Shown here: piece by piece, positions 1 through 64,000 of the stretch
Layout: the number at the start of each line of letters is the position of its first letter
Numbering within the stretch: the first letter of the stretch is position 1
From: a virus
Direction: 5' to 3' (one strand)
IMG/VR virus record: IMGVR_UViG_3300037140_000126
Coordinates: 32,001-96,000 of that record
DNA: 64,000 bases
The notes under the pieces: generated by a model
Seen by the model: the letters and a program-made list of their open reading frames with translations, nothing else
The model's database searches: none
Told to the model about the DNA's origin: nothing
Made by a program: the position numbers and the translations under genes

Positions 1-992
1 CAGTCGAGCACGAACGCTTTCTTTACAGGCTCTTCTACACGAAGGCGGTCACGAAATACGCCTTGGGGCAGCTTCGCTTCCATTTGAATCTCCGTAGCAC
101 CCTCGTCAGCTTTGATTGCTACGAGCCATTCGTCTTTCTTCGCGGACGCAAGATACAGGCCGAATCTATCGGCTATCGTGCTAAAACGCTTTGCCTGAAC
201 ACTAAAACGCTTTTCACACTTCAGGCCAGTCTTAATCAGTACGTCGATTTTCTCATGTGGAAAACCCTTCTGTGCTTTAATAGAAATAGGCTGCCAGATA
301 GTGCCACAGGAAAACTTAAGCGCGAACGTTTTCTCGTATAAGAGGATTTCCTTGATGCCTTCGGCAGCAAGATGTGGCACAAGGGATAACGGGACGGCAA
401 GCGTGTCAGGCATCTGTGCTTTGACTTTCTCACTCATGCGGATTGCCAGTAGTTGGTTCGAACCGTAAAACTCTACACCCGATCCATTGCGCCGCAAGTA
501 GACACAGTTGAGTTCCGGTACTGTTGTATCGGCGGTCGCACAACTCGACACAACTTTCATTGCTTCAAGCACACCCTCAGACAGTTCAAGCACAGTATGC
601 TTGCCCTCAAGTGACCCAGCGGCATGATATCCAACACCAGTATCGGCACAGTCGAATACCGCTTTTCTTCTCCCTTGCTGCACACGCAACTGGCCCTTGT
701 TAATCGTAAACACAAAGGGCTTCTCCGACTTCGTTACAGCCGCAACATTCAGAAACGGAAATAATAGACTACGGGCGCAGAACAACACGGGTCCGCCTAT
801 TTCGCCGACATCAAGTTTTACATGCACATCGCCACACACTTCCGCCGCCAACGCAAGGCCCAACCTATAATTTATCGAGAGGTCCAAGCGGATGAATGTG
901 GAGCTAGGAAATCCAGTCACACTTGGCACTAAATCGACAACGCGCACGATCTCCAGCAGTTTCTTGCTGTCAACAGAAAACTCTCGCATCAT
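1..992 (-). CDS. DNA sliding clamp (beta-clamp-like) protein, partial; runs off the left edge
   Basis: Not in the ORF track. Read by hand from ATG at 992/989 after a GAGGTGA RBS: MREFSVDSKKLLEIVRVVDLVPSVTGFPSSTFIRL...CATADTTVPELNCVYL...; open to position 1. Beta-rich, with a segment resembling the DnaN 'R..LnGVyl' region, and it lies in the replication block. Confidence 0.5.
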   Translation of the reverse strand, partial: MMREFSVDSKKLLEIVRVVDLVPSVTGFPSSTFIRLDLSINYRLGLALAAEVCGDVHVKLDVGEIGGPVLFCARSLLFPFLNVAAVTKSEKPFVFTINKGQLRVQQGRRKAVFDCADTGVGYHAAGSLEGKHTVLELSEGVLEAMKVVSSCATADTTVPELNCVYLRRNGSGVEFYGSNQLLAIRMSEKVKAQMPDTLAVPLSLVPHLAAEGIKEILLYEKTFALKFSCGTIWQPISIKAQKGFPHEKIDVLIKTGLKCEKRFSVQAKRFSTIADRFGLYLASAKKDEWLVAIKADEGATEIQMEAKLPQGVFRDRLRVEEPVKKAFVLD

Positions 993-1001
993 TCACCTCG
1001 A

Positions 1002-2360
1002 TCACAATTCAAATAGGCCCTTAAATCCCTTTGACACCAGCTTGCGGGCAGTCTTGCAGCGGGCAAAACGCGACACGGCCATCTCACAGTAACTAGGTGC
1101 AAGATCAATACCAATAGCGTCGCGGGATAAGGCTTTGGCCACACGGCAAACTGTGCCACTTCCCACAAATGGATCAAGAACTATGCAAGGTACTGCATGC
1201 TGGCCTCGACATGAACAGGTCGGCCGCCAGCCGATTGTCTCAGAACCGCGTACCACTCCCGGGCCTAGCTGGTTTCCTTCAACAACATACATCGCCGCGT
1301 TTTTCGTATCTCCGACATGAGACAGTGGATTTCCAGACCGGGATGTTTTTGTCACACGCTCCCAAGGTGTGCCACATTTCGCACAGGCACCTTTCTCGCT
1401 AGTTGCAGCCAAAATGCATAATCTCGGTAATTTCTCCGGGAATCCTGCGAAGTGGGCTTCGGAATACGGCTGCGTGGGGAACGTCCAGACATTGCGGACA
1501 TTGCGAACATCTCTAGTCCTGTTGTTCATGCTCGCGCCAGTTGCTTTCTCTCTACCAAATGATTGCTTATCTTTTTCAGACGTTGGCATAAAATCTATGC
1601 CACGATAGCCAACGCTAGCCGGTTCGCACACAGAATCCGCGTCCCAAAAGTATTTGGAACTCTTCGTGAGCATGATGATGTGCTCATAGGCGTCGGTCGG
1701 GCGGTCGGTTACGCTTTCTGGCATGGGATTGGGCTTCGACCAAATTATCATCGAGCGCACATACCAGCCATCTGATTGCGCCGCGATTGCCACACGAGAA
1801 GGAATCAGGCAGAGGTCTTTGGGTTTTATCTCATCCGTTACGTTTGGACGCATTGCCGTTGAATCTTTAGCGTTATTATTTCGGAGTGAATCCTTAACCG
1901 TTGAATTTCTACCACCACTAGAGTACGAGTCACCCACATTCCAAAATAAAACTCCATCCTTCCGCAGCACACGCCGTAATTCACGCAGGATCGTGACGGT
2001 GTGCTCGATGTACATGCTAATTTTCGGCTCAAGGCCGAATGCGCCGCGCCAAGCACCACAAGTGCCACAAGTACCACAAGTGCCGGGATCAAAATGGCTC
2101 CCACGGACAGATCGTTGTTTGGCCGATCCGCCCCCACTCATTGATTTAGAATCTTCATTTTTCCAGTTATGCTCGCATCCCTTAACACCACCCCACACCA
2201 ATTCCTGCTCGCCAGCATATTTCCGCAATCCCCAATAAGGCGGCGACGTGATAATACATTGAACGCTTTCAGGTTCAAGTCCCCGCAGAACTTTTCTGCA
2301 ATCGCCGCCATAAATAGTTATGCCGTTCTTCGGGCCATAATAGGGTTTCAATTTACTCAT
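1002..2360 (-). CDS. Amino-type (N4-C/N6-A) DNA methyltransferase, beta class, with Cys-rich insertions
   Basis: Motif IV ITSPPY near the N-terminus and motif I DPFVGSGT near the C-terminus; also KPNPMPESVTDRP and HFAGFPEKL. Confidence 0.92.
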   Translation of the reverse strand: MSKLKPYYGPKNGITIYGGDCRKVLRGLEPESVQCIITSPPYWGLRKYAGEQELVWGGVKGCEHNWKNEDSKSMSGGGSAKQRSVRGSHFDPGTCGTCGTCGAWRGAFGLEPKISMYIEHTVTILRELRRVLRKDGVLFWNVGDSYSSGGRNSTVKDSLRNNNAKDSTAMRPNVTDEIKPKDLCLIPSRVAIAAQSDGWYVRSMIIWSKPNPMPESVTDRPTDAYEHIIMLTKSSKYFWDADSVCEPASVGYRGIDFMPTSEKDKQSFGREKATGASMNNRTRDVRNVRNVWTFPTQPYSEAHFAGFPEKLPRLCILAATSEKGACAKCGTPWERVTKTSRSGNPLSHVGDTKNAAMYVVEGNQLGPGVVRGSETIGWRPTCSCRGQHAVPCIVLDPFVGSGTVCRVAKALSRDAIGIDLAPSYCEMAVSRFARCKTARKLVSKGFKGLFEL

Positions 2361-2731
2361 CTGGCCAGCACCACATGCTTTTCAATCCAGCTACGGGCAC
2401 TCGTGCTGTGCGTCTGACTAAACGGTGATTCTATTTGCGTCACAGAAACTCCAAACTTCTCTGCAAGAAATATAGGACAGATTTTTCTATCCGGACACTC
2501 TTCCCGGCATTCTCGTGCTTTCTCGTTATACCCGTATTCGAGTACTCGGCCGTTCGGCCCTACAATGACAGGCTTGCCAAAGCACCAAGCACTATAAGGA
2601 GCGTCTTGGCCACGCTTGTAGCAAGAACGGCACACCCGCGTCGAAGGGAAGTAACTCAACGTCCGCACATCGGACTCCCGAAAGCGGTTCCGGCACAAAA
2701 CGCATTCGAGCACTGGACTATTGGAAGTCAC
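2357..2731 (-). CDS. Cys-rich (zinc-binding) hypothetical protein
   Basis: CxxC pairs (CVLC, CRSC, CREECP..C). Start moved to GTG 2731 to avoid a 113-nt overlap with the upstream gene. Confidence 0.6.
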   Translation of the reverse strand: MTSNSPVLECVLCRNRFRESDVRTLSYFPSTRVCRSCYKRGQDAPYSAWCFGKPVIVGPNGRVLEYGYNEKARECREECPDRKICPIFLAEKFGVSVTQIESPFSQTHSTSARSWIEKHVVLAR

Positions 2732-2735
2732 ATAA

Positions 2736-3314
2736 TCATGATACAGGATCGCAATACTTCTTGCGTATCGGCTCGAAGCTTCTCCGCCAAGTTTCCCGTC
2801 GCAATAGGTATGCAAAGTCGTCACGCTCAAAACGATACTTCGTGGCAATCTTTAGCAACTCTTTTCGGGCAACGCGAAATCGTGGGCCAGTGGAAACAAT
2901 AGCATCTCTCGTAAAAATCCATTGATGCAGACACTTCAAAAGATGGGGGGACGCTTCGGCAAGAATATGGTGCAAACTCGACACGGCGTGCAAGGCCTTT
3001 TCAGTTTCGTCGTTCTCAATCAGCTTGTGCTCGACATCCGCAATAGGAACAATCTCGGCAGTGCGCTTCTGATAAAACTTGTCATGCACGATGCTGTAAT
3101 AGAAATGGTCAAGTGCTGCGTATAGGTAGGTCGTAAACTTTCCACCGGATGGTTTGTAGCGCGGGAACACATGAAAGCGAGTGAACAAAACACCCTCTTG
3201 AATCAGGTCGTCTACGTCGAGCCAAACTTTGTACTGTGAGGGAAGTTTACACCATGTCTGGAACGCTTTCTGCGCAATCATCGGCAGGTAGCTTTCAAGT
3301 TCAGGGCATTGCAT
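2736..3314 (-). CDS. Phage RNA polymerase sigma-like factor (region 2 recognisable)
   Basis: LDVDDLIQEG...RYKPSGGKFTTYLY matches sigma70 region 2.2-2.3; no canonical region 4 HTH is evident. Confidence 0.72.
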   Translation of the reverse strand: MQCPELESYLPMIAQKAFQTWCKLPSQYKVWLDVDDLIQEGVLFTRFHVFPRYKPSGGKFTTYLYAALDHFYYSIVHDKFYQKRTAEIVPIADVEHKLIENDETEKALHAVSSLHHILAEASPHLLKCLHQWIFTRDAIVSTGPRFRVARKELLKIATKYRFERDDFAYLLRRETWRRSFEPIRKKYCDPVS

Positions 3315-3443
3315 GTATTTCCTCCACGATCTGAATTTAACAGCGTCAAAATACGCAGCATCTTGAAACAGTGTTTATGCAAATTGCAAGCACTTCTTTC
3401 GGAGGAAATTCACAGCTGTTAAAATCCTGTGCAAATCCAGTTC

Positions 3444-4415
3444 TTATGGTAACCTCCACAACTCTTGACGCATCCCAATCAGTTCGTTCAACTCGTACTC
3501 AGCGAGCCATTCCGTAAAAGTGGCAAACGATTCGTCAGTCAATTTCCTTTTTTCTCGCAGAAAGGATTCACGGGTCAAGTCTGCCGCAACCCAACTAAGA
3601 TTTTTCCGCACATCTTCAGGAAGCCGCACATCGTCCACCGAGCATACGATCTGCGACAACGAATAATTGCGGCGGACCTTTCCCCACATATTGCCGAGGG
3701 TCTGAAAGTTCTGCTTGACGATCCACTGGTGCTTTTTGAAGTCCTCAAATGACGGATCAAGTCCAGCCTGAATCATTTTGATTGCCGTCTTCGGCCCTAG
3801 CCCTGTGGCAATCTTCGGTATGTTGTCGGTCGGATCGCCAGTCAGTGCTTTTACTTTGACCCATTCTTGCGGGCGAATGCCTATTTCTTCTCCTACTTCG
3901 TCTTCGAACATGACATGCTCGGGTGCATCCTTATCGTAACCGCGCAGAACGCCCACCTTATCCGTAACAAGCTGGTAGAAGTCTTTGTCCGTCGAATAGA
4001 TCACAACATTCTCAAATAGCTTTTTCTTGATTGCAACTTCCGCGAGAATGCCGATCAAATCGTCCGCTTCGAGGCAGTCACATTCAAACTCCCGAAAACC
4101 TGCTTCGCATAATGCTTTTCGCAGAATAGGAATCTGTGGAAATGCAGGGGCCATGTCTTCATTCGGGGGACCCTGACGGTGGCCCTTGTACGTGCCATTC
4201 GTAATTGCGTGCCGCCATGTTTCACCACGGCCGTCCCAGACGAACACGAACGCACTTTGCGGCATATGCTTTGCTAGAGCAGCAATCATTTTCAGAGCAC
4301 CATACAACACGCTCGTACATCGCCCTCGGCTGGACAAATGCCGGTGCACCCAATGTGCCCTGTAAATTAAATTCCTCGCATCAGTTAAAACTAGGGTATC
4401 AACTTTGTCAGTCAT
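3444..4415 (-). CDS. 5'-3' exonuclease / flap endonuclease (PolA N-terminal family)
   Basis: DARNLIYRA, VFVWDG, YKGHR, EADDLIG, STDKDFYQL, GDPTDNIP, GLGPKTA. Confidence 0.95.
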   Translation of the reverse strand: MTDKVDTLVLTDARNLIYRAHWVHRHLSSRGRCTSVLYGALKMIAALAKHMPQSAFVFVWDGRGETWRHAITNGTYKGHRQGPPNEDMAPAFPQIPILRKALCEAGFREFECDCLEADDLIGILAEVAIKKKLFENVVIYSTDKDFYQLVTDKVGVLRGYDKDAPEHVMFEDEVGEEIGIRPQEWVKVKALTGDPTDNIPKIATGLGPKTAIKMIQAGLDPSFEDFKKHQWIVKQNFQTLGNMWGKVRRNYSLSQIVCSVDDVRLPEDVRKNLSWVAADLTRESFLREKRKLTDESFATFTEWLAEYELNELIGMRQELWRLP

Positions 4416-5343
4416 TCAAAGACACTCCCACACGCAGTCGTAACTCTAAACTCTCAGTCAACGGAGCCCTTTGTATCCACAAATCCTCACGCATCGCAGG
4501 AGTCATGTCAGCGGCGTCTTTCACAATCCTAGAGGGAGGCACAACCCATACGTTGTGATGCAGCGCAAGCTGCTTGCCGACAGAAAAGAATCCCAGCAAT
4601 CCAACCAAGTCCGCGTCGGGCCACAAAATTATACTCTCGTAGGGGTCAAGACGGTGCTCTTGCTCCTCCGTCATGCTGTGCCCTAACAGTGCGAGCACAT
4701 CGTAGTTCTCCGGCAAGCTACGTTCTAGTGCGAGACAATCAAACACACCCTCGCACAATACAGCTTTCTTGTTCCTGTTCTTCGGCAGATTGTAAATTGC
4801 TTTCATTCCAACCGAGTTGAGGTACTTCGGCTCCTGCTTGCCCGTGCAATCCCGAGCCACAAGCCCTTTCAGCGTCTTACCATAGTAAACAGGAAAAATA
4901 ATCCGGTAGGCATAGCGCCCGACAAACGACACGCCAATTTTCTTTTCTTTAATCTGCCCATACGAAACGCCTCGGTTTAGCAAATAACTGCGGGCGCGGA
5001 GAAACAGTGTGTCACTGTGAGGGTCTGTAAGGAACATAAAATCGTCGGGGAGGGAAGGTGGCCCTGACACCCTCCGCTCCTCGACACTTGGTGTGTTCGC
5101 GTCCTTCCCAGACAGAACACCCAAATCCAATACTTCTGCAAGGTCAGTGAGTGCATCGTTGCTGCCGGTATCGCAGTTGAAGCAGTGGTATTTATTTTTT
5201 CTGGTATTGAAGCCAAAACGAAAGCGTGTCTCAAAACAGAACGGGCAGCAAATAGCATATTCATCTGGGTCCGAAAGGTTGCGCCGATAGCGTACGCCTC
5301 GGCTGTCCAGCAAGTGCAACAATTCTTGGAAGCCTTCAATCAT
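4408..5343 (-). CDS. DNA primase (zinc-binding domain + Toprim)
   Basis: CPFC...HCFNC zinc finger; IIFPVY, PKYLN, VLCEGVFD and DAD Toprim motifs. Confidence 0.9.
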   Translation of the reverse strand: MIEGFQELLHLLDSRGVRYRRNLSDPDEYAICCPFCFETRFRFGFNTRKNKYHCFNCDTGSNDALTDLAEVLDLGVLSGKDANTPSVEERRVSGPPSLPDDFMFLTDPHSDTLFLRARSYLLNRGVSYGQIKEKKIGVSFVGRYAYRIIFPVYYGKTLKGLVARDCTGKQEPKYLNSVGMKAIYNLPKNRNKKAVLCEGVFDCLALERSLPENYDVLALLGHSMTEEQEHRLDPYESIILWPDADLVGLLGFFSVGKQLALHHNVWVVPPSRIVKDAADMTPAMREDLWIQRAPLTESLELRLRVGVSLND

Positions 5344-5506
5344 CTTTCCGTGACTCCGCGATTATAGGTAACAGTTCTTTCCGTACAGCTTGAATACAGT
5401 CCTCGCAGACTTCACCCTCTTCCCACGGAGAGTTTTGGGCGGCGCTTAGCCAATGGTGAAGCCACTGCGCCATCTTCAGTATTGTCGCTTCATCAGGCGT
5501 TTTCAT
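5336..5506 (-). CDS. Small hypothetical protein (56 aa)
   Basis: Hand-read MKTPDEATILKMAQWL...; it fills the gap exactly and overlaps both neighbouring genes by a few nt. Confidence 0.55.
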   Translation of the reverse strand: MKTPDEATILKMAQWLHHWLSAAQNSPWEEGEVCEDCIQAVRKELLPIIAESRKDD

Positions 5507-5766
5507 CGAACGATGTTTGCCCTCGTGAGCACAGAGTTAATCAAACCAGTTTCGATTTCCAAAGCCTCTAGCCCGGCGCGAATCAGTGCAACGAATTCAT
5601 GGGGCTTCAATACAGGAACGTGATGCCTCACGTCTAGTGAAATATGCCGAATCTGGTAACCGTAATCATGCGAGTGCTTGTCATTCTCATAGATCAGGTC
5701 GATCTTTTCTCTCGGTGTGTTCCGCAGCGTTGCTACGATCTTTTCCAATTCAAACCTCCTTCGCAC
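5503..5766 (-). CDS. Hypothetical protein
   Basis: 87 aa, tightly packed in the operon. Confidence 0.6.
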   Translation of the reverse strand: MRRRFELEKIVATLRNTPREKIDLIYENDKHSHDYGYQIRHISLDVRHHVPVLKPHEFVALIRAGLEALEIETGLINSVLTRANIVR

Positions 5767-6001
5767 CCACGAAGATACGAAGATTGCAAAACCTACAGTA
5801 GGTACAACGACCGCTATGGATCAGCTTGTCACCATCCATACAGCCATCATTCTGATCGAATCCGTGCTTGTTGTTTTCTAATGAATGGCCACAGTCAGGA
5901 CACATCTGAAGATTAATACCGGCCGGGTCCAATACCAAATCCAAGTCTTCCACGATATGCTGTGGAATCTTGGGATCAACAGGTTTCTCGCTCATATTCA
6001 A
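5750..6001 (-). CDS. Cys-rich hypothetical protein
   Basis: CPDC...C...CTYCRFC; 4-nt overlap with the helicase stop. Confidence 0.6.
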   Translation of the reverse strand: MNMSEKPVDPKIPQHIVEDLDLVLDPAGINLQMCPDCGHSLENNKHGFDQNDGCMDGDKLIHSGRCTYCRFCNLRIFVGAKEV

Positions 6002-7362
6002 ACCTCCTCACCTAACTCTTCCTGCCGTGCCGCCGCTTCACTGTCCAGCTCGCGCATTGTCGCTTCACGGTCGTAAAAAATACCACTACCAAAATCACCC
6101 ATGATATTGCAACCAACATGCATCTTGTCGAATTTGTGGGCAGCAACGTACAAGTAGCGGGAGTTCTCGCCCCAATCGCCTTTTCCGATACCGATAGCAA
6201 GTGTCGCTTTACGAATCTTTGAAATATCCTCCGCAGTCGCGGCAGCTGTAATGACTTTCATGTTCTCCGTCTTGCGTCCAGTCTGCGCGGCCGTCCATAC
6301 AATGACTTGCTTCTGTGCAGCGAAGGTCCTCAGTGACCTATAAATATCCGCAAACTCGAACCGGCGCTCTTCTTGCTTCCGTGGCGGCTTGATTTCATCA
6401 TCGTAGTCGATCACAACTACGTCGGCGGTGAATCCACGGTTGCGCTCACGCTCCCAGATTTCTTCGATCCGTAAAACAGAAATTCCGCCTTCTGTCCCGT
6501 CGATAATTTTCAACCTGCTTCGCACAAGCCGCAAGAACCGCTCGAAACGCAACCGTATTTTATCGGACTGCTCGATAAGTGACTTAATCGGCAAGCTTGT
6601 AATTGCACTGTCAAAACGGTTTTCTACTTCGTCGATTGGGTCCTCTAGCGTGAAATGCAGTACATTCAGGCCCTGCAAAATATAGGCAAGCGACGTGTGA
6701 TTCAGGGCAATCGACTTACCACGCTTCAGATACGCAAGCCACAAACCAACATGCCCACGGCCTACAATCCGGATCAGCTCATCCAGCGGGTCAATCATCA
6801 AGTAGGGAAACCTACGCCCACGCGCCATTCGTCGCCGCAGGATACGATCTTCCAAACCCTCGAAATAATCATGCGCTTCATAGCCTAGTCTTCCAAAGTT
6901 CACAATTGCCGCATAGCACTGTTCAAGCCAGCGCTCGTCTGTGAGCTTACCTTGCTCGTGCAATTCAACAAGCGTCTGAATCGACTGTGCTTTCATGCGT
7001 TCTTTCTTGTAGTCGATTACTTTCTCTGCGAGTGCATCTACGGCAACTAAGCGGTGATTCCGCTGTACGTTCTCGACGACTTCCAGCAAACGCTCTTTCT
7101 GATGTGTGCCCGCATTCGTCTTGCGGCAGTAGTCCAGCATCTCGGTGCGCAACATACCACCAACTGGCTCGTGATAGCGCCGCCAGTATTCAAGCGCCTT
7201 GGACGCAATGATCCAGTTCTCCAAGGGCTCGCCCTGTTTGCGTGGTTTAAAATCATCCGCCTCAAGCAAGTGTGCACACTCTCTGAGAAAGTTTCGATCC
7301 CTACACAGAAACGCAACCAGCTTTTCCTGAAACGCGTCGTCCCGCCAGTATGACGAACTCAT
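5998..7362 (-). CDS. Replicative DNA helicase, SF4 (DnaB/T4 gp41-like)
   Basis: Walker A variant AYLKRGKS, HFTLED, VVVIDYDD, VIVWTAAQ, EDISK; adjacent to the primase. Confidence 0.88.
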   Translation of the reverse strand: MSSSYWRDDAFQEKLVAFLCRDRNFLRECAHLLEADDFKPRKQGEPLENWIIASKALEYWRRYHEPVGGMLRTEMLDYCRKTNAGTHQKERLLEVVENVQRNHRLVAVDALAEKVIDYKKERMKAQSIQTLVELHEQGKLTDERWLEQCYAAIVNFGRLGYEAHDYFEGLEDRILRRRMARGRRFPYLMIDPLDELIRIVGRGHVGLWLAYLKRGKSIALNHTSLAYILQGLNVLHFTLEDPIDEVENRFDSAITSLPIKSLIEQSDKIRLRFERFLRLVRSRLKIIDGTEGGISVLRIEEIWERERNRGFTADVVVIDYDDEIKPPRKQEERRFEFADIYRSLRTFAAQKQVIVWTAAQTGRKTENMKVITAAATAEDISKIRKATLAIGIGKGDWGENSRYLYVAAHKFDKMHVGCNIMGDFGSGIFYDREATMRELDSEAAARQEELGEEV

Positions 7363-7643
7363 CCAGATAACCGACTAGTTTCTTTTGCTGAACGCTTCTC
7401 GGCCCGAAACTCTTTTGTCTTCTCCTCACAAAATTGCGCTATGTCCCTCAAACAGTCTTGTTCGTAAATAGTAGACGGTTCGGCAAAGAAGCAATACTTT
7501 CTCCACCGCCCGTACCAACGCACTTCTCCCAATGGATTTCCGGCATCTGCTACTGGCCGGACCTCCCACTGCAAGGTCTTTCTTGGCGGCAGAACAGAAT
7601 TTACCCGTAGCACAAACTCAATCCAAATCCATTTTGCCATCAC
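7359..7643 (-). CDS. Hypothetical protein
   Basis: 94 aa, LGEVRWYGRWRKYCFF; overlaps its neighbours. Confidence 0.65.
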   Translation of the reverse strand: MMAKWIWIEFVLRVNSVLPPRKTLQWEVRPVADAGNPLGEVRWYGRWRKYCFFAEPSTIYEQDCLRDIAQFCEEKTKEFRAEKRSAKETSRLSG

Positions 7644-8071
7644 TGCACCTTACGACCTTCCGCGACACGTTCTAAATCTTCCTGGCCCGCAACGAGTGTT
7701 TCCAGCAGTAATGCAATTTGCGCGAACGTCAAATCGGTTGGGTAAGCAATCGCTGTCGGCTGCTCATACAGTTGCTTTTTATTATTCGCAAGCCATTGCT
7801 CGCATGCGGTCCGCAGCATCTTGCCTGTATCATAGGCAGCACTCTGAGGTCCCACAAATGGTGAATTTGGAGACATAACCTCCATACGAGTATCACGCTC
7901 AGCAAGTATATTAAACATATACTTTGCCAAGTAACCATGGTACAGCAGCAACGTCAGCACAAACACACGGCCGCCGAGCGTCAACAAGACGGCTCCGTTT
8001 GGCAACTGTTCAATCAGCGGCCCATGCTTGCAGAGAAAAACATATGCTTTGCTGTCACCTACGATTGGCAC
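7640..8071 (-). CDS. Hypothetical protein
   Basis: 143 aa, operon packing. Confidence 0.6.
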   Translation of the reverse strand: MPIVGDSKAYVFLCKHGPLIEQLPNGAVLLTLGGRVFVLTLLLYHGYLAKYMFNILAERDTRMEVMSPNSPFVGPQSAAYDTGKMLRTACEQWLANNKKQLYEQPTAIAYPTDLTFAQIALLLETLVAGQEDLERVAEGRKVQ

Positions 8072-8273
8072 GTTTTGTTTTTACCTCATGATCGGTAAAT
8101 GCGGCATCGAATACTTCAATCTTCACATCGGACGGAAACGGCGCTTCATATTTCAATATGCCAACAATGTCATTCTTTTTTAGGAAGCCTTTTTCCCCGC
8201 TACCGTCGTCTATGATGGACACCAGCATTGACCACCGACGCTCCTTTTTCACAGCCATGGATTTCCTCGCCAT
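8055..8273 (-). CDS. Hypothetical protein
   Basis: 72 aa with a GGAGG RBS. Confidence 0.55.
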   Translation of the reverse strand: MARKSMAVKKERRWSMLVSIIDDGSGEKGFLKKNDIVGILKYEAPFPSDVKIEVFDAAFTDHEVKTKRANRR

Positions 8274-8809
8274 TTGCGCCTCCTGCGCGACTCGCTCGCT
8301 TCTGCATTCGAAAGCTTCGTTTGTCTGCGTTCGATCCTTGACGCATACATGATACAGGATTCGTCTGGAGTCTTTTCATTGATGAGACTTCTTGCACGTC
8401 CCCGCAGCCCATCGAGCCCAAGCAAATGCAATCGTGCACGCTGCCTAAATTCAGAAACATTCTGGCCGTCCGGAAAGTCCCGCAAGATTGCCTGTTCGAG
8501 AATAACTTCTGATTTCGGCGATGTAAGCGAAGCGACTGTCACGCCGAGCAAACCTTTTTTCTTTTTCTTTCGCATGAACGGGCGGGAGCGCCAGAAGGCA
8601 AGCACTGTGCGGATCGTGTAGTCAAGCGTAACGTGGTGACGCTCGGCCCAAACTTGCAGAATGTCCAGCCGAATCCTATCGGTCGGTTTCAAGCGCAGCA
8701 CAAAGTCTGTTTTTATTTCTTCCCGCAGAACGCGCACAACAACCTTATAGACCTGCCGAGAAGTCTTGCGCATCTCCCGTAACTCTTGCTTTGCAAAAAG
8801 ATCATCCAT
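8249..8809 (-). CDS. Basic hypothetical protein next to the candidate origin (possible initiator or helicase loader)
   Basis: 186 aa, Arg/Lys-rich, GAGGTG RBS; the function is inferred from position only. Confidence 0.55.
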   Translation of the reverse strand: MDDLFAKQELREMRKTSRQVYKVVVRVLREEIKTDFVLRLKPTDRIRLDILQVWAERHHVTLDYTIRTVLAFWRSRPFMRKKKKKGLLGVTVASLTSPKSEVILEQAILRDFPDGQNVSEFRQRARLHLLGLDGLRGRARSLINEKTPDESCIMYASRIERRQTKLSNAEASESRRRRKWRGNPWL

Positions 8810-8834
8810 CTCTCACACCTCACCTTTTCGAATT

Positions 8835-9025
8835 CGCTATATCTAACACCCTTATTAAGTAATCCATATTCCCCTACGCCTTTACGCTAACCGCTATATC
8901 TTACCCCCTTACACTATAGGCCTTTGACCTTAAGGGGTATAGGTCTTTGGCGTTAGCCGCATTACGTTACATCCCTTATGCCGGTAGGCATAAGGGATAA
9001 GTAATGCAGTACAACTACCCCTTAC
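8835..9025. repeat. Non-coding cluster of direct and inverted repeats; candidate replication origin
   Basis: Perfect 12-bp inverted repeat ATCCCTTATGCC-ggta-GGCATAAGGGAT (8971-8998), six CCCTTA/TAAGGG copies, CGCTATATCT twice, TATAGGYCTTTG twice. Confidence 0.6.
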
Positions 9026-9195
9026 TATATTAAATACTAGTAGCGCTATAGTGCTATACGAAACTTGCTAGGTACTTTGATAGTCGTATCAAATCCCCGT
9101 ATTAAAACGCACATTCCGACTAAGAAATGAGAACATTTAATACCGATCTATACGGATTAGCGTATTAAATGAGCTGCTCAATTTATGTGCAATTT

Positions 9196-10689
9196 TCATG
9201 GTTTCATCGAAAAACTCAATGATAGTTGCTTTATTTTTGGCTGTTTTTCACCAATAATTCTGCGTAGAAACCAATCTCCCTGCTTAAAAAGCTCTTTCGC
9301 ACCTCGATCAGAAGAGAACTTTTTGACAGGAATCCCCCTTTTCATCAGGGCCGAGCGACGGCTTTTCGATGCTTTTTCAAAGCGTCCACCTACATCCGAG
9401 ATGTCGAAGTGCAGCAAACCAAGTTTACCTTCGGAAAGCCTGATTCCACGACCAAATATCTGCACCGCCCTGTTCTTACTCTTCATTGCTCCGGCATCTA
9501 TGACTACATCTAGCTTTTTGATGTCTACACCTTTCTGAAAAACCTTGTTTGCGAGCAACAACTTGATCGTTCCTGCCTCAAACTTACGCTTCGCTAGAAG
9601 CCTGTCTTCGGCCTTTACATCCCCACAAACCACACGATGAGGAATGTCTTTCAGCATCTCAGAGAGCAACTGTAAATGCTTGATTCGTTCTACTAGAACA
9701 ATCGGAAATTTCCCCTGGTAAACAGCTTCCCTTACGAGGTCACAAATGAGTTCATTCCTAGAAGCATTGTAGACGATGTGATCGGAGTATTCCTGGGCAT
9801 ACTGTTTATTGGTGTAGACCTCAGTATCATAATCGTTTTCGGTCAGAACCTGAACCACAACACCCTGAGAAAGATGTCCTTCTTCTTGGCCTTGTGTCAA
9901 AGGATATTCATAGCAAACAGGACCAGCTAAAGCGTACGCTCTTACCCGAATATGTTGTTTTTGTAGTTCTAAGGTAGCCGTCAGCCCAAACACAACAGGT
10001 GGTGCAATTGCTTCTACAATAGCTACGTTCCTGCGGTTCAGGCAGACATGAATTTCATCTATAATATTCACCTGAAGTGATCGAACCCAATCTTCAAACT
10101 TCGGATCGTCCTGATGCAAATGTAAGGTCTGAGAAGTGGCCACAGTAATTCTTTTCGGTAGGAACTTGCTGTCTCCTACTTCACCGACTTCTTCATTCAG
10201 CACATCGGAGAGTTCCTTCTGAGCCTGCTTCAGGAGAGTTAGTTCGTCAACGATGAAACAACCGTTCCCCTTCAGGCGGCTGAAAAATTGGCCGGAAAGA
10301 TAGGTTTTGCCACTTCCGGTTGCTGAAAGTACGAGCCCTCCACCACAATTGTTTCCAGCTTCTATCATGCTTTCCACGCACTCATTCTGGTAGGCTCTAT
10401 CAGAGACAACGCCGTTAGGTTTGAACTGGACCTGAACCATATGGTTCTTAATGTCGAATTTCACGTTCAGGTCCCGCTCGATGTCTGCTTTCATGGCTAG
10501 AAACAACCCTGTAGGTACACGGTTTCTTTTCAACAGGGAAATCCAGCCATCCCAGTGGCCTGCTCGAAAGGCGGGCATGAACTGATAACCATTGGGGTGG
10601 AAATGGAAATATGGGAGCAAATCGTCGAGCGGGTAGGGTTTTACAAACTCAACGAAGCGGTTCGTCTGGACGATGGAGATTTTCTGCAT
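9196..10689 (-). CDS. Superfamily 2 DNA helicase (UvsW/XPB-like)
   Basis: ATGSGKT, IIDEIH, GLTAT, KGVDI and QIFGRGIR motifs. Confidence 0.92.
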   Translation of the reverse strand: MQKISIVQTNRFVEFVKPYPLDDLLPYFHFHPNGYQFMPAFRAGHWDGWISLLKRNRVPTGLFLAMKADIERDLNVKFDIKNHMVQVQFKPNGVVSDRAYQNECVESMIEAGNNCGGGLVLSATGSGKTYLSGQFFSRLKGNGCFIVDELTLLKQAQKELSDVLNEEVGEVGDSKFLPKRITVATSQTLHLHQDDPKFEDWVRSLQVNIIDEIHVCLNRRNVAIVEAIAPPVVFGLTATLELQKQHIRVRAYALAGPVCYEYPLTQGQEEGHLSQGVVVQVLTENDYDTEVYTNKQYAQEYSDHIVYNASRNELICDLVREAVYQGKFPIVLVERIKHLQLLSEMLKDIPHRVVCGDVKAEDRLLAKRKFEAGTIKLLLANKVFQKGVDIKKLDVVIDAGAMKSKNRAVQIFGRGIRLSEGKLGLLHFDISDVGGRFEKASKSRRSALMKRGIPVKKFSSDRGAKELFKQGDWFLRRIIGEKQPKIKQLSLSFSMKP

Positions 10690-10713
10690 GATGTAAATAT
10701 AATACAGGAAAAG

Positions 10714-13700
10714 CTAGTAGGAGTAGTCACAAATAACACTCGTCGTGGGGGCGGTCGTGAAGGTAATTACGGACCCAACTAAGGTGTATGCCATCGTACG
10801 CAATCCATTTTTATAAACCACTAGTGTTGAGGGAACAGGTGTATTGGCCAGAGTAAATACTGTATTCGTTCCATTTATCGTTCCACTAGGAACCTCATTC
10901 GTAGACTGATTGTAGAAACTTTGTGTCGCCCCACCACGGATTATCGTGACTGGATCGACCTCTGGATTGTCTACGGTCCAAGCTGTTCCGGGTGTGAAAT
11001 TCAACTCCGGTCCGGTGTCACCATTGGCGTAATTCTGCGCTATCGTCATACCTACAGAAGCAAGAAATGCACAAGCTGTAGTTCCTAGATCAATGATTCC
11101 GGAACCGGTATTGTTTAGTATCTGCCATCGTGAGATAAGTCCATGGTCCAGCCCTTCGAAGCCAACACCATCCATATAATTATTCAAAATCTGATTGTCC
11201 CAAGTTCGGTATCCCAACATAGTTTGGACGTTGCCATAGCCACCATTAATAAAGAAAGTTGGCGGTACGGCGGGATAGCTCGTATATGCGGGACCGACAT
11301 CTACCCACATGATTTGGGTGTTCATGTTCACAGTTATAACGTCGTCATCGGCGGCGACAAAGGAGGCAGCGAATTGAATGAAATCGCTAAGATACTGGCC
11401 GTTCAAACCTGGGAACCAATCGACGCCTTGTGTTAGGGCAGCGCCGTTTCTAAATGCGGTGACACTAGAGGACCCAGAGGCAAAGTTTTGATTGGCAAAG
11501 TTATTATCCCAATTTGGATCGCTCGCAGGCAATGAGAAGTAATCCCCTGAAGCACCACCGTTGCTCCTCTGACACCAAAACCCTACAAGAGTATTTGTTA
11601 CCGGCACGACTGCATCTAAAACATACGGCCACGGACCGGCCCCATAAGCGCCAAAACTGAAATCTGCGGACAGTGTGCCATCTGGGCTGCTCCAGTCTGG
11701 CTCTGTAGGCCCAGTCACACCTGTGTAATATGGATAATTCAGACCACCCAGTTGCACGCCTGGTGTCAATGACTGGCCTTTTGCCAAAGCTACCCAAATG
11801 TCATTTCCGGCCTGGTAGTTCGTAGGAGTTACGGTCCTACGGTTCACCGACGCCGGTATCCACATATTTGGGTCCCAAATCTGTCCTCTGTTATTCGAGT
11901 AAAGATTCCCATAGCGCTTTCCGCTGGAATTCAACTCACCCTGAAATGTCCAGTGATAAAGCATAGATATATCTGTTGCGTAGTGGAGCCCATAGGGAGG
12001 CATGCCTCCCTGACTAGCTTGGTTGTTGTTGATATTGATATTCGAGCATGCAAACTCGCCGATTGCGGAGTTGACATCCAAAAACTGGTTTTCTGCTACC
12101 GTCGCGTTTCGTAGAACATCGAGCGCTATACCAAAAAACTTGTAGTCCGCTTCCATTGCACTTTGCGTTGGATTTGATCCAGCAGTCTGCGCAGACATTG
12201 CGGTAAATGAAAAAACACCCGCCCACGATGCAGTATACCCTGTGCCAGTCCAGACCGGGGTGTATGTATTAGGTGAAGCTAAGTTTCCGTATGAACCCCC
12301 CTTGTATCCTGGGGTATTAAGATTATTAAATACTGGTGCCCCCACGCCAGAAGGGAACGGTGTATATATATCGAGGTCGTCCATCGTTGTAAACGTAACA
12401 ACCGGTTCAGCAACCGACGTGGTTATGGACGCCGTGCCCGTTGAGGTTCCAATGTTAGTGTCGATCTGATCTATGGAAGCACAATTGCGTGCAAATACGA
12501 ATTCGAAGATGCCACCACCCGCGTAACCTGTACCTGGACCAGCATAATTCGCTGTTAGAGTAAGTTCATAGCCCTCGGGGATGCCATCAGGCAACACCAA
12601 TGAGTATATCCAAAACCGATCCTGTTCGTGAGTAGGACCAAAAGGGAAAAAATTGACAGGTCCTCCTACAAGTTCTGCGGTGTGGCCCTGGTTATCGACC
12701 AGGGATACGGGCGCTTGTGGGACCCCGGGATGGCCGGAGCCTCCAATCCAATGGCTTGCACAAAGAAACATCAGTACATAAGGATGTGGGTCGGCGGTAA
12801 AGCCGCCGTAGGTAGAAAATGATCCGGTGCTCCAACCACCACCTGTAAAATAAGGAAGGAAATCGGCCACAGATATTTCTGGTTGAAGGGCTACAAAGAA
12901 TGGAGGTGTGCAATCTACGCCGTTCTGGGCAAACACGGACCCGCCGTAAGAGTGCTGTACCCGTGTGTTCAAGATAGAAATATTCTGACTATGCCCCCAG
13001 TAGATGCCTTGCGCGGAGTTGAAATTCTGCACGGTAATCGCGTCGATTTGCGATTGGTCACATTTGAGAAACCGGATGGCTCCGCCGCGCATTTCGTTAT
13101 CCCAACCCCCACTTTGGGCTATCGTAGAGTTAAGCCCTGCACCACAATCGAAAAAACCTTGTCCTGTCACGCGGATATTTGTATTGCGGGGACCTAATTC
13201 CCAAGATGCGATGGCTTGTACAAGTGAAGGCTGTGGCGACAACACTCCACCAGATGGTCCATAGGAACCGCCTGCAAATGCATTTGCATTTTCGAGAATC
13301 CATGCGGTGCTGACATTAAAACCACTAGAACTTCCCATAGAACAGTTTAGACTTGCCTTCTCTCTCAACACGGAGAGGTCGTAACCTAATATTAGGCCAC
13401 CGTCTACTTGCAGTGTAACCCCATCATTGATGGATAATGCGTACATTCCTATTTGATTGTCCGCTGGAAGGAACACAGGATTTTCAAAGGTTCTCGGATA
13501 AACCTTACAGATAACGCCCGAGGGGATGCAAACAATTGTGGGCCCGAATGTGCCACCAGCACCTGAAATTGCTGTATTGATTAAATTTCCAGTGATTCCT
13601 AGTGTCGCGTTTGTATTTACCAAACCAGCGGCTACTTGGGCAAGGTAGTTTTGATAGGCTTGATTTAGTGCAGCCTGAACCGCCGCTGTGTCATCGGCAA

Positions 13701-14382
13701 TGCCATTGCCAAGTGCCCCGAATGAGCGCACATCTATGCATTCGGGCAGTAACCCCCCAGACGCCCCAGTTGTAGGGGGTACGGGTGGCAGACCAACATC
13801 CAAGAACAACGGGTCCGAGTATTCATCCAGCAGGTTAAAGAATCTTGCAGCAAGCGTCTTGTGTAGTAGCTTGTCCGTGTTCTGATACGTGTACAGAAGT
13901 CCCGGATCGTTTGGAGAAAATGGCAAGTCGAGGTTCGCGTACTGATAGATCGGTGTCGCCAGCAAAACAGGCGACCCGGTAGCCGATACGTCTATCGGTA
14001 TGATGGTTAGCAATTGTTCAGGGCCTTGCACTGTTACGTTGCCGGGAATCCCACAAGGAAAACCGGGCACACTTGGCACAGGTGCCAAACTTGTGAAAAG
14101 CGTGCCGTCAGCGTAAATTTTTAAGTTCCAAAAATAACCTCCCGAAGATTCGAGTGTAATAAAGTTAGGCTGTGTTGGGTTAAACGTTTCCGGCGTAACG
14201 TCCGGTGCACCCAGTAAAGTAATTCCAAGCAACCACGTAGTTGTACCGGTATCCACATCATCTAGATAAAGTAGGGCTGGCGACTGCGGAGCCACGGGCA
14301 CAGGGTCAAGCGTTCCGTCATCGAACACACCAAGCTGCCATGTGTTGCTGCCCGAGTCATTCAGATAAATATAAGTTGGCAT
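10714..14382 (-). CDS. Tailspike / receptor-binding protein with a pectate-lyase-like beta-helix
   Basis: IDVRSFGALGNGIADDTAAVQAALN beta-helix cap; C-terminal NEVPSGTINGTNTVFTLANTP module; distal tail cluster. Confidence 0.75.
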   Translation of the reverse strand: MPTYIYLNDSGSNTWQLGVFDDGTLDPVPVAPQSPALLYLDDVDTGTTTWLLGITLLGAPDVTPETFNPTQPNFITLESSGGYFWNLKIYADGTLFTSLAPVPSVPGFPCGIPGNVTVQGPEQLLTIIPIDVSATGSPVLLATPIYQYANLDLPFSPNDPGLLYTYQNTDKLLHKTLAARFFNLLDEYSDPLFLDVGLPPVPPTTGASGGLLPECIDVRSFGALGNGIADDTAAVQAALNQAYQNYLAQVAAGLVNTNATLGITGNLINTAISGAGGTFGPTIVCIPSGVICKVYPRTFENPVFLPADNQIGMYALSINDGVTLQVDGGLILGYDLSVLREKASLNCSMGSSSGFNVSTAWILENANAFAGGSYGPSGGVLSPQPSLVQAIASWELGPRNTNIRVTGQGFFDCGAGLNSTIAQSGGWDNEMRGGAIRFLKCDQSQIDAITVQNFNSAQGIYWGHSQNISILNTRVQHSYGGSVFAQNGVDCTPPFFVALQPEISVADFLPYFTGGGWSTGSFSTYGGFTADPHPYVLMFLCASHWIGGSGHPGVPQAPVSLVDNQGHTAELVGGPVNFFPFGPTHEQDRFWIYSLVLPDGIPEGYELTLTANYAGPGTGYAGGGIFEFVFARNCASIDQIDTNIGTSTGTASITTSVAEPVVTFTTMDDLDIYTPFPSGVGAPVFNNLNTPGYKGGSYGNLASPNTYTPVWTGTGYTASWAGVFSFTAMSAQTAGSNPTQSAMEADYKFFGIALDVLRNATVAENQFLDVNSAIGEFACSNININNNQASQGGMPPYGLHYATDISMLYHWTFQGELNSSGKRYGNLYSNNRGQIWDPNMWIPASVNRRTVTPTNYQAGNDIWVALAKGQSLTPGVQLGGLNYPYYTGVTGPTEPDWSSPDGTLSADFSFGAYGAGPWPYVLDAVVPVTNTLVGFWCQRSNGGASGDYFSLPASDPNWDNNFANQNFASGSSSVTAFRNGAALTQGVDWFPGLNGQYLSDFIQFAASFVAADDDVITVNMNTQIMWVDVGPAYTSYPAVPPTFFINGGYGNVQTMLGYRTWDNQILNNYMDGVGFEGLDHGLISRWQILNNTGSGIIDLGTTACAFLASVGMTIAQNYANGDTGPELNFTPGTAWTVDNPEVDPVTIIRGGATQSFYNQSTNEVPSGTINGTNTVFTLANTPVPSTLVVYKNGLRTMAYTLVGSVITFTTAPTTSVICDYSY

Positions 14383-14386
14383 CGTC

Positions 14387-15274
14387 CTATGGGATCACCG
14401 CACATGCCTCCGTCGAATAGCCACCCTCAGATGCGCTTGATACCGATGTCACGACATAACAATAAGTCTGTCCATTGCTCACTGCATTGTCTGTATACGC
14501 GAGGCCAGCAATAATAGGAGTGTTGAGTAAAGTGTAAGGTCCTCCGGATTGCGTACCTCGATATACGTTGTATCCCAAAACACCTGTGGAGCTAGACGCA
14601 ACCCACGTAAGCACAACTGAATGCACTACAGGGGCCGTTGTACCGGTGCCTACAAGTGAAACAAGCTGCGGACTGCCCGAAGCATTGTCGGCGATACTTA
14701 ACGTACCTGAGTAACTGGTCACTGCAACTGGAGTAAATGTAATTGTAATGTTACAGGTAGCGCCTGCATCGAGTGTCGAGCCACAAGTGCTCGACTTGGC
14801 AAAAGTCGCAGAACCGGTAAGCGTAATACTACTAAACGTCAATTGGGCATTGCCGGAATTAGCCACAACGATAGCCAGATTTCCACTCGTAGTGGTTTGC
14901 ACACTACCGAAGTTCAAAGGGTTCCGAATCGACCTAGAAGGTGTAGTCGTAACCACGGGTGCAGTGCTCCCGGATGGCCCGCAGTAAGTCCACGTTCCAG
15001 CCGTGCTTCCTATACAGACATAGAAACCAGCCACTCCGCCCGATCCGGGGAGTACAAGGTTGTAATTGCTAACCACCGGCGGCGCGGTCAAGATTGTAGA
15101 AGAGTTGCTATTCGTATCCAACAAAGCGATTCCTTGGTTAAATGTCTGCACCTGCTGAAAGTAGTTCGTCAGTTCAAGCCCGGCAGTTTCTCTCGCTTGT
15201 GAAACCGTATCACGTGCAACGATCAGCACCAGCATGGCTAAAAATAAAAGGAAACTTAGTATCTTATTTCTCAT
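14387..15274 (-). CDS. Signal-peptide protein with an ASH/choice-of-anchor-D Ig-like domain and a C-terminal Fn3-like domain
   Basis: MRNKILSFLLFLAMLVLIVA signal; LNFGSVQ..NSGNAQL...CGSTLDAGATCNITITFTP...GTLSIADNASGSPQLVSLVGTG; VVLTW...GYNVYRG...Y.YVVTSV. Confidence 0.8.
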   Translation of the reverse strand: MRNKILSFLLFLAMLVLIVARDTVSQARETAGLELTNYFQQVQTFNQGIALLDTNSNSSTILTAPPVVSNYNLVLPGSGGVAGFYVCIGSTAGTWTYCGPSGSTAPVVTTTPSRSIRNPLNFGSVQTTTSGNLAIVVANSGNAQLTFSSITLTGSATFAKSSTCGSTLDAGATCNITITFTPVAVTSYSGTLSIADNASGSPQLVSLVGTGTTAPVVHSVVLTWVASSSTGVLGYNVYRGTQSGGPYTLLNTPIIAGLAYTDNAVSNGQTYCYVVTSVSSASEGGYSTEACAVIP

Positions 15275-15933
15275 ATTCCTGTTCCCGACAGCGATACGGT
15301 TTGGGGGCTTCCTGTCACATTATCCGCAATGCTAAGCGTGGCACTGCGGCTGCCTGTACTCCCCGGAGTGAAAGTCACCCATAAGCTGCAAGTTGCACCA
15401 CCATCCAAGGAACCGGAATTTACGCAGGTGCTTGCTGGCGTAGTGGCCACCGTAAAGTCAGCACTGTTGGTTCCGCTGAATGTAAACGCCGTACCTGAAA
15501 ACGTAAATTGTGCATTGCCGGTATTTGTGATAAGAAAACCACCTGTTTTGGCAGAACCAACATAAGTATTAAAACCATAATCCATACTGGCAGGTGTGAT
15601 GCTTGCCAGTGGTGCGCCACTACCACTCGCTGGACAATGTGCAAGGGGCATAAGTGTGCCCAGCACAGAACCTACACAGATATAATATCCAGTCTGCCCT
15701 GCACTGCTTGGCAGCACGAGAGTATAATTGTTTATATTTGTCGGTGCTGTTAGCGTGATGACACCACTAGACGATCCAGCAAGAGCTAACCCCTGCTGAA
15801 AGGTTTGTGATGGCACAAATCCGTTAGCAGCATCGAGATAAGCGACGGTTACAGTACGCTGTTGTGAATGTGAAACGCACACGAGCAAGAGCATGCACAA
15901 AAGAACCGCTATTCCTAACCTAAGTATCCACAT
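15271..15933 (-). CDS. Signal-peptide protein with an ASH Ig-like domain (paralog 2)
   Basis: Hydrophobic N-terminus ending VSHS/QQ; ITNTGNAQF...LDGGATCSLWVTFTP...ATLSIADNVTGSPQTVSLSGTG. Confidence 0.8.
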   Translation of the reverse strand: MWILRLGIAVLLCMLLLVCVSHSQQRTVTVAYLDAANGFVPSQTFQQGLALAGSSSGVITLTAPTNINNYTLVLPSSAGQTGYYICVGSVLGTLMPLAHCPASGSGAPLASITPASMDYGFNTYVGSAKTGGFLITNTGNAQFTFSGTAFTFSGTNSADFTVATTPASTCVNSGSLDGGATCSLWVTFTPGSTGSRSATLSIADNVTGSPQTVSLSGTGI

Positions 15934-15937
15934 TGTT

Positions 15938-16567
15938 TTATGTCCCCGTCCCGCTGAGTGTTACTAACTGCGGACTGCCCGTGGCGCTGTCGCTGATATT
16001 CAATGTCGCAGACTTTGCACCTGTGCTCGTAGGGCTAAATGTTACGGCGATTACGCATGCCCAACCTGCATCCAGAGTTGAACTGCAATTGTTGGTCTGT
16101 GAAAACATCGAAGCGTTTGTGCCTGTAAACGTAAGAGCGGGCGACCCTGTAAAGTTCAGCAATGCTGTTCCTGTATTTCCAACCAATATAGTTTGGGCAC
16201 TGGATGAAGTTCCGTGAACAACTGACCCAAAACTCAATGATGTAGGTGACCGATTGACGGTTGCCGTGCCCGATCCCGCACCGGGTGGTATACAATAGGC
16301 CAAATGGCCGGCAACACTTCCGATGCATAATGCATATCCCGGACTCCCTGCTAGACCGGGCAGGGTAAAGGTTTCACCTAGTGAAATAGCCGGAACCGCT
16401 ACATGTACGACACCTGTAGTTCCCGGCAGATTGACACCGCCAGCAAACGAGTTGACTTGCGCAAATGTGTTCGCCAGATTGACAAGTGCAACTATGCGTG
16501 TCTGTGCCTTTGTCCAAATGCCTGCACTAAGTAAGATAAACAATATGATTAAGCTTGAGCGCTTCAT
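15938..16567 (-). CDS. Signal-peptide protein with an ASH Ig-like domain (paralog 3)
   Basis: Start placed at MKRSSLIILFILLSAGIWTKA (16567, 1 nt after the upstream stop); SPTSLSFGSV...NTGTALL...CSSTLDAGWACVIAVTFSP...ATLNISDSATGSPQLVTLSGTG. Confidence 0.8.
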   Translation of the reverse strand: MKRSSLIILFILLSAGIWTKAQTRIVALVNLANTFAQVNSFAGGVNLPGTTGVVHVAVPAISLGETFTLPGLAGSPGYALCIGSVAGHLAYCIPPGAGSGTATVNRSPTSLSFGSVVHGTSSSAQTILVGNTGTALLNFTGSPALTFTGTNASMFSQTNNCSSTLDAGWACVIAVTFSPTSTGAKSATLNISDSATGSPQLVTLSGTGT

Positions 16568-16568
16568 G

Positions 16569-19500
16569 TTAGCTGCTCCCGGCACAGCAAAGTTGGATTT
16601 GCACAGATTCAACTAATGTAAAAGAGAGTGACGTTGCTACGGGTGTAACTCCATTCAGAGTCACAGAATCTTGAATAAGGTTTCCGACACCATCATATCC
16701 CACGACTGTCGCTATACGCGTATCTGTTGGTGAATCAGACACAAGCGATACTGGTCCCGGCGGCGTCAGAAGCGTGCCGCCGTCGTCGATCTGCACGCCA
16801 TAGATATTCCTGTCCGTGTTCAACGGCAGTATAACTTGAATCACCGGTGCTAGAGGCACGCTGAAATCAATCAGCACATAAGGCGGTGGGTGTGGCACAA
16901 GTGGATAAACTAAGCGCAGCACTTTGCTGAAGCGTGAATACAGGCCGCCATTTACTTGTCTGAGATAATAAACTTCTTCGTTTGCTTTCCTGGGCAAACA
17001 GAAATAGCGGCTTGTCGTTCTAAACAACAATAGGGCATTGTCTTGTGTCCAACCAAAATCAGCTTTTCTCACTTCACAGGCTGATACAGGAAGTTGGCCT
17101 AGATCAACGACGCACGTATAGCCGTTAATCATGCCTATAATTCGGCAGTTGTCGAGTGTCGGTAAATAAAATTCTCCTACCTCTAGTAATTGCTGTGGCG
17201 TAGGTGCGATAGCCGTGTCTTTCGGCGTCAGTACGTTTTGCCGGAATTCGACAAAGTTGGCGAGTGTCTTGTCGAGGTAATAGTCAGGCCCATAGTCAAC
17301 GACGAGCTGCAGCTTTTCTTGCCGGAGTTCGACACCAGTGATTGTCACACGTCGAACGAGCAATTTCAGGCCTGATATGCCTCTTTGCGGTGAAGTGACG
17401 ATTAGATAGCGTCCAGGTGTCGGATAGCCACTGGTGGGCAGTGCGCCCCCCATGCCCGACGGAGTGACCAGTAAACGATATGGAATTCCATACAGGCTTG
17501 TAAGGGTAATTGATGCAGGGTAGCTGGAATTTGGCACCGGAGTGGTTGTTAGTATCCCCCCTGTAGTAATTCCAAGCTGCCAAGAATTACCATTGGTATC
17601 ATTTAGGAATACGGTGACCGGCGTTCCACTGCTTGGTGTGCATGTCAGCAATCCAGCATCGGTAACGCCTATTAACCAAATTCCAGAACTACTGTCTTGC
17701 AATAAAATTGAATTGGTTGCAACATTGCTATCCAAGAAATAGTCGTCAAATGTGTAGGTGCCTTCGTACTGAACACCTTCCCGATCCATAATGATCGCAG
17801 CACCTGCGGCGTCACACTCACTGCTCGTGCGTGGTATCGGGTTTAGACTCGAAAATACCGCTGTGCGGTGTCCATCGTCACCTACGATCTTTGATTCAGC
17901 GGCAATATAAATAGGGTCCTGCACACGGGCCATTGCGTAGCCAGCTTCCCAAGTCTGCAAACGGATGCGTGAACCCACTGCGGGCAGTGTTGCGCCTGCG
18001 AGAGTCTGATAAGACGACGCGTAAAACTGCAATTGCTGTATGTCATTCGTAGACGCAATTGTGGCAACTTGATTTTGGAAGCCGAAACCTAGTAGGTATT
18101 GCAATTCAGGACCGGGTGGAAACACCGGGAACTGATTTGCCGTTGGCCCATAAAGCGAGCGCACGTATAGCCCGCCCTGTGGCGGGAAGCCTAAAAGCGT
18201 GTTCGCCACGGCAAAATTGAATACACCACCATTTACTTCCGCATAGACGGCAAATTCAGGCAGATTGACGCCCGAGATGCTGAATAAAGTGACGTTTGGA
18301 TTATTCGGGAAATCTACCGAGGTATCGGCAACGAGCCAAGTAATCGTTCCGACACCTGCGTAGTTTACATCGCCAAAGACATTCCCAGTCAACGTGCGGT
18401 AGGCTCGGTCATATCGTGAGTAGGTCTGACACGAGAAATACATCTGCAAAAAATAGGAGTGGTTCTGTTGTGAAATTACTGTTGGCCCTAACGCATTTCC
18501 AAATAAGAACGGCTGCATCGTCACGCCAATAGCACCTGAGGCAGTTGGAACGACTGTCCCGTGAGAGCCTAACTGGAAGGCGGCTACGCAATTTGCGCCA
18601 CCAGGCAACGTATCGTCTGCCGCAAGCGTTCGATATAGGCCACCTACTAGTCCGTTGTTTACATCTGTAAATTGAAAATCACCAAGTTGAATGTTTACCG
18701 CGCCACCAAGTTCTATACCCTGATTCGCAAGGACGTACGTTTCACCAAGCGGCGTTCCTACGTTATCGGTAGTATCTTTTGCATCGAGTTGCAGCCCACC
18801 ACCTTGTTCGGACACCATAAACGTCGGATCAAGCACGGTCCACAGACTGTTGTTGACTGTATCGCTCGACCAAGGCTCGTTGACAACGATGGACGACGCA
18901 CCTTCGAACATTTCATGCCGCAACGGGAAATTACCTGTGATGCCGTCACCAACAAAATAATCATCGTGATTGTTTTGCGCTTCAATGTCACCGATGACGA
19001 TTGCATCGTTACACGGCGGGACCGACTGCACGGGGGTCTGCAACAGCGTCGGGTAGAACGTCCGCTCACCTTTTGTTTCATCGTAGCTTACGCCAAGCGG
19101 CTGATCACCGTAGGGCTGGAAATAAAGTTTCTTGTCGATGCACTTGTAATGAAAGCGTGAACCGTCGGCAAACTGCTTTGCCAGGTCCGACCAATTCACA
19201 GTTGGATCATACGGCCAGTACGGGACAAGATCACCGGAAGCGACAAACGAAGTTGTATCGAAAAAATTGGGTACAAGAATTTGCGCGAGACGGGCAAGAA
19301 TCTGTCCTTGTCCAAGATTCACAAACGGCGGCATGAACGGGACCGTCTTGACGTTCAACAGCCATTCATCAGAGCTAACTTGAATGTCGTACGTGTAGCG
19401 CTGAAAGTTAAACTTGGGGATGTTATTACCCAGTCCCAGATATGTTAGGCTCGGTGCGGCCGTAACGAATCCTGTAGCGATTGGAACGCCAAACTTTCCC

Positions 19501-19691
19501 GAGAACAAACGACAGTACGCGGAACGAACTGGGGGAATAAACGCATCGTTATTATTTGCCAGTGTGAACGTCAGCAGCGTTGGGACGTTGAGGGAGTCCT
19601 GCACAGAAATCGACTCGGGCAAAACATAGCTCGTGTAATCCGTCACACCTCCATTATCGGGTCCGTTGTCTATCGTGAGCTTAATCGGCAC
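16569..19691 (-). CDS. Tail tip / baseplate hub-like structural protein
   Basis: 1040 aa directly after the tape measure; YTSYVLPESISVQDSLN...LTFTL start typical of hub proteins; beta-rich. Confidence 0.6.
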   Translation of the reverse strand: MPIKLTIDNGPDNGGVTDYTSYVLPESISVQDSLNVPTLLTFTLANNNDAFIPPVRSAYCRLFSGKFGVPIATGFVTAAPSLTYLGLGNNIPKFNFQRYTYDIQVSSDEWLLNVKTVPFMPPFVNLGQGQILARLAQILVPNFFDTTSFVASGDLVPYWPYDPTVNWSDLAKQFADGSRFHYKCIDKKLYFQPYGDQPLGVSYDETKGERTFYPTLLQTPVQSVPPCNDAIVIGDIEAQNNHDDYFVGDGITGNFPLRHEMFEGASSIVVNEPWSSDTVNNSLWTVLDPTFMVSEQGGGLQLDAKDTTDNVGTPLGETYVLANQGIELGGAVNIQLGDFQFTDVNNGLVGGLYRTLAADDTLPGGANCVAAFQLGSHGTVVPTASGAIGVTMQPFLFGNALGPTVISQQNHSYFLQMYFSCQTYSRYDRAYRTLTGNVFGDVNYAGVGTITWLVADTSVDFPNNPNVTLFSISGVNLPEFAVYAEVNGGVFNFAVANTLLGFPPQGGLYVRSLYGPTANQFPVFPPGPELQYLLGFGFQNQVATIASTNDIQQLQFYASSYQTLAGATLPAVGSRIRLQTWEAGYAMARVQDPIYIAAESKIVGDDGHRTAVFSSLNPIPRTSSECDAAGAAIIMDREGVQYEGTYTFDDYFLDSNVATNSILLQDSSSGIWLIGVTDAGLLTCTPSSGTPVTVFLNDTNGNSWQLGITTGGILTTTPVPNSSYPASITLTSLYGIPYRLLVTPSGMGGALPTSGYPTPGRYLIVTSPQRGISGLKLLVRRVTITGVELRQEKLQLVVDYGPDYYLDKTLANFVEFRQNVLTPKDTAIAPTPQQLLEVGEFYLPTLDNCRIIGMINGYTCVVDLGQLPVSACEVRKADFGWTQDNALLLFRTTSRYFCLPRKANEEVYYLRQVNGGLYSRFSKVLRLVYPLVPHPPPYVLIDFSVPLAPVIQVILPLNTDRNIYGVQIDDGGTLLTPPGPVSLVSDSPTDTRIATVVGYDGVGNLIQDSVTLNGVTPVATSLSFTLVESVQIQLCCAGSS

Positions 19692-19825
19692 TCAGAGCGC
19701 TCCCAGAACTAGCCTTTAGTGCTATTTCCCGTCGATTTGGCGCATTAAAACGTCTCGAATAGTGCTAAGTAGCATAGCTTCCTGTAAAGTCTTTAGAATC
19801 AACAAAACCAAATTTTATGGCAATC

Positions 19826-22800
19826 TCAGGGGTACTGTCCGGCAATTCCGCCTTCCCCGTAGCGTCCGCGCTGCTGGTACAGATTGTAAAGTGAATCCTC
19901 GATGCTGTTATTGGCAGAACTGCTGCTTGCTCCTCCGATTAGGCCACTGACGCCGCTAAAATTCCCGCTTGAAATTGCACTCATCACTTGCTGATATTTG
20001 TTGAGCACATCCAAATCGTTTTGATTTTGCTGTTGTTTCATTTGCAGCAATTTCATTTCCATGCCAATGCGGTTCGATGCGATGCTGCTCACTTGTTGTT
20101 CCGTGGAAACCTTTGCTGCGTTCAGTGTAACTGTCGCTTGATTCGTCGCAGATGCACCGACTGAGCCACTTGGAGGAATGACGGTCTCGCCAGATTCAAC
20201 GACGGCTAATCCTGTTTGGGAAATCGCACCACCTGTTTGCAATACCGGGGTAGCCGCTAGAGCCGTAGCTATTTGGGCTATGATTGGACTTACCGCTGTT
20301 ATGCCCGAGAGTGTACTGTGCACTCGTCCCGATGAAGACCCAGTTGTACTTGTGCTGCCCGATCCAAGCAAATTGCCATACAACGCTTGTTGCGCCGTTG
20401 TTGTTTGCCAAGCCGTACCACTTGCGTCAACGTAAGGAGGATTGCCGTTGCCGAATGGATTCGAGCTGCCGACTGGTATGATAGGTCCGCTTGGACCACT
20501 TGAAGGCCCGGAACCAGCAGGCAAGGGTGCCGTCCCCGCAGCAAGACTTGTCCCAGGAGCTTGGCCCGGAACAGAAACACCTGAAAGAGTAGGTGCAGCA
20601 CTTGTTGGAGCTGTGCCGTTTGTAGCTATACTCCCGATTTGCTGCCCATACGCATTGAAAAGATCACCATTGCTGACATCGACATAAATAGGGTTTCCAC
20701 TGCTATCCGTGCCATACATTATTAGGCCAGAAGGTAGCGAGGGTGCGGATGTTGTCGCCGTCCCAGTCGTTGTGGCGGCACTATTTGTGCCAATTCCAGC
20801 AAGCAGTCCAGGGTTATTCTGTAATGCCGAGGCGGCAAACGCCTGCATCTTGGAAGGTATTGCTTGTGCGATATAGCCAGGAACATTTTGGTTGATAATG
20901 TTCTCTGCCATGGCTTGTAAAGCACCTGGACTACCCACCGTCGCCAGCCCAAGTATTGGATTCTTTTGTACAAGTCTCTGTACAACCGTATCAATGTCCG
21001 TTTGTGAATAGTCTACCTGTGGTGTTGCAGGCGCTGTGGCAGTTGATGAACTTGTACCAGTACCAGAAAAAATTACTGGCGGCGTTGTTGAAGCCGGACC
21101 GCTCGGCAGCGTAACGGAGGCCTGTCCCCCTAAACCTGGATATTGCAAGAGGTCTTGCAAAGTCGTTGTCGCACCCGACTGACTTCCAAGCCCAGTAGAT
21201 GAAGCCGTCGAAGGAATAACATTTGTAGGAGTCGTAACTGTCGGCGTGTTGTAATAGCCCGCTGTTGACGGCTGGCCGAATGTGGCTGTCGTTGCGCTTA
21301 CGTTGCCTACTTGCTGTCCTGCGGCGCTGTACAGAACCCCATTTTGATCGACGTAGACAGGATTACTATTGCTGTCTGTTCCATAGAGCGTCAGATTTGG
21401 TTGACCACCAAGAATTGTTGGTGCTGCTGTCAAGTTTGCGGCTTGTTGGGCGGCTGTTAGTGGTGCTGCCGGAAGCAAATTTTCTGCCGGAAGCAAACTT
21501 GTCGCGGTAGCCGCTACAGAAGAATTTAACATGCCAATTTCTGTTTGCATCTGTTGTAACAGTTGTTGTGAACCAGCACTACCGACGGGAATTTGGGCAA
21601 TCAAAGCACTTATTGTAGATAAAGTAGTTTGGGCACTTGCAGTACCGGAATTAAATGCGGCAACAATAGCATTCGTTTGTTTGCCTATACTCTTAAACAA
21701 ATCTTCTAACGCGCCAGCCTGTGAAACGTCCGCAGCAATACCCGGCAAACCGCCGGGAGAAACCACTTGAGATGTGGCTGTCCCAGCAAAAGAAGTCGGC
21801 GTATTATAAACCGCTGTAAGATTTCCAGTTGTGGGATCGGTTAAATAGTAAATTGGGCTAGTGCCCGCCGTTTGCGCGGTTTGAAGAGTAGAAATTCCAC
21901 CGGTAGTTGCTGGCGCTGTTCCTGTTGCGGACCCTCCGCTTGAATAGTCCCATGGCACAGTCGGACTTGAACCCACAGTCGGATATAAAGGTGCTATTGG
22001 ATAGTCCGCGTTTCCGGCCACATATGGCCCAGTCATTGGGCCAATTTGCGGTCCCACCTGCGCGGAAGTAGGACCTGAATAGGGCAGCCCCAAAGCCGAC
22101 ATCAATTGAGGTGTCGTTGTTAGCTGGGAGGCGGGAGTGCTGCGAATCACATTGACAATATTGAGCAACGCCGCGTTCGATGCATTTTGCTGGTCCGTCT
22201 GGCTCATTTGCAGCGTCAGTAATTGTGTTTCAAGGCCGACACGGGTTGTCGCAAGCCCATAGATTTGCTGCTGGGTTTCATACTGGTATTGGGCTGTAGC
22301 AATCTGCATGTTCATCTGGTCCATTTGCAGGTTGTACTGAATTTGCAGTTGCTGTAATTGAGCGGCCTTTGAAGCCGATGCGCTTACTTCGCGGGTTGCC
22401 ACGCCACCCGACATGATGCCCTGTTCTTGTTGGGCGAATTGCTCCATCATTTGCTGGCGCTGTAGGTACAGGTTATTCAGGTTGATGCCATTTTGAATTG
22501 CCGCTTCTTCCGCAGACTGTACTTGCGTTGCTTCGGTGATCGCGTATTGCTGCATCGCGGTCGTTAGATATTGCTGTGCCTGTGTGAGTTGCTGGGTAGA
22601 CTGCGCGGCCTCGGCGAACTGCTTATACTGAGCAAGAATTTGTTCGATGGAACTCATCCATTGTTGGTAGCCAGTCGGCACGACCAGGTTGTTAAGTGTT
22701 TCCTGCATTGTTTGCATGACTTTGTTTTGCTGGTCCTGCAATTGCTGTAGCGTCTGCGCGGCCTGTTGTTGCGCTTGCTGCTTTGCCTGATCTCCGGCAC

Positions 22801-25800
22801 CCTTCTTTCCAGTTGATTGATTATTTATTTGTACGGCGGCCAGCTCTGCCTGCTGAATCGCTTGGTTCAGACCGATAACGCCTTGACTTAAATTCTGTGA
22901 AATACTGTCCAGCTTGTCTACATCGGCTTGAATCTGTTTCATGATTTGCGAGTTCTTCCAACCCGAAATTGCACCCATGATGCCGCCGATTAGTGTACCC
23001 CCAATAGCTCCGATTATGGCTCCCGCTGGTCCAGCCATTCCTCCGATACCCTGGCCTAGAGACTCACCGCTCATAGCGCCACCGACAGCGCCACTGGTCG
23101 CATTCTTGGCGCCCAGTGTGGATTGCAAAAAGCTGCCTACGGCCCCGACCGCGCTCGTCATCGTACCGATAAAACTTGAGACTGCACCGACTCCTTGATC
23201 CTTGCCCCCACCACTTAATAGTTGAAAGAATTTCTGAACGCCGGAAAGCATCCCTCCCGACGATGATGACGTATCGCCATAAACCGACGACATATTTGTG
23301 CCACTGCCAAATCCTGGCCCAAGCGGAATATCACCTGATCCTATAAGCCCACCGACCGCACTTGTCTGTAATAAAGGTGCCGTCGCTCCCGGTGCCGTGC
23401 CTGTGGAAAGTGCGCTAAACCGAGTTGCTAAAGAACCAACAGAATCGCTTAATTGCGTAAATGTTCTTGTCAGCGTGTTTACGACTGTCGAGAGCGCCTG
23501 TATCACACCTGACGGTAGAACGGCTTCACCAGCATGCAGGAACGCGAGTCCAGACTGCGGGACGAACGGCGTCCCGGCTGCGTGGTGTGGGAATTGGCTA
23601 ATGTTGAGAGAACCGTATGGGTCATATTCAGTCGGTCCGGCGTGGCTTTCAAGACCAGTCCATGTCTCTGGAGCATGCCAGTCGCTTTTTCCAGTTAGTT
23701 TCGCTAATAGCCCATCAAGTGCATCTGCCAGACCATGCGAAGCTGACTGGACCTCGTTTAAGCCGCCAGCAGCACCAGTGCTCTGTTTTAACAGGGATTC
23801 AAGTTCTGGAGACTGCGTAATCTTTGGGGCTTTCCCGTAATTCTTTGCAAACGTCTCTCGAAACGAAGCTACCGACTTCATCGTCTGAGCGCCCGCTTGC
23901 AGCCCTTCACCTACTTCCCTAATGCCGCGCATGGGGCCTGCGCTGTAAAGGGAATTTATCGTATTGGCGACTCCTTCGAACAGTCCGGCAATGGGTGTCA
24001 GCAGGTCGCGTGCTTGGATCAAACGCTGATTAAGTTGCTGCTGCTTTTCTTCGGCACCGGCAATGGCGTCAAGAATTTCTTCTTGTGCTTTGCCGCCCTC
24101 CTTCGCCGCAGACAAGGATCGTATCTGCTCATTTATAAATTTCTGAGTTTCCAGTACCTCAGCTTCGATGACGCTGACTTCGGATGCACCTAATAGAGCA
24201 GCACCACGAGGAGTTGCCGCAATCTTTTCCTGCGCGGAACGCATCTTGGAAATTCTGTCGTACTTATTTTGAGCGGACTTGATAGTGATTTCGTCCCGTT
24301 GAAGTTCAAGATCGGAACTCTTTTTGGATGCATCCGCGTTGGCTTCAAATCGTTTTATTTCTAAGGCCGCTATTTCTGAAGTTTTAAGTTCTGTATTCTG
24401 TTCCTCGTCGTTGATCGCATCGTTAGCGTAGATACGCTCTTGCTCGATTTGAGTCTTGCGCTTTTGCAGGTATTCATCGGCGGAAATAAGCCCTTCGTCG
24501 AAATGATTCTTTGTCTCATCTGTTTCTTCCGCGAGGGCATCCGTCTGAATTTTCAGTCTCGCTTGGGCTATCTTGCGGGCGGCGGCTGTTACATCCTTTT
24601 CTGGTTCCCTTGATAGCTGTGACTGCTCACGAGCAGCCGCCGTATTGATATTGGCAACTTGGTCCTCGTAGGTCTTATTGAATTGCTTTTGGTCTTGGCG
24701 ATATTGCTCCCCAGCAAGATTAAGATTGCGTTTAGCGTCAGCGGCCGAATTGGCTGCATCTTGAAGCCCTTTGGCGGCTGCCTCATCTCCTGGCTTTGCC
24801 TGTGACTGAGCTTTGGCTTCATCTAAGGCATCCGCTGCCGCCTTGCTTTGCTTCGTAAAGTCCGCTCCAGCTATGTCTTCTGCATACTTCGATTCCGACA
24901 GCTTTGCATCCAGCTCCTGCTTGGCCTCTAGCAGAGCTGCTTGGCGGTCCTCTTCACGCAACCGTTTCTTTTCGGCAATGTACTGCCCAAACGTCTCTTG
25001 GATGGATGCATAGGCATCTTCGTTGGCGTCTTTTTCGTCCTGCAAATTCTGTTTTGTCTGGTCCAGATGCTCCTTGTCGGCAAGCTCCTGGGTTTTCATT
25101 CTTATCCGGGCCATTTTTATTAAATATGCTGGATCGAGTTCTGCGGTGGGTTCTGCTTCCGCACTTGTACCTCGACCACCTCCTTCTAAGGCTTCTGATG
25201 GAGGCCCGGGAGGTTTTGGTGTGGCAGGAGGTTTTTCCCCACCAAATGTCCTATCCCTTTCTTTGATCCAAGCTTTGTCCGCTTCCTCTTTGCTTGGTCC
25301 TAACAGACTAAATGCAAGTCCCGGATGTTCTTCCCGATGTGCCTGAAGTATAAGAATTCCAGCTATAGCCGCCGTTATGAGATTTGCCTTACTTAGAACA
25401 GCGAGCATTCCCTCCATTGAGAGTGCGCCAAGGGCCACGTCTAGTCTTGTCGTAGCCGCTGTTAATAGGTCCACAGCAACCGCAACCCCAGCTAGTTTTA
25501 AGCCGTCGGTAACTATTTCACCGAATACGTTTGCATGATCGGATATAAAACCTACAGCTTTTGCCACACCACCGAATGCCGACCCAATCATGTCAGCAAA
25601 GCCGTGTGTGGATTCTTCAAACTTGCGAAGCTTCTGTATCCCCTCATCGAGTAAACCTAGAAACGAACGAAAGCCCTCACTCTTGACGAGTTCTAACGCA
25701 AAAGCTTGTCTCGTGCGATTCCATTCTTCACCTAGAACAGTCAACCGATCGGTAAGCGTGGTTGCCGGATCGCCTACCTCTATGAACTTCCTGTGTGTGA

Positions 25801-27136
25801 CATCAAGCAGTTTATTGAATGCCTCTTCACGCATGATGACTTGCGGAAGAATCGCACCATAAGACTGCAACATCAATTCGGCTGGTTGGATTCCTGTAAT
25901 ACGGCCCAGTTGTGCAAACGCCCCGGCTCCTACAGTCCTACCACGACCGATAAAGGCCCGCTGCAAGCTGCTCATTGCTTCTTCGGCGGTGTTGCCCTGT
26001 GCTCTGGCAAGTGCGACAACATCATGGGTCAATTGAACGATTTGGTCGTTCGTAACCCTCATGTTCGACTGCCAAGCGGTATTCACAAAACGCAGAAGAG
26101 GAATGTCCCCCACAAGGTCATGTGTCGCTGTGTGCATCTGGGCCAGGAACTGGGTTGTGTCTGTGCCTTTGATCCTGCCTAGCGCCTCATAGGTAGTCTG
26201 CAAGTGCTGCAACGGCCCAATATTTGTAACGAGTTCAGTAGTAGACTGAATGGCGCTGCGAATCGTGCTGCCTATCATTTCGGCGGCAATAACACCTGTA
26301 AATACACCACCCGCGAGTTCCCGGAAACCTAAGCCACCTACCAAGCTGCGTTCTAACTTTCCAAAGAAACCTTGTTCAACGCCGCCTTGACCGGCTACTC
26401 CACTCATATCACCGGCCAACAGCTTAACCTTGGCTTGCGCCGAATAGAGCCGGTTCAGTGTTGCAATATCGGCGTTATCCAGCTTCTCTTTGATTGCGGT
26501 AGCTTTGATCTGTTCCTGAATCGTGGTTAGAATGCCTTCTTCGACTTCCCTGATTTTTGTTTTGCTTCTTAATTCGCCAGTCGCAATCTGCGCTTGTAGG
26601 CGGGCAGTTTCTTGCGCATAGAGAGGGACAACTTGTTTCGCCTGACGTGCACTTAATAGTTCCGCACGCTGCCGTCTAGTAGCTTCGGCAGCCGTAAGCC
26701 GGGTTTGTCCAGCAATCTGCGAGTTAATCTCACGAGTTTCTTTTTCACTTAGGGTGAGTAGAGCAGCTCTCTGGGAACGCTGGGCTACATTGAGAGGCCC
26801 TATTTTTTGTAGCTCCGCAATTTCCTGCTTCGTGATGGCTAAGTTTTTCTGGCGCAATGCAAGCAGTGCATCATTGCTCAGCTTCTCTTCTTGACTTAAC
26901 TTGACCCGCAAAGCGGTGTATGCGGCTTGTGATTTGCTTGCATCCTGCTGAGCTTGTGCCTGTTTCTTTATGGACTCTAAATTTTGCACAGCTACTTGTT
27001 TCTGTCTTTGATCTTCCTTTAGTAGCCGTTGCTGTATCTCGACAAGCTGGGCCTGGACCTTTTTAATACCCTGAGTAAATTGGGTATCGTCCAGAACCAG
27101 CTTGGCGAGTAGTTTTTTGGTTTCGCTGTCAGCCAT
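19826..27136 (-). CDS. Tail tape measure protein
   Basis: 2436 aa of Ala/Gln/Glu-rich coiled coil after the chaperone pair; LVLDDTQFTQGIKK N-terminus; two GLAxxxxGExVxP motifs. Confidence 0.88.
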   Translation of the reverse strand: MADSETKKLLAKLVLDDTQFTQGIKKVQAQLVEIQQRLLKEDQRQKQVAVQNLESIKKQAQAQQDASKSQAAYTALRVKLSQEEKLSNDALLALRQKNLAITKQEIAELQKIGPLNVAQRSQRAALLTLSEKETREINSQIAGQTRLTAAEATRRQRAELLSARQAKQVVPLYAQETARLQAQIATGELRSKTKIREVEEGILTTIQEQIKATAIKEKLDNADIATLNRLYSAQAKVKLLAGDMSGVAGQGGVEQGFFGKLERSLVGGLGFRELAGGVFTGVIAAEMIGSTIRSAIQSTTELVTNIGPLQHLQTTYEALGRIKGTDTTQFLAQMHTATHDLVGDIPLLRFVNTAWQSNMRVTNDQIVQLTHDVVALARAQGNTAEEAMSSLQRAFIGRGRTVGAGAFAQLGRITGIQPAELMLQSYGAILPQVIMREEAFNKLLDVTHRKFIEVGDPATTLTDRLTVLGEEWNRTRQAFALELVKSEGFRSFLGLLDEGIQKLRKFEESTHGFADMIGSAFGGVAKAVGFISDHANVFGEIVTDGLKLAGVAVAVDLLTAATTRLDVALGALSMEGMLAVLSKANLITAAIAGILILQAHREEHPGLAFSLLGPSKEEADKAWIKERDRTFGGEKPPATPKPPGPPSEALEGGGRGTSAEAEPTAELDPAYLIKMARIRMKTQELADKEHLDQTKQNLQDEKDANEDAYASIQETFGQYIAEKKRLREEDRQAALLEAKQELDAKLSESKYAEDIAGADFTKQSKAAADALDEAKAQSQAKPGDEAAAKGLQDAANSAADAKRNLNLAGEQYRQDQKQFNKTYEDQVANINTAAAREQSQLSREPEKDVTAAARKIAQARLKIQTDALAEETDETKNHFDEGLISADEYLQKRKTQIEQERIYANDAINDEEQNTELKTSEIAALEIKRFEANADASKKSSDLELQRDEITIKSAQNKYDRISKMRSAQEKIAATPRGAALLGASEVSVIEAEVLETQKFINEQIRSLSAAKEGGKAQEEILDAIAGAEEKQQQLNQRLIQARDLLTPIAGLFEGVANTINSLYSAGPMRGIREVGEGLQAGAQTMKSVASFRETFAKNYGKAPKITQSPELESLLKQSTGAAGGLNEVQSASHGLADALDGLLAKLTGKSDWHAPETWTGLESHAGPTEYDPYGSLNISQFPHHAAGTPFVPQSGLAFLHAGEAVLPSGVIQALSTVVNTLTRTFTQLSDSVGSLATRFSALSTGTAPGATAPLLQTSAVGGLIGSGDIPLGPGFGSGTNMSSVYGDTSSSSGGMLSGVQKFFQLLSGGGKDQGVGAVSSFIGTMTSAVGAVGSFLQSTLGAKNATSGAVGGAMSGESLGQGIGGMAGPAGAIIGAIGGTLIGGIMGAISGWKNSQIMKQIQADVDKLDSISQNLSQGVIGLNQAIQQAELAAVQINNQSTGKKGAGDQAKQQAQQQAAQTLQQLQDQQNKVMQTMQETLNNLVVPTGYQQWMSSIEQILAQYKQFAEAAQSTQQLTQAQQYLTTAMQQYAITEATQVQSAEEAAIQNGINLNNLYLQRQQMMEQFAQQEQGIMSGGVATREVSASASKAAQLQQLQIQYNLQMDQMNMQIATAQYQYETQQQIYGLATTRVGLETQLLTLQMSQTDQQNASNAALLNIVNVIRSTPASQLTTTPQLMSALGLPYSGPTSAQVGPQIGPMTGPYVAGNADYPIAPLYPTVGSSPTVPWDYSSGGSATGTAPATTGGISTLQTAQTAGTSPIYYLTDPTTGNLTAVYNTPTSFAGTATSQVVSPGGLPGIAADVSQAGALEDLFKSIGKQTNAIVAAFNSGTASAQTTLSTISALIAQIPVGSAGSQQLLQQMQTEIGMLNSSVAATATSLLPAENLLPAAPLTAAQQAANLTAAPTILGGQPNLTLYGTDSNSNPVYVDQNGVLYSAAGQQVGNVSATTATFGQPSTAGYYNTPTVTTPTNVIPSTASSTGLGSQSGATTTLQDLLQYPGLGGQASVTLPSGPASTTPPVIFSGTGTSSSTATAPATPQVDYSQTDIDTVVQRLVQKNPILGLATVGSPGALQAMAENIINQNVPGYIAQAIPSKMQAFAASALQNNPGLLAGIGTNSAATTTGTATTSAPSLPSGLIMYGTDSSGNPIYVDVSNGDLFNAYGQQIGSIATNGTAPTSAAPTLSGVSVPGQAPGTSLAAGTAPLPAGSGPSSGPSGPIIPVGSSNPFGNGNPPYVDASGTAWQTTTAQQALYGNLLGSGSTSTTGSSSGRVHSTLSGITAVSPIIAQIATALAATPVLQTGGAISQTGLAVVESGETVIPPSGSVGASATNQATVTLNAAKVSTEQQVSSIASNRIGMEMKLLQMKQQQNQNDLDVLNKYQQVMSAISSGNFSGVSGLIGGASSSSANNSIEDSLYNLYQQRGRYGEGGIAGQYP

Positions 27137-27480
27137 TAGCTGTCACCTTCGGTTTCTTTACTTCGTGCTTGTGCACTGTAAGGAACGAACGGCACGTTGA
27201 CGCCCTGCATCTTGAGAAACTTCAAAGCATCATCCCCAGTTACGCCGCGTAAATCGAGTTCACCTTCTTTATTGAAAAATCTACCGGGCATTCCTGTCGG
27301 TAAATTCGGATCGTTGAAGTAGTCGCGTGCCTCTTCTCCGGGACCGACAGCCGCACTACCCCGCTTCGTCTTCTTGTCCATCAAGTAGGAAGTCTCTTGT
27401 GAACGCCAGCCCACGACGGCCAAGTCTGACTTCGTGAAGCGCTCTTCTATTTCAGTTAGTGGCATCTGAAACGTCTCCAC
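27136..27480 (-). CDS. Tail assembly chaperone, gpT-like part (probably made as a frameshift fusion)
   Basis: Its frame stays open upstream to the slippery site at 27561-27567; it abuts the tape measure start. Confidence 0.7.
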   Translation of the reverse strand: METFQMPLTEIEERFTKSDLAVVGWRSQETSYLMDKKTKRGSAAVGPGEEARDYFNDPNLPTGMPGRFFNKEGELDLRGVTGDDALKFLKMQGVNVPFVPYSAQARSKETEGDS

Positions 27481-27497
27481 CCAGCTTGCAGCAGCGG

Positions 27498-28196
27498 CTA
27501 TCTCTGGGTACGCGCTCCCGAAATCGTTGTCAGTCCGCTCGAACCTCGGGAGATTTGCGAGAAAAAATCGCGCAACCGGTTAATTTGAATTTGCGCATTG
27601 ATGATGTTCCATTGCCGGTAGCTGCTGAGATTGTCCTGTACCCATTCCTGTGTGACTTCTTTTTCTTTACCACGAGGATTGAGAATCATCACGACTGCAT
27701 CCGCCATCAGGTCGAAACCCGGATCGAGCGTTTCAAGCAACTGCTTGATTTTAAGCCCGACATCGCCCTCCATCATGTTGAACGCGAGTGCACCGAGATC
27801 GGATGCACGCGGCAGAATCGTCTCTTTGAAGTTCCTGTAGAATTTCTTTTCAACGGATTGTGGAAGTTCCTTGATCGTGAACTTACGGATTGTTTCTGTG
27901 GATGTCTCCGAGGCCCAAGGCACCTCGACATCGAACGTCAGATACTCTTGCGAAAGCAGCAAGCGGATTTCTTCTTGCGAAGGCGGTGTCTGATTCTTCT
28001 TAAACTCCTTAATGACTTCTTGCAGTGCCGCGTCGTTCTCGACCTGCATCTTCAGTTTGAACGCTTCAATGTCGCGGACAAACTTGGCGTCGTAGCGGCC
28101 TTTTACCTCCGTCTCGATTTGCGAGCGAAGATACTCGACCGCCTGCACGTTCTTGACTTCAAACTCACGCGGTTGCACTTCCTGTTCTATGTCCAT
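27498..28196 (-). CDS. Tail assembly chaperone, gpG-like
   Basis: Lies between tail tube and tape measure; has a slippery heptamer near its 3' end. Confidence 0.75.
   Translation of the reverse strand: MDIEQEVQPREFEVKNVQAVEYLRSQIETEVKGRYDAKFVRDIEAFKLKMQVENDAALQEVIKEFKKNQTPPSQEEIRLLLSQEYLTFDVEVPWASETSTETIRKFTIKELPQSVEKKFYRNFKETILPRASDLGALAFNMMEGDVGLKIKQLLETLDPGFDLMADAVVMILNPRGKEKEVTQEWVQDNLSSYRQWNIINAQIQINRLRDFFSQISRGSSGLTTISGARTQR
27561..27567 (-). other. Programmed -1 ribosomal frameshift site (U UUU UUC)
   Basis: GAT TTT TTC in the gpG frame; the -1 frame reads LANLPRFERTDNDFGSAYPEIAAAASW|VETFQMP with no stop into the downstream ORF. Confidence 0.75.
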
Positions 28197-28270
28197 GTTC
28201 GTTTTCCTCTCTCCAGTGTGATTTCATCTCTTTATTCGTGTATCGCATTATCAGCCCCAATTCTCAAGTT

Positions 28271-28319
28271 AAAAGGTCCCCGGCATTCCCTCCCCTAGAA
28301 GCAACACCGGGGACCCTTG
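28271..28319 (-). terminator. Rho-independent terminator after the tail tube gene
   Basis: GGTCCCCGG...CCGGGGACC stem followed by TTTT on the minus strand. Confidence 0.55.
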
Positions 28320-28339
28320 TTTACTGCAAACTATACTAA

Positions 28340-29374
28340 CTAAATTGCAATATCCTGGCCAGGTTTGGCATAATATGCCGTGTAGCCCACCACGGTCTCG
28401 CCGTCGAGCGGATCATCGAAGGCCAATGCCTCCATGACACAATCCAGCTCGTAGCCCGTCAAGTCGGTTGTCCCGACGTTTTCAATCGCCCAAGCCGCTA
28501 CGTCGCGGAACTGATTGATTGAAACGTGCGGGTAGTACAGTGCAATCTGGGCTTGGTCAATCGTGTCGAGTATGAATAACCCGGACCATTCTGTGATGAA
28601 CGTGCCGCCTTCTCTCGCTGCCCAACCAGAAATCAACTGCACGTTCGACCCGGCTGGCGGTGTACCTTGTGGTGTGTTCGCAGGAACGGCAGTTGTGCCC
28701 CCGCCGCCGCCTACAAACGGTGCGTTGAGTGTGAGCACGTTACCATTGACGGCAATGATTCTCGCAACGAAGTCACTTGTCTTACGGATGTAATCCACAT
28801 CTGTGACGGCGTTTGGAAAGACAGGAACACCCGCCTCACCGATAAGCCCGTATGTTCCAAGCGTATAGTCGATATCGGCTACGATGAAGTCCCCAGCCGA
28901 GGCGCTGATCGCCGCCGCGCTAGTGACAGTGATTGACGGTGTAGCGGCCGAATAGCTGACCATTGCTGTCTTAGGGGCTCCTGAAGCAGACAGCGGGCCA
29001 GCGGTAGTTGCTGTTGAGCCATCCAGCAGGTTGATAGGATTAGTGCCCGTTGCGATCTTGAAGGCCATGCGCGACGCTTCGCGGAACTTGAATTCGAACG
29101 ACTCGCCGACTTGCCCTCTGTATTGCGCCCGGACTGCACCGCGATAACCGGAACGTACTTGGCCGATCTTTGATGCAGGCGTGATCTTGAAATCCTTGAT
29201 CCAGCCCAAATCTGTAAAGCCCGCCGGTGGGGAATACGTATTGAACGGACCACCAGTCTGCAAATCCAGCATCGTCGGGCCTACAGAAGTATTGGCGACC
29301 GACGATCCTAAGGCGGCGTTATAGGGCGCAAAGAATGCCCTATATCCGGCCCCGATCATGAGCATGTTCTTAAG
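28340..29374 (-). CDS. Major tail tube protein, exon 2
   Basis: FTDLGWIKD...GYRGAVRAQY...IALYYPHV...MEALAFDD tube-like pattern, just upstream of the chaperones; the ATG at 29365 has no RBS. Confidence 0.8.
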   Translation of the reverse strand, partial: LKNMLMIGAGYRAFFAPYNAALGSSVANTSVGPTMLDLQTGGPFNTYSPPAGFTDLGWIKDFKITPASKIGQVRSGYRGAVRAQYRGQVGESFEFKFREASRMAFKIATGTNPINLLDGSTATTAGPLSASGAPKTAMVSYSAATPSITVTSAAAISASAGDFIVADIDYTLGTYGLIGEAGVPVFPNAVTDVDYIRKTSDFVARIIAVNGNVLTLNAPFVGGGGGTTAVPANTPQGTPPAGSNVQLISGWAAREGGTFITEWSGLFILDTIDQAQIALYYPHVSINQFRDVAAWAIENVGTTDLTGYELDCVMEALAFDDPLDGETVVGYTAYYAKPGQDIAI

Positions 29375-29592
29375 CTTTGTTACAAATCAGGTTTTCTGAT
29401 TTGGGTTGGTCATTTCTGCCAACCTCTTACGGTTCTTATTCCCGTAAGCCCCGACTATTGCATCACCATTCTTGCACTCTCGGTGCCTTCTCGCTTAGTC
29501 TGTCAGCGTCCCTTTAGGGTTCGCCCTCGTTGCCATTCTCAGGGTTCGAGTCAATCAGAGAAGGTTTTACTTCCGCAAGAACGCTACGTGAT
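29375..29592 (-). ncRNA. Group I self-splicing intron (~218 nt; 224 nt if the alternative 3' splice site at 29369 is used), no internal ORF
   Basis: P1 CUUCCGU/GCGGAAG with a terminal U.G pair; P3 CCUUCUC/GAGAAGG; P7 GACUA/UAGUC; P8 CACC/GGUG; three P9-type hairpins; splicing restores the frame. Confidence 0.88.
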
Positions 29593-29628
29593 ACGGAAGG
29601 GCTGAACTAATGCCTTTGAGAGTGCCAT
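29593..29628 (-). CDS. Major tail tube protein, exon 1 (MALSKALVQPFR)
   Basis: Strong RBS TAAGGAG 9-10 nt before ATG 29628; 12 codons ending at the P1 U. Confidence 0.8.
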
Positions 29629-29721
29629 TTTAGTTAAGTCTCCTTATAGTTACGTTTGGGGCCACTTCCGGTAGACTTAACCGAATTGCCCCATGACCAA
29701 CTGTCCTGGCCATCAGCTTAA

Positions 29722-30447
29722 CTATTGGCACTCTTCTTCACATGCTTCCAACGAAGTCAGAATTCTAAACTCAATGTCCGCAGATTTACAAAACGCTCTT
29801 GCGGCCCTAAACTTGGCTTGATTCTTTGGGTCCTTGAGAAAGGCGACTGGTTTGATTTCTTCCAGTATATGCGTGCCATCTGCGTAGCAAATCAGCAAAT
29901 CGGGAAGGTAATAATGCGCCTTGCCATTCAAACTGTATGGAATCCGTACAGGTGTGCGTCTATAACTTGACACTTCGTTAGAAAGTTCAAGCACACGCAT
30001 ACGAGCTAACTCCCAAGAACAGTCGTAATGCATAGTCCTGTGATTCTTTTTGGAGTAGAAGTCACCGTGCTTACCACGGTTTACACGAGTTTTCCAGTAA
30101 CGCTCTGTTCCATCAGCGTCCTTAATAAAGTTACGAATGTTTTGTGCGGGGTCTAAACGCCCGTCGGCAATCGCTTCACGGACACCAGCACTATTCCTCT
30201 CTCGGTGAACGTGGCACACCTTCTTGCCCTTAGGCCATCCCATGTGTATATTATGCTCAAGATTATATGCACGTAGCCGCTTACCATTCTCGACTTTAGC
30301 TTTTGCACCTTCCGCCGTGAAAAGACGAGGGCCACACGAATCTTTCACACCTTTCGGTCGTCCAGCAGCGCTCATATCACGCTTCGCGTAACGCCCATCG
30401 CGCCACGCTTTGCGGAGCTTTGCTTTCTTTTGTTCAGGGCATTTCAT
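29722..30447 (-). CDS. NUMOD3-like DNA-binding region fused to a TnsA/T4-gp4-like PD-(D/E)XK endonuclease
   Basis: YDCSWE...VRIPY...HYYLPDLLICY...LEEIKP; basic N-terminus with GRPKG and GWPKGKK repeats. Confidence 0.75.
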   Translation of the reverse strand: MKCPEQKKAKLRKAWRDGRYAKRDMSAAGRPKGVKDSCGPRLFTAEGAKAKVENGKRLRAYNLEHNIHMGWPKGKKVCHVHRERNSAGVREAIADGRLDPAQNIRNFIKDADGTERYWKTRVNRGKHGDFYSKKNHRTMHYDCSWELARMRVLELSNEVSSYRRTPVRIPYSLNGKAHYYLPDLLICYADGTHILEEIKPVAFLKDPKNQAKFRAARAFCKSADIEFRILTSLEACEEECQ

Positions 30448-30467
30448 AGTCGAAAGTATAACACTCC

Positions 30468-30986
30468 TCAGAAAATCTGATCCGTAAAGTCAGTTATTCT
30501 TACGGTGCCCGTCCCGTACGTCACACCGCTATTTTTCTCGTTGCGGTCCACGATACTGACAGGCGACCAGATGATAAATTCTGCCGGATCAACTGGAATA
30601 GCGACGAGCGCTCCAGCGGCACTCACAACGACATTTTGCTTTTGTGCAAATCTTGGGTACACACCGTTCTCCAGCTCGCCCTTCATCGTGAAGTGTGTAC
30701 GATAGCGGTCGCCTCTGCCACGCATTTGAATTCCCGTCTGAATGTCCGTACCGACAATCATCCATGTCCATTGCACTGTATGCACCTTAACAGGAATCGA
30801 CGCCGAATCCGCTTGCTTTCCCAAGGGCACTTCCCCGAGCACGAGCAGATAGAAAGACTCTGTTTCTACGTTCTTCGGTGGCCAGTCCTGTGCACTCATC
30901 ACACCGATTACTTTACGGCTTGCATTCAGAGCTTGAATGCGCGTCTTGACCCACAAATAATGCGAATCCACACTAGCCGCATACAC
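30468..30986 (-). CDS. Putative tail terminator / neck protein
   Basis: 172 aa; position in the neck block; beta-rich. Confidence 0.5.
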   Translation of the reverse strand: MYAASVDSHYLWVKTRIQALNASRKVIGVMSAQDWPPKNVETESFYLLVLGEVPLGKQADSASIPVKVHTVQWTWMIVGTDIQTGIQMRGRGDRYRTHFTMKGELENGVYPRFAQKQNVVVSAAGALVAIPVDPAEFIIWSPVSIVDRNEKNSGVTYGTGTVRITDFTDQIF

Positions 30987-30987
30987 G

Positions 30988-31458
30988 TCAGTAAATCCTT
31001 CTTACCATGAGTTGCTGCAAGCCCGCATATCGCTCTGCACCGATAATCTTGATAACGTCAAGCTCCATGTCTTCCTCGGGTGCTTTCATACGCAGCAGCA
31101 TCATCAGCCACATGTACCACCACAACTTTGCAGGCTGCATACTGTCGAACGATTCACACGCAAACGTGAACGTAGCGCCGAATGCGTCTTTCGGTTCAAA
31201 CTTGGCCATCGACAGGCACGCGTCCTTGAAGTTTGTTCTGTAGCAACGCGTCCCAACAAGAGATGCATTGCGTAGATTCGCACCTTCAAAGTTCGCATAG
31301 CTCAAATCCGCATCATCGAAGTTCGCCCCAATTAAACTGGCACAGCGAAAATCAGCATGATCGAGTTTCTGTCCGGAGAAATTGCGGTTCGCCAGTTTCT
31401 TATTATAAAAGTCTTTCCCCACCCTGTCGGCACGTACAGTTGGCATCGTGTTCCCCAT
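30988..31458 (-). CDS. Pentapeptide repeat protein
   Basis: ANRNF SGQKL DHADF RCASL IGANF DDADL SYANF EGANL RNASL repeats. Confidence 0.9.
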   Translation of the reverse strand: MGNTMPTVRADRVGKDFYNKKLANRNFSGQKLDHADFRCASLIGANFDDADLSYANFEGANLRNASLVGTRCYRTNFKDACLSMAKFEPKDAFGATFTFACESFDSMQPAKLWWYMWLMMLLRMKAPEEDMELDVIKIIGAERYAGLQQLMVRRIY

Positions 31459-31461
31459 GTC

Positions 31462-31977
31462 CTATACCTCTCTCGTCAACATTAAAGCGTTTGAATCCTC
31501 GTCTTCGTCCAGCAGATCATCTCCTGCACTAATCACGCGGATATCATCGTAGAGTTGTCCTGTATCGACTGGGACATGCTCTCTGATGATGTCCCTTACG
31601 CGTGATGCCGTTCGTTCGACTACCTGTTGAAACTCCTCGTGAATCCCCTCGGCCGTTGTACTGGTGAACTTGAGTCTCCCTATCTCTTGCTCGAATGCGG
31701 CCCAGTACAACGGTGTATTCACGCGGATGTACCCGTGTGGTGCTTGAATCGACAAGAACACCCGCTCGCCGTCAGGATTCGTTCCGATAGTTGTCTTAGG
31801 GCCAATTTTTGTCTGCCGTATATTCCCCCATTCCCAAACGAGGGCATACGCAGCAGCGGGCCCTTCGACGCCGACACCCGCTTCGATTGGCGTTCTATCC
31901 GCCTGTGCAAACTCAGACAAGAATTTCTTCGTGTCGAGTTGCAACAACGGATAAAGTGCTGTGAATAAGGTAGCCAT
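31462..31977 (-). CDS. HK97 gp10-like neck / tail completion protein
   Basis: IREHVPVDTGQLYDDI motif. Confidence 0.65.
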   Translation of the reverse strand: MATLFTALYPLLQLDTKKFLSEFAQADRTPIEAGVGVEGPAAAYALVWEWGNIRQTKIGPKTTIGTNPDGERVFLSIQAPHGYIRVNTPLYWAAFEQEIGRLKFTSTTAEGIHEEFQQVVERTASRVRDIIREHVPVDTGQLYDDIRVISAGDDLLDEDEDSNALMLTREV

Positions 31978-31987
31978 GTGACCTACC

Positions 31988-32317
31988 TCACTGAAGATCG
32001 TTGAGTATATTTACAAGCAACGTCTGGTTCGTGCCGTCGGTCGCTTGATCCGTGTTCACCAGAACCTTTGCCAGCAATGTACCCAACTCCTGGGCTTTGA
32101 GCAGGCATAAGTTTAGGTTGCCGAGATAGTCCATCATGCCACCGGGGATTGACCCACTGGCGTAAACGCCTGTACCACCAGTGAAGTTTCCAGCACCACC
32201 AGTTGCCGTCAGTGCCGATGGGTTAGTAGCGTTTACTGACGTTGCCGCCTTGATAGCGACGTTGTTATTCGTAATGACTGTTTTCAAATCTGCCACGATT
32301 GTTGTGCTGTTCGCCAT
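31988..32317 (-). CDS. Hypothetical (probable virion) protein
   Basis: 109 aa, T/N/G-rich, GGAG RBS. Confidence 0.6.
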   Translation of the reverse strand: MANSTTIVADLKTVITNNNVAIKAATSVNATNPSALTATGGAGNFTGGTGVYASGSIPGGMMDYLGNLNLCLLKAQELGTLLAKVLVNTDQATDGTNQTLLVNILNDLQ

Positions 32318-32350
32318 AAACTTAGTTCTCCTTTTGAATTTTTACAGCTC

Positions 32351-32611
32351 TTACCACAAACCACCAATCGAACGCCGTACAGGGTTGACTTGTACGCGTG
32401 CCCGTCCATACGCTTTGCTGACAGGCTCCAATTCATTTAATGAGATTGTCACGCGAGTCTGGTCTGCCGGAAACGAAACGACAGCTTTCGTCCCGTTCTC
32501 GGCAAATGCGAGAATCGTGCCTAGCTTAATAAGATTACTTCCACGCCCATGAAGTATCGGGCGTCTAACGCGTACCTGATCCTGAATGCGAAAACCTATT
32601 TCTTGTTTCAT
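32351..32611 (-). CDS. Hypothetical SH3-like protein
   Basis: FRIQDQVRV...GTILAF...AVVSF pattern. Confidence 0.55.
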   Translation of the reverse strand: MKQEIGFRIQDQVRVRRPILHGRGSNLIKLGTILAFAENGTKAVVSFPADQTRVTISLNELEPVSKAYGRARVQVNPVRRSIGGLW

Positions 32612-32612
32612 T

Positions 32613-33128
32613 TCAGCTCCCTTCGACCGTGACTGGTACTTCTTGATAAGACGTATCGAGCGTCCAGGCTAGAATCTGCCCAGCAATCTGTTCGTTGTCG
32701 ATACCGTCGATCTTGTGCAACCGGTTGTCATAGTACAGACCAATTACTGTTGGATCACGCCACACTTGATACGGGTCCGTGTAGCCCATTAGATTCATAC
32801 GGGCTTTTACAAACGTATGGCTGACATAGAACGTGCGGCCGGAGAACATGAATCGTGCCTGATTGAGTCCAATGTCTCCCGCTTTGCCGCCTTTTGCTCC
32901 TGCCGACCAGACTTCTACAGGAGGTTTGATCGGTATGTCCATAAACCCTGTTTCCTCGGGCTGCATCGCCCCTGTCGGACTAAACTCAAATCCCAATTCG
33001 GCGAATCCAACATCGGGCGTCACATAGTTCTGAATTCTCAGGGCACAGGGCAGTCCCGGACGGAAATAGCGCAACATACTGTCGTACATGAAGCGTACGC
33101 CAAATCCCCATGGCACTCCACCGCCCAT
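32613..33128 (-). CDS. Putative head closure / head-tail adaptor protein
   Basis: Positional call; beta-barrel-like sequence. Confidence 0.45.
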   Translation of the reverse strand: MGGGVPWGFGVRFMYDSMLRYFRPGLPCALRIQNYVTPDVGFAELGFEFSPTGAMQPEETGFMDIPIKPPVEVWSAGAKGGKAGDIGLNQARFMFSGRTFYVSHTFVKARMNLMGYTDPYQVWRDPTVIGLYYDNRLHKIDGIDNEQIAGQILAWTLDTSYQEVPVTVEGS

Positions 33129-33680
33129 TTATTGCTCCGCCTCGGAGAATAGACCAAAGTTCCCGCCGCCCGCTAGTATTAGAATGTGATGCATGACAGG
33201 TGCAAGATGGATCACAGCAACATGCAAAGCTTGTACTGCCTCATGTGCACCGCCAAGTCCTACGGCGGCCTTCGCAAGGCCTTTCGTCGCTTTTACAATG
33301 GCATCCGTAAACATCTTGAACCCGTCCCAGGATTGTGCTAAATCGCCAAGACGCTTGGCGAACCAGAGGTGCTTCAAAACAATGCCCGTCCTTGTTTTGG
33401 AACTCTCGATTTTACCAAGTGTTTTTTCGTCCGTCTTCATCGTGTCGTAGCTTGCTTTTGCCCAGTTGGCTACTTTCTTCGTCAGTTTTGTACCAGGCTT
33501 TGGCGCGGCAGTCGCGGCCTTTCCCTTCGCAAAGCCCTTCGTAACGGCAGGAACAGTTTTTCTTCCGCGTCCACGACTATCCCATGCTTTCTGTACGCCC
33601 TCAGCAGTGCCATAAGCATGTATTGCTGAATAGCCAGCAAGCTCCGATGCACAGTGCATATCAGTCAGTCGTCTAATCAT
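33129..33680 (-). CDS. Hypothetical protein in the head-neck block
   Basis: 183 aa, Lys/Ala-rich; GTAEGVQKAWDSRGRG motif. Confidence 0.55.
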   Translation of the reverse strand: MIRRLTDMHCASELAGYSAIHAYGTAEGVQKAWDSRGRGRKTVPAVTKGFAKGKAATAAPKPGTKLTKKVANWAKASYDTMKTDEKTLGKIESSKTRTGIVLKHLWFAKRLGDLAQSWDGFKMFTDAIVKATKGLAKAAVGLGGAHEAVQALHVAVIHLAPVMHHILILAGGGNFGLFSEAEQ

Positions 33681-33701
33681 GTTTACTCCATGCTACTATT
33701 A

Positions 33702-34490
33702 CTAATATGCAATGACGTTAGCGTAAGGCCTCAGCCAGCGTTCTATCGTCGGGTCAATCATATCGTCCGTAAACTGACCGCTGACACGCCACACACTAAA
33801 ACTTTTCATGCCTGTCGTGCCGCCACCTCTTGATAAGAAGTTCTTACATAAAGCCGCACACGCATGTTTGATGCTCTTCGGCATGTCCCTCGGATCGTAA
33901 CCCGAGTTGTACTGAATAAAGACTTCCGTGTACTGGCTCAAGTAAAGTCCTGCGGGAAGCCAGATTTCACCTGTGATCGGATCAACGTCCGCTTTCGTCA
34001 AGTCAATCGGCGTGAACTGCGGCGGGCCACCGAAGAAACTCGCAATCTGCAAGATGTTCGCGCCGTAGTTCAAGTCTGGATACACCATCTGGCTGCCACG
34101 TCGGCCATAACCGTAGCGTCCTGAACAACTGACAATCGGCGTCAGCGCCACTTGATCGTATGGCGGCGGCGCTGCCGTGTTCGCTGTAAAGCCCGTATAG
34201 TAGTTCTGTCCGCTTGCTGCTAGACAGTTGGCCAGCGATCGAGTTAGTCCTACAAGAGGCCGGAACATTGTGCGAAAGATATTCCGGCCCTCCGGCAGGT
34301 ACATGCGTTGCGAGTAAGTAGTATAGACGAGCGAGCCATTTCCGTCACCGTCCGTGCGGCCACAGTATTCATCAATCAGGCTGCTTGACGCTTCGACAAG
34401 CGAAAGAATATTCGGCTGGTCGTCAACGCTCGGCAACCCGAACGACTCTAATTCACTAGGCATCAAGTACAATGGCTGAAATGCTGGCAC
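33702..34490 (-). CDS. Head-tail connector protein (gp6/gp15-like)
   Basis: EASSLIDEYCGR...YNSGY...MPKSIKHACAAL...WLRPY. Confidence 0.75.
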   Translation of the reverse strand: MPAFQPLYLMPSELESFGLPSVDDQPNILSLVEASSSLIDEYCGRTDGDGNGSLVYTTYSQRMYLPEGRNIFRTMFRPLVGLTRSLANCLAASGQNYYTGFTANTAAPPPYDQVALTPIVSCSGRYGYGRRGSQMVYPDLNYGANILQIASFFGGPPQFTPIDLTKADVDPITGEIWLPAGLYLSQYTEVFIQYNSGYDPRDMPKSIKHACAALCKNFLSRGGGTTGMKSFSVWRVSGQFTDDMIDPTIERWLRPYANVIAY

Positions 34491-34504
34491 GCTAGTCTAA
34501 CTCC

Positions 34505-35494
34505 TTACCTCGTTGTCATAACGATACTATGTGCGTAATTAGGTCCCTTAGCTACTACTCCACCAAATTTTACTATTACAAATTGGGCTGCCAAATTTCC
34601 GACGAGCCCGAGTTGGAATACCCTTGGGATCGGTGAAGTCAGCCAGTGATACTCGACAAACTCTTCCGACAGGATGAAGCCCGTGTACTGGTTCAAACTC
34701 CCTGACGGCAGCACTGTCAAGCCTGCGTCCGGAATCAACGGCAGCAGGCCCGCTTGCGTGGGCAAGGCCTTGACGATCACTCCAGGGATCACTTCGACTT
34801 CGTTGTAGTAGAGTTGCACGGTCTTCGCTTCCTGATCGAACAAGTCCGCGAACAACGGGTTCATGTAGAAGCCGCTCGGTTTGACTTCGAAATCCTGCCG
34901 GGCGACCATGCCTGCTACTTGCGTCTTCGTGCCGTCAACAAGACTCGATGACGAACCGATTGTCTTGACTTGGTTGAATCCACCCAAGACTGCCGCAGTT
35001 GCGATTTGACCCGAAATGCCGTAATACTGTGAAGAAGTCGGCACGACTAAATCCGAGTCCGCTCCGTTCCACAGTTTCAAGTCATGCTGCTTCAGCACAG
35101 CATCCACTTGATCGGTCAGGTCCTTCGCTTCAAGGTACGGGAACTGTCCTTGCTGCTGGTTCACTTCCACGTCGAAAATCGAGTAATTAATCTGGGCGAC
35201 GATAGCCTTCAGAGTGATTACTTTCTCAACGCGCTCGGGTTGGCTCGCTGTCGTCGCAATGGCTCTCGGATCGACGAACGATGCTGTCCCGATGCTGAGT
35301 TGCTCGAAATACCTGCTCGGTTGGCCCGTAGCAGGCACTTGGTTGATACGCTGGCCGAGTACGAATCGCCTCCGGACAAGATCGAAGATTTCCGCTTGAT
35401 AGCGGTTGACCTCGATTGCACCGGGAGCGAGATAGTCGGCGGCAGCTTGCACAGACCCGATGAATCGGGCTGATCTTAAATTTGCTGCTCCCAT
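34505..35494 (-). CDS. Major capsid protein (HK97 fold)
   Basis: 329 aa after the protease/scaffold; GGAG RBS; GFYMNP and VIVKALPTQAGLLPLIPD. Confidence 0.8.
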   Translation of the reverse strand: MGAANLRSARFIGSVQAAADYLAPGAIEVNRYQAEIFDLVRRRFVLGQRINQVPATGQPSRYFEQLSIGTASFVDPRAIATTASQPERVEKVITLKAIVAQINYSIFDVEVNQQQGQFPYLEAKDLTDQVDAVLKQHDLKLWNGADSDLVVPTSSQYYGISGQIATAAVLGGFNQVKTIGSSSSLVDGTKTQVAGMVARQDFEVKPSGFYMNPLFADLFDQEAKTVQLYYNEVEVIPGVIVKALPTQAGLLPLIPDAGLTVLPSGSLNQYTGFILSEEFVEYHWLTSPIPRVFQLGLVGNLAAQFVIVKFGGVVAKGPNYAHSIVMTTR

Positions 35495-35538
35495 CTGATT
35501 TGTTTCTCCTGTTTTGATTTAGACGCTCACGCGCCCGG

Positions 35539-37083
35539 TTAGTTCACACCACGGTGTATCTCGCCCTGATCCATCAGCTCGGCCGCAGTCAACTGGTTTT
35601 TGAACCACATTCTCGTTGTCGGATCGAGTTCGACCGGAGCGTTTGCAAAAATCTGATCGACCTCTTCGACACTGAGTTTCTTGCCTTCGGCCTTGAGTTC
35701 CCGCACATCCACGTTGTTCTTCGAAAGGAAGTTGCCCAATTCGGCCGAAACAGAACGCCTGTCCGTCTTCTCAGCGTACTGCTCCGCTTGTGCTTCGAGG
35801 GCATCGACTTGGTTCTGCAAAGTTCCCAGTCTATTGTCCGCATTCGCTTTCAACGTGCGGTACTTCTTGCGCAACGCACGATGCGAAGCATAGAGTTCCC
35901 GAATAACCGAAGACGCTTGAATCGAACGCGTGCTGCTTGCTTTGACGAGTTCTTTCATGTGCTTTGGCTTTCCGATTTTCCCTGTGCGGGTTGTCTTGTC
36001 GCCCATGTTTTCGAAGTCCTTGTTGAGTTCCCCTGGTTTATCTTCTCCGGCGGTGTCGTCTTCCAAGTCCTCCAGCGCTGCATCGAGGTCCTCATCGTCA
36101 TCGTCGTCCTCTTCGTCTTTCTTTTTCTTTTTGCTGTCAGCCTCGTCATCGTCCTCGCTGTCGGCGGCCATTTCTTCTTCCGCCTTCGCAGCGAGTTCAT
36201 CGACCTCTTCCTCAACATCATCGTCCTCATGATGCGAGGCTTCGAGGCTTAGTGCTTTTGCTTCTTCCACGGAAGCAGCAATACTGGTAATGCTCGCTTG
36301 CTGCCTCTTTAGCACGCTAACGAATGGCTGCAACGATTCCGTTACAGCTTTGGCAATCGCCGGGCCGACACCAGCAGCAATTGCTTGTACAAGTCGCTGG
36401 CCGTCGCTGCTCGCTGCTTTCTCCTTCTTTTCAGGCTTCATACGTCCTCCTTCAGATTGACGGTCGTTTGCCGCTGCTGCGGCCAGTACCGTTTTTAATG
36501 CGATCTTGCGGATTTCTTTTTTCACACGAGAACCCCACATCTCACCGAGGTGCTGAATCGCACCGGCACTCAAACTCGTTTGCGTATACGCGGCAGCGCT
36601 CTTGAACAGGATCGTCGCACCGCTGAAATGAAAGTCTTCGAGGTACCAAACAGGGGCGTCTTTCTGACGTACAGTCACATCTTGCAACTCCATGCTCATG
36701 CCTAGTCTTCCCGTTTGCATGTCCTTCTTGACTTTCGGGAAGTCGCGCTGCCAGAAAAAGCCATTCACGATGACTTTGTTTCCCTCGATTTTTGCGCCTG
36801 TAATCACACCGACTTTATGTTGTGGCGCATGGGCCGAAAGCTCTGCTGAATAGTTCACACCCATGTTGATAAGGCTCGTCAGGCGCTTCTTTGCAACAGT
36901 AGTGGGAACGTAAATACGGTGACCTTCGGCCCCATGCGGGGGTTTATCGGAGGGAACATCGAGTAGCAGAAGAGTGCCCGTAAAGGGCATCTTATTTGGA
37001 TGGATTTTATCTTGAGGACCTACGGCGCAGACGCCAATGCAGCCGTCATTGCCGAATCTCATTGTTGAGAGGCGCAGTTTCAT
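35539..37083 (-). CDS. Prohead protease-scaffold fusion
   Basis: Protease-like N-terminus (HAPQHKVGVI, LGMSME, GATIL) followed by a highly acidic coiled-coil scaffold; lies between portal and capsid. Confidence 0.72.
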   Translation of the reverse strand: MKLRLSTMRFGNDGCIGVCAVGPQDKIHPNKMPFTGTLLLLDVPSDKPPHGAEGHRIYVPTTVAKKRLTSLINMGVNYSAELSAHAPQHKVGVITGAKIEGNKVIVNGFFWQRDFPKVKKDMQTGRLGMSMELQDVTVRQKDAPVWYLEDFHFSGATILFKSAAAYTQTSLSAGAIQHLGEMWGSRVKKEIRKIALKTVLAAAAANDRQSEGGRMKPEKKEKAASSDGQRLVQAIAAGVGPAIAKAVTESLQPFVSVLKRQQASITSIAASVEEAKALSLEASHHEDDDVEEEVDELAAKAEEEMAADSEDDDEADSKKKKKDEEDDDDDEDLDAALEDLEDDTAGEDKPGELNKDFENMGDKTTRTGKIGKPKHMKELVKASSTRSIQASSVIRELYASHRALRKKYRTLKANADNRLGTLQNQVDALEAQAEQYAEKTDRRSVSAELGNFLSKNNVDVRELKAEGKKLSVEEVDQIFANAPVELDPTTRMWFKNQLTAAELMDQGEIHRGVN

Positions 37084-37166
37084 TTGCCAGCCGACTCCGG
37101 AAGTTCCGCATCATCCACATATCGTCTACTTCCTCATCGGCACAAACTACGCCATCCACGAAATTC

Positions 37167-40100
37167 TTACTGATATGAACCTGTATCGCCACCACTGCGG
37201 GGATACTTTCCGCGCTTGCCCTTCTGTATTAGCTTCTGTTCGCCAGGCATGTACGCGCTATTAGAATCATTAGGACGAGAGAAACCCCTATAACGATCAT
37301 TGAGGTATTGCTCCACAACCGTGGGCTTGCGCAGGGACTCTTGGAACTTCTTGACCTGTCCGCGCTCGTCGGCCTTACTAACTTTCTCGGGCTCTTCTTC
37401 ACCATCTTGCTCATCCTTTTCTACTTGCTCGAAAAACTCTTTCAGTTCGTCGTTCAGTTGTTCGAGAACACCGGGCTGCTGTGTCTCCATTTGTTGACCA
37501 AGTTCACCCGTCTCAGGCAGCATACCCATCTCTTGGAAATACTGAACTTCTTCAGGTGTCATCTGCTGAATATCATCAGAGCTGAATTCCCCCTGCCCAA
37601 TCAAGCTGCCCTGGAAGCCACGCATACCGCCAGAATTTGCCGATGCTGTCGGAGACATTGCCCCAGCGCCACCCGTAGGCGGCAAACCGGAACTTACGCC
37701 CATACCGCCGCCACCGTTTCCACCTGCTCCAGCGCCACCACCCTGAGGCATTGACTTCGCTCTTGCTAGAGCCATCGCTTCTTGGATCAGAATATTCATC
37801 ATGCCGAATGTCAGCTTGCCCCAGCCATCGGGAAGCGGCGGCTTACCATCAGACTCGCGCATTTCATCCGGCAGCAGTGCATTGCTCTGATACTGGCGCT
37901 GCTGGATTTGAACTTTCGTAAGCGCATCGGGATCGTCCAGACCCTTAAAGACGAATTGCAAATCTTTCCAGCCTAGAAAGCCGTGTAAGAGTTCCCGCGT
38001 GAACGCTTCCATCAACCGTGTCGCCATTGGCACGACAGCGGCCTTGAAATCGGAAATCGACATTATTAAGCCGGTCGATCTATTGACATCCTTTTCCAAA
38101 CCAAGACTGAACGGGGATAGATCAAATCCGTTCGCAGTACAACGGATCAACATTTCCTGCCATTCGAGCAGCAAGTCTTGAATCAGGACAGACTGCACCG
38201 GGATGACCTCGGGCTTTTTCATGCCCGCAATTAGGCTGACTTTCGCCTGACCTTCTAGCTCATTCTGAATGTGCCTGCGCACCGTCTGGATGTGCGCTTG
38301 ATTTTGTGGCTGTTCCCACCACAGGAACGTCTTATGCACTTGATCGGAGCCCGCTTTACTGGCCATGTCCTGTACGCCGAGTAGCGCATTGACCGTATTG
38401 AAAGTAACTTCAAGCTTGCCTAAGCCAAAAGGAGTATTTGCCCTTACATTGTCCCGGATATAGACCAGTTCATCGGCTAGGAATGCGACAACGCCGCGCT
38501 CCCCTTTGAGTCCCGTCATTTGCGCGAAGCGTGGTCGTTCCGTGTTGCTTTCCGACCAGTCGGCATAGATGCGGATTGTAGAACCATCCACAGACCACAT
38601 TTTCATTGGGCGTTTATAGTAGGGCGTCATGCGAGGCTCAATGCAACCATAGCCACCGATGATCGTATCTTCCAAAACCGCTTCAGAGAACGTCCGAAAC
38701 GAGTCCACATTATTAGGATGTTCAAAACAATTCTTGACGATACGAATTCTCTTCTCCCGTTCTTTCGGGTCGCCCTCATTCTCCATGTCCGGCATAGCCT
38801 CAATGTCCCATTTCAGTTGAAGCACAGCATTCTTAATTAGGTTGATTGCCCGACGAGGAATTGGGGTTTCACTGAACCTACGGAGATTATAGGGGGTTTG
38901 ACCACACCATGCGGCCTTGCCATTACGACGAACATAGATAACCCCATCTGGAACGCCGACGCAGTAGACCTTACCTGAATACTCCTGTACCTCCACATGC
39001 CTTAAACCCGACCACTTGAGGAGATTTTCATAGACACAATAAAATGGCGCACGCATTCTGCCACTAGCCATTTTCTTTGACGGTCTGGTATGAAGCGTTC
39101 CTCCTGTTCCGAGCTTAATCAGAATTTCCTGAATGTCGTTTGCAAGCCGCTGACTTGCGGTCGCAAACATTCGTGTTCGTTGAAACGATCCATCGCCAAT
39201 CCAAAACCAGTGTAGCAAGATTTTGAGATACTTTGGCGGAAGATTTTTTACCCAAGTGGGCACATACTTTGTATAAGTATTGCCAAGCGGATGTAGCTTC
39301 TCATGCAGGGCTTTACTCTGAATGCGGAAACCGCGCTTACGCAATTGGACATGGAATGGCAAACGCCCAAGCAACTCGGCAATTGCTGTATAGCTTTCAC
39401 TCTTGCGCTCCTGTGCTATGCCAACAGTCCACATCATCCCTACAGAACGATTAAATTCTTGGTTTGATCCATCGGCAGCGGCGGCAATTGCTTGAACATA
39501 CAAAGGCCTAGAATCCACGTCCGCATCTTTCTCCATACCAGCAAATGCAGATTCACAGTGGCCCTCAGCTAGATACAGTCCTAGAAAGGCAACCCAATCC
39601 TCAAGCAGAACGGTGTAATCTTCCGGGTGACGACCGCCCTTGTCGCTGCATCGTTCAGTCTTAATAGTTACAGATTCAAACGGAATCTTCCCAATCCATG
39701 CTTTAGAAGTAAGGGGAACCTCGAATCGTACAAACCCATGGCCGTCCCCATTTGCTATGTGCTCTGCTACATCCTTCGCAAATTGAAACCCTTTTTTGTC
39801 TTTGGCAAATGCACCACTATTTCCTTTCGGTCCTGCCCAACGAACAGATCGGCCATACATGCGATGGTGTGGCGTAACCAAAAAGTCCAAGCACTTGCCA
39901 GTCAGGTGCACCATCGGGCCAGAGTAATCAACAACCATAAATTTCTTGGCGTGCTGCCAGTGAATCTCACCATTCTTACTACGCGTAGCATATAAATCAT
40001 CTGGACGAGCTTCTGGCCATGGCACCCAGCCTCGCTTTGTGAGTACCTGTGTATCGGCAGAGAAGCAATTTTTCAAAATCGGTTGGTTCAACCTATGGAG

Positions 40101-40346
40101 CGCCTCTGGCAAATAGGGATATTGCCAGGTTCTCCGATCCACAATGTCAAATTGCCCATCGCGGACCGCTTGAATCTCTTGCGTGTGCCGCTGCTTGACA
40201 AGCCCCCATTGTTCACCGGGGGTAGCGGACAGTTCTTGGGAATGGGCATTTGACATTACGCGGACAATTTCTTGCGTGCGGAAGTGCCTCGCAGCACGCG
40301 CTTCCAGGTCCCTGTGGAACTGCCTGATTGCCTCAAGAATCGCCAT
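37167..40346 (-). CDS. Portal protein (669 aa after excision of a 390-aa intein)
   Basis: LRRFSETP, IGGYGCIE, RDNVRANTPFGLGKLE, FKGLD; first gene of the head operon. Confidence 0.85.
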   Translation of the reverse strand: MAILEAIRQFHRDLEARAARHFRTQEIVRVMSNAHSQELSATPGEQWGLVKQRHTQEIQAVRDGQFDIVDRRTWQYPYLPEALHRLNQPILKNCFSADTQVLTKRGWVPWPEARPDDLYATRSKNGEIHWQHAKKFMVVDYSGPMVHLTGKCLDFLVTPHHRMYGRSVRWAGPKGNSGAFAKDKKGFQFAKDVAEHIANGDGHGFVRFEVPLTSKAWIGKIPFESVTIKTERCSDKGGRHPEDYTVLLEDWVAFLGLYLAEGHCESAFAGMEKDADVDSRPLYVQAIAAAADGSNQEFNRSVGMMWTVGIAQERKSESYTAIAELLGRLPFHVQLRKRGFRIQSKALHEKLHPLGNTYTKYVPTWVKNLPPKYLKILLHWFWIGDGSFQRTRMFATASQRLANDIQEILIKLGTGGTLHTRPSKKMASGRMRAPFYCVYENLLKWSGLRHVEVQEYSGKVYCVGVPDGVIYVRRNGKAAWCGQTPYNLRRFSETPIPRRAINLIKNAVLQLKWDIEAMPDMENEGDPKEREKRIRIVKNCFEHPNNVDSFRTFSEAVLEDTIIGGYGCIEPRMTPYYKRPMKMWSVDGSTIRIYADWSESNTERPRFAQMTGLKGERGVVAFLADELVYIRDNVRANTPFGLGKLEVTFNTVNALLGVQDMASKAGSDQVHKTFLWWEQPQNQAHIQTVRRHIQNELEGQAKVSLIAGMKKPEVIPVQSVLIQDLLLEWQEMLIRCTANGFDLSPFSLGLEKDVNRSTGLIMSISDFKAAVVPMATRLMEAFTRELLHGFLGWKDLQFVFKGLDDPDALTKVQIQQRQYQSNALLPDEMRESDGKPPLPDGWGKLTFGMMNILIQEAMALARAKSMPQGGGAGAGGNGGGGMGVSSGLPPTGGAGAMSPTASANSGGMRGFQGSLIGQGEFSSDDIQQMTPEEVQYFQEMGMLPETGELGQQMETQQPGVLEQLNDELKEFFEQVEKDEQDGEEEPEKVSKADERGQVKKFQESLRKPTVVEQYLNDRYRGFSRPNDSNSAYMPGEQKLIQKGKRGKYPRSGGDTGSYQ
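38898..40067 (-). mobile_element. Intein with a LAGLIDADG homing endonuclease and a C-terminal Gln
   Basis: Block A CFSADTQVLTKRGW, block B LVTPHHRMY, LAGLIDADG-type FLGLYLAEG and WFWIGDGS, block F/G VYCVGVPDGVIYVRRNGKAAWCGQ/T. Confidence 0.93.
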
Positions 40347-40422
40347 CTAGCGAGAAAGTGTATAATAGTGCACAAAGTCGCTAAAACAACTTAGCAATTA
40401 AATCTGGCGGGGATTTAACTTG

Positions 40423-40554
40423 TCAGTACCAATACCCATACCTATGTCGCCATGTAATTTTTCTTATTACCCATAACGGAAACCAGATAGGAAATAAAAC
40501 CACAGCAAAAATAATCATGATCGCTGTGGTAAGAGATTCAAGGATTTCGTGCAA
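40423..40554 (-). CDS. Small single-TM protein (43 aa)
   Basis: Hand-read from TTG after a GAGGGG RBS: MHEILESLTTAIMIIFAVVLFPIWFPLWVIRK... Confidence 0.55.
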   Translation of the reverse strand: MHEILESLTTAIMIIFAVVLFPIWFPLWVIRKITWRHRYGYWY

Positions 40555-40561
40555 TATCCCC

Positions 40562-41206
40562 TCACTCATCGAAGTCTACCTCACGCTTGACTGGATACTG
40601 AATTGTTGGCTTGCGGGGCTTTTCTTTCGGCGCATCTTTCGAAGCCCGAATCTTCTGAAGCACATCATCAGGAATTGGCACTCCCGGACTGTTAGCATCA
40701 GGCCAGTAATATGGAGGCACATGAATCACGGTACCACTCACCGCATTTAGATTCGTCACTAGAGCACTTGGAGGGGGCAGCAAATCGGATTCAACTACAG
40801 GTAAGACGTGATCGAAGTAGGACATAAGATTACCAGCGTCATCGGGCATAGCCACACCACGAAGATAAACATCATCACAGTCTTTGTTGCACGACACAGT
40901 GTAACAATTTTCCAATAGAATCGACTTATATTTGAAAGTGTCTCCCCCCGCAACCAAAAGAAGTTGTAGCTTGCTGTATGGAAGGCTAAGCAAGTTGTTT
41001 CTGTCTTGCGTGTGCACGCCAATAAGTTTGCCGCACCATGCAATTTGTTTCAATCCAGAGGTATACTGTGCACGGACTGCACCACGGTAGCCAACACGAA
41101 CTTCACGAATGTCTTGCTGGATTGTCACATCTGCCAGCGTAGCAATGACAGAGCGTTCTGGCCCTGTCACGAGATAGCCTAGTGAAGAATTACTCTCTGA
41201 AGACAC
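40562..41206 (-). CDS. Tail tube protein paralog
   Basis: Shares GYRGAVRAQY exactly with the major tail tube protein. Confidence 0.6.
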   Translation of the reverse strand: MSSESNSSLGYLVTGPERSVIATLADVTIQQDIREVRVGYRGAVRAQYTSGLKQIAWCGKLIGVHTQDRNNLLSLPYSKLQLLLVAGGDTFKYKSILLENCYTVSCNKDCDDVYLRGVAMPDDAGNLMSYFDHVLPVVESDLLPPPSALVTNLNAVSGTVIHVPPYYWPDANSPGVPIPDDVLQKIRASKDAPKEKPRKPTIQYPVKREVDFDE

Positions 41207-41208
41207 CG

Positions 41209-41535
41209 CTACCTCTCCTGTAAATCAACAATAAATCCCTTGTCCTTGAGTCGCCGCACGACGTACTCGCCCGCAGCACTCTTTGCGTCGATACCCCCTA
41301 ACTGAAGTGCAAAACTAGTCGTCAGCATCCCAGACTGGCCGTGACGACGTAGCTTGTGTGGCCCATCGGGCTTAATAATAAGCTGTTTCTTTCCTATATC
41401 CACAGTCACTTGGAAGGTTTTCGCAATGCACAAATCTGGGGACAGCCGAAGCAGTCCTGCAGGCAGCACCCTAACAGTTCCTTTCGTCGCTTGTGGGCGT
41501 CCTACCCTTCTAGGTTCTGTTTTAATAATCGCCAT
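41209..41535 (-). CDS. Hypothetical protein, possibly AbrB-like DNA-binding
   Basis: Basic and beta-rich; start placed at MAIIKT after a GAGG RBS. Confidence 0.5.
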   Translation of the reverse strand: MAIIKTEPRRVGRPQATKGTVRVLPAGLLRLSPDLCIAKTFQVTVDIGKKQLIIKPDGPHKLRRHGQSGMLTTSFALQLGGIDAKSAAGEYVVRRLKDKGFIVDLQER

Positions 41536-41549
41536 AGTACCTCTTTTCG

Positions 41550-41801
41550 TTAGTTCACAGAACGTGCATGCGAGCACTCGGGCTCGTACTCGCTCATCAG
41601 TTTGATAACCTCACTATAGTACTGCGGATGCTGTTCGCAGTACGACTCGATACAGTGTTTACCAGCAAGCCGCACGGGTGCGTACTTGGCAGGATAGTGT
41701 TCACAAGCCCAAAAGAATGCCAAACCCGCCCGATACTCAAAACGGGCGGCTATGTACTTCGCGTCCTCAATCTCACCACCACATTCAGTACACGTCACCA
41801 T
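41550..41801 (-). CDS. Zinc-ribbon hypothetical protein
   Basis: CTEC...C..C. Confidence 0.55.
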   Translation of the reverse strand: MVTCTECGGEIEDAKYIAARFEYRAGLAFFWACEHYPAKYAPVRLAGKHCIESYCEQHPQYYSEVIKLMSEYEPECSHARSVN

Positions 41802-42063
41802 GTCTTCCTCCTCACTTGGAATCTCTACTCAACCAAAACACACCTGCTGTGTACCACAAAAAAGAGGTGGATGGATCATAGCTCTTTTCCCAGAAAGAAT
41901 GAGCAATGACAGCAATAGACATAATAAAACATAGAATTGCTAACACTGTATTCATTTCGCGCTCCTTCGGGGCCCGAAGACAGCGTGCTGATTTTCGCCG
42001 AGATAGTCAGCTTGTCGGCTTTGGACAATTGCTCTGCGAGCAGCACGCGGTATCGGATTGGCT

Positions 42064-42288
42064 TCATGAAGCTATCTTGCGCATATCAATCTCCACGATG
42101 CGGGCAGAGACAAGCCGTACTGCACTCTTTGCGGCGTTCTGACTCATGCAATTCGTGCACAGTTTCACATCGTCTTTGCCCCAACCGTCACGATGGCCGG
42201 GATTCACACGCGTCCACAGCCGTAAACGGTTCGAGCGGAAGTAGGTCTTGCCACAGCGGCTACATTGTCGGTCAGGCTTTCTACGCAT
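42064..42288 (-). CDS. Zinc-ribbon hypothetical protein
   Basis: CSRC...CTNC. Confidence 0.55.
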   Translation of the reverse strand: MRRKPDRQCSRCGKTYFRSNRLRLWTRVNPGHRDGWGKDDVKLCTNCMSQNAAKSAVRLVSARIVEIDMRKIAS

Positions 42289-42679
42289 GTTTCACCCCCG
42301 AGTGCATCTTCCTGCGGTGGATGGACAACGACATGGGCGACTTGAATGGTTTGCCATGCTTGTCGGTAGTTGTATTGCAGACATCGCAGCGTAACGCGGG
42401 GCGTGGGGTGTTCTTGGAATGGGCTTCCCGCTTGTGTGCACTTAAAGATGCTTTACTGAGAAATGGTCCGTGTGCTCCCTCCATTGCGCCGCATACATCG
42501 CAACGCAGAGACTTGCTTGATTTCTCTGCTTCCGCGTCATGATTGAAACCATTTCTGGTCAGGAATTGCAGTCCGACATCGCCCGCTGCCGTAGTAATCA
42601 TTAGGGTCTTGCCTTTCTGCAAGCGTGCTACTTCGTGGTCCTCCAGCAAAATAATCTGCTTCATTATCCTACTCCTCAC
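42281..42679 (-). CDS. Protein with two tandem C2H2 zinc fingers
   Basis: LRCDVC...FLSKASLSAHKREAH and LRCDVC...FKSPMSLSIHRRKMH. Confidence 0.78.
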   Translation of the reverse strand: MRSRIMKQIILLEDHEVARLQKGKTLMITTAAGDVGLQFLTRNGFNHDAEAEKSSKSLRCDVCGAMEGAHGPFLSKASLSAHKREAHSKNTPRPALRCDVCNTTTDKHGKPFKSPMSLSIHRRKMHSGVKHA

Positions 42680-42942
42680 GTTTTAGATTTTACTGCTACC
42701 AAGAACTCCCTAGTTTTCGTGCTCAACCCGTAATAACCATTAATTTTGGGCAACCTGTGTTTAAGTGCGATTGCTTCATGATACTTAATGGCCAAATCCA
42801 ATGCATCGAGTGCATCATCTGTACCCATAACTTCCAGGTTCAGACCAATAAACACCGCCTTCTTCCAGAGTCTCAAACTTTCAGCGGCCTCTTTCTTCGT
42901 CGCATAAACCTTCGTTCCCTTATAGTTTCCCATGATCCTCAC
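42676..42942 (-). CDS. Hypothetical protein
   Basis: 88 aa, GAGGA RBS. Confidence 0.6.
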   Translation of the reverse strand: MRIMGNYKGTKVYATKKEAAESLRLWKKAVFIGLNLEVMGTDDALDALDLAIKYHEAIALKHRLPKINGYYGLSTKTREFLVAVKSKT

Positions 42943-43457
42943 GCTTCAGCTACTGGTACATCTTGCACGACAACTTTTGCTGTACTGCCATTCTTGCTAA
43001 GAAACACAAGCCTTACTTTGTCTCCGTTCGTTTCGATCTTGAACGGGCGTTCCGCTTTCGAACCTGTCCGCCCCAATACGGTTAAGAAATAACCAACGCT
43101 GTCTTTTGCGCGATTCTTATACTTTTTGAAACTGTCCTTCACGTGCCATTTCTCGTCGAGCATCACGGACAACATTTTCTCAGGCATCGTGCCAGGCCGT
43201 GCGATCCCCAGCACCATATCAGACTTCGCTTTAACGATTTGTTCAGCGGGTGGCTCTTTCGGCTCACGTATCTTAATCTTGGTCATAGGCTCTTCCGAGT
43301 CCCGGCACTCGCGGGAGCAGAAGACGGCACCGGAACGGCGACCGAGAAAGCTTACATAGGAGATTATATTTTTGCAGCCCGAACGGTCGCAGCGCTCACT
43401 TACGTATATGCCACGTGCTTTCAGTTGCGTTTGGTCAGCTTGGGTTAGTTGTGCCAT
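42939..43457 (-). CDS. Cys-motif + putative winged-helix DNA-binding protein; paralog of 47137-47571
   Basis: CDRSGC...FCSREC, then KDSVGYFLTVL...RPFKIE...KVRLVFL. Confidence 0.6.
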   Translation of the reverse strand: MAQLTQADQTQLKARGIYVSERCDRSGCKNIISYVSFLGRRSGAVFCSRECRDSEEPMTKIKIREPKEPPAEQIVKAKSDMVLGIARPGTMPEKMLSVMLDEKWHVKDSFKKYKNRAKDSVGYFLTVLGRTGSKAERPFKIETNGDKVRLVFLSKNGSTAKVVVQDVPVAEA

Positions 43458-43562
43458 ATCGTTAGTCTTGTTTCTTCCTCCAGAGAACACAGGCGTAGTC
43501 TACCGATAATATGGCCGAAAGAACTAATACAGCCCAAAGAAATATGTGTGCCCTAAAGAATG

Positions 43563-43835
43563 TCATGTGGCACCACGCTTCGCCTTATCCTCAGTATGCC
43601 AAGGACCATCAAGATTTTCTGGCTCAACCCCATTAACTTTCAGGAGTGCACGGGTTTCCCTGAGCCAACGGAGTCGGTGTTCCGGCGCGGCGGCGTCCAT
43701 AAACATATTGGTGTGGGGTGTACCTATCATAGATTCAGCCGACCGGAGTCTTTCCAGTGCTTCGTCAAGCCGTTCAGCCAGTTTATTTTCGTCAAGCAAT
43801 TCAGGCGGTGCTTTTTCAATCGGAACCGTTTTCAT
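43563..43835 (-). CDS. Hypothetical protein
   Basis: 90 aa, GAGGTG RBS. Confidence 0.55.
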   Translation of the reverse strand: MKTVPIEKAPPELLDENKLAERLDEALERLRSAESMIGTPHTNMFMDAAAPEHRLRWLRETRALLKVNGVEPENLDGPWHTEDKAKRGAT

Positions 43836-44185
43836 GCCGCACCTCGCTTCGCCATTGCTTCGGCTTCATAGTCGGGGTTGACAGCGGGCAGCAGCATCGG
43901 CGTGTGGACAACGGGCGCTTCGTTTTCGATGCTCAGTTGGTATTTCCGCCATGCTTTGCCAAGCTGATCCTTGGCGAGTTTAACGAATTCATCTTTCCAT
44001 GAAATCGTCCGGCGTTCTTGGTAAGTCAGGGTCAACAGATACGGCCCGCGACTTGGACATTTGAGGCCCTCTTTGAACCCGGCAATCAGCTCTTCCCGCA
44101 ACACAGACTTCTGCTCTTCCAATTTCTTGATCTCGGCAGCAATCTGTGCGTAACGTGTCACTTGCTCTTGGTCTAGGTATTTCAT
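43832..44185 (-). CDS. Hypothetical coiled-coil early protein
   Basis: Start at MKYLDQ after GAGGAGG; first gene downstream of the 44222-44250 promoter. Confidence 0.6.
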   Translation of the reverse strand: MKYLDQEQVTRYAQIAAEIKKLEEQKSVLREELIAGFKEGLKCPSRGPYLLTLTYQERRTISWKDEFVKLAKDQLGKAWRKYQLSIENEAPVVHTPMLLPAVNPDYEAEAMAKRGAA

Positions 44186-44221
44186 CGAATCGTCCTCCTC
44201 ACAGAGATTACTTACACACTC

Positions 44222-44250
44222 AATATACAATATTCGCACAATATTGTCAA
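44222..44250 (-). promoter_or_regulatory. Sigma70-type promoter with operator-like spacer
   Basis: TTGACA-atattgtgcgaatattg(17)-TATATT. Confidence 0.85.
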
Positions 44251-44254
44251 GTGC

Positions 44255-45178
44255 CTATTTTTCATTATCGAGCGCCGTCCACGCACTCCCTGGTACGCGC
44301 ATTTCTTCCAGCATGGTAAACGCCTGTTTTGTGCTCCACACAATTTGCGCCGGCTCCGCGACTGCTGGATCGACGTGGATCGGCATCACGAATGGATTGG
44401 ACCATGGACACGCATAGTGCAGTCCAAGACACATCGGGTAATAAAGAATCTGCGGTACTTTTTGTGATCCTGCAAGATGCGACAGGCCGTTATCTACAGT
44501 CACAGCTAGGTAAATCCTGTGCTCTTTCATCGCCCGGGCAAGTGCTCGCAGCGGCATCCCAGTAAGGTATTCTTCCTCAGAAAAACCTAGTTCGTCTGCC
44601 CGTTCGTCTGCGCTTCCAGTTACGCGAATCGGTTTGTTGAGTGTCCGTAGAAAGCGCAGAATTGGCTTCCACTTTACCCACGGCAGGCACTTGTTCGGCG
44701 GTTTGCCATCGTGACTCGAACACGACCGTGAAAACGGTGCAATCAAAATTGCGTCTTGCGGAACTCGGGATACCCATTCGTTGTCCTCCTCATTGTATGG
44801 CGGGTCGTAAAATGGCCCTAGGTCTGCCGCAGAATCGCCAAGTTTGACACCGAGCAAATCTGCATAGCCCTGTGCCAAGTGGCACTTCTTTTGATTGCAA
44901 ATCTCAAAGGCCTTGTTTACGTTGAAATTGAATTCGAAGTCGTATTCAATCGTGACAGGAACCTTCGGGAGCCCGATGTAAGCAACTTTTACCTCGTCCA
45001 TTCTACCAAATACAACTTTCAGTGGCACACCCATTCCACGGTATAGTTCCGCCACTGCGTTGTTGTCCGTTAGCATGTCGATTTCATACTCGGGATGACT
45101 GCGGTGCCAGGCACGCAATGCGGCTGATATGCAAAGTGCGTCACCTATGAGATTGTGGGATTCAAATAAGGCCCTCAT
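44255..45178 (-). CDS. Glycosyltransferase, GT9 (heptosyltransferase-like)
   Basis: LIGDAL...ALRAW...HPEYEIDMLT, KCLPWVKW, AVTVDNGLSHLAG. Confidence 0.82.
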   Translation of the reverse strand: MRALFESHNLIGDALCISAALRAWHRSHPEYEIDMLTDNNAVAELYRGMGVPLKVVFGRMDEVKVAYIGLPKVPVTIEYDFEFNFNVNKAFEICNQKKCHLAQGYADLLGVKLGDSAADLGPFYDPPYNEEDNEWVSRVPQDAILIAPFSRSCSSHDGKPPNKCLPWVKWKPILRFLRTLNKPIRVTGSADERADELGFSEEEYLTGMPLRALARAMKEHRIYLAVTVDNGLSHLAGSQKVPQILYYPMCLGLHYACPWSNPFVMPIHVDPAVAEPAQIVWSTKQAFTMLEEMRVPGSAWTALDNEK

Positions 45179-45827
45179 TTAGCCTCCCTAATCGCAACCT
45201 AGTCACACAGAACAAAATAGCGCGACCGCCTCTACTCGGACGCCTGAGTTTACGCAAAGCTTTTGCCTCAATCTGCCGAACACGCTCCTTGGTAATGGTC
45301 GGCCCTATAGTCTGAACTTTTTCAACAAATTTAGGTTGGTCACCAATATGGTCATAACCGTCGTAATATTTTACTACCACCTTCACGACACCCTCTTTTG
45401 GCGCATCCGGATGCCTGCTCCTGATATGTGAACCGGTCTCGTCAAGTGTCAGTACCTTTCCATTGAGAAGTCCAAAGCGCAGCACGATAACCTTCCGCTC
45501 AACACGCGTCAGTCCATCAAGACCTGAGAGCACAGCCATACACAAAGCATCATACTCAATAGTGTCTTTTGTAAGCTGCTTAAAAGTTGGGGGTTTAGTA
45601 AAAGGCTCACAAGCAATGCGGCATGCGAGTTTCAAATAACAACTGAGTCTTTCCAACCGATCCTTTTTCTTTTGCCGGTACTGCCTAGCCTTTTCACGCG
45701 TTACTGAGGCTTTCCGTTGCCATTCCTCATGTATGCGTTCGTCTTCTTGTATTCCCATCAAATCGTCATGAACCCAAGGACAATCTTGTACAGTTACCCT
45801 CTTCCTCATCATTGTCATCATCCTCAC
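45162..45827 (-). CDS. Stand-alone sigma70 region 4 protein with a 41-aa insertion in the HTH
   Basis: LTRVERKVIVLRFGL...TLDETG...[insert]...TKERVRQIEAKALRKLRRPSR closely matches the RpoD C-terminus. Confidence 0.85.
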   Translation of the reverse strand: MRMMTMMRKRVTVQDCPWVHDDLMGIQEDERIHEEWQRKASVTREKARQYRQKKKDRLERLSCYLKLACRIACEPFTKPPTFKQLTKDTIEYDALCMAVLSGLDGLTRVERKVIVLRFGLLNGKVLTLDETGSHIRSRHPDAPKEGVVKVVVKYYDGYDHIGDQPKFVEKVQTIGPTITKERVRQIEAKALRKLRRPSRGGRAILFCVTRLRLGRLNEGLI

Positions 45828-45836
45828 GTAGAAAAT

Positions 45837-46037
45837 TTATTTCTCCCGTTCGAATACACTAGGCACGATGGGCTGATAGTCTTCAACGTACCGCACGAGC
45901 CACGCGGACAGTTGTGCCAATCGTTCGGTAAAGAACGCAAGTGGTAGCACAATAAGCAGCAAAAACGCCTTCGTGATTGTCAGCAGCAATACCCAGCATT
46001 CATCATGCAGATTTTCGATTGAGTAGTTTTCTGTCAT
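45837..46037 (-). CDS. Small membrane protein
   Basis: Hydrophobic stretch WVLLLTITKAFLLLIVLPLAFF. Confidence 0.5.
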   Translation of the reverse strand: MTENYSIENLHDECWVLLLTITKAFLLLIVLPLAFFTERLAQLSAWLVRYVEDYQPIVPSVFEREK

Positions 46038-46218
46038 TTTGAACGCCTTTCTCCTTGTCGGTCAGGCCCTTCAATGTGGACTCGGGGTACTTTATTGGCC
46101 ACATATCGCCCTCCAACTCGACCCAAATCTTTCCATCCTTAACGTCAATACGCTTAACCCAACCAAACTGAGCGTAAGCATTTTTTACTACTTGCCCTAC
46201 GCTAAACTTGCTCTTCAT
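46003..46218 (-). CDS. Small SH3/KOW-like protein
   Basis: KFSVGQVVK...GWVKRI...IWVELEG. Confidence 0.55.
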   Translation of the reverse strand: MKSKFSVGQVVKNAYAQFGWVKRIDVKDGKIWVELEGDMWPIKYPESTLKGLTDKEKGVQNDRKLLNRKSA

Positions 46219-46690
46219 TTCTTTCTCCCCTTCTTTTCATCATGGGTTTCAATGCTTCAGTTACAGCCGAAAGGAGACCATCTCGAATATCAGAGTCCGT
46301 CCAGTCTTCAATAGAGTCTCTAAGTTCATCCAATTTGTTTTCCAAAGTCTCCACAAGACGATTCAATCGTATTTCCGACTTTCCTTGGTCATGTAACCGT
46401 AATTTTTCTGAAATAATTTCGGCGATTGCTTCAAAGTCTTTCTTGCCGAGCATGAAGGCAAGGTCAGTGTCCGTGTTATCCTCAAAGTGGTCTTTGGCAT
46501 TTTCACCGTCGCATTCGTCGCAATAGGGTTCACCAACTTGGTTTATCAACAGGCCACAGTCGCTGCCACCCCATTTAAGAATTACCGGCATCCTCATAGC
46601 GATGCCTTCATCTTCTTCATGATGTGGGCACAACTGCTCAAGTCGAATTTCGCTTCGTATTTGAACTTCTTTTTCTTGTTTCGTTTTCAT
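46202..46690 (-). CDS. Acidic hypothetical protein
   Basis: About 162 aa, operon packing. Confidence 0.55.
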   Translation of the reverse strand: MKTKQEKEVQIRSEIRLEQLCPHHEEDEGIAMRMPVILKWGGSDCGLLINQVGEPYCDECDGENAKDHFEDNTDTDLAFMLGKKDFEAIAEIISEKLRLHDQGKSEIRLNRLVETLENKLDELRDSIEDWTDSDIRDGLLSAVTEALKPMMKRRGERNEEQV

Positions 46691-46715
46691 AACCCTACTC
46701 CTCACGGTTTAGATT

Positions 46716-46925
46716 TTACCAACTTACTAGAAATTTAAGGGCGGTGCGGACAGTCACGAGGCTCAGATTCGTAACCGTCACATCGTGTCCTTCCGTCCCA
46801 GGTAGGACACTGGCTGAGGTAATACAGTACCAACCGCCCAGCTCGTCATACAGCAATTCATAAACTTTTCCAAGATAGATTTTTCGTAATTGTCGCGGGC
46901 GCGAAGTCTGAGCCTTGCGCATCAT
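46716..46925 (-). CDS. Hypothetical protein
   Basis: 69 aa; GGAG RBS; preceded by the TCCTGTATCATG motif. Confidence 0.5.
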   Translation of the reverse strand: MMRKAQTSRPRQLRKIYLGKVYELLYDELGGWYCITSASVLPGTEGHDVTVTNLSLVTVRTALKFLVSW

Positions 46926-46930
46926 AACTC

Positions 46931-46942
46931 CATGATACAGGA
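46931..46942 (-). promoter_or_regulatory. Repeated TCCTGTATCATG motif (identical copies at 2737-2748 and 8348-8359)
   Basis: Three identical 12-mers, all on the coding strand upstream of gene starts; contains a -10-like TATCAT. Confidence 0.5.
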
Positions 46943-47083
46943 ATCGTGTTCTAACTCGTTCCCAGGATGCACAGGAACGCTGTTTCCCGTCGATTTCCCG
47001 CTACTTATGAGCACTTCTATAGCAAAACACATCTGGAAAAGGCTTGTTTTACATTAAAACTATTGTTTTCTTGAGGTTAGATA

Positions 47084-47129
47084 AGAAAAAGAGCATCTAG
47101 CCTGAGGTTTTTCGATCAGGCTAGATGCT
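47084..47129 (-). terminator. Rho-independent terminator
   Basis: Perfect 14-bp stem AGCATCTAGCCTGA/TCAGGCTAGATGCT followed by CTTTTTCT on the minus strand. Confidence 0.85.
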
Positions 47130-47136
47130 GAGGGGG

Positions 47137-47571
47137 TTAGTCATCGGACGCGGGTACGTCTTGCACGGATGCTCGTGAAACTTCCGCACCAGCACCAGCG
47201 GCCTTCGCTTTGGCTTTGGCTTTGGCTTTGGCTTTAAGTACCGGCTCAGTGGACTTCGCAGATGCACCGTTCTTGCCCTTGGCTGCGAGAAATACAAGCC
47301 TCACTTTCTCGCCATCGTTTTCCAGCTCCAGCTTGAACGGACGATCTGCTTTCGCACTCTTGCGCTTGAGCACGGTCAGGAAATAACCGATGCTGTCTTT
47401 TTCACGCTTGCGGTACTCCATGAAATCCGCACGGTTATGGAACTTCCCGTCGCTCAGATCGGACAGTATCTTTCCCTCTACAGAGTTCGGGGAAGCGATG
47501 CCCAACACACGGTCTGCCCTGGATGTACGAGTCTTTTTTACTTTTGCTTTCTTTGCTGTTTTATTTGCCAT
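47137..47571 (-). CDS. Lys/Ala-rich (histone H1-like) putative DNA-binding protein; paralog of 42939-43457
   Basis: MANKTAKKAKVKK...KDSIGYFLTVL...KAKAKAKAKAAGAG; has its own promoter and terminator. Confidence 0.65.
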   Translation of the reverse strand: MANKTAKKAKVKKTRTSRADRVLGIASPNSVEGKILSDLSDGKFHNRADFMEYRKREKDSIGYFLTVLKRKSAKADRPFKLELENDGEKVRLVFLAAKGKNGASAKSTEPVLKAKAKAKAKAKAAGAGAEVSRASVQDVPASDD

Positions 47572-47629
47572 GTTCTTGCTCCTCTTCTTAGGTTTATTTA
47601 GAAACTTGGCCCTGTTTCACGCACCCAAA

Positions 47630-47657
47630 ATATTATACCTATCGTGGTGAATGTCAA
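47630..47657 (-). promoter_or_regulatory. Sigma70-type promoter without the operator spacer
   Basis: TTGACA followed after 16 nt by TAATAT (TATAAT at a 14-nt spacing). Confidence 0.5.
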
Positions 47658-47663
47658 GGTATA

Positions 47664-47879
47664 TCACCTACACCCATAATCGGTCTCTGTCACCAAAACA
47701 AACTGTGGGCAGCCACACAGCACAGCAGTTGATTCAGCACCCGGTGTATCAAAAAATTCGGCATCGTCACCATGGTCGTAAAAGACTTCCTCATCGCACG
47801 TCATCGGATCGCCCGCACTTGTAAAGTGAAATTTGTACGCGTGATGGCAATTTTCGCATAGTGCTTCTAGGTCGAGCAC
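47664..47879 (-). CDS. Cys-rich hypothetical protein
   Basis: GTG start after GAGGA; CENC...C...CGC. Confidence 0.45.
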   Translation of the reverse strand: MLDLEALCENCHHAYKFHFTSAGDPMTCDEEVFYDHGDDAEFFDTPGAESTAVLCGCPQFVLVTETDYGCR

Positions 47880-48628
47880 ACTTCCTCTTTTCCCAGCGGT
47901 GCACTCTCGCCGACTGGTATGAGTTTTGGAACTGTGATCTCTCGTTCTTTCATCCCATGTGCACCAAGCATCATGCAAAGCAAACTGAATTCCTTGTCAT
48001 ACTCGGGCGGGGCCCAGCAACCGGAACGGCAGATAAACACATAATCCACGTTGCGCCAACGTATTGGAGGAGCACCGTAGACAACATCAAACTGCCCGTT
48101 GAGTTGCTTACGGGCCCAATCCAGCTTGTCTTCGTGGCCTTCCGGAAACTTCTTTCGCCAATCGGGATAAACTTGCAACCACGATTTGACACGCCCGTTC
48201 GCAATCAAATGGCTGCCCCATGATCCACATTCAACGGATTTATCATCCTTGGCAATTTTGCCGTAATGGATATCATGGTGCGCGTCGATGTTAACGATCT
48301 CAAGATTGCTCTGTCCAGTGAGCAGTTGCAGAATCGCGGCATGTGACTCGGCCGTTCCAATCTGATATTTCCCTTGCGTGAACGGCAACCTTGTAATCAC
48401 GAACGGGCTGCCACGGAAAGGAAGCAGTTCGCGCAAGTCTACTAGCATTTGCTTGAAGGATTTCGTTGCTTCGTTGTAACTGGTATTCACACGCCTAATG
48501 TGCCACATATGTTCTAGGAAGAATGTCGTCTCACGATGGCCCCAATCCAGCATTGGATTTTCTTCAACGAAATAATCCCAGTCAATCGAAACCACTCTAG
48601 TTGTCTTAGTCTTAGTCTTCGCGTTCAT
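47867..48628 (-). CDS. UPF0489-like arginase/deacetylase-fold metallohydrolase
   Basis: VVSIDWDYF, ESH, IVNIDAHHD, VFICRSGCWAP. Confidence 0.6.
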   Translation of the reverse strand: MNAKTKTKTTRVVSIDWDYFVEENPMLDWGHRETTFFLEHMWHIRRVNTSYNEATKSFKQMLVDLRELLPFRGSPFVITRLPFTQGKYQIGTAESHAAILQLLTGQSNLEIVNIDAHHDIHYGKIAKDDKSVECGSWGSHLIANGRVKSWLQVYPDWRKKFPEGHEDKLDWARKQLNGQFDVVYGAPPIRWRNVDYVFICRSGCWAPPEYDKEFSLLCMMLGAHGMKEREITVPKLIPVGESAPLGKEEVCST

Positions 48629-48640
48629 GTCAACTACCTC

Positions 48641-48778
48641 CTATAAATGAAACAATGCCCAACCACCAGTTATGAAACCGACAGCAAATCCAAGAACGAA
48701 CGCACTGATGAGTGCAACACGGATCGTCAGCTTGAACTGCCGCTCATCCGTCAGAGTGCGGTGGATTAGTTCTCTCAT
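48641..48778 (-). CDS. Small single-TM protein (45 aa)
   Basis: Hand-read MRELIHRTLTDERQFKLTIRVALISAFVLGFAVGFITGGWALFHL; 4-nt overlap with the TadE-like stop. Confidence 0.55.
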   Translation of the reverse strand: MRELIHRTLTDERQFKLTIRVALISAFVLGFAVGFITGGWALFHL

Positions 48779-49113
48779 GGTGTTACCGCCGTTTCTGTCA
48801 GTTTGACCGCTGGTATGAATCCAGTTAGTGATTGTGTGGTATAGGCAAGTGTGACACTGTTGGGCGCGTTCACCGTGACGGTAATCTGGGCAGGGTTAAG
48901 ATGCAAACCCGGTGCGGCTGCCGATACGTAGGCCACAGGATTGCACCCTGCCTTGGCGTTACAAATGGCTGCCTCGGTCGTAATATAGTCAAGGTTGGAC
49001 TTCTGATTTTCTAGCCAGAGCAAGTCAGCACCCGCTAGGGCAAGAAAAAGGAAAATAGGCAGAATTAACGCAAATTCAATTAGTGCCTGCCCACGTTGCC
49101 GATTAGTCTTCAT
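48775..49113 (-). CDS. TadE/TadG-like pseudopilin
   Basis: MKTNRQRG/QALIEFALILPIFLFLALAG: prepilin peptidase site, Glu+5 and a hydrophobic helix; GGAGG RBS. Confidence 0.85.
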   Translation of the reverse strand: MKTNRQRGQALIEFALILPIFLFLALAGADLLWLENQKSNLDYITTEAAICNAKAGCNPVAYVSAAAPGLHLNPAQITVTVNAPNSVTLAYTTQSLTGFIPAVKLTETAVTP

Positions 49114-50089
49114 CGAACGATACCTCCCGCGAAGGTTTGAGCACAACGAGCGTGTCGAGCGTGCTCTTGATCGTCTCAAACGACGCACGCATTGTGTTAC
49201 GTGCCCGTTCGTCTTCCCGCAGCACATCCGGATTGACACCCTTAACAAGAGCATTCGCCTTGTCTACGAGTGCTTTCAGTTCAGCGTCACCTTGAATGTT
49301 CCGGGGATTGAATGTCCCAATCCATTCACTGACATTTGCAACGGCCGAATCCCGAATCACTTTTTTCTTGCCGTCTTTCGAGGGCGACAACCGTTCGACA
49401 AGGTGGCCAACAACTTCTGAGAACTCTTTGCGCAAAAGTTGCTGCCAGACTTCACGTGCAGCGTCCCATGACTTTGCGGCCTTCGCCTGCTCCTGCTGAT
49501 AGACATCCCGGCTAACCTGTTCGAGACTCACAGGAACGTCGAAGCTGATATAGCGCCAAGTGATTCCAAACGCGGAGGTCAGTCCATCCTTGGTCGGATA
49601 GTCGGACTCCGTGAACAACTTCCCGAGCCTGGTTTTTGACTCCTGCAACATCTCGTCGTATTCACCAACGAATTGCTCAACGAGTTGCTTGTGCTCGACT
49701 GTGAACTCGATGAGCCGCTTATTGACAACATCCACGTTGTCGGTCGGAATGAGATACACGCTATCTTTTAGCAGTGACGGTAGTGCATGGGAGCGGACAT
49801 ATGCTTGAGCACGATACCCGACACCTCTAATCTTACCGAGGCTATCGGAAGCAACCAGCTTTTTCGTGACGCCAATCCAGCGAGGATCGGCTTCGACTTT
49901 TACATTGCTCGTGCTGATCTTGCGTTGGTTGCCCAGCACATGCACGTCCAAGGACAGAGCAATCACTTTGCCCAGCATCTCTTTTGTGCTGACTGGTTGT
50001 GGCTGCTGGACTGTAACGGTCTTGTGGATGTGACGTTTTGTTGCTGTGTGTTTTACTGCCAATGCTTTCTTCTGAGCCTTCGCTGCCAT
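49103..50089 (-). CDS. DUF3150-like protein
   Basis: HALPSLLKDSVYLIP...FVGEY...YP...F.ITW...FN pattern recalled from DUF3150-type phage proteins; has its own promoter. Confidence 0.55.
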   Translation of the reverse strand: MAAKAQKKALAVKHTATKRHIHKTVTVQQPQPVSTKEMLGKVIALSLDVHVLGNQRKISTSNVKVEADPRWIGVTKKLVASDSLGKIRGVGYRAQAYVRSHALPSLLKDSVYLIPTDNVDVVNKRLIEFTVEHKQLVEQFVGEYDEMLQESKTRLGKLFTESDYPTKDGLTSAFGITWRYISFDVPVSLEQVSRDVYQQEQAKAAKSWDAAREVWQQLLRKEFSEVVGHLVERLSPSKDGKKKVIRDSAVANVSEWIGTFNPRNIQGDAELKALVDKANALVKGVNPDVLREDERARNTMRASFETIKSTLDTLVVLKPSREVSFDED

Positions 50090-50128
50090 GTTCGTCTACC
50101 TCCTCACGATATGAATTCTCAACGATTC

Positions 50129-50157
50129 ATAATACAAAACTCGCACAATATTGTCAA
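50129..50157 (-). promoter_or_regulatory. Sigma70-type promoter with operator-like spacer
   Basis: TTGACA-atattgtgcgagttttg(17)-TATTAT. Confidence 0.85.
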
Positions 50158-50160
50158 GGG

Positions 50161-50427
50161 CTAAACCTCGGAGAACAGATTTTCTTCGAGCCATTGACGT
50201 TCTGTGGCGAGCGCATCTTCCCGCAGTCTGTAAGGGCCAAGCACAGGCCCATTCACGGGCGCGAGGTCTGCCGTCCAACCCTTGCCACTAGGCTCGACGT
50301 AGCTTACACGGCGCGTTACGGCTTCACCGTGCTCGCACAGGTCGGCGAGCTTGTCATCGTAGATGAACGAAAGACTACCGTCCGGCCGTATAGCGATTGA
50401 GAATTGTTCTTGTTTGTTCGGATTCAT
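50161..50427 (-). CDS. Conserved hypothetical protein, usually found next to DUF2997/DUF1257
   Basis: IRPDG...YVEP...WTADLAPVNGPVLGPY..R..AL..E..WL; start at MNPNK after GGAGG. Confidence 0.6.
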   Translation of the reverse strand: MNPNKQEQFSIAIRPDGSLSFIYDDKLADLCEHGEAVTRRVSYVEPSGKGWTADLAPVNGPVLGPYRLREDALATERQWLEENLFSEV

Positions 50428-50584
50428 ATGCCTCCTTCGTAGCTTGACTGTGCCCAACTTCTCCGAGCGCCGCTTCAAGCCCTTTCGTCAGCGCTTTGCA
50501 GGCCTTTCCTTTGACACCCTTGACGGAGACTTTCACTTCCCCATCTGGTGCAATCGTCACTGTGATCTCTTCACTCATTTTCAT
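50375..50584 (-). CDS. DUF2997-family protein
   Basis: ITVTIAPDGEVKVSVKGVKGKAC.ALT..LEAALG. Confidence 0.78.
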   Translation of the reverse strand: MKMSEEITVTIAPDGEVKVSVKGVKGKACKALTKGLEAALGEVGHSQATKEAYESEQTRTILNRYTAGR

Positions 50585-51030
50585 TACCCCCTAACTGCTT
50601 TAACAACGAGAGTGCCATCCGGACGCTTGTACTGCGCGATGCGGAAACCGTCACGCTGGAACTTGGCCATTTCTTTCTTTGCGACTTGCACGGCATAGCC
50701 TTGCTTCAGTTTCTCGCCGCTCTTACCGATAGCTTCTTGGAGCCCGTAGCCGCCTTGCCAGAAGTCCCAAAGCATTTGATAGCCAGTGCCTGTCTTGCTC
50801 TTGACAACACCGACCTCGTACGCTCGCGGATTACCCTTAATGCGCATGGCGTAGTCACATTTGCCCATGTCCGCTTTCGTGAAACCGGCAGGCAGCGGAT
50901 AATCACCGACATGCGTGCCGTACCACTTGAACGTTGATTGCTCGACCAGTTCCATACCGAGTGCTTCGGCCGCAAGCTTCAATGCGTTGAGGTCCCTGAC
51001 TACCAATTTCAAATCGGTCACATGCGACAT
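50584..51030 (-). CDS. DUF1257-family protein
   Basis: MSHVT...VRDLNALKLAAEALG...Y.MLWDFW...LKQGYA. Confidence 0.75.
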   Translation of the reverse strand: MSHVTDLKLVVRDLNALKLAAEALGMELVEQSTFKWYGTHVGDYPLPAGFTKADMGKCDYAMRIKGNPRAYEVGVVKSKTGTGYQMLWDFWQGGYGLQEAIGKSGEKLKQGYAVQVAKKEMAKFQRDGFRIAQYKRPDGTLVVKAVRG

Positions 51031-51143
51031 CGTAAAACTCCTTTCAGTTTGCTGGGGAGACTCTCGCCAGTGAGCCTTTAATCAATTCACGCATAGACTG
51101 CGTGGAGGACTCCTTCCCCAAAGGGCATGACCCCAGCACATTC

Positions 51144-51172
51144 AATATACAATATTCGCACAAAACAGTCAA
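51144..51172 (-). promoter_or_regulatory. Sigma70-type promoter with operator-like spacer
   Basis: TTGACT-gttttgtgcgaatattg(17)-TATATT. Confidence 0.8.
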
Positions 51173-51176
51173 GGTC

Positions 51177-51512
51177 TTAGTTGGCCCGCATCCGTAACTG
51201 GCGGAATTGCCCATGCATCTGCCGGATGAAGTCGATCAAAATCGCTTGTTGAGCAACAGGCAGTTCGTGGAACTTAGGATCAACTGTTTCAAAGCTATGC
51301 TGTGCGAGTTCTTCCCACTTGTCCGCGTCGATTAGTTCGGCGCAGGGTGCGCAGGCTACCCATTTGCCGACGCTCTCGGCTACAAGTGGCCCTACATCAA
51401 TTGCTTTGAACGTCTCACATGCGTAGTCCTTCACGATGGCTGGCGAACTGCAAAAATCACATAGCAACTCTTTACCACCAGGGTGCAATTCATATTTAAC
51501 ATAGTTAGTCAT
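51177..51512 (-). CDS. Zinc-binding hypothetical protein
   Basis: CDFC...WVACAPC. Confidence 0.6.
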   Translation of the reverse strand: MTNYVKYELHPGGKELLCDFCSSPAIVKDYACETFKAIDVGPLVAESVGKWVACAPCAELIDADKWEELAQHSFETVDPKFHELPVAQQAILIDFIRQMHGQFRQLRMRAN

Positions 51513-51513
51513 T

Positions 51514-51852
51514 TCAGTCCTCCTCAAGGCAGATTTCTCTTCGTGTCTGAATCACAAGCATCTGTCCAGTCTGTGCAACAACCTTTGCGACAGGCAACAC
51601 AGTTTTCTTGTCAAGGTAGCGGGCGCGTTGATTATTCGCCATTACTTGCACAGGCACACCACCTATGATCGGAACTTCCTCAACCTTCCGAATGTGCAAA
51701 ATATGTTTGCACATTGGTTTCGGGTTTCTAGCAAACTTATGGGCCGGGCAGTCACAAGCCCATCGTCCAGTCTTCGCCACGCTGACTGTATACGTCTTGT
51801 CAGTAGTAAACGAAGTCACTTTCCACTGTGCTGCCCACTGAGCGCCCATCAC
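51514..51852 (-). CDS. SWIM zinc-finger protein
   Basis: YTVS...WACDCPAH...CKHI. Confidence 0.8.
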   Translation of the reverse strand: MMGAQWAAQWKVTSFTTDKTYTVSVAKTGRWACDCPAHKFARNPKPMCKHILHIRKVEEVPIIGGVPVQVMANNQRARYLDKKTVLPVAKVVAQTGQMLVIQTRREICLEED

Positions 51853-52031
51853 CCTAACTCCCCTTCTAACGAATCAATTCTCGATTCCAATGAATTGACA
51901 TCATCCCGATCAACCATAGAGCTAATCCGATCTTCAAGGTCAGATTCAAGATCATCGGTATATTGTTGGCACTCATATCTGACCAAATCACCGACGAAGT
52001 ACCAAAGCACTTTTCCAATCAGGCTCTTCAT
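51849..52031 (-). CDS. Small acidic coiled-coil protein
   Basis: 60 aa, GGAGG RBS. Confidence 0.55.
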   Translation of the reverse strand: MKSLIGKVLWYFVGDLVRYECQQYTDDLESDLEDRISSMVDRDDVNSLESRIDSLEGELG

Positions 52032-52033
52032 GG

Positions 52034-53605
52034 CTAGTTGACCTCCCTCTTGATGCTGCGTGACTGCTGAAGCACGGGCGGCTGATTTGACGGAAGCTTA
52101 TACTTGCCAGGGTAGCTTGCGGCAATGAACTTCCCGGCAGCAAACTCACGCAGCCGTTGTATCTGATCTTTCGCAGACTGAGCGACAGGAACAACGTACT
52201 CGGCAGCTTCCACGAGGCTGATCCCGTAGTCCCAGGCCATCTCGGTGCACTGTTCGATTTCCGCCCCTGTCCATCCTTCATCGTCCGGACGCTTCTTGTC
52301 GGTCAGATTATATTTCTTCGTGAAAAACTGCCATGCCCCGTCACGCTCTTCTTTTGACATCAGGTCCATAAAGAACGTGCCACGCTTGAAACGCCTTCTC
52401 AATTCAGGAGGCAGGCTGTCCACGTTATTGCAAGTCGCAACAACGAAAATCGTTTTGCCGCCAGCCACAGCATCCACCATTTTCAGGAACGAGCGGAGAT
52501 TCTTGCCCGACTCGCCGACAATACCGGCCTCCATTCCACCAATATCACCCACGATAGTCGGAACTCCAGCTTCGTTTCCAATTGCCTTTGCTAAGAGGGA
52601 CTTCCCTGTTCCGGGAGGCCCGAGCAGCAATATGCCAATTGCGTTGTGATCCTGCATCCAGGTCAAGAAAGTGCCAAACATCTTCTGGCTGACTCCAGAC
52701 AAATCGCCTTGCAGGCCGGCAAACATCTTCTCGATTTCGTCCAGAAACAGGACGCACGAGATTTCCCGCTTGCCGTTGATAACCATACGGACGTACTTGA
52801 CGACGTTCGACAGTCCGCAGATATTGGAAAACTTCTCCGCTCCGCGCCAGACACTTGCACCAACAGTCTGCTCGATTGTCTGCCGCTTGCGTTCCCACAA
52901 CCCTTCAACGTCGATACCGTCCTTCTTGAGTGAGATAAATGCTACCTGCTCGGCGGGATATGCGGCAAGTCCGCACAGCGCATCGGAGCATTTTTCCAGT
53001 ACATCGGCTTTGGGTTTGTCGAGCTTCGCATCATTGTAGACGCGTGTGATGATTTCTTTCAATTGTTCGCGGTCAGGGTAGGGCTCATCCAGCAAAAGCA
53101 CATCCTGGGCGAGTGCGGCGGGCAGGGTAATATCCGGAGCGAGCAGAACGACGCTGCGCCGGTTCGCTTTGAAGTTGTCACGCAGGTTGCAAATCGCTTG
53201 CGCGACAACAGGCTGCTCCATGTAGCGGTCAGCGTTCAGCATGAAGAGAATCGACAAACGCGGCAGCTTCACAGCACGCACAAGGGCGTCCACTGGGCTA
53301 GACAACGATTCGGACAGAAGTTGATACAGGTCGCCAACTTTCTCACCCGACTGGATACGCTCTTGCATCTGTGAAATTTCTACAGCAGAGAACAAATCGT
53401 GTAAGGCATCTTGGCCCTTATCGTTCACACCGAGCACGCCTCGGACGATATCGTGACACAGGATCGGTGGCACTTCTTTCGTCTCGGCGTACGCTTGCAT
53501 GACTGTGCCCATCGTTGCGGCAGGGTCGGGTGTGCGAATCGCCATCAGGCTAGTGCTAACTCGTCTTGCTGCCTTAAAAGTTTCCAGAAAACTTTGCTGA
53601 GCCAT
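52034..53605 (-). CDS. Ycf46-like AAA+ ATPase with permuted Walker B / Walker A order
   Basis: Ycf46-type N-domain, then CVLFLDEIEK...FGTFLTWMQD, then GPPGTGKS...VGES, then FVVATCN..DSLPPEL. Confidence 0.88.
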   Translation of the reverse strand: MAQQSFLETFKAARRVSTSLMAIRTPDPAATMGTVMQAYAETKEVPPILCHDIVRGVLGVNDKGQDALHDLFSAVEISQMQERIQSGEKVGDLYQLLSESLSSPVDALVRAVKLPRLSILFMLNADRYMEQPVVAQAICNLRDNFKANRRSVVLLAPDITLPAALAQDVLLLDEPYPDREQLKEIITRVYNDAKLDKPKADVLEKCSDALCGLAAYPAEQVAFISLKKDGIDVEGLWERKRQTIEQTVGASVWRGAEKFSNICGLSNVVKYVRMVINGKREISCVLFLDEIEKMFAGLQGDLSGVSQKMFGTFLTWMQDHNAIGILLLGPPGTGKSLLAKAIGNEAGVPTIVGDIGGMEAGIVGESGKNLRSFLKMVDAVAGGKTIFVVATCNNVDSLPPELRRRFKRGTFFMDLMSKEERDGAWQFFTKKYNLTDKKRPDDEGWTGAEIEQCTEMAWDYGISLVEAAEYVVPVAQSAKDQIQRLREFAAGKFIAASYPGKYKLPSNQPPVLQQSRSIKREVN

Positions 53606-53641
53606 GACTTCCTCCTCATCCAGTATGTTACAGGATTCAAA

Positions 53642-54073
53642 CTATGCTTTCGGTGCCTCATACTTCGCTTTGAGCCTATCTAACTGTGCCCGTTCAGAAG
53701 TTTCAATTTCAGCATTCAGTCGGGCCGAGTATGCTTCAATCAAACCAGAAGTTATCACCCATGCTTTGACAACACGCTCCACATCGCAATAAGTGAATTC
53801 CGGCGAGCCGTAGCAACCACACTCCGCTGTCTGTTTCAGAAATTGCATCTTGTCCCTGGTGTTTGTGAAAAACTCGCCGTAGAACCCTCCTTGATTGTAA
53901 TGAGCGATATGCCCGAAGGTCATCGACAGACGATTGTAAAACCACTTCGGGAACAGTGTACCCTTAAAATCGGACTCTACGAATCGAACGAACTGATTGG
54001 CGAACTTGGCCTTGTCTTCTGCTGTGTCCCATTCAGTTGGTGTAAACCGCGTTGCGTCGAATAGCTTTTTCAT
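53642..54073 (-). CDS. Conserved hypothetical early protein
   Basis: 143 aa; first gene after the 54109-54137 promoter; AAGGAG RBS. Confidence 0.7.
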   Translation of the reverse strand: MKKLFDATRFTPTEWDTAEDKAKFANQFVRFVESDFKGTLFPKWFYNRLSMTFGHIAHYNQGGFYGEFFTNTRDKMQFLKQTAECGCYGSPEFTYCDVERVVKAWVITSGLIEAYSARLNAEIETSERAQLDRLKAKYEAPKA

Positions 54074-54108
54074 GGTCGTTCTCCTTGTACCTCACTTGTT
54101 GCACCTTG

Positions 54109-54137
54109 ATAGTACAAAATTCGTACAATATTGTCAA
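54109..54137 (-). promoter_or_regulatory. Sigma70-type promoter with operator-like spacer
   Basis: TTGACA-atattgtacgaattttg(17)-TACTAT. Confidence 0.85.
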
Positions 54138-54141
54138 GGGT

Positions 54142-54402
54142 AAAAATAATGGTGGCTTTCTCGTATAGCTACCATGTGGGACTTGCGACCATCCGTTTGT
54201 CCCGTTTTTGCGGGTGACAACGGTATCCCATCATCCGTAGTTTAGGGCACTGGTACCCAACCCGCCGCCGTTCGCATTGGCGTATAAGACGACTGGTCTC
54301 TTTCAGGACGAGACCGCAATTGCCAGCACGTTGCTTCCGTAGTTTGTTTCATTCACTGGTTCGCTCGTTCGTCCTGCACCTATTTAGACGCACTAGCCCT
54401 AG
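54142..54402 (-). ncRNA. Putative structured non-coding RNA of unknown class
   Basis: ORF-free stretch with several nested stems and a terminal hairpin plus T-rich tail (see findings). Confidence 0.4.
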
Positions 54403-54411
54403 GTAAAGATT

Positions 54412-54428
54412 CAATATTCGTACAATAT
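54412..54428. promoter_or_regulatory. Fifth copy of the operator-like 17-mer, without a flanking -35 box
   Basis: CAATATTCGTACAATAT on the plus strand. Confidence 0.65.
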
Positions 54429-54480
54429 TAAGGGTCAGGTTAGGTGCTTTAGTTTGAGTAGGTTAGGTATGGGGAACTGG

Positions 54481-56328
54481 TTAATTTGCTTCGCCGGGAG
54501 CTTCGTTTTCGCCCTCTTGCCTGTCATAAGAAGAATACTCTGAAAGCATCTCTGGATCGAGGTTCCCGAGATTCGCGTGTCTCGCAAAAAATGCGACTGC
54601 GCGGCACATTACTGTGTCATCTTTTGAATTGTCGTCATCCCCGCCACCCTGAGGTTTTCCATCCTTAAGACGCCTCGTAAACCTCATGGCTTCTTCGATA
54701 AAGGTAAAGTCATAAAAACGCTCGGGGTACTCTTCGACAAATGCACGCAATAGACCGAGCGAAACAGGCCGGGTTTTAGTCGTCATCGGAAGACCCGGAA
54801 CCTCCTGGTCTTTCTTTTGATTCATACCAACAGAACGGGCACGGAACTTGTCTTTGTGCTTGTAAATATTCCAGTAGCGCTGTTCTTCCAAACGATAGAG
54901 CACAACGCCGCCATCACCACCCGTGCCTCGCTCTACGGCAATCATCGCCATGTTGTACTGCACACCCATTTCTATCAAGTCGTCTGCAAAATCCTCGGGT
55001 GGCATACGCCCACGAATCGCTGCGACTTCTTCACCTGTTTCTTCGTCGAGCACAACAGCGGCAGAATAATCAGGATCATCAGTTGCAACTTGCCTGCCCG
55101 TAGCAGTATCCGCACCGATTACATATTTCTTCCCCTTGACACGGCGTTTGAATATTTTTATCTGCCCGTCGCGCTTCGTCACGATAGGTTCGTAACCTTG
55201 CAGCTCAACATACCGATAACGCAGAATATCACGGTCAAAGTACGATCTACCAGATACAAGAAACGCTGAAATATCATCCTCAGGGTATTTCTCGTCGAAG
55301 TTGTAACGCAGTGAAATCTTCTTGATGCGCCGAAAGCCGACTTGCCCCAGAGTAAGATGCACCCGGTCCTTAAGAGTTTTTTCTTCTGCCGTCAGTGGGT
55401 CCTGCTCGAAATCTACATCCAAATCACTCATGCGGTAGAGTTTGTTGCGAACATGCTCGGCGCTGTACTCTTTGTGCCACCACCAAGGATGGAAAAAATA
55501 CATGAACTCGGAAGTTTTATTCTGTGGATCGCGGGCCCGTATGCATTCTTCATAAAAAGTGCCGCCTGCACCGTTCGCAGTCGATTCAATATCAAGCGTT
55601 CCATCGTCGGGAATCGCTTCCTTGGCGTTTGCCAGAGTTTCCTCGGGATTGCCAGGCCAGCGGGCATACTCGGTGCAGACCAAATGATTCAATGTGAGCC
55701 CTTGTCCAACCTCATCCTGCTCTGCTGAATCCACCAAGATTTTCGAGTCAAGCTGATCGAAGACCAACTCTCGGCGGTTGCTCGCTACTGTGTGCAGCAA
55801 GTTCGCATGATACTCACGGGTCACTACGCTTGCATCCCAGTCATAAGGATTCGGCGTCCCGAAATAGCGATGCGTGCGCTTCAGGATTGCAAAGTGCTGT
55901 GCTGCGTAAAAATGATTCTGTGAGATAAGCAGGCAACCTGAACCAGGTTCTGTAATCGCGGGAAGATAAAGCCTGCGAATAATCTTGTCTGTTGTGTACC
56001 CACCTTGTCTGTACTTGAGGCAGATATTACGCTTCTTCTCCCGGTTCACCATGTCACGCTGCACATCGTTCAGCATAAACGGAACGAGACGGCGGTTCCA
56101 GAAGCCTTCGGGGAGCGGAACTTGGTCTTTACCAGGTTCTTTCTTAATGAGAATCCAGAAAAAATACTTGCAGAACTCCTCTTGGCCGAGGACGCGCAGC
56201 ATCATCTGTAGGGATTCAAGCTGGTCTTTAACGATTGCTGGATCGGGGCCTGTGCGGGTTTTTAGCGTGTTGACCCAACTAAAACCAAATCCCGGAATAG
56301 TTGTCGAAATGGGCGGCTGCGTGGCCAC
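54481..56328 (-). CDS. terL: Terminase large subunit
   Basis: LKYRQGGYTT Walker A, HLVCTE Walker B, IESTANG, FFHPWW, nuclease YVIGADTATG...DYS and DDTVMC. Confidence 0.93.
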   Translation of the reverse strand: MATQPPISTTIPGFGFSWVNTLKTRTGPDPAIVKDQLESLQMMLRVLGQEEFCKYFFWILIKKEPGKDQVPLPEGFWNRRLVPFMLNDVQRDMVNREKKRNICLKYRQGGYTTDKIIRRLYLPAITEPGSGCLLISQNHFYAAQHFAILKRTHRYFGTPNPYDWDASVVTREYHANLLHTVASNRRELVFDQLDSKILVDSAEQDEVGQGLTLNHLVCTEYARWPGNPEETLANAKEAIPDDGTLDIESTANGAGGTFYEECIRARDPQNKTSEFMYFFHPWWWHKEYSAEHVRNKLYRMSDLDVDFEQDPLTAEEKTLKDRVHLTLGQVGFRRIKKISLRYNFDEKYPEDDISAFLVSGRSYFDRDILRYRYVELQGYEPIVTKRDGQIKIFKRRVKGKKYVIGADTATGRQVATDDPDYSAAVVLDEETGEEVAAIRGRMPPEDFADDLIEMGVQYNMAMIAVERGTGGDGGVVLYRLEEQRYWNIYKHKDKFRARSVGMNQKKDQEVPGLPMTTKTRPVSLGLLRAFVEEYPERFYDFTFIEEAMRFTRRLKDGKPQGGGDDDNSKDDTVMCRAVAFFARHANLGNLDPEMLSEYSSYDRQEGENEAPGEAN

Positions 56329-56331
56329 AGG

Positions 56332-56940
56332 TTAGCGGCCTGAGGTCGTACGGCTGTAGATTACTTTTGGCACGAGGTCAAACTTTTCTTGTATCATTTC
56401 GGCAATAAGTCCATATCTGCTATCGCCCAGTCCGGCTTCCAGTTGAGACACTAGTTGCATCAGCTGTTCTTTCAACCAACCTTTTTCCCGATAGTGCAGC
56501 ACGGCAACCGCATCATCTTCTTTGATAAGCCGGTACTCACGCTCGTCGAGAAAACTATCAGGCAGCCCGACATGATGTGGCATAACGATATGATCGCCAA
56601 CTTTGATGTCACACTCGTTGAAGACCGAAATGTCGAAGCGCTTGCCGTCTTCGGAAACCTTGTCTACTTTTTCCCAATACGGCTTATACACGGCAAGCAC
56701 GACCGCTTCGATGTTCGGCTTGTTCTGCTTCTCTGGCATCAGAACACCGCCTGCTGTAACAGTCGAGCGTGGCAGCGTTCTGACAAGAATGAACGGTTTC
56801 AAGGGCTGCAGCCAGCGCTCGGTGTCCGCATACATGCGCTCCACTAGATCGGTCATTTCTCTTTTTGACTTCGCCTCAACGGCGCGTGCATCCCCACTTA
56901 CCACAATACCACTACCAAGGCGTGAGCCTATGCTTGCCAT
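56332..56940 (-). CDS. groES: Co-chaperonin GroES/Cpn10-like protein with terminal extensions
   Basis: LQPLKPFILVR...TAGGVLMPE...AVVLAV...IKVGDHIV...YRLIKEDDAVA. Confidence 0.85.
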   Translation of the reverse strand: MASIGSRLGSGIVVSGDARAVEAKSKREMTDLVERMYADTERWLQPLKPFILVRTLPRSTVTAGGVLMPEKQNKPNIEAVVLAVYKPYWEKVDKVSEDGKRFDISVFNECDIKVGDHIVMPHHVGLPDSFLDEREYRLIKEDDAVAVLHYREKGWLKEQLMQLVSQLEAGLGDSRYGLIAEMIQEKFDLVPKVIYSRTTSGR

Positions 56941-56951
56941 CTTGTCTCCCC

Positions 56952-57161
56952 TTATGCTTCATCGCCACCTATAGGTTCTCTTCTCCACAAACCTTCTTCT
57001 GGCGTTCCAAAACAAACACATCGCCAACTGTGCGCGTTGCTATCCCAAAAGGTCTTATCAGGAGTTTGGTATGTGGCAGTTTCATTACATTTTGGGCACA
57101 CAACCCGCTTTCTACAATCAGGACAGTTTGGATAGGTTATGGTTGCCATCACTTTGTCCAA
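56952..57161 (-). CDS. Zinc-ribbon hypothetical protein
   Basis: CPDC, CPKC. Confidence 0.5.
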   Translation of the reverse strand: MDKVMATITYPNCPDCRKRVVCPKCNETATYQTPDKTFWDSNAHSWRCVCFGTPEEGLWRREPIGGDEA

Positions 57162-57349
57162 TCTGACCTGAAAACGAAACTCTCACCGACTAGCTTCGTT
57201 CCTTGTGGTCTTTGCTCACGTTTGCCATGCCCATTTTTCTCAATCCATTCAATGATGCCAAACAAAAGATTTTCAAGCGGTGCTGTGTTCCCGTCATCCA
57301 AACACGGCCCTACCTTTTCAAGAAGAATACGCATCTCTTCCGTTGTCAT
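57149..57349 (-). CDS. Hypothetical protein
   Basis: Start at MTTEEM, overlapping the HNH stop (ATGA). Confidence 0.5.
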
Positions 57350-57885
57350 TGTTTGGGCCTTCTGTTGTACGCCTGCTCGCTCATCGTTGCCCACTTACAG
57401 TTGCCTGGCTCATAATTACCGTTATTATCCACCCGTTCTATAGTCCACCGAGATATGCCACTCTTGTATTTTCCCTTGGGCCTAGGTCCCATATCGGCAA
57501 GGAAGTTACTAAAGTCTTGCCAACGAATGCAAACTTTAATTCCACGTCCCCCGTAATATTTATAAATTGCACAATTTGGATCACCGCATCTCTGCCTCAT
57601 ACCATTCCAAATTATGTGCTCTGCTGTTCCGCATAGACCATGTTTAGTTCTCGCAACATTCAAAGCCACTATACATCTCGCGGCAACTTTCTTTTGATAA
57701 CATCCACAACTCCTCGTAGAGCCTTTAATCAAGCACCAACCATAGACAGTTTTTATATTCCCGCAATTACACTTACACACAAATCTACGGCCTTTACCTT
57801 TCTCAGCAACACGTATGATAGTAAGTCTGCCAAAGCAGTCCCCTGCACGCAGATTCTTAACGGCGAAACTAAATCTCCCTATCAT
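57346..57885 (-). CDS. Free-standing HNH-type homing endonuclease
   Basis: FGRLT...CKCNCG...SCGC...[19 protein letters not shown]...[19 protein letters not shown]. Confidence 0.88.
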
Positions 57886-58187
57886 TGTGGCTTATTGAAC
57901 TCCGGAATTTTCATACCTGGGGGTGGCACGAAAATGCCTCCGGTGTTGCGGGTCCTGACTGGACCCCAAGCTACTTCGACACCTTGAATCTTTTTGACCG
58001 ACATTTGATAGGGCACACCGCAATGCGGGCAGGACTGCACATCAGGATGCGTCCAAATCACGAGTGACACACTCATGCTGTTAATCACCTCAGCGTGCGG
58101 CAGCATCACGACAAATTCTTTCCCACAGTCGGTATTAAAACATTTAATTTGTTGTTGCTGCTCACGAGACTCACCATTCGCGCTCAT
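57882..58187 (-). CDS. Zinc-ribbon hypothetical protein
   Basis: CFNTDC...CPHC. Confidence 0.55.
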
Positions 58188-58603
58188 TACTCGTCCTCCG
58201 GACCAAAGATGGGCTTGCGACGCTTTTCACGCGCTACTTTCATGCTCTCAACTTGATCGGGCTTCGGCTCCTTCGGTCGGCCGAATCCTAGCGCCCGAAA
58301 TACAGCCCGTGCAAGTCCGACTTTTTCAACTTCGGGAGCTTCAGGATACAGCAACGAGTCTGTGTAGGCCTTCGGCTGATAGATTACCCGCCCGTCTGGC
58401 AGTATCGTTGCGCCGGTGATGACATCATCGGTTGGCGTGCCCGCACAGTCGGAGCATTTCGCGGTCGAGAATCCCTGATACAGACCACGATAAATCGGCT
58501 TCCCACATACCTTGCAAACCACGGTGACAGAACCATCGCTGTTTATGCGGCGTGTTTCACGTCCGCCTTGACTTGAAAACGCTTGCAGATCGTTAATCGG
58601 CAT
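58187..58603 (-). CDS. Zinc-binding hypothetical protein
   Basis: CKVC...CSDC. Confidence 0.55.
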   Translation of the reverse strand: MPINDLQAFSSQGGRETRRINSDGSVTVVCKVCGKPIYRGLYQGFSTAKCSDCAGTPTDDVITGATILPDGRVIYQPKAYTDSLLYPEAPEVEKVGLARAVFRALGFGRPKEPKPDQVESMKVAREKRRKPIFGPEDE

Positions 58604-58605
58604 AA

Positions 58606-58791
58606 TTAATCACTCGTAAAAATCAGAACAGCGCCCTCGTCATTCTCAAATACAAGCCTGTGCGGCAAGCAGAACTCAACTTTTTCAATGCTAGTATTCC
58701 ACGCACCGCTAGGTTGGTCACTGACACCAATTTCAACAGGTACTTCTTGCGGCATTGTTCTCAACAGTCCAATAAGCTCGGCCACCGTCAT
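58606..58791 (-). CDS. Small hypothetical protein
   Basis: MTVAELIGLLRTMPQEVPV, a common phage small-protein start. Confidence 0.6.
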   Translation of the reverse strand: MTVAELIGLLRTMPQEVPVEIGVSDQPSGAWNTSIEKVEFCLPHRLVFENDEGAVLIFTSD

Positions 58792-59606
58792 AACTCACCA
58801 ACCTTCATAGGAACAGCCATTGCACGTTCGCGCTGCTCGATACGCTTCCACATCGCTTCAATTGCACGATACACTAAATCCGGCTGCACGTCACCCGGGT
58901 TGCCATAGATCATCTGATAGTTCATTGACGACCATTTCGACATCCAATTACGATGACAGTCTGTTGGGTAAATTTCTACGACCGCAAGACCCGCCGCCGC
59001 CGCAAGATAAGTCAGTCCTGAACGCACACCGACAAGTAGTTTGCCCCGCAAAGCAACACGCCAGGAAGAATCGGCCCAGACAACGGATGGTTCAATTTGC
59101 ACATTTAATTCCGGCCGATTGTTACACAGAAATTCATCCACCCTGTCACTACCAGAAAACGGCAGTAGCATAATATCGCAATCTGGTTTGATGTTTCCGA
59201 CTACGCTAGATATATCGGGTACGACTTTCACAGGATCGGAGCCGACCATGATACCGAAAATCTGTGTCACATGCTTCTCAGTCGTCAGTGACAGCTTATA
59301 GGCAAGCTCGGGATCAAACTTTACCACCTGATCGAATCCGTCCAGTGTCATGCCTGACGTGTCGTACACGATCTTTTCTACACGCGCATGCCCATCTTTC
59401 TCGATTGCGGGAATGAGAAAGTCTAACTCCCCGCCCACCTTAGAATGCACGGTCACGATTGGGTCGATGCCACGCTTGTCAAGCCACAAATAATAATCCT
59501 GCAACGCACACACAGCCGCGAGAAACATCTCGCATGTATCAGGCATCGAGTAAAAGTGGTGCTCCGTATGGCGCTCGATAGAGTTATCTTTCAATTCTTT
59601 GCCCAT
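58788..59606 (-). CDS. GT9-like glycosyltransferase (divergent)
   Basis: LLVGVRSGLTYLAAAAGLAVVEIYP resembles the GT9 C-terminal motif. Confidence 0.55.
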   Translation of the reverse strand: MGKELKDNSIERHTEHHFYSMPDTCEMFLAAVCALQDYYLWLDKRGIDPIVTVHSKVGGELDFLIPAIEKDGHARVEKIVYDTSGMTLDGFDQVVKFDPELAYKLSLTTEKHVTQIFGIMVGSDPVKVVPDISSVVGNIKPDCDIMLLPFSGSDRVDEFLCNNRPELNVQIEPSVVWADSSWRVALRGKLLVGVRSGLTYLAAAAGLAVVEIYPTDCHRNWMSKWSSMNYQMIYGNPGDVQPDLVYRAIEAMWKRIEQRERAMAVPMKVGEL

Positions 59607-59838
59607 TTCCTAGCATAGATTCTGCCGACTTCATTCGTTCATGGAAGCAGATGCTACAATAAGGTAGGTCCATGAACGAGATTGTCGATTCTCTCTGCAT
59701 CGGCCCGTGCTTGTCACAAACGAACACTTCGCTGCGCGGCAGGGCTTTCGTCTCGAACCAGGCCTCTAAATAGACATACCCAACATAAAGCCCTGCACTT
59801 ATGGGCACACCAAATATTATCCACAATAAAAGTTTCAT
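59584..59838 (-). CDS. Membrane-anchored zinc-binding protein
   Basis: N-terminal TM helix, CDKH...CSIC. Confidence 0.55.
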   Translation of the reverse strand: MKLLLWIIFGVPISAGLYVGYVYLEAWFETKALPRSEVFVCDKHGPMQRESTISFMDLPYCSICFHERMKSAESMLGNGQRIER

Positions 59839-60047
59839 CGCAGCACGCGGCTAGCTACGGCCTTCTCTAAAAGTTCATGCTGACATTCATTGCACAAATC
59901 AATTCTACCCAGATACTCCCTGTTGATTTTGTAGGTCACGAGCCATCCATCATCACGCCCAGAGGAACGTCCAAATAAAATACTCCCAGAGGAACCATTC
60001 AGTGCCATCTCTTTACTACAGTTGTCACAGTAGTGTTTATCACTCAT
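59835..60047 (-). CDS. Zinc-ribbon hypothetical protein
   Basis: CDNC...DLCNEC; start at MSDKHY. Confidence 0.55.
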   Translation of the reverse strand: MSDKHYCDNCSKEMALNGSSGSILFGRSSGRDDGWLVTYKINREYLGRIDLCNECQHELLEKAVASRVLR

Positions 60048-61060
60048 GCCAACACCTCCTGAAATGCTTGCTGCCACAAAGTCATTAACTTGCGCTGCTC
60101 GAAATGCTCTTCCGTTACAGAGCGCATGACACCAGCTAGTTCATCACGCAAGTCTTTGTCCAGCACGAGTGCCTTAATCTTTTCTTTCCAGTGCTGTGAC
60201 GTTCTACACATGAGCCATTCAAGCCGCTTGTCAAGATCGCAAAATCGTCTGTAGGGACCAACATCGCTGGCGACACAAGGAATACCTATCGCAGCAGATT
60301 CAACCATTTTTATGGAACTTTTCGAGCGGTTGAAGCGTACATCGGCAAGCGGGGCCATCGCAATGTCCCAGCCCCAACTCGGATAGCGGCTGAAGTATTC
60401 CCCTATCGGACAGAATTCACGTGTTCTGACTCGCGGATGCCCAATTAGCTTCTTAGGCGGTGCGGAACCGATAAGCTCCAAATGCAGCATAGGCAACTCT
60501 TCGATCAGGCTTGGCAGGACTTGCCACGCCAAACCAACATCGCCTTCGTGCGTATTCGATCCTCCCCAGCCAAGAGTTACACGACCCTCAGGCTTCGGCA
60601 GTGGTGCTCTATGCAGATAGTCGAAGTCAATTCCATTCGGAATGACCATAATCGTCTTCGAACGCGACTTCGGAACCGCTAAATGCACAGCTGTACGAAG
60701 TGGCTCAGTAGATACAGTTACGAGATCACACACTTCAATGCACATGCCAAAACCGCTCTTTACAGGTTCAAAGACAGCCTTCGCTGGTGAACTTCCCGGT
60801 ATAGACCACAAATCGTCATCGAGGTCATAAATTACTTTCAGGCCCATATCTTTCATCTGTTTTAGAGCCTGCATGTTTCCCGCACTGCACTGCCGCTGCA
60901 CGACGACTATATCCGCATCGCCCAGTTCCGAGACAGGCGTGCGCACGGGATGAAAGATAAATCTAGAGTTTGGGTAATGCAGTGACGGCATGAAAAGCCG
61001 ATACAACGCACAACCGTCAAGCCACGCAGGGACGAAGGCTACGGTAGGAGTTTTCTGCAT
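60044..61060 (-). CDS. Glycosyltransferase, GT-B fold (GT4-like)
   Basis: GCALYRL, VIYDLDDDLW, VIPNGID, LGWGG, DIAMAPL...FNRSKS.IKMVE..A.GIPCVASDVGPY. Confidence 0.9.
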   Translation of the reverse strand: MQKTPTVAFVPAWLDGCALYRLFMPSLHYPNSRFIFHPVRTPVSELGDADIVVVQRQCSAGNMQALKQMKDMGLKVIYDLDDDLWSIPGSSPAKAVFEPVKSGFGMCIEVCDLVTVSTEPLRTAVHLAVPKSRSKTIMVIPNGIDFDYLHRAPLPKPEGRVTLGWGGSNTHEGDVGLAWQVLPSLIEELPMLHLELIGSAPPKKLIGHPRVRTREFCPIGEYFSRYPSWGWDIAMAPLADVRFNRSKSSIKMVESAAIGIPCVASDVGPYRRFCDLDKRLEWLMCRTSQHWKEKIKALVLDKDLRDELAGVMRSVTEEHFEQRKLMTLWQQAFQEVLA

Positions 61061-61524
61061 GCAGCCACACTCCTTTCAAGAAAATCTCGAAACAGATACA
61101 ACGTCAGCCCCTGCTCATCCCACCCCATCACATAAATTGGCCCACGGTTTTCTTTCAGCACCAATAAAGGGTGCAAGCCAAGTTCTGGCTTTGCCGCAAC
61201 GGCATCATCAGCCTGTTTAATCCACTGCCATTCTTTCCATGATTTCTTACGGTATTTTACGGGAAAAAGGAAGTTCTGCCAGTCTATCTTCCGATAATAC
61301 TTACACTCTATTGCCCATGGAAAGAGTTCGGCTAGTCGGTCGGACAGGTATAAATCGCCACAGGACATTGCATGCCCGCCAGAAAGTGTAGACCGCCAGC
61401 ACTCCCTTTGCTTAATTCCATGCTCCCTGAAAGCATGCACGATCATCTTCGCAATTTGCCGCTCAAAAGCCGCACCTTTGTTGTGCCCCATTCCCGGTTT
61501 CATATAAGCCACACTCCTCAACAA
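61039..61524 (-). CDS. Holliday junction resolvase-like PD-(D/E)XK nuclease
   Basis: KGAAFERQIAK...SGG...GDL...IECK. Confidence 0.8.
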   Translation of the reverse strand: MLRSVAYMKPGMGHNKGAAFERQIAKMIVHAFREHGIKQRECWRSTLSGGHAMSCGDLYLSDRLAELFPWAIECKYYRKIDWQNFLFPVKYRKKSWKEWQWIKQADDAVAAKPELGLHPLLVLKENRGPIYVMGWDEQGLTLYLFRDFLERSVAACRKLLP

Positions 61525-61542
61525 GTATGATACAGAAACACT

Positions 61543-61935
61543 TCAGCGTAACTCATTCAAGTTGTCTTCACGGGCAAGAAAGCGCTTGCCATTCTTCGCG
61601 TCTACTACTTCATACAGACTACCGCCGTCCTTCGCAGCAGATGCGCGAATGATCGTCACTTTTCTGCCAGTCGGCTTGTGCCGAACAATACTTCCCCGTG
61701 TAAATGCGGATGCACCCTCCTTGCGTCCAGCAGTCTCCACTTTACGGTTGACGTTGTGCAGATTCTCCAGCGCAGCCTTTGCTTCTTCTTCCTGACGCAC
61801 ACCAGAAACAACATCGGGATGACCAGCAGAAGCCCGTAACAATGCAACCTGTGTGGGATTCTGCGCTAGATCGGCAAGCGACGTAAAAGAGGACTTCTGA
61901 TACCTAGTCACGGACGGCTTACTGTTATCTGCCAT
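61543..61935 (-). CDS. Hypothetical protein with a C-terminal SH3-like domain
   Basis: FTRGSIVRHKPTG...YEV...EDNL. Confidence 0.6.
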   Translation of the reverse strand: MADNSKPSVTRYQKSSFTSLADLAQNPTQVALLRASAGHPDVVSGVRQEEEAKAALENLHNVNRKVETAGRKEGASAFTRGSIVRHKPTGRKVTIIRASAAKDGGSLYEVVDAKNGKRFLAREDNLNELR

Positions 61936-61947
61936 TGCTCTTCTCCT

Positions 61948-62904
61948 TTATGCGTTCAACCAAGTAGGATTGTCCCTGTACCAAAAAGCAGCTTTCTCTA
62001 TCATCTGCTCTAATTCTAGTTTTGGTGCCCAGCCTAACGCTTTCAGTTTATCACAACAAAGTGCATATCTACGGTCATGCCCGGGACGGATGTTATGATC
62101 GTCTATAAATTCAATCTGATCCTCGGGTTTATGCAGCACCCGGAGAATCCACTTCGCCAAGTCTAGATTTTTCAATTCCCTGTTCCCAGCAATATGATAC
62201 ACCGATCCAGGCGCTACATCGGCAGTCAGCAAAAGTATAAGTGCATCCACATGATCCACCACCCAAAGCCACTGCCGCACGTGACCACCGTCACCGTACA
62301 CGGGCAGCAGCTCGCCTGCTAAGGCTTTGCGAACAAACGTGGGAAACACTTTTTGTGGATGCTGAAACGGCCCGACATTATTTTCAGTGCGTGTCACAAC
62401 CGTGTGAAGACCAAACGTATGTGCGTAGCTGATCGCAAGACAATCGGCCCCAGCTTTCGATGCCGCATAGGGGTTCGTCGGATTCAGAGGAGAATTCTCC
62501 GCGTACGCCCCCTCCAAAATACTCCCGTACACCTCATCAGTTGACACCTGAATGAACCGCTTGACTTTATTCCTGCGAGCATCCTCAAGCAACCGCAAAG
62601 TCCCGAGCACATTAGATTCAACAAAAGGGGTAGGGTCTACAATCGAATGGTCTACATAGGTCCGTGCGGCAAAATGCACAACAGCGTCGCAGCCCTCCGT
62701 CAAACCGGAAAAGTCATCCATCAAATCACCGAATACAATACGCAATCGGTTATCATCGAGAACAGATTCAAGGCGGCCACAGTTTCTTTGGTCTGTGTTT
62801 CTTGCAAACCCCACTATCGACAATTTAGACGATTCCGTTTCCAGAATACGCCTAATAAACGCACTACCGATAAATCCCAACGCACCAGAAACGCAGATTT
62901 TCAT
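61948..62904 (-). CDS. rmlB: dTDP-glucose 4,6-dehydratase
   Basis: GALGFIGS, HFAARTYVDHSI, VSTDEVYG, YAASKA, RPGHDRRYA. Confidence 0.93.
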   Translation of the reverse strand: MKICVSGALGFIGSAFIRRILETESSKLSIVGFARNTDQRNCGRLESVLDDNRLRIVFGDLMDDFSGLTEGCDAVVHFAARTYVDHSIVDPTPFVESNVLGTLRLLEDARRNKVKRFIQVSTDEVYGSILEGAYAENSPLNPTNPYAASKAGADCLAISYAHTFGLHTVVTRTENNVGPFQHPQKVFPTFVRKALAGELLPVYGDGGHVRQWLWVVDHVDALILLLTADVAPGSVYHIAGNRELKNLDLAKWILRVLHKPEDQIEFIDDHNIRPGHDRRYALCCDKLKALGWAPKLELEQMIEKAAFWYRDNPTWLNA

Positions 62905-63665
62905 TTCGCAGCCTCCGCACCTTTAGCCGTCATCCTCAACCATCGTGAAACTTTTTCCAACGATTCAAACGAGGCACCTGCATCACCCCACCAGCCTTGC
63001 AATAGCGAAAAGCCTAACACCCCCTCTCGCGCATAGTTATTGTTCAGGTCGGTGATTTCAAGTTCCCCACGCGCTGAAGGCGTCAACTCTCGAATACGCG
63101 TGAACACAGTCTTATCGTAGAAGTAGACACCGATTACTGCAAGTGGTTCATACCCTGTATCGCGGGCGGGCTTTTCGGCAATCTCTACAATGCGGGCTCT
63201 TGTATGCTCGGGATTGCTCCACACGAACTTAGGACATCCATAATTTTCCGGGTCGGTAACTGCTTTGAGCAGCACACGTGCACCTTTGCCCTGCTGTTCG
63301 AACCGTTTTCGGTATGGTGTGAGTTGATCCTCAAGAACATTGTCACCAAGCACTACACATATATCCTGCCCGGCAGCGAACGGTTCGGCAAGGTGCAAGG
63401 CGTCGGCTATTCCACCTTCTGTTTCTTGAAACGCATAAAGCAGACGCAACCCTAGTCTGTGTCCATCACCAAGCAGCTTGAGAATGTCAGATGTGGATTT
63501 GCCACCCACAACTACGAGCACATCTTCAATGCCAGCAGCTTGCATCGACCGCAACGGCCAAAAAATCATGGGCTGCCCCGCCACTGGGAGTAAGTGTTTA
63601 TTTACAACCTCGGTGCAGGGATACAACCTCGTACCTAGACCACCAGCTAGAATCACACCACGCAT
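62901..63665 (-). CDS. rmlA: Glucose-1-phosphate thymidylyltransferase
   Basis: GVILAGGLGTRLYP, NKHLLPV, LGDN, PSARGELEITDLN. Confidence 0.93.
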   Translation of the reverse strand: MRGVILAGGLGTRLYPCTEVVNKHLLPVAGQPMIFWPLRSMQAAGIEDVLVVVGGKSTSDILKLLGDGHRLGLRLLYAFQETEGGIADALHLAEPFAAGQDICVVLGDNVLEDQLTPYRKRFEQQGKGARVLLKAVTDPENYGCPKFVWSNPEHTRARIVEIAEKPARDTGYEPLAVIGVYFYDKTVFTRIRELTPSARGELEITDLNNNYAREGVLGFSLLQGWWGDAGASFESLEKVSRWLRMTAKGAEAAK

Positions 63666-63668
63666 CTC

Positions 63669-63938
63669 TCACCTGTCCATATCAAGATCAGACGGACGCA
63701 AAGCAGACACAGCACCCAAATTAAAATTCCAACTTCTTCCACCCTTGTGGCCAACAGCAGCCTTAAAGCTCGCAATCGTTGCATAGCCCAATTTGTTTAG
63801 TTCCCACGAAGCATTCCTATCGGAGCAAATATGTGCCGCTCCGTGTGTCACCTCATCCAAATAAAAACCGGGCATTCCTCTTGCGGCTGAAATATCAAAA
63901 AGTGCTGAAACACTTACAAGCCAACAATGTCCGGTCAC
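63669..63938 (-). CDS. Hypothetical protein
   Basis: 89 aa, abutting the rmlA RBS. Confidence 0.4.
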   Translation of the reverse strand: MTGHCWLVSVSALFDISAARGMPGFYLDEVTHGAAHICSDRNASWELNKLGYATIASFKAAVGHKGGRSWNFNLGAVSALRPSDLDMDR

Positions 63939-64000
63939 GTATGCGGGATGGAGGTATTCGGCATAGCGTCTAGGTTCTTCTGCTGATTGAATTGAACCAA

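What the first reader, a model, noticed from the sequence alone, without database searches (positions are those of the whole stretch)
28340..29628. Compact group I intron splits the major tail tube gene after codon 12
Seen: RBS TAAGGAG, ATG 29628, exon 1 MALSKALVQPFR ending ...CUUCCGU, which pairs with GCGGAAG in the intron (P1, U.G at the splice site). The core has P3 CCUUCUC/GAGAAGG, P4 CUCG/CGAG, P6a CCCUAAAGGG, P7 GACUA/UAGUC and P8 CACC/GGUG, followed by hairpins CUUACGG/CCGUAAG, GGUUGG/CCAACC and CAAAUCAG/CUGAUUUG. Two in-frame terminal Gs are possible (29375 gives R-LKNML; 29369 gives R-NML), and the IGS GCGUUCUU can pair with the 3' exon AAGAAC (P10). Known: phage group I introns are mostly in DNA-metabolism genes; structural-gene cases are uncommon. 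At ~220 nt this is near the size of the smallest natural ones. Inference: production of an abundant virion protein depends on self-splicing, which could act as a timing control.
Basis: partly seen in the sequence, partly recalled or inferred. Interest (0 to 1): 0.85.

Follow-up and report, generated by a model that had tools for sequence, protein, structure and literature searches.

The report
Group I intron in tail-tube gene
A 221-base self-splicing-type (group I) intron really does split this uncultured phage's tail-tube gene after codon 12, a known kind of arrangement, but its last base is U instead of the near-universal G, yet an environmental RNA library holds the exactly joined message.

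Summary
Exon 1 (29628-29593, MALSKALVQPFR), a 221-nt ORF-less intron (29592-29372) and exon 2 (29371-28340) lie on the minus strand. More than 100 homologs start MALSKALVQPFRKN..., so the true junction is CGU|AAG (355 aa).

Nine related introns in the same gene support the group I fold: 99.5% of cells pair and 27 of 45 pairs show compensatory changes, including the P3/P7 pseudoknot. P1 is complementary in all ten, and P10 is contiguous with P1 in most of them. Rfam RF00028 misses the whole family, although the core motif occurs in at least 119 IMG/VR contigs.

A peat metatranscriptome contig joins the exons exactly (skip 221, no mismatch). The omega position is U29372, whereas all nine relatives have G. 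This is the one unusual point, and it needs RT-PCR.

The fold and gene order support a siphophage tail-tube protein. The upstream TnsA-like nuclease (29722-30447) is 48% identical to nucleases encoded inside related introns, which fits a free-standing homing endonuclease.

Related phages carry the intron at three sites within 6 nt. Tail-tube introns are known from phage Twort, and this scan has found them before on other DNA.

The parts
29640..29646 (-). Shine-Dalgarno TAAGGAG of the tail-tube gene
   Evidence: Read directly; lies 11 nt upstream of ATG 29628.
29593..29628 (-). Exon 1, 12 codons, MALSKALVQPFR; the last 7 nt CUUCCGU form the 5' strand of P1
   Evidence: homologs start MALSKALVQPFRKN; every codon difference between WIN, L083 and L084 is synonymous (5/0, 5/0, 8/0).
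29372..29592 (-). ORF-less group I intron, 221 nt (P1 IGS, P3-P9.2, UAACAA tail); last base U29372
   Evidence: Homolog junction; covariation; model R1 scores 110.9 bits, the only copy in the 125-kb genome; RNA contig skips exactly this length.
29570..29582 (-). Internal guide: GUUCUU (P10 strand, 29582-29577) directly followed by GCGGAAG (P1 strand, 29576-29570)
   Evidence: P1 7/7 bp with U.G at the splice site; P10 6 contiguous bp with AAGAAC, the first bases of exon 2.
29453..29500 (-). Catalytic core: P7 5' GACUA (29500-29496), J7/3, P3' GAGAAGG (29492-29486), P8 (29485-29464), J8/7 AUGCAA, P7' UAGUC (29457-29453)
   Evidence: the P7 pseudoknot is invariant, and an extra pair beyond a bulged base varies as CG/AU/GC. 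P3 and P8 covary.
29383..29448 (-). Peripheral hairpins P9 (29448-29426), P9.1 with conserved loop CAGAAAUGA (29424-29404), P9.2 (29403-29383)
   Evidence: P9 and P9.1: 12 of 15 pairs have compensatory changes. P9.2 is seen in the single-sequence fold.
28340..29371 (-). Exon 2 (KNMLMIGAGYR... to stop TAG 28342-28340); with exon 1 it encodes a 355-aa tail-tube protein
   Evidence: AF2 model pLDDT 85.5. Top Foldseek hits are siphophage tail tube / major tail proteins.
29722..30447 (-). Free-standing TnsA-N-like PD-(D/E)XK nuclease gene (241 aa), a candidate homing endonuclease
   Evidence: PF08722 at 5e-16. 48% identity (8e-71) to the intron-encoded ORF of L089 and 40% to that of L030. Absent from the same-site relatives L083 and L084.
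28271..28316 (-). Terminator-like hairpin GGGUCCCCGG ... CCGGGGACC followed by UUUU, after the tube gene
   Evidence: Read by eye. Not reported by the consensus scan, probably because the loop is long.

Best explanation
This is a genuine, functional, ORF-less group I intron of 221 nt (29592-29372, minus strand) in the major tail-tube gene of an uncultured 125-kb siphovirus-like phage. The guide GCGGAAG pairs with the end of exon 1 (CUUCCGU, with U.G at the cleavage site). A guanosine cofactor would cleave after U29593 (inferred from the family mechanism). The adjoining guide segment GUUCUU then holds the first six bases of exon 2 (AAGAAC, P10), and the exons are joined CGU|AAG. That restores the conserved N-terminus MALSKALVQPFR-KNMLMIGAG of a 355-aa tube protein. 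Without splicing, translation stops two codons into the intron. The intron belongs to a large environmental phage intron family that Rfam RF00028 does not detect. Related phages carry it at three sites within 6 nt of this gene, each with a guide sequence matched to its own site. The adjacent TnsA-like nuclease is most likely a free-standing homing endonuclease of the same family that sits inside some of these introns (collaborative homing, inferred). The unusual feature is that the base at the omega position is U, not G. My estimates are about 0.9 that the intron is real and spliced, and about 0.55 that the omega-U form itself is the one ligated at this exact junction.
For: Interrupted gene: most of 120 homologs start MALSKALVQPFRKN(M/T)LLIGAG, while the window ORF starts MLMIGAG.

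Exon 1 is under purifying selection in intron-bearing genomes, with only synonymous changes.

Nine homologous introns in the same gene all restore QPF/YRKN in frame.

Structure: 39 nested pairs plus the P7 pseudoknot, 99.5% of cells paired, 27 of 45 pairs compensatory, 0 of 500 shuffles as good, and 30-42% paired in the slid controls.

P1 is 6-7 of 7 bp in all ten introns and the IGS follows the exon. For example, CCC to CCA in L084 is matched by GCGGAAG to GCGGAAU. P10 lies directly next to P1 and has 6 bp in the window.

RNA: metatranscriptome run X1 holds a 243-nt contig (depth 8.5, no mismatch) that joins 29370|29592 and skips 221 nt, with a 2-nt placement ambiguity. This is exactly CCGU-AAGAAC. 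The same library also has the unspliced branch and the shared upstream contig.

No intron-less form of this phage is on record. The protein cluster holds only 339, 341 and 289-aa forms on 10 contigs. The nearest intron-less relative, L064, is only 81% identical in DNA.

Tail tube: AF2 pLDDT 85.5, and Foldseek gives 9n71_A tail tube at 1.7e-10, plus Chi, YSD1 and JBD30. The gene lies two genes upstream of a 2436-aa ORF that by size and position could be the tape measure, though PHROGs names no family for it.

Nuclease.
Against: Rfam RF00028 gives no hit, even at E<=10, for the window or 29 relatives. It does detect the Twort, T4 and SPO1 introns.

My family model R1 does not find those classical introns.

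The omega base is U, where all nine same-gene relatives have G. In model group I introns the terminal G is needed for the second step (established knowledge).

The RNA evidence is a single low-depth Logan contig with only 30 nt on the exon 1 side. A transcript or DNA of an intron-less variant, or a strain with G at omega, would give the same joint. X1 does not cover position 29372 in unspliced form.

Self-splicing itself has not been shown.
Confidence: 0.85

Rival explanations
1. The intron is real, but it splices at a neighbouring G. Using G29375 as omega would add one Leu (FR-L-KNML). Using G29369 would remove Lys (FR-NML). On this reading, the exact-junction RNA contig comes from an intron-less or omega-G variant.
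For: Both Gs are in frame. The terminal G is the rule in group I chemistry, and all nine relatives use G. Cryptic nearby Gs are used when omega-G is mutated in model introns (from memory, not checked here). The RNA contig cannot exclude a variant allele.
Against: No contig with a 218- or 224-nt skip was seen; only the 221-nt skip. The distance from FR to GAG is fixed in all homologs. P10 AAGAAC/GUUCUU lies directly next to P1. The tail after UAACAA is 4-5 nt in the nine relatives and 3-7 nt in the wider family. It would be 2 or 8 nt here.
Confidence: 0.1
2. The omega G-to-U change has killed exon ligation. The intron is a relic and the tube protein is made from Met 29365 without the first 14 residues.
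For: Gene callers start the protein at MLMIGAG or MIGAG. The omega position is mutated.
Against: There is no SD before ATG 29365, but a strong one before ATG 29628. Exon 1 is kept intact with only synonymous differences. LVQPFRKN is among the best conserved segments of the family. The joined RNA exists. The phage was assembled identically from at least 4 independent runs.
Confidence: 0.04
3. It is not a group I ribozyme but some other intervening element, such as a translational bypass element or a protein-dependent splicing substrate.
For: RF00028 and R1 give no cross-match between this family and classical introns. J3/4 is unusually long (7 nt) and there is no P2.
Against: The full canonical order P1-P3-P4-P5-P6-P7-P3'-P8-P7'-P9 is present, with the P3/P7 pseudoknot and a bulged P7. 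U.G is at the 5' site, omega-G occurs in relatives, and P10 is present. All are supported by covariation. The gap is removed at RNA level. True group I introns also fall below the RF00028 cut-off (T4 at 40 and 36 bits, SPO1 at 26 bits).
Confidence: 0.02

Closest known systems
Group I introns of Staphylococcus phage Twort orf142 (tail tube gene, three ORF-less introns; Landthaler & Shub 1999, as cited in PMC11878797)
   Same: A small ORF-less group I intron inside a phage tail-tube gene, so an abundant virion protein depends on RNA splicing.
   Different: The Twort introns score 64-101 bits on RF00028, whereas this family scores nothing. The host proteins are unrelated (myovirus tube versus a siphovirus-type 355-aa tube). 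There is a single intron at codon 12, no P2, no P7.1/7.2, and omega is U.
Collaborative homing pairs: an ORF-less intron plus a free-standing endonuclease that targets the insertion site (two phage systems reviewed in PMC3984707)
   Same: An ORF-less intron with a free-standing nuclease gene directly upstream. Homologs of the same nuclease occur inside related introns (L030, L089).
   Different: The nuclease is TnsA-N-like PD-(D/E)XK. Its cleavage site is untested. TnsA-like genes also lie upstream of intron-less tube genes (L059, L056, L057).
Hexacoral mitochondrial ND5-717 group I intron with omega-A (PMC8146996)
   Same: A natural group I intron whose last nucleotide is not G, yet the exons are ligated in vivo.
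   Different: That is an organellar, obligatory intron with a giant P8 insert, it has A rather than U, and the feature is fixed across a lineage. Here a compact phage intron has U, while its nearest relatives still have G.
Compact bacterial group I introns of about 200-250 nt (for example the Azoarcus pre-tRNA-Ile intron; from memory for its size)
   Same: Minimal size. The window intron is 221 nt and relatives are 197-203 nt.
   Different: It lies in a protein-coding phage gene. There is no P2, and there are three 3' hairpins with a conserved P9.1 loop. Subgroup not assigned.

Membership tests
Group I intron | P1: the internal guide pairs with the end of the 5' exon, with U.G at the cleavage site | tested here: met
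   7/7 bp in the window and 6-7/7 in nine relatives. The IGS changes with the exon at three insertion sites, and all ten have U.G at the cleavage site.
Group I intron | Canonical core P3-P4-P5-P6-P7-P3'-P8-P7' with the P3/P7 pseudoknot | tested here: met
   99.5% of cells paired, 27 of 45 pairs compensatory, slid controls 30-42%. P7 has a bulged base and one covarying pair (CG/AU/GC).
Group I intron | Terminal guanosine (omega-G) directly before the 3' exon | tested here: not met
   The window ends ...AAAGCUU|AAGAAC, with U29372. All nine relatives end in G. None of the three equivalent placements of the RNA joint has G as the last intron base. The ND5-717 intron is a natural non-G precedent (PMC8146996).
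Group I intron | P10: guide segment 5' of the P1 strand pairs with the start of the 3' exon | tested here: met
   GUUCUU/AAGAAC, 6 contiguous bp next to P1. Seven of the nine relatives have 3-8 contiguous bp next to P1; in L048 and L051 only the first pair is contiguous.
Group I intron | Precise excision and exon ligation at RNA level | tested here: met
   an RNA-library contig skips exactly 221 nt, and the unspliced branch is in the same run. Caveats: one contig, and a variant allele is not excluded.
Group I intron | Guanosine-dependent self-splicing in vitro | not testable with these tools
   Needs transcription of 29700-29300 with GTP and Mg2+.
Group I intron | Match to Rfam RF00028 (gathering score 50 bits) | tested here: not met
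   No hit at E<=10 for the window. None for 10 same-gene loci. Nothing at the gathering score for 20 family loci. Positive control: Twort and T4 reach up to 105 bits, but T4 introns at 40 and 36 bits and SPO1 at 26 bits also fail the cut-off.
Free-standing homing endonuclease / collaborative homing | Nuclease gene next to an ORF-less intron and homologous to intron-encoded nucleases | tested here: met
   The same arrangement occurs in a 77%-identical relative.
Free-standing homing endonuclease / collaborative homing | The nuclease cuts the intron-less allele at or near the insertion site; the intron-bearing allele is immune | not testable with these tools
   Needs a cleavage assay on intron-less sequence, for example an L064-type junction.
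PD-(D/E)XK (TnsA N-terminal-like) nuclease | Family profile match and conserved D...E-x-K catalytic motif | tested here: met
   PF08722 at 5.3e-16, 59 bits against a cut-off of 26.5. The PD...LEEIKP segment is conserved in the pairwise alignment.
Siphophage tail tube (major tail) protein | Tail-tube fold | tested here: met
   Model pLDDT 85.5, pTM 0.82. The ten highest-ranked PDB hits are tail tube or major tail structures or phage tail/neck/connector assemblies (E 1.7e-10 to 1e-4); 14 hits in all have E<=0.001. Many BFVD hits are labelled major tail protein. TM-scores are modest (0.35-0.5) because of an inserted domain.
Siphophage tail tube (major tail) protein | Sequence-family membership (Pfam / PHROGs) | tested here: not met
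   No Pfam or PHROG hit for the protein or for 38 relatives. The Atlas gives only a lead to Phage_TTP_17 at 0.86.

The most novel reading that the evidence does not exclude
This would be a natural bacteriophage group I intron whose terminal nucleotide is U rather than G, yet which ligates its exons at the canonical position in vivo. The 3' splice site would be set by a strong 6-bp P10 contiguous with P1 (and perhaps P9.0), not by docking of omega-G. It would be the first bacterial or phage exception to the omega-G rule. Its closest relatives (L083, L084) differ by having G at that position, which makes a ready natural comparison.
Probability: 0.5. Interest if true: 0.75.

Novelty: new member of a known kind. 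Interest (0 to 1): 0.5.

Why it matters
Practical point: gene callers truncate this essential virion gene (339-341 aa instead of 355). The standard Rfam model is blind to the whole intron family, although the family's motif occurs in at least 119 IMG/VR contigs. There the nearest downstream ORFs include portal, capsid, dUTPase and ribonucleotide reductase genes, so phage annotation pipelines miss these introns systematically.

Biological points: the locus gives a compact natural series in one gene. The same intron sits at three sites within 6 nt with retargeted guide sequences. The same nuclease family is absent, adjacent, or inside the intron. This bears on how introns move to new sites and how introns and homing endonucleases come together.

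The omega-U allele, with a joined transcript seen in a metatranscriptome, offers a simple bench test of how strictly exon ligation needs the terminal G.

Tried and rejected
- Rfam cmscan of the window at gathering score, of 29250-29750 at E<=10, and of 30 related loci gave nothing relevant. RF00028 on the whole 125-kb genome also gave nothing.
- Family model R1 against the Twort, T4 and SPO1 genomes gave only one 18-bit, E=0.24 hit in T4, taken as chance. No formal sequence link to classical introns was obtained.
- blastn ('distant' mode) of the intron against 50,697 deposited phage genomes found no match.
- The first AF2 model, from 23 close homologs, was unusable (pLDDT 52.6). It was replaced by a model from a more diverse alignment.
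- Pfam and PHROGs gave nothing for the tube protein or for most neighbouring genes.
- RNA runs X3 and X4 laid nothing, and X1 does not cover 29371-29525. No conclusion is drawn from these gaps.
- A search of short proteins for a joined-form fragment identical to this phage found none. The best, P0254, is a 93%-identical relative in joined form.
- Translational bypassing and a group II intron were considered and rejected, because the RNA-level skip and the covarying group I core explain the gap.

Full report
**Observation.** On the minus strand, a strong SD (TAAGGAG, 29646-29640) precedes ATG 29628. The frame reads MALSKALVQPFR and then stops two codons later (ATC ACG TAG). A 341-aa ORF starts at ATG 29365 with no SD.

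**The gene is interrupted, and where.** A search of 5.8 billion proteins found 487 relatives. Most of the 120 listed begin MALSKALVQPFRKN(M/T)LLIGAG(Y/W)R, whereas the window ORF begins MLMIGAGYR. Metagenome loci confirm that most relatives are uninterrupted. One of them, L064, reads MALSKALVQPFRKNMLMIGAGY, exactly what a CGU|AAG junction would give here. So exon 1 is 29628-29593, the intervening sequence is 29592-29372 (221 nt), and exon 2 starts at AAG 29371. The product has 355 aa.

**Homologous introns.** Nine further introns with the same core interrupt the same gene in other uncultured phages.
- L083 and L084 carry it at the window's site (CGT|AAG).
- L005, L008, L011 and L051 carry it five bases upstream, inside the Phe codon. 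L089, whose contig lacks the intron's 5' part, fits this site by its 3' end.
- L030, L039 and L048 carry it six bases upstream.
- With U at -1 and G as the last intron base, all nine restore QPF/YRKN in frame.

**Structure.** The MAFFT alignment and RNAalifold give P3, P4, P5, P6/6a, P8, P9 and P9.1.
- After adding the P7 pseudoknot, 99.5% of cells pair and 27 of 45 pairs have double compensatory changes.
- No shuffle out of 500 does as well, and sliding the partners by 1-3 columns drops pairing to 30-42%.
- P7 is invariant (GACUA/UAGUC) but is extended, past a bulged base, by a pair that varies as CG/AU/GC.
- P1 is 6-7 of 7 bp in all ten introns, and the guide follows the exon: GCGGAAG, GCGGAAU, GCGGUUG, GGGCUGU and GUGGCUG.
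- P10 lies directly 5' of the P1 strand. In the window it has six pairs with AAGAAC.
- The order P1-P3-P4-P5-P6-P7-P3'-P8-P7'-P9, the P3/P7 pseudoknot, U.G at the 5' site, omega-G in relatives, and P10 are the defining group I anatomy.

**Selection on exon 1.** Between the three same-site genomes, all 5, 5 and 8 changed codons of exon 1 are synonymous. The 12 codons are therefore translated as part of the protein.

**RNA evidence.** One metatranscriptomic run (X1, peat) holds a 243-nt Logan contig (depth 8.5, no mismatches).
- It joins 29370 to 29592 and skips 221 nt, with a 2-nt placement ambiguity. This is the sequence CCGU-AAGAAC.
- The same library contains the unspliced branch (29526-29621, depth 4.1) and the shared upstream contig that ends at the branch point (29592-29739).
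- Run X2, of unknown kind, holds only the unspliced form.
- The joint cannot be an assembly chimera, since only 2 nt are shared.
- It could still come from an intron-less variant. However, none is known: the protein cluster holds only 339, 341 and 289-aa forms on 10 contigs. The nearest intron-less relative is 81% identical in DNA. No identical joined fragment is among the short proteins.

**The anomaly.** None of the three equivalent placements of the joint leaves G as the last intron base. They leave U29373, U29372 or A29371.
- The window ends GUAACAAAGCUU|AAGAAC, while L083 and L084 end GUAACAAACUG| and GUAACAAGUUG|.
- The tail after UAACAA is 4-5 nt in all nine relatives, which puts U29372 at the omega position. 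The window's Gs would give tails of 2 or 8 nt, against 3-7 nt in the wider family.
- U at this position is identical in the window, in three other SRA assemblies (L085-L087) and in X2.
- X1 does not cover 29372 in unspliced form, so whether the omega-U RNA itself is what gets ligated remains open.
- A natural precedent for a non-G omega exists in the hexacoral mitochondrial ND5-717 intron, which has omega-A (PMC8146996).

**Rfam.** RF00028 finds nothing in the window, the genome or 30 related loci.
- As a control, it scores the three Twort orf142 introns at 64-101 bits and one T4 intron at 105 bits.
- It leaves two other T4 introns at 40 and 36 bits and the SPO1 intron at 26 bits, all below its 50-bit cut-off.
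- A covariance model of this family (R1, built from 45 cores) scores the window at 110.9 bits. This is the only copy in the genome. R1 does not detect the classical introns.
- Membership therefore rests on anatomy, covariation and the RNA joint, not on profile similarity.

**Host gene.** A model from a diverse alignment (pLDDT 85.5) matches siphophage tail tube and major tail proteins. These include Mystique 9n71_A at 1.7e-10, Chi, YSD1 and JBD30, plus many BFVD 'major tail protein' entries. The gene lies after a head-tail adaptor (PHROG match) and several small, unnamed ORFs. It lies two genes upstream of a 2436-aa ORF whose size and position fit a tape measure, although no family names it.

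**Nuclease.** ORF 29722-30447 is a TnsA-N-like PD-(D/E)XK nuclease (PF08722, 5e-16).
- It is 48% identical to the ORF inside the P8 loop of the L089 intron and 40% identical to that of L030.
- It is absent from L083 and L084.
- It is present upstream in a 77%-identical relative.
- Homologs also lie upstream of other tube genes, with and without introns.
- This fits a free-standing homing endonuclease and the collaborative-homing model (PMC3984707). Its target site is untested.

**Family breadth.** The core motif occurs in at least 119 IMG/VR contigs, and 92 of the copies are compact. By a rough downstream-ORF heuristic, the neighbouring genes include portal, capsid, dUTPase and ribonucleotide reductase genes.

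**Novelty.** A group I intron in a tail-tube gene is known from Twort (PMC11878797). This scan has found such introns repeatedly on other DNA, including a family that Rfam misses and multi-site cases beside a nuclease. The intron is a new member of a known kind. The omega-U allele with a joined transcript is the one feature worth a bench test.

Noticed in passing
There are 123 copies; 99 have the S-like motif TGCRATAGTC downstream and 92 are compact. None of 20 tested reaches RF00028. This is a large intron family unseen by Rfam.
   Followed up: partly
L115, L097, L210, L173, L130: Downstream ORFs of family members include portal (PF04860), capsid (Phage_capsid_4, P22 coat), dUTPase and ribonucleotide reductase. 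Several have Endo VII, HNH/NUMOD3 or LAGLIDADG nuclease ORFs just after the intron. The exon junctions were not mapped.
   Followed up: partly
L109, L153, L161: Three viral contigs carry two copies of the intron core motif within about 300-800 nt of each other. These are possibly multi-intron genes.
   Followed up: no
L059:1060-1461, L056:1464-1787, L057:3-173, L011:140-418, L051:1297-1608: TnsA-like nuclease homologs lie upstream of tube genes in other phages, both intron-less (L059, L056, L057) and intron-bearing (L011, L051). The 5' flank of this gene is a recurrent landing place for this nuclease family.
   Followed up: partly
window 29722-30447: The best PHROG match of the TnsA-like nuclease is phrog_218, labelled 'head closure' (2.5e-17). 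That label looks positional rather than functional. The endonuclease family phrog_15427 also matches.
   Followed up: no
L064, L003, L004 junctions: Intron-less alleles read TTC CGA AAA AAT or TTT AGA AAG AAT at the site, with no U at -1. Intron-bearing site-A alleles read TTC CGT|AAG AAC. Exon bases next to the intron therefore differ, as expected if P1/P10 pairing or co-conversion constrains them.
   Followed up: partly
window 29762-29791 (minus strand): A sigma-70-like site (TTGTAA-18-TAGAAT, 9/12) lies inside the 3' end of the nuclease ORF, upstream of the tube gene. The X1 RNA contig reaches 29739. Possibly the tube gene's own promoter.
   Followed up: no
window 30988-31458: A 156-aa ORF between the neck and tail genes carries pentapeptide repeats, according to precomputed Pfam on the identical contigs. 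It matches only unknown-function PHROGs. This is an odd component for a tail module.
   Followed up: no
window 38898-40067 and 40562-41206: Other first-stage notes report a portal intein and a second, shortened tube homolog in this window. I did not check them. If the intein is real, the phage carries both an intein and an intron in virion genes.
   Followed up: no
window 29404-29424 (P9.1): The P9.1 stem covaries freely, while most of its loop (CAGAAAUG) is invariant in the nine aligned introns. This suggests a tertiary contact whose partner I did not identify.
   Followed up: no

Follow-up and report, generated by a model that had tools for sequence, protein, structure and literature searches.

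The window analysed here, a stretch of 64,000 nucleotides, corresponds to bases 32001-96000 of a virus record of 124,954 bases (IMGVR_UViG_3300037140_000126) that is rated 100% complete and contains a single copy of the gene in question. An uninterrupted ORF at 52034-53605 on the minus strand encodes a 523-aa, two-domain Ycf46-like AAA ATPase. Its first domain (D1, aa 1-245; 52871-53605, minus strand) is a degenerate AAA-like domain in normal strand order and without a P-loop. In the AlphaFold2 model its secondary structure is beta-alpha-beta plus a lid. Residues 246-279 (52769-52870, minus strand) form the N-linker and helix alpha0 (266-276, within which lies GLSNVVKY) of the second domain, D2. 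In D2, however, alpha0 leads into the Walker B strand rather than into strand 1. Block B (aa 280-321; 52643-52768, minus strand) comprises strand beta3 with the Walker B motif (VLFLDEIEK, aa 284-292, including D289 and E290), the pore-loop-2 region and helix alpha3, with GTFLTWMQD, to aa 319. Only then comes block A (aa 322-381; 52463-52642, minus strand), with strand beta1, Walker A (GPPGTGKS, aa 329-336, including K335), alpha1, beta2, pore loop 1 (IVG, 362-364, within GIVGES, aa 361-366) and alpha2. Block C (aa 382-415; 52361-52462, minus strand) carries strand beta4 (385-392) with sensor 1 (FVVATCN, N393), helix alpha4 with the Arg fingers (LPPELRRRF, R403-R405) and strand beta5, and is followed by a small alpha-helical lid domain (aa 416-500; 52106-52360, minus strand; helices 418-489) with GAEI at the sensor-2 position (447-450).

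The neighbouring genes form a conserved module. Downstream on the same strand lie a DUF1257-like gene (50584-51030; 148 aa; PF06868, E 5e-4, just under the cut-off), a DUF2997 gene (50375-50584; 69 aa; PF11211, E 1.8e-17) and a gene for a 328-aa protein with weak DUF3150 likeness (49103-50089; PF11348, E 7e-4, below the cut-off). Across 58 loci encoding relatives of the ATPase, a clear DUF1257 gene lies directly downstream in 36, a DUF2997-like 64-aa gene follows in 35, and a homologue of the 328-aa protein, of about 330 aa, lies about 1.5 kb downstream in 50, making it the most constant neighbour. Its homologue in the isolated podovirus Tunturiibacter phage Tunturi_3, gp96, is annotated ‘HNH endonuclease’, which no Pfam hit supports. 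A 201-aa radical-SAM/Fer4_12 gene is present in 42 of the 58 loci but absent from the window, and SSB, Sipho_Gp157 and DUF6908 genes lie nearby in some loci. DUF2997 is also found next to the Tunturi_3 relative of the ATPase, gp103. Elsewhere in the window, a 112-aa protein (51514-51852, minus strand) carries a C-x-C...C-x-H pattern typical of SWIM zinc fingers, although Pfam gave no hit at E 0.01 (a weak SWIM hit was recorded for a small gene near another family member), and a 202-aa protein with a Cpn10/GroES domain (56332-56940, minus strand; E 1.7e-9) lies next to a 615-aa protein (54481-56328) with weak terminase large-subunit likeness.

An earlier note, made from the sequence alone, had inferred that two adjacent blocks of the AAA domain were swapped so that Walker B precedes Walker A, that all catalytic motifs were intact and that the fold could be preserved, and knew of no described AAA+ family with this order. 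Our analysis confirms the observation, with the block boundaries given in the note correct to within a few codons, and supports its interpretation. The exchange is demonstrated by homology and not only by the position of motifs. In a sequence search of the PDB with phmmer, aa 323-381 aligned to Cdc48 522-580 and aa 284-323 to Cdc48 582-624, that is, to adjacent parts of a normal AAA domain in the opposite order. BLASTP against Rhodobacter phage RcTiptonus gp60 (QXN72530.1), a normal-order relative, aligned aa 284-321 to its residues 365-405 (61% identity) and aa 324-437 to its residues 306-465, with a gap exactly where its Walker B block lies. A profile HMM built from 100 RcTiptonus-like proteins hit the native protein in four out-of-order fragments (profile positions 12-196 to aa 3-196, 367-407 to aa 283-321, 309-366 to aa 324-381 and 411-554 to aa 384-510), whereas after the two blocks were exchanged in silico D2 gave one continuous hit of 157 bits over profile positions 308-554. 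PF00004 likewise passes its cut-off (76.8 bits against 21.2), but only as three fragments. The event is thus an exact exchange of two neighbouring segments, A-B-C to B-A-C, and since both ends of the domain stay in place it is a non-circular permutation.

The same order is found across a large family. A word-indexed search gave more than 2000 homologues at 45-70% identity, with 93-100% coverage in one local alignment, and an exhaustive search of 50%-identity cluster representatives gave 8354 hits, 1194 of them at E<=1e-30, the best 150 of which aligned colinearly, most in a single stretch. When the three blocks were mapped by BLAST, 120/120 near homologues and 143/149 cluster representatives were B-A-C; the other six have A directly followed by C, with the B block too diverged to detect. 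A few normal-order members suggested by motif patterns proved in this mapping to be an artefact of the patterns. All 120 RcTiptonus-like proteins were A-B. Tunturi_3 gp103, annotated only as ‘ATPase’ and not discussed in the paper on that phage, is colinear with the window protein at 36.6% identity. In GTDB genomes at least 333 places encode a relative, mostly in MAGs of Acidobacteriota (Terriglobia, Bryobacterales), Armatimonadota, Nitrospirales, Myxococcota and Planctomycetota, and some of these lie inside megabase-size contigs and so are probably prophages. We looked for proteins carrying the B or A block twice, as might be expected of duplication intermediates, and found none among 389 family and sister sequences.

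Several lines of evidence suggest that the fold has been kept. AlphaFold2 gave confident models of the whole protein (72-sequence alignment; pLDDT 92.8, pTM 0.85) and of D2 alone (aa 246-523, 90 sequences; pLDDT 94.8, pTM 0.89); in the whole-protein model the moved segment is predicted to form a strand (282-288) and a helix (305-319) in blocks of mean pLDDT 82-97. The whole model aligned over both domains with p97, Cdc48 and AFG2 at Z about 18. D2 alone, searched against 48,161 representative PDB chains, found classical AAA domains first: spastin (Z 16.3, rmsd 2.6 Å, 198 residues aligned), NVL, Vps4, Rix7 and FtsH. About 190-208 of about 250 residues aligned, and the shortfall is about the 42 residues of the moved block, as expected if the aligner keeps chain order. 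It should be noted that AlphaFold2 may lean towards the familiar AAA fold, and that the position of the moved strand in the sheet rests on covariation and topological reasoning rather than on model coordinates. Covariation was computed from 339 sequences (Meff 224 for 255 columns), a low depth for this method, and clade structure inflates some pairs, so that we treat it as support and not as proof. Nevertheless, of the ten possible strand pairs, the four that are neighbours in the canonical 5-1-4-3-2 sheet scored best (1-5 at rank 29, 1-4 at rank 75, 3-2 at rank 90 and 3-4 at rank 96, out of 31,125 residue pairs, against ranks 160-1315 for the other six), which happens by chance once in 210. 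The strongest coupling in the domain, C284-A381, joins the first residue of the Walker B strand to the last residue of alpha2; these are direct chain neighbours in normal AAA proteins but are 97 residues apart here. I262 and L265 of the N-linker region also covary with G334 of the P-loop.

The predicted active site appears to be under selection. Across the 339 sequences E290, K335, N393 and G364 are invariant, R405 is present in 338, D289 in 334 and R404 in 318. The second-strongest coupling is between R404 (52394-52396) and A448 (52262-52264), the latter at the sensor-2 position of the lid, and in the 21 sequences that lack R404 residue 448 is Arg. We read this as relocation of one phosphate-contacting arginine between the trans (finger) and cis (sensor 2) sides of a shared site, which would imply an inter-subunit active site. 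Position 334 (52604-52606), before the Walker A lysine, is Gly in the window protein but Ala in most relatives (GPPGAAKS; A 190, G 113, S 23). This counts against activity, although GxPGxAK[ST] is probably the normal Walker A of the active MoxR/RavA group. Inteins, with a LAGLIDADG or HNH homing endonuclease or as mini-inteins, interrupt three family members, one in the P-loop (about aa 333) and two just after sensor 1 (about aa 398), and normal-order relatives of about 850 aa also carry intein domains.

The closest normal-order relatives are the Ycf46-like AAA ATPases of phages typified by RcTiptonus gp60. They share with the window protein the layout of a degenerate N-terminal domain and a C-terminal AAA domain, the TW(M)Q helix and the LPPE...R motif, and RcTiptonus gp60 likewise has a DUF2997 gene (gp63) downstream; they differ in the order of the two blocks. 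The best PHROGs hit, phrog_8638 (‘unknown function’), matched only in four stretches and, given its similar profile length, may represent this group. The type II classical AAA ATPases p97/Cdc48, NVL/Rix7 and AFG2 and the single-domain proteins spastin, Vps4, katanin and FtsH are the best structural matches (Z about 18 over D1+D2 and 14-16 over D2) and share Walker A and B, the sensor 1 Asn, two SRH arginines and Gly-Ala at the sensor-2 position. Solved examples have the normal chain order, however, and D1 of the window protein has no P-loop, and pore loop 1 of D2 lacks the aromatic residue. A natural, non-circular rewiring of a conserved phage protein fold is known for the HK97 capsid fold in Bordetella phage BPP-1 (PMC3863775), a structural protein of unrelated fold with no catalytic motifs. 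Within the literature searched we found no description of an AAA ATPase with this order; the ‘permuted’ of a jumbo-phage survey refers to methylases. No NCBIfam model reached its cut-off, and no solved chain stood out as sharing the connectivity among the PDB representatives searched.

Taken together, these data make it likely that the gene belongs to a large phage and prophage lineage of two-domain, Ycf46-like classical AAA ATPases in which one ancestral event moved the beta3/Walker B/alpha3 segment from behind alpha2 to in front of beta1 in D2. Only three loop connections change (alpha0 to beta3, alpha3 to beta1 and alpha2 to beta4), each landing one or two strands from the old one on the same edge of the sheet and keeping the direction of travel across it. 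From this topology we infer, with support from covariation, that the 5-1-4-3-2 parallel sheet, its right-handed crossovers and the positions of the helices can stay as they were. The domain most likely still binds and hydrolyses ATP at a site shared between neighbouring subunits of a ring, with the Arg finger acting in trans, although this is inferred from sequence and models alone. The permuted lineage appears to have kept the module of its normal-order relatives, and probably the ancestral job. Our best reading is an ATP-driven ring remodeller acting on a protein or protein-DNA substrate in the early or replication-recombination module, together with the DUF1257, DUF2997 and 330-aa proteins, although the link to DUF1257 and DUF2997 is one of gene neighbourhood only.

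Of the alternatives, the one that survives best, though we consider it unlikely, is that the fold is kept but the protein is an ATP-binding switch or non-threading remodeller rather than a ring-shaped unfoldase. The absence of an aromatic residue from pore loop 1 (L/I-V-G), which means that classical substrate threading is not assured, and the Ala before the Walker A lysine in most members would fit this view. On the other hand, the closest structures are ring-forming classical AAA proteins, the two-tier D1+D2 layout matches p97/Cdc48/NVL, and the arginine swap between position 404 and the sensor-2 position is most easily read as a shared site between subunits; a prediction of three D2 copies with three ATP gave no answer (score 0.25 against a mark of 0.42) and counts neither way. 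Less probable still is that the upstream Walker B segment is a remnant of a lost AAA domain that packs elsewhere or serves as a linker, leaving D2 a four-stranded, catalytically dead scaffold. Domain decay has happened in this lineage, as D1 shows, and duplication followed by differential loss is a plausible route to the present order, but D289 and E290 are kept together with K335, N393 and R405, covariation places the moved strand next to beta4 and beta2 and next to the end of alpha2, the segment is modelled with confidence as a strand and helix, and inteins in the P-loop suggest a functionally important site. Misassembly is in practice refuted, since the identical protein lies on 16 contigs of up to about 125 kb from at least three sources (ENA, Logan and JGI assemblies) and all 263 mappable homologues, at 36-70% identity and including that of a fully sequenced isolated phage, have the same order.

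The chain order Walker A, Walker B, sensor 1, Arg finger appears to be treated as a constant of AAA+ proteins, and profile models depend on it. Here those models fragment, and Pfam hits on relatives are recorded as weak or faint, so that a widespread phage protein family is systematically under-annotated. The finding also marks a conserved but uncharacterized phage module, two of whose families, DUF1257 (ycf35) and DUF2997, also cluster together in cyanobacterial genomes (PMC4284462). More likely than not, in our view, this is a natural, ancient and very successful permutation of the catalytic core of an AAA+ motor, with strand order 3-1-2-4-5 instead of 1-2-3-4-5 and the three-dimensional site unchanged, in more than a thousand sequence clusters of soil phages and prophages. 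If so, it would show that the AAA+ core tolerates rewiring of its central strands, and the occurrence of permuted and normal-order proteins in the same gene module would offer a natural pair for testing how chain connectivity affects folding, ring assembly and force transmission from the Walker B/pore-loop-2 segment. The swap gives protein engineers a natural template. A viable internal segment swap in the core sheet bears, finally, on which connections are dispensable for folding and mechanics and on how P-loop folds evolve, for example by duplication of a sub-segment followed by loss at each end.
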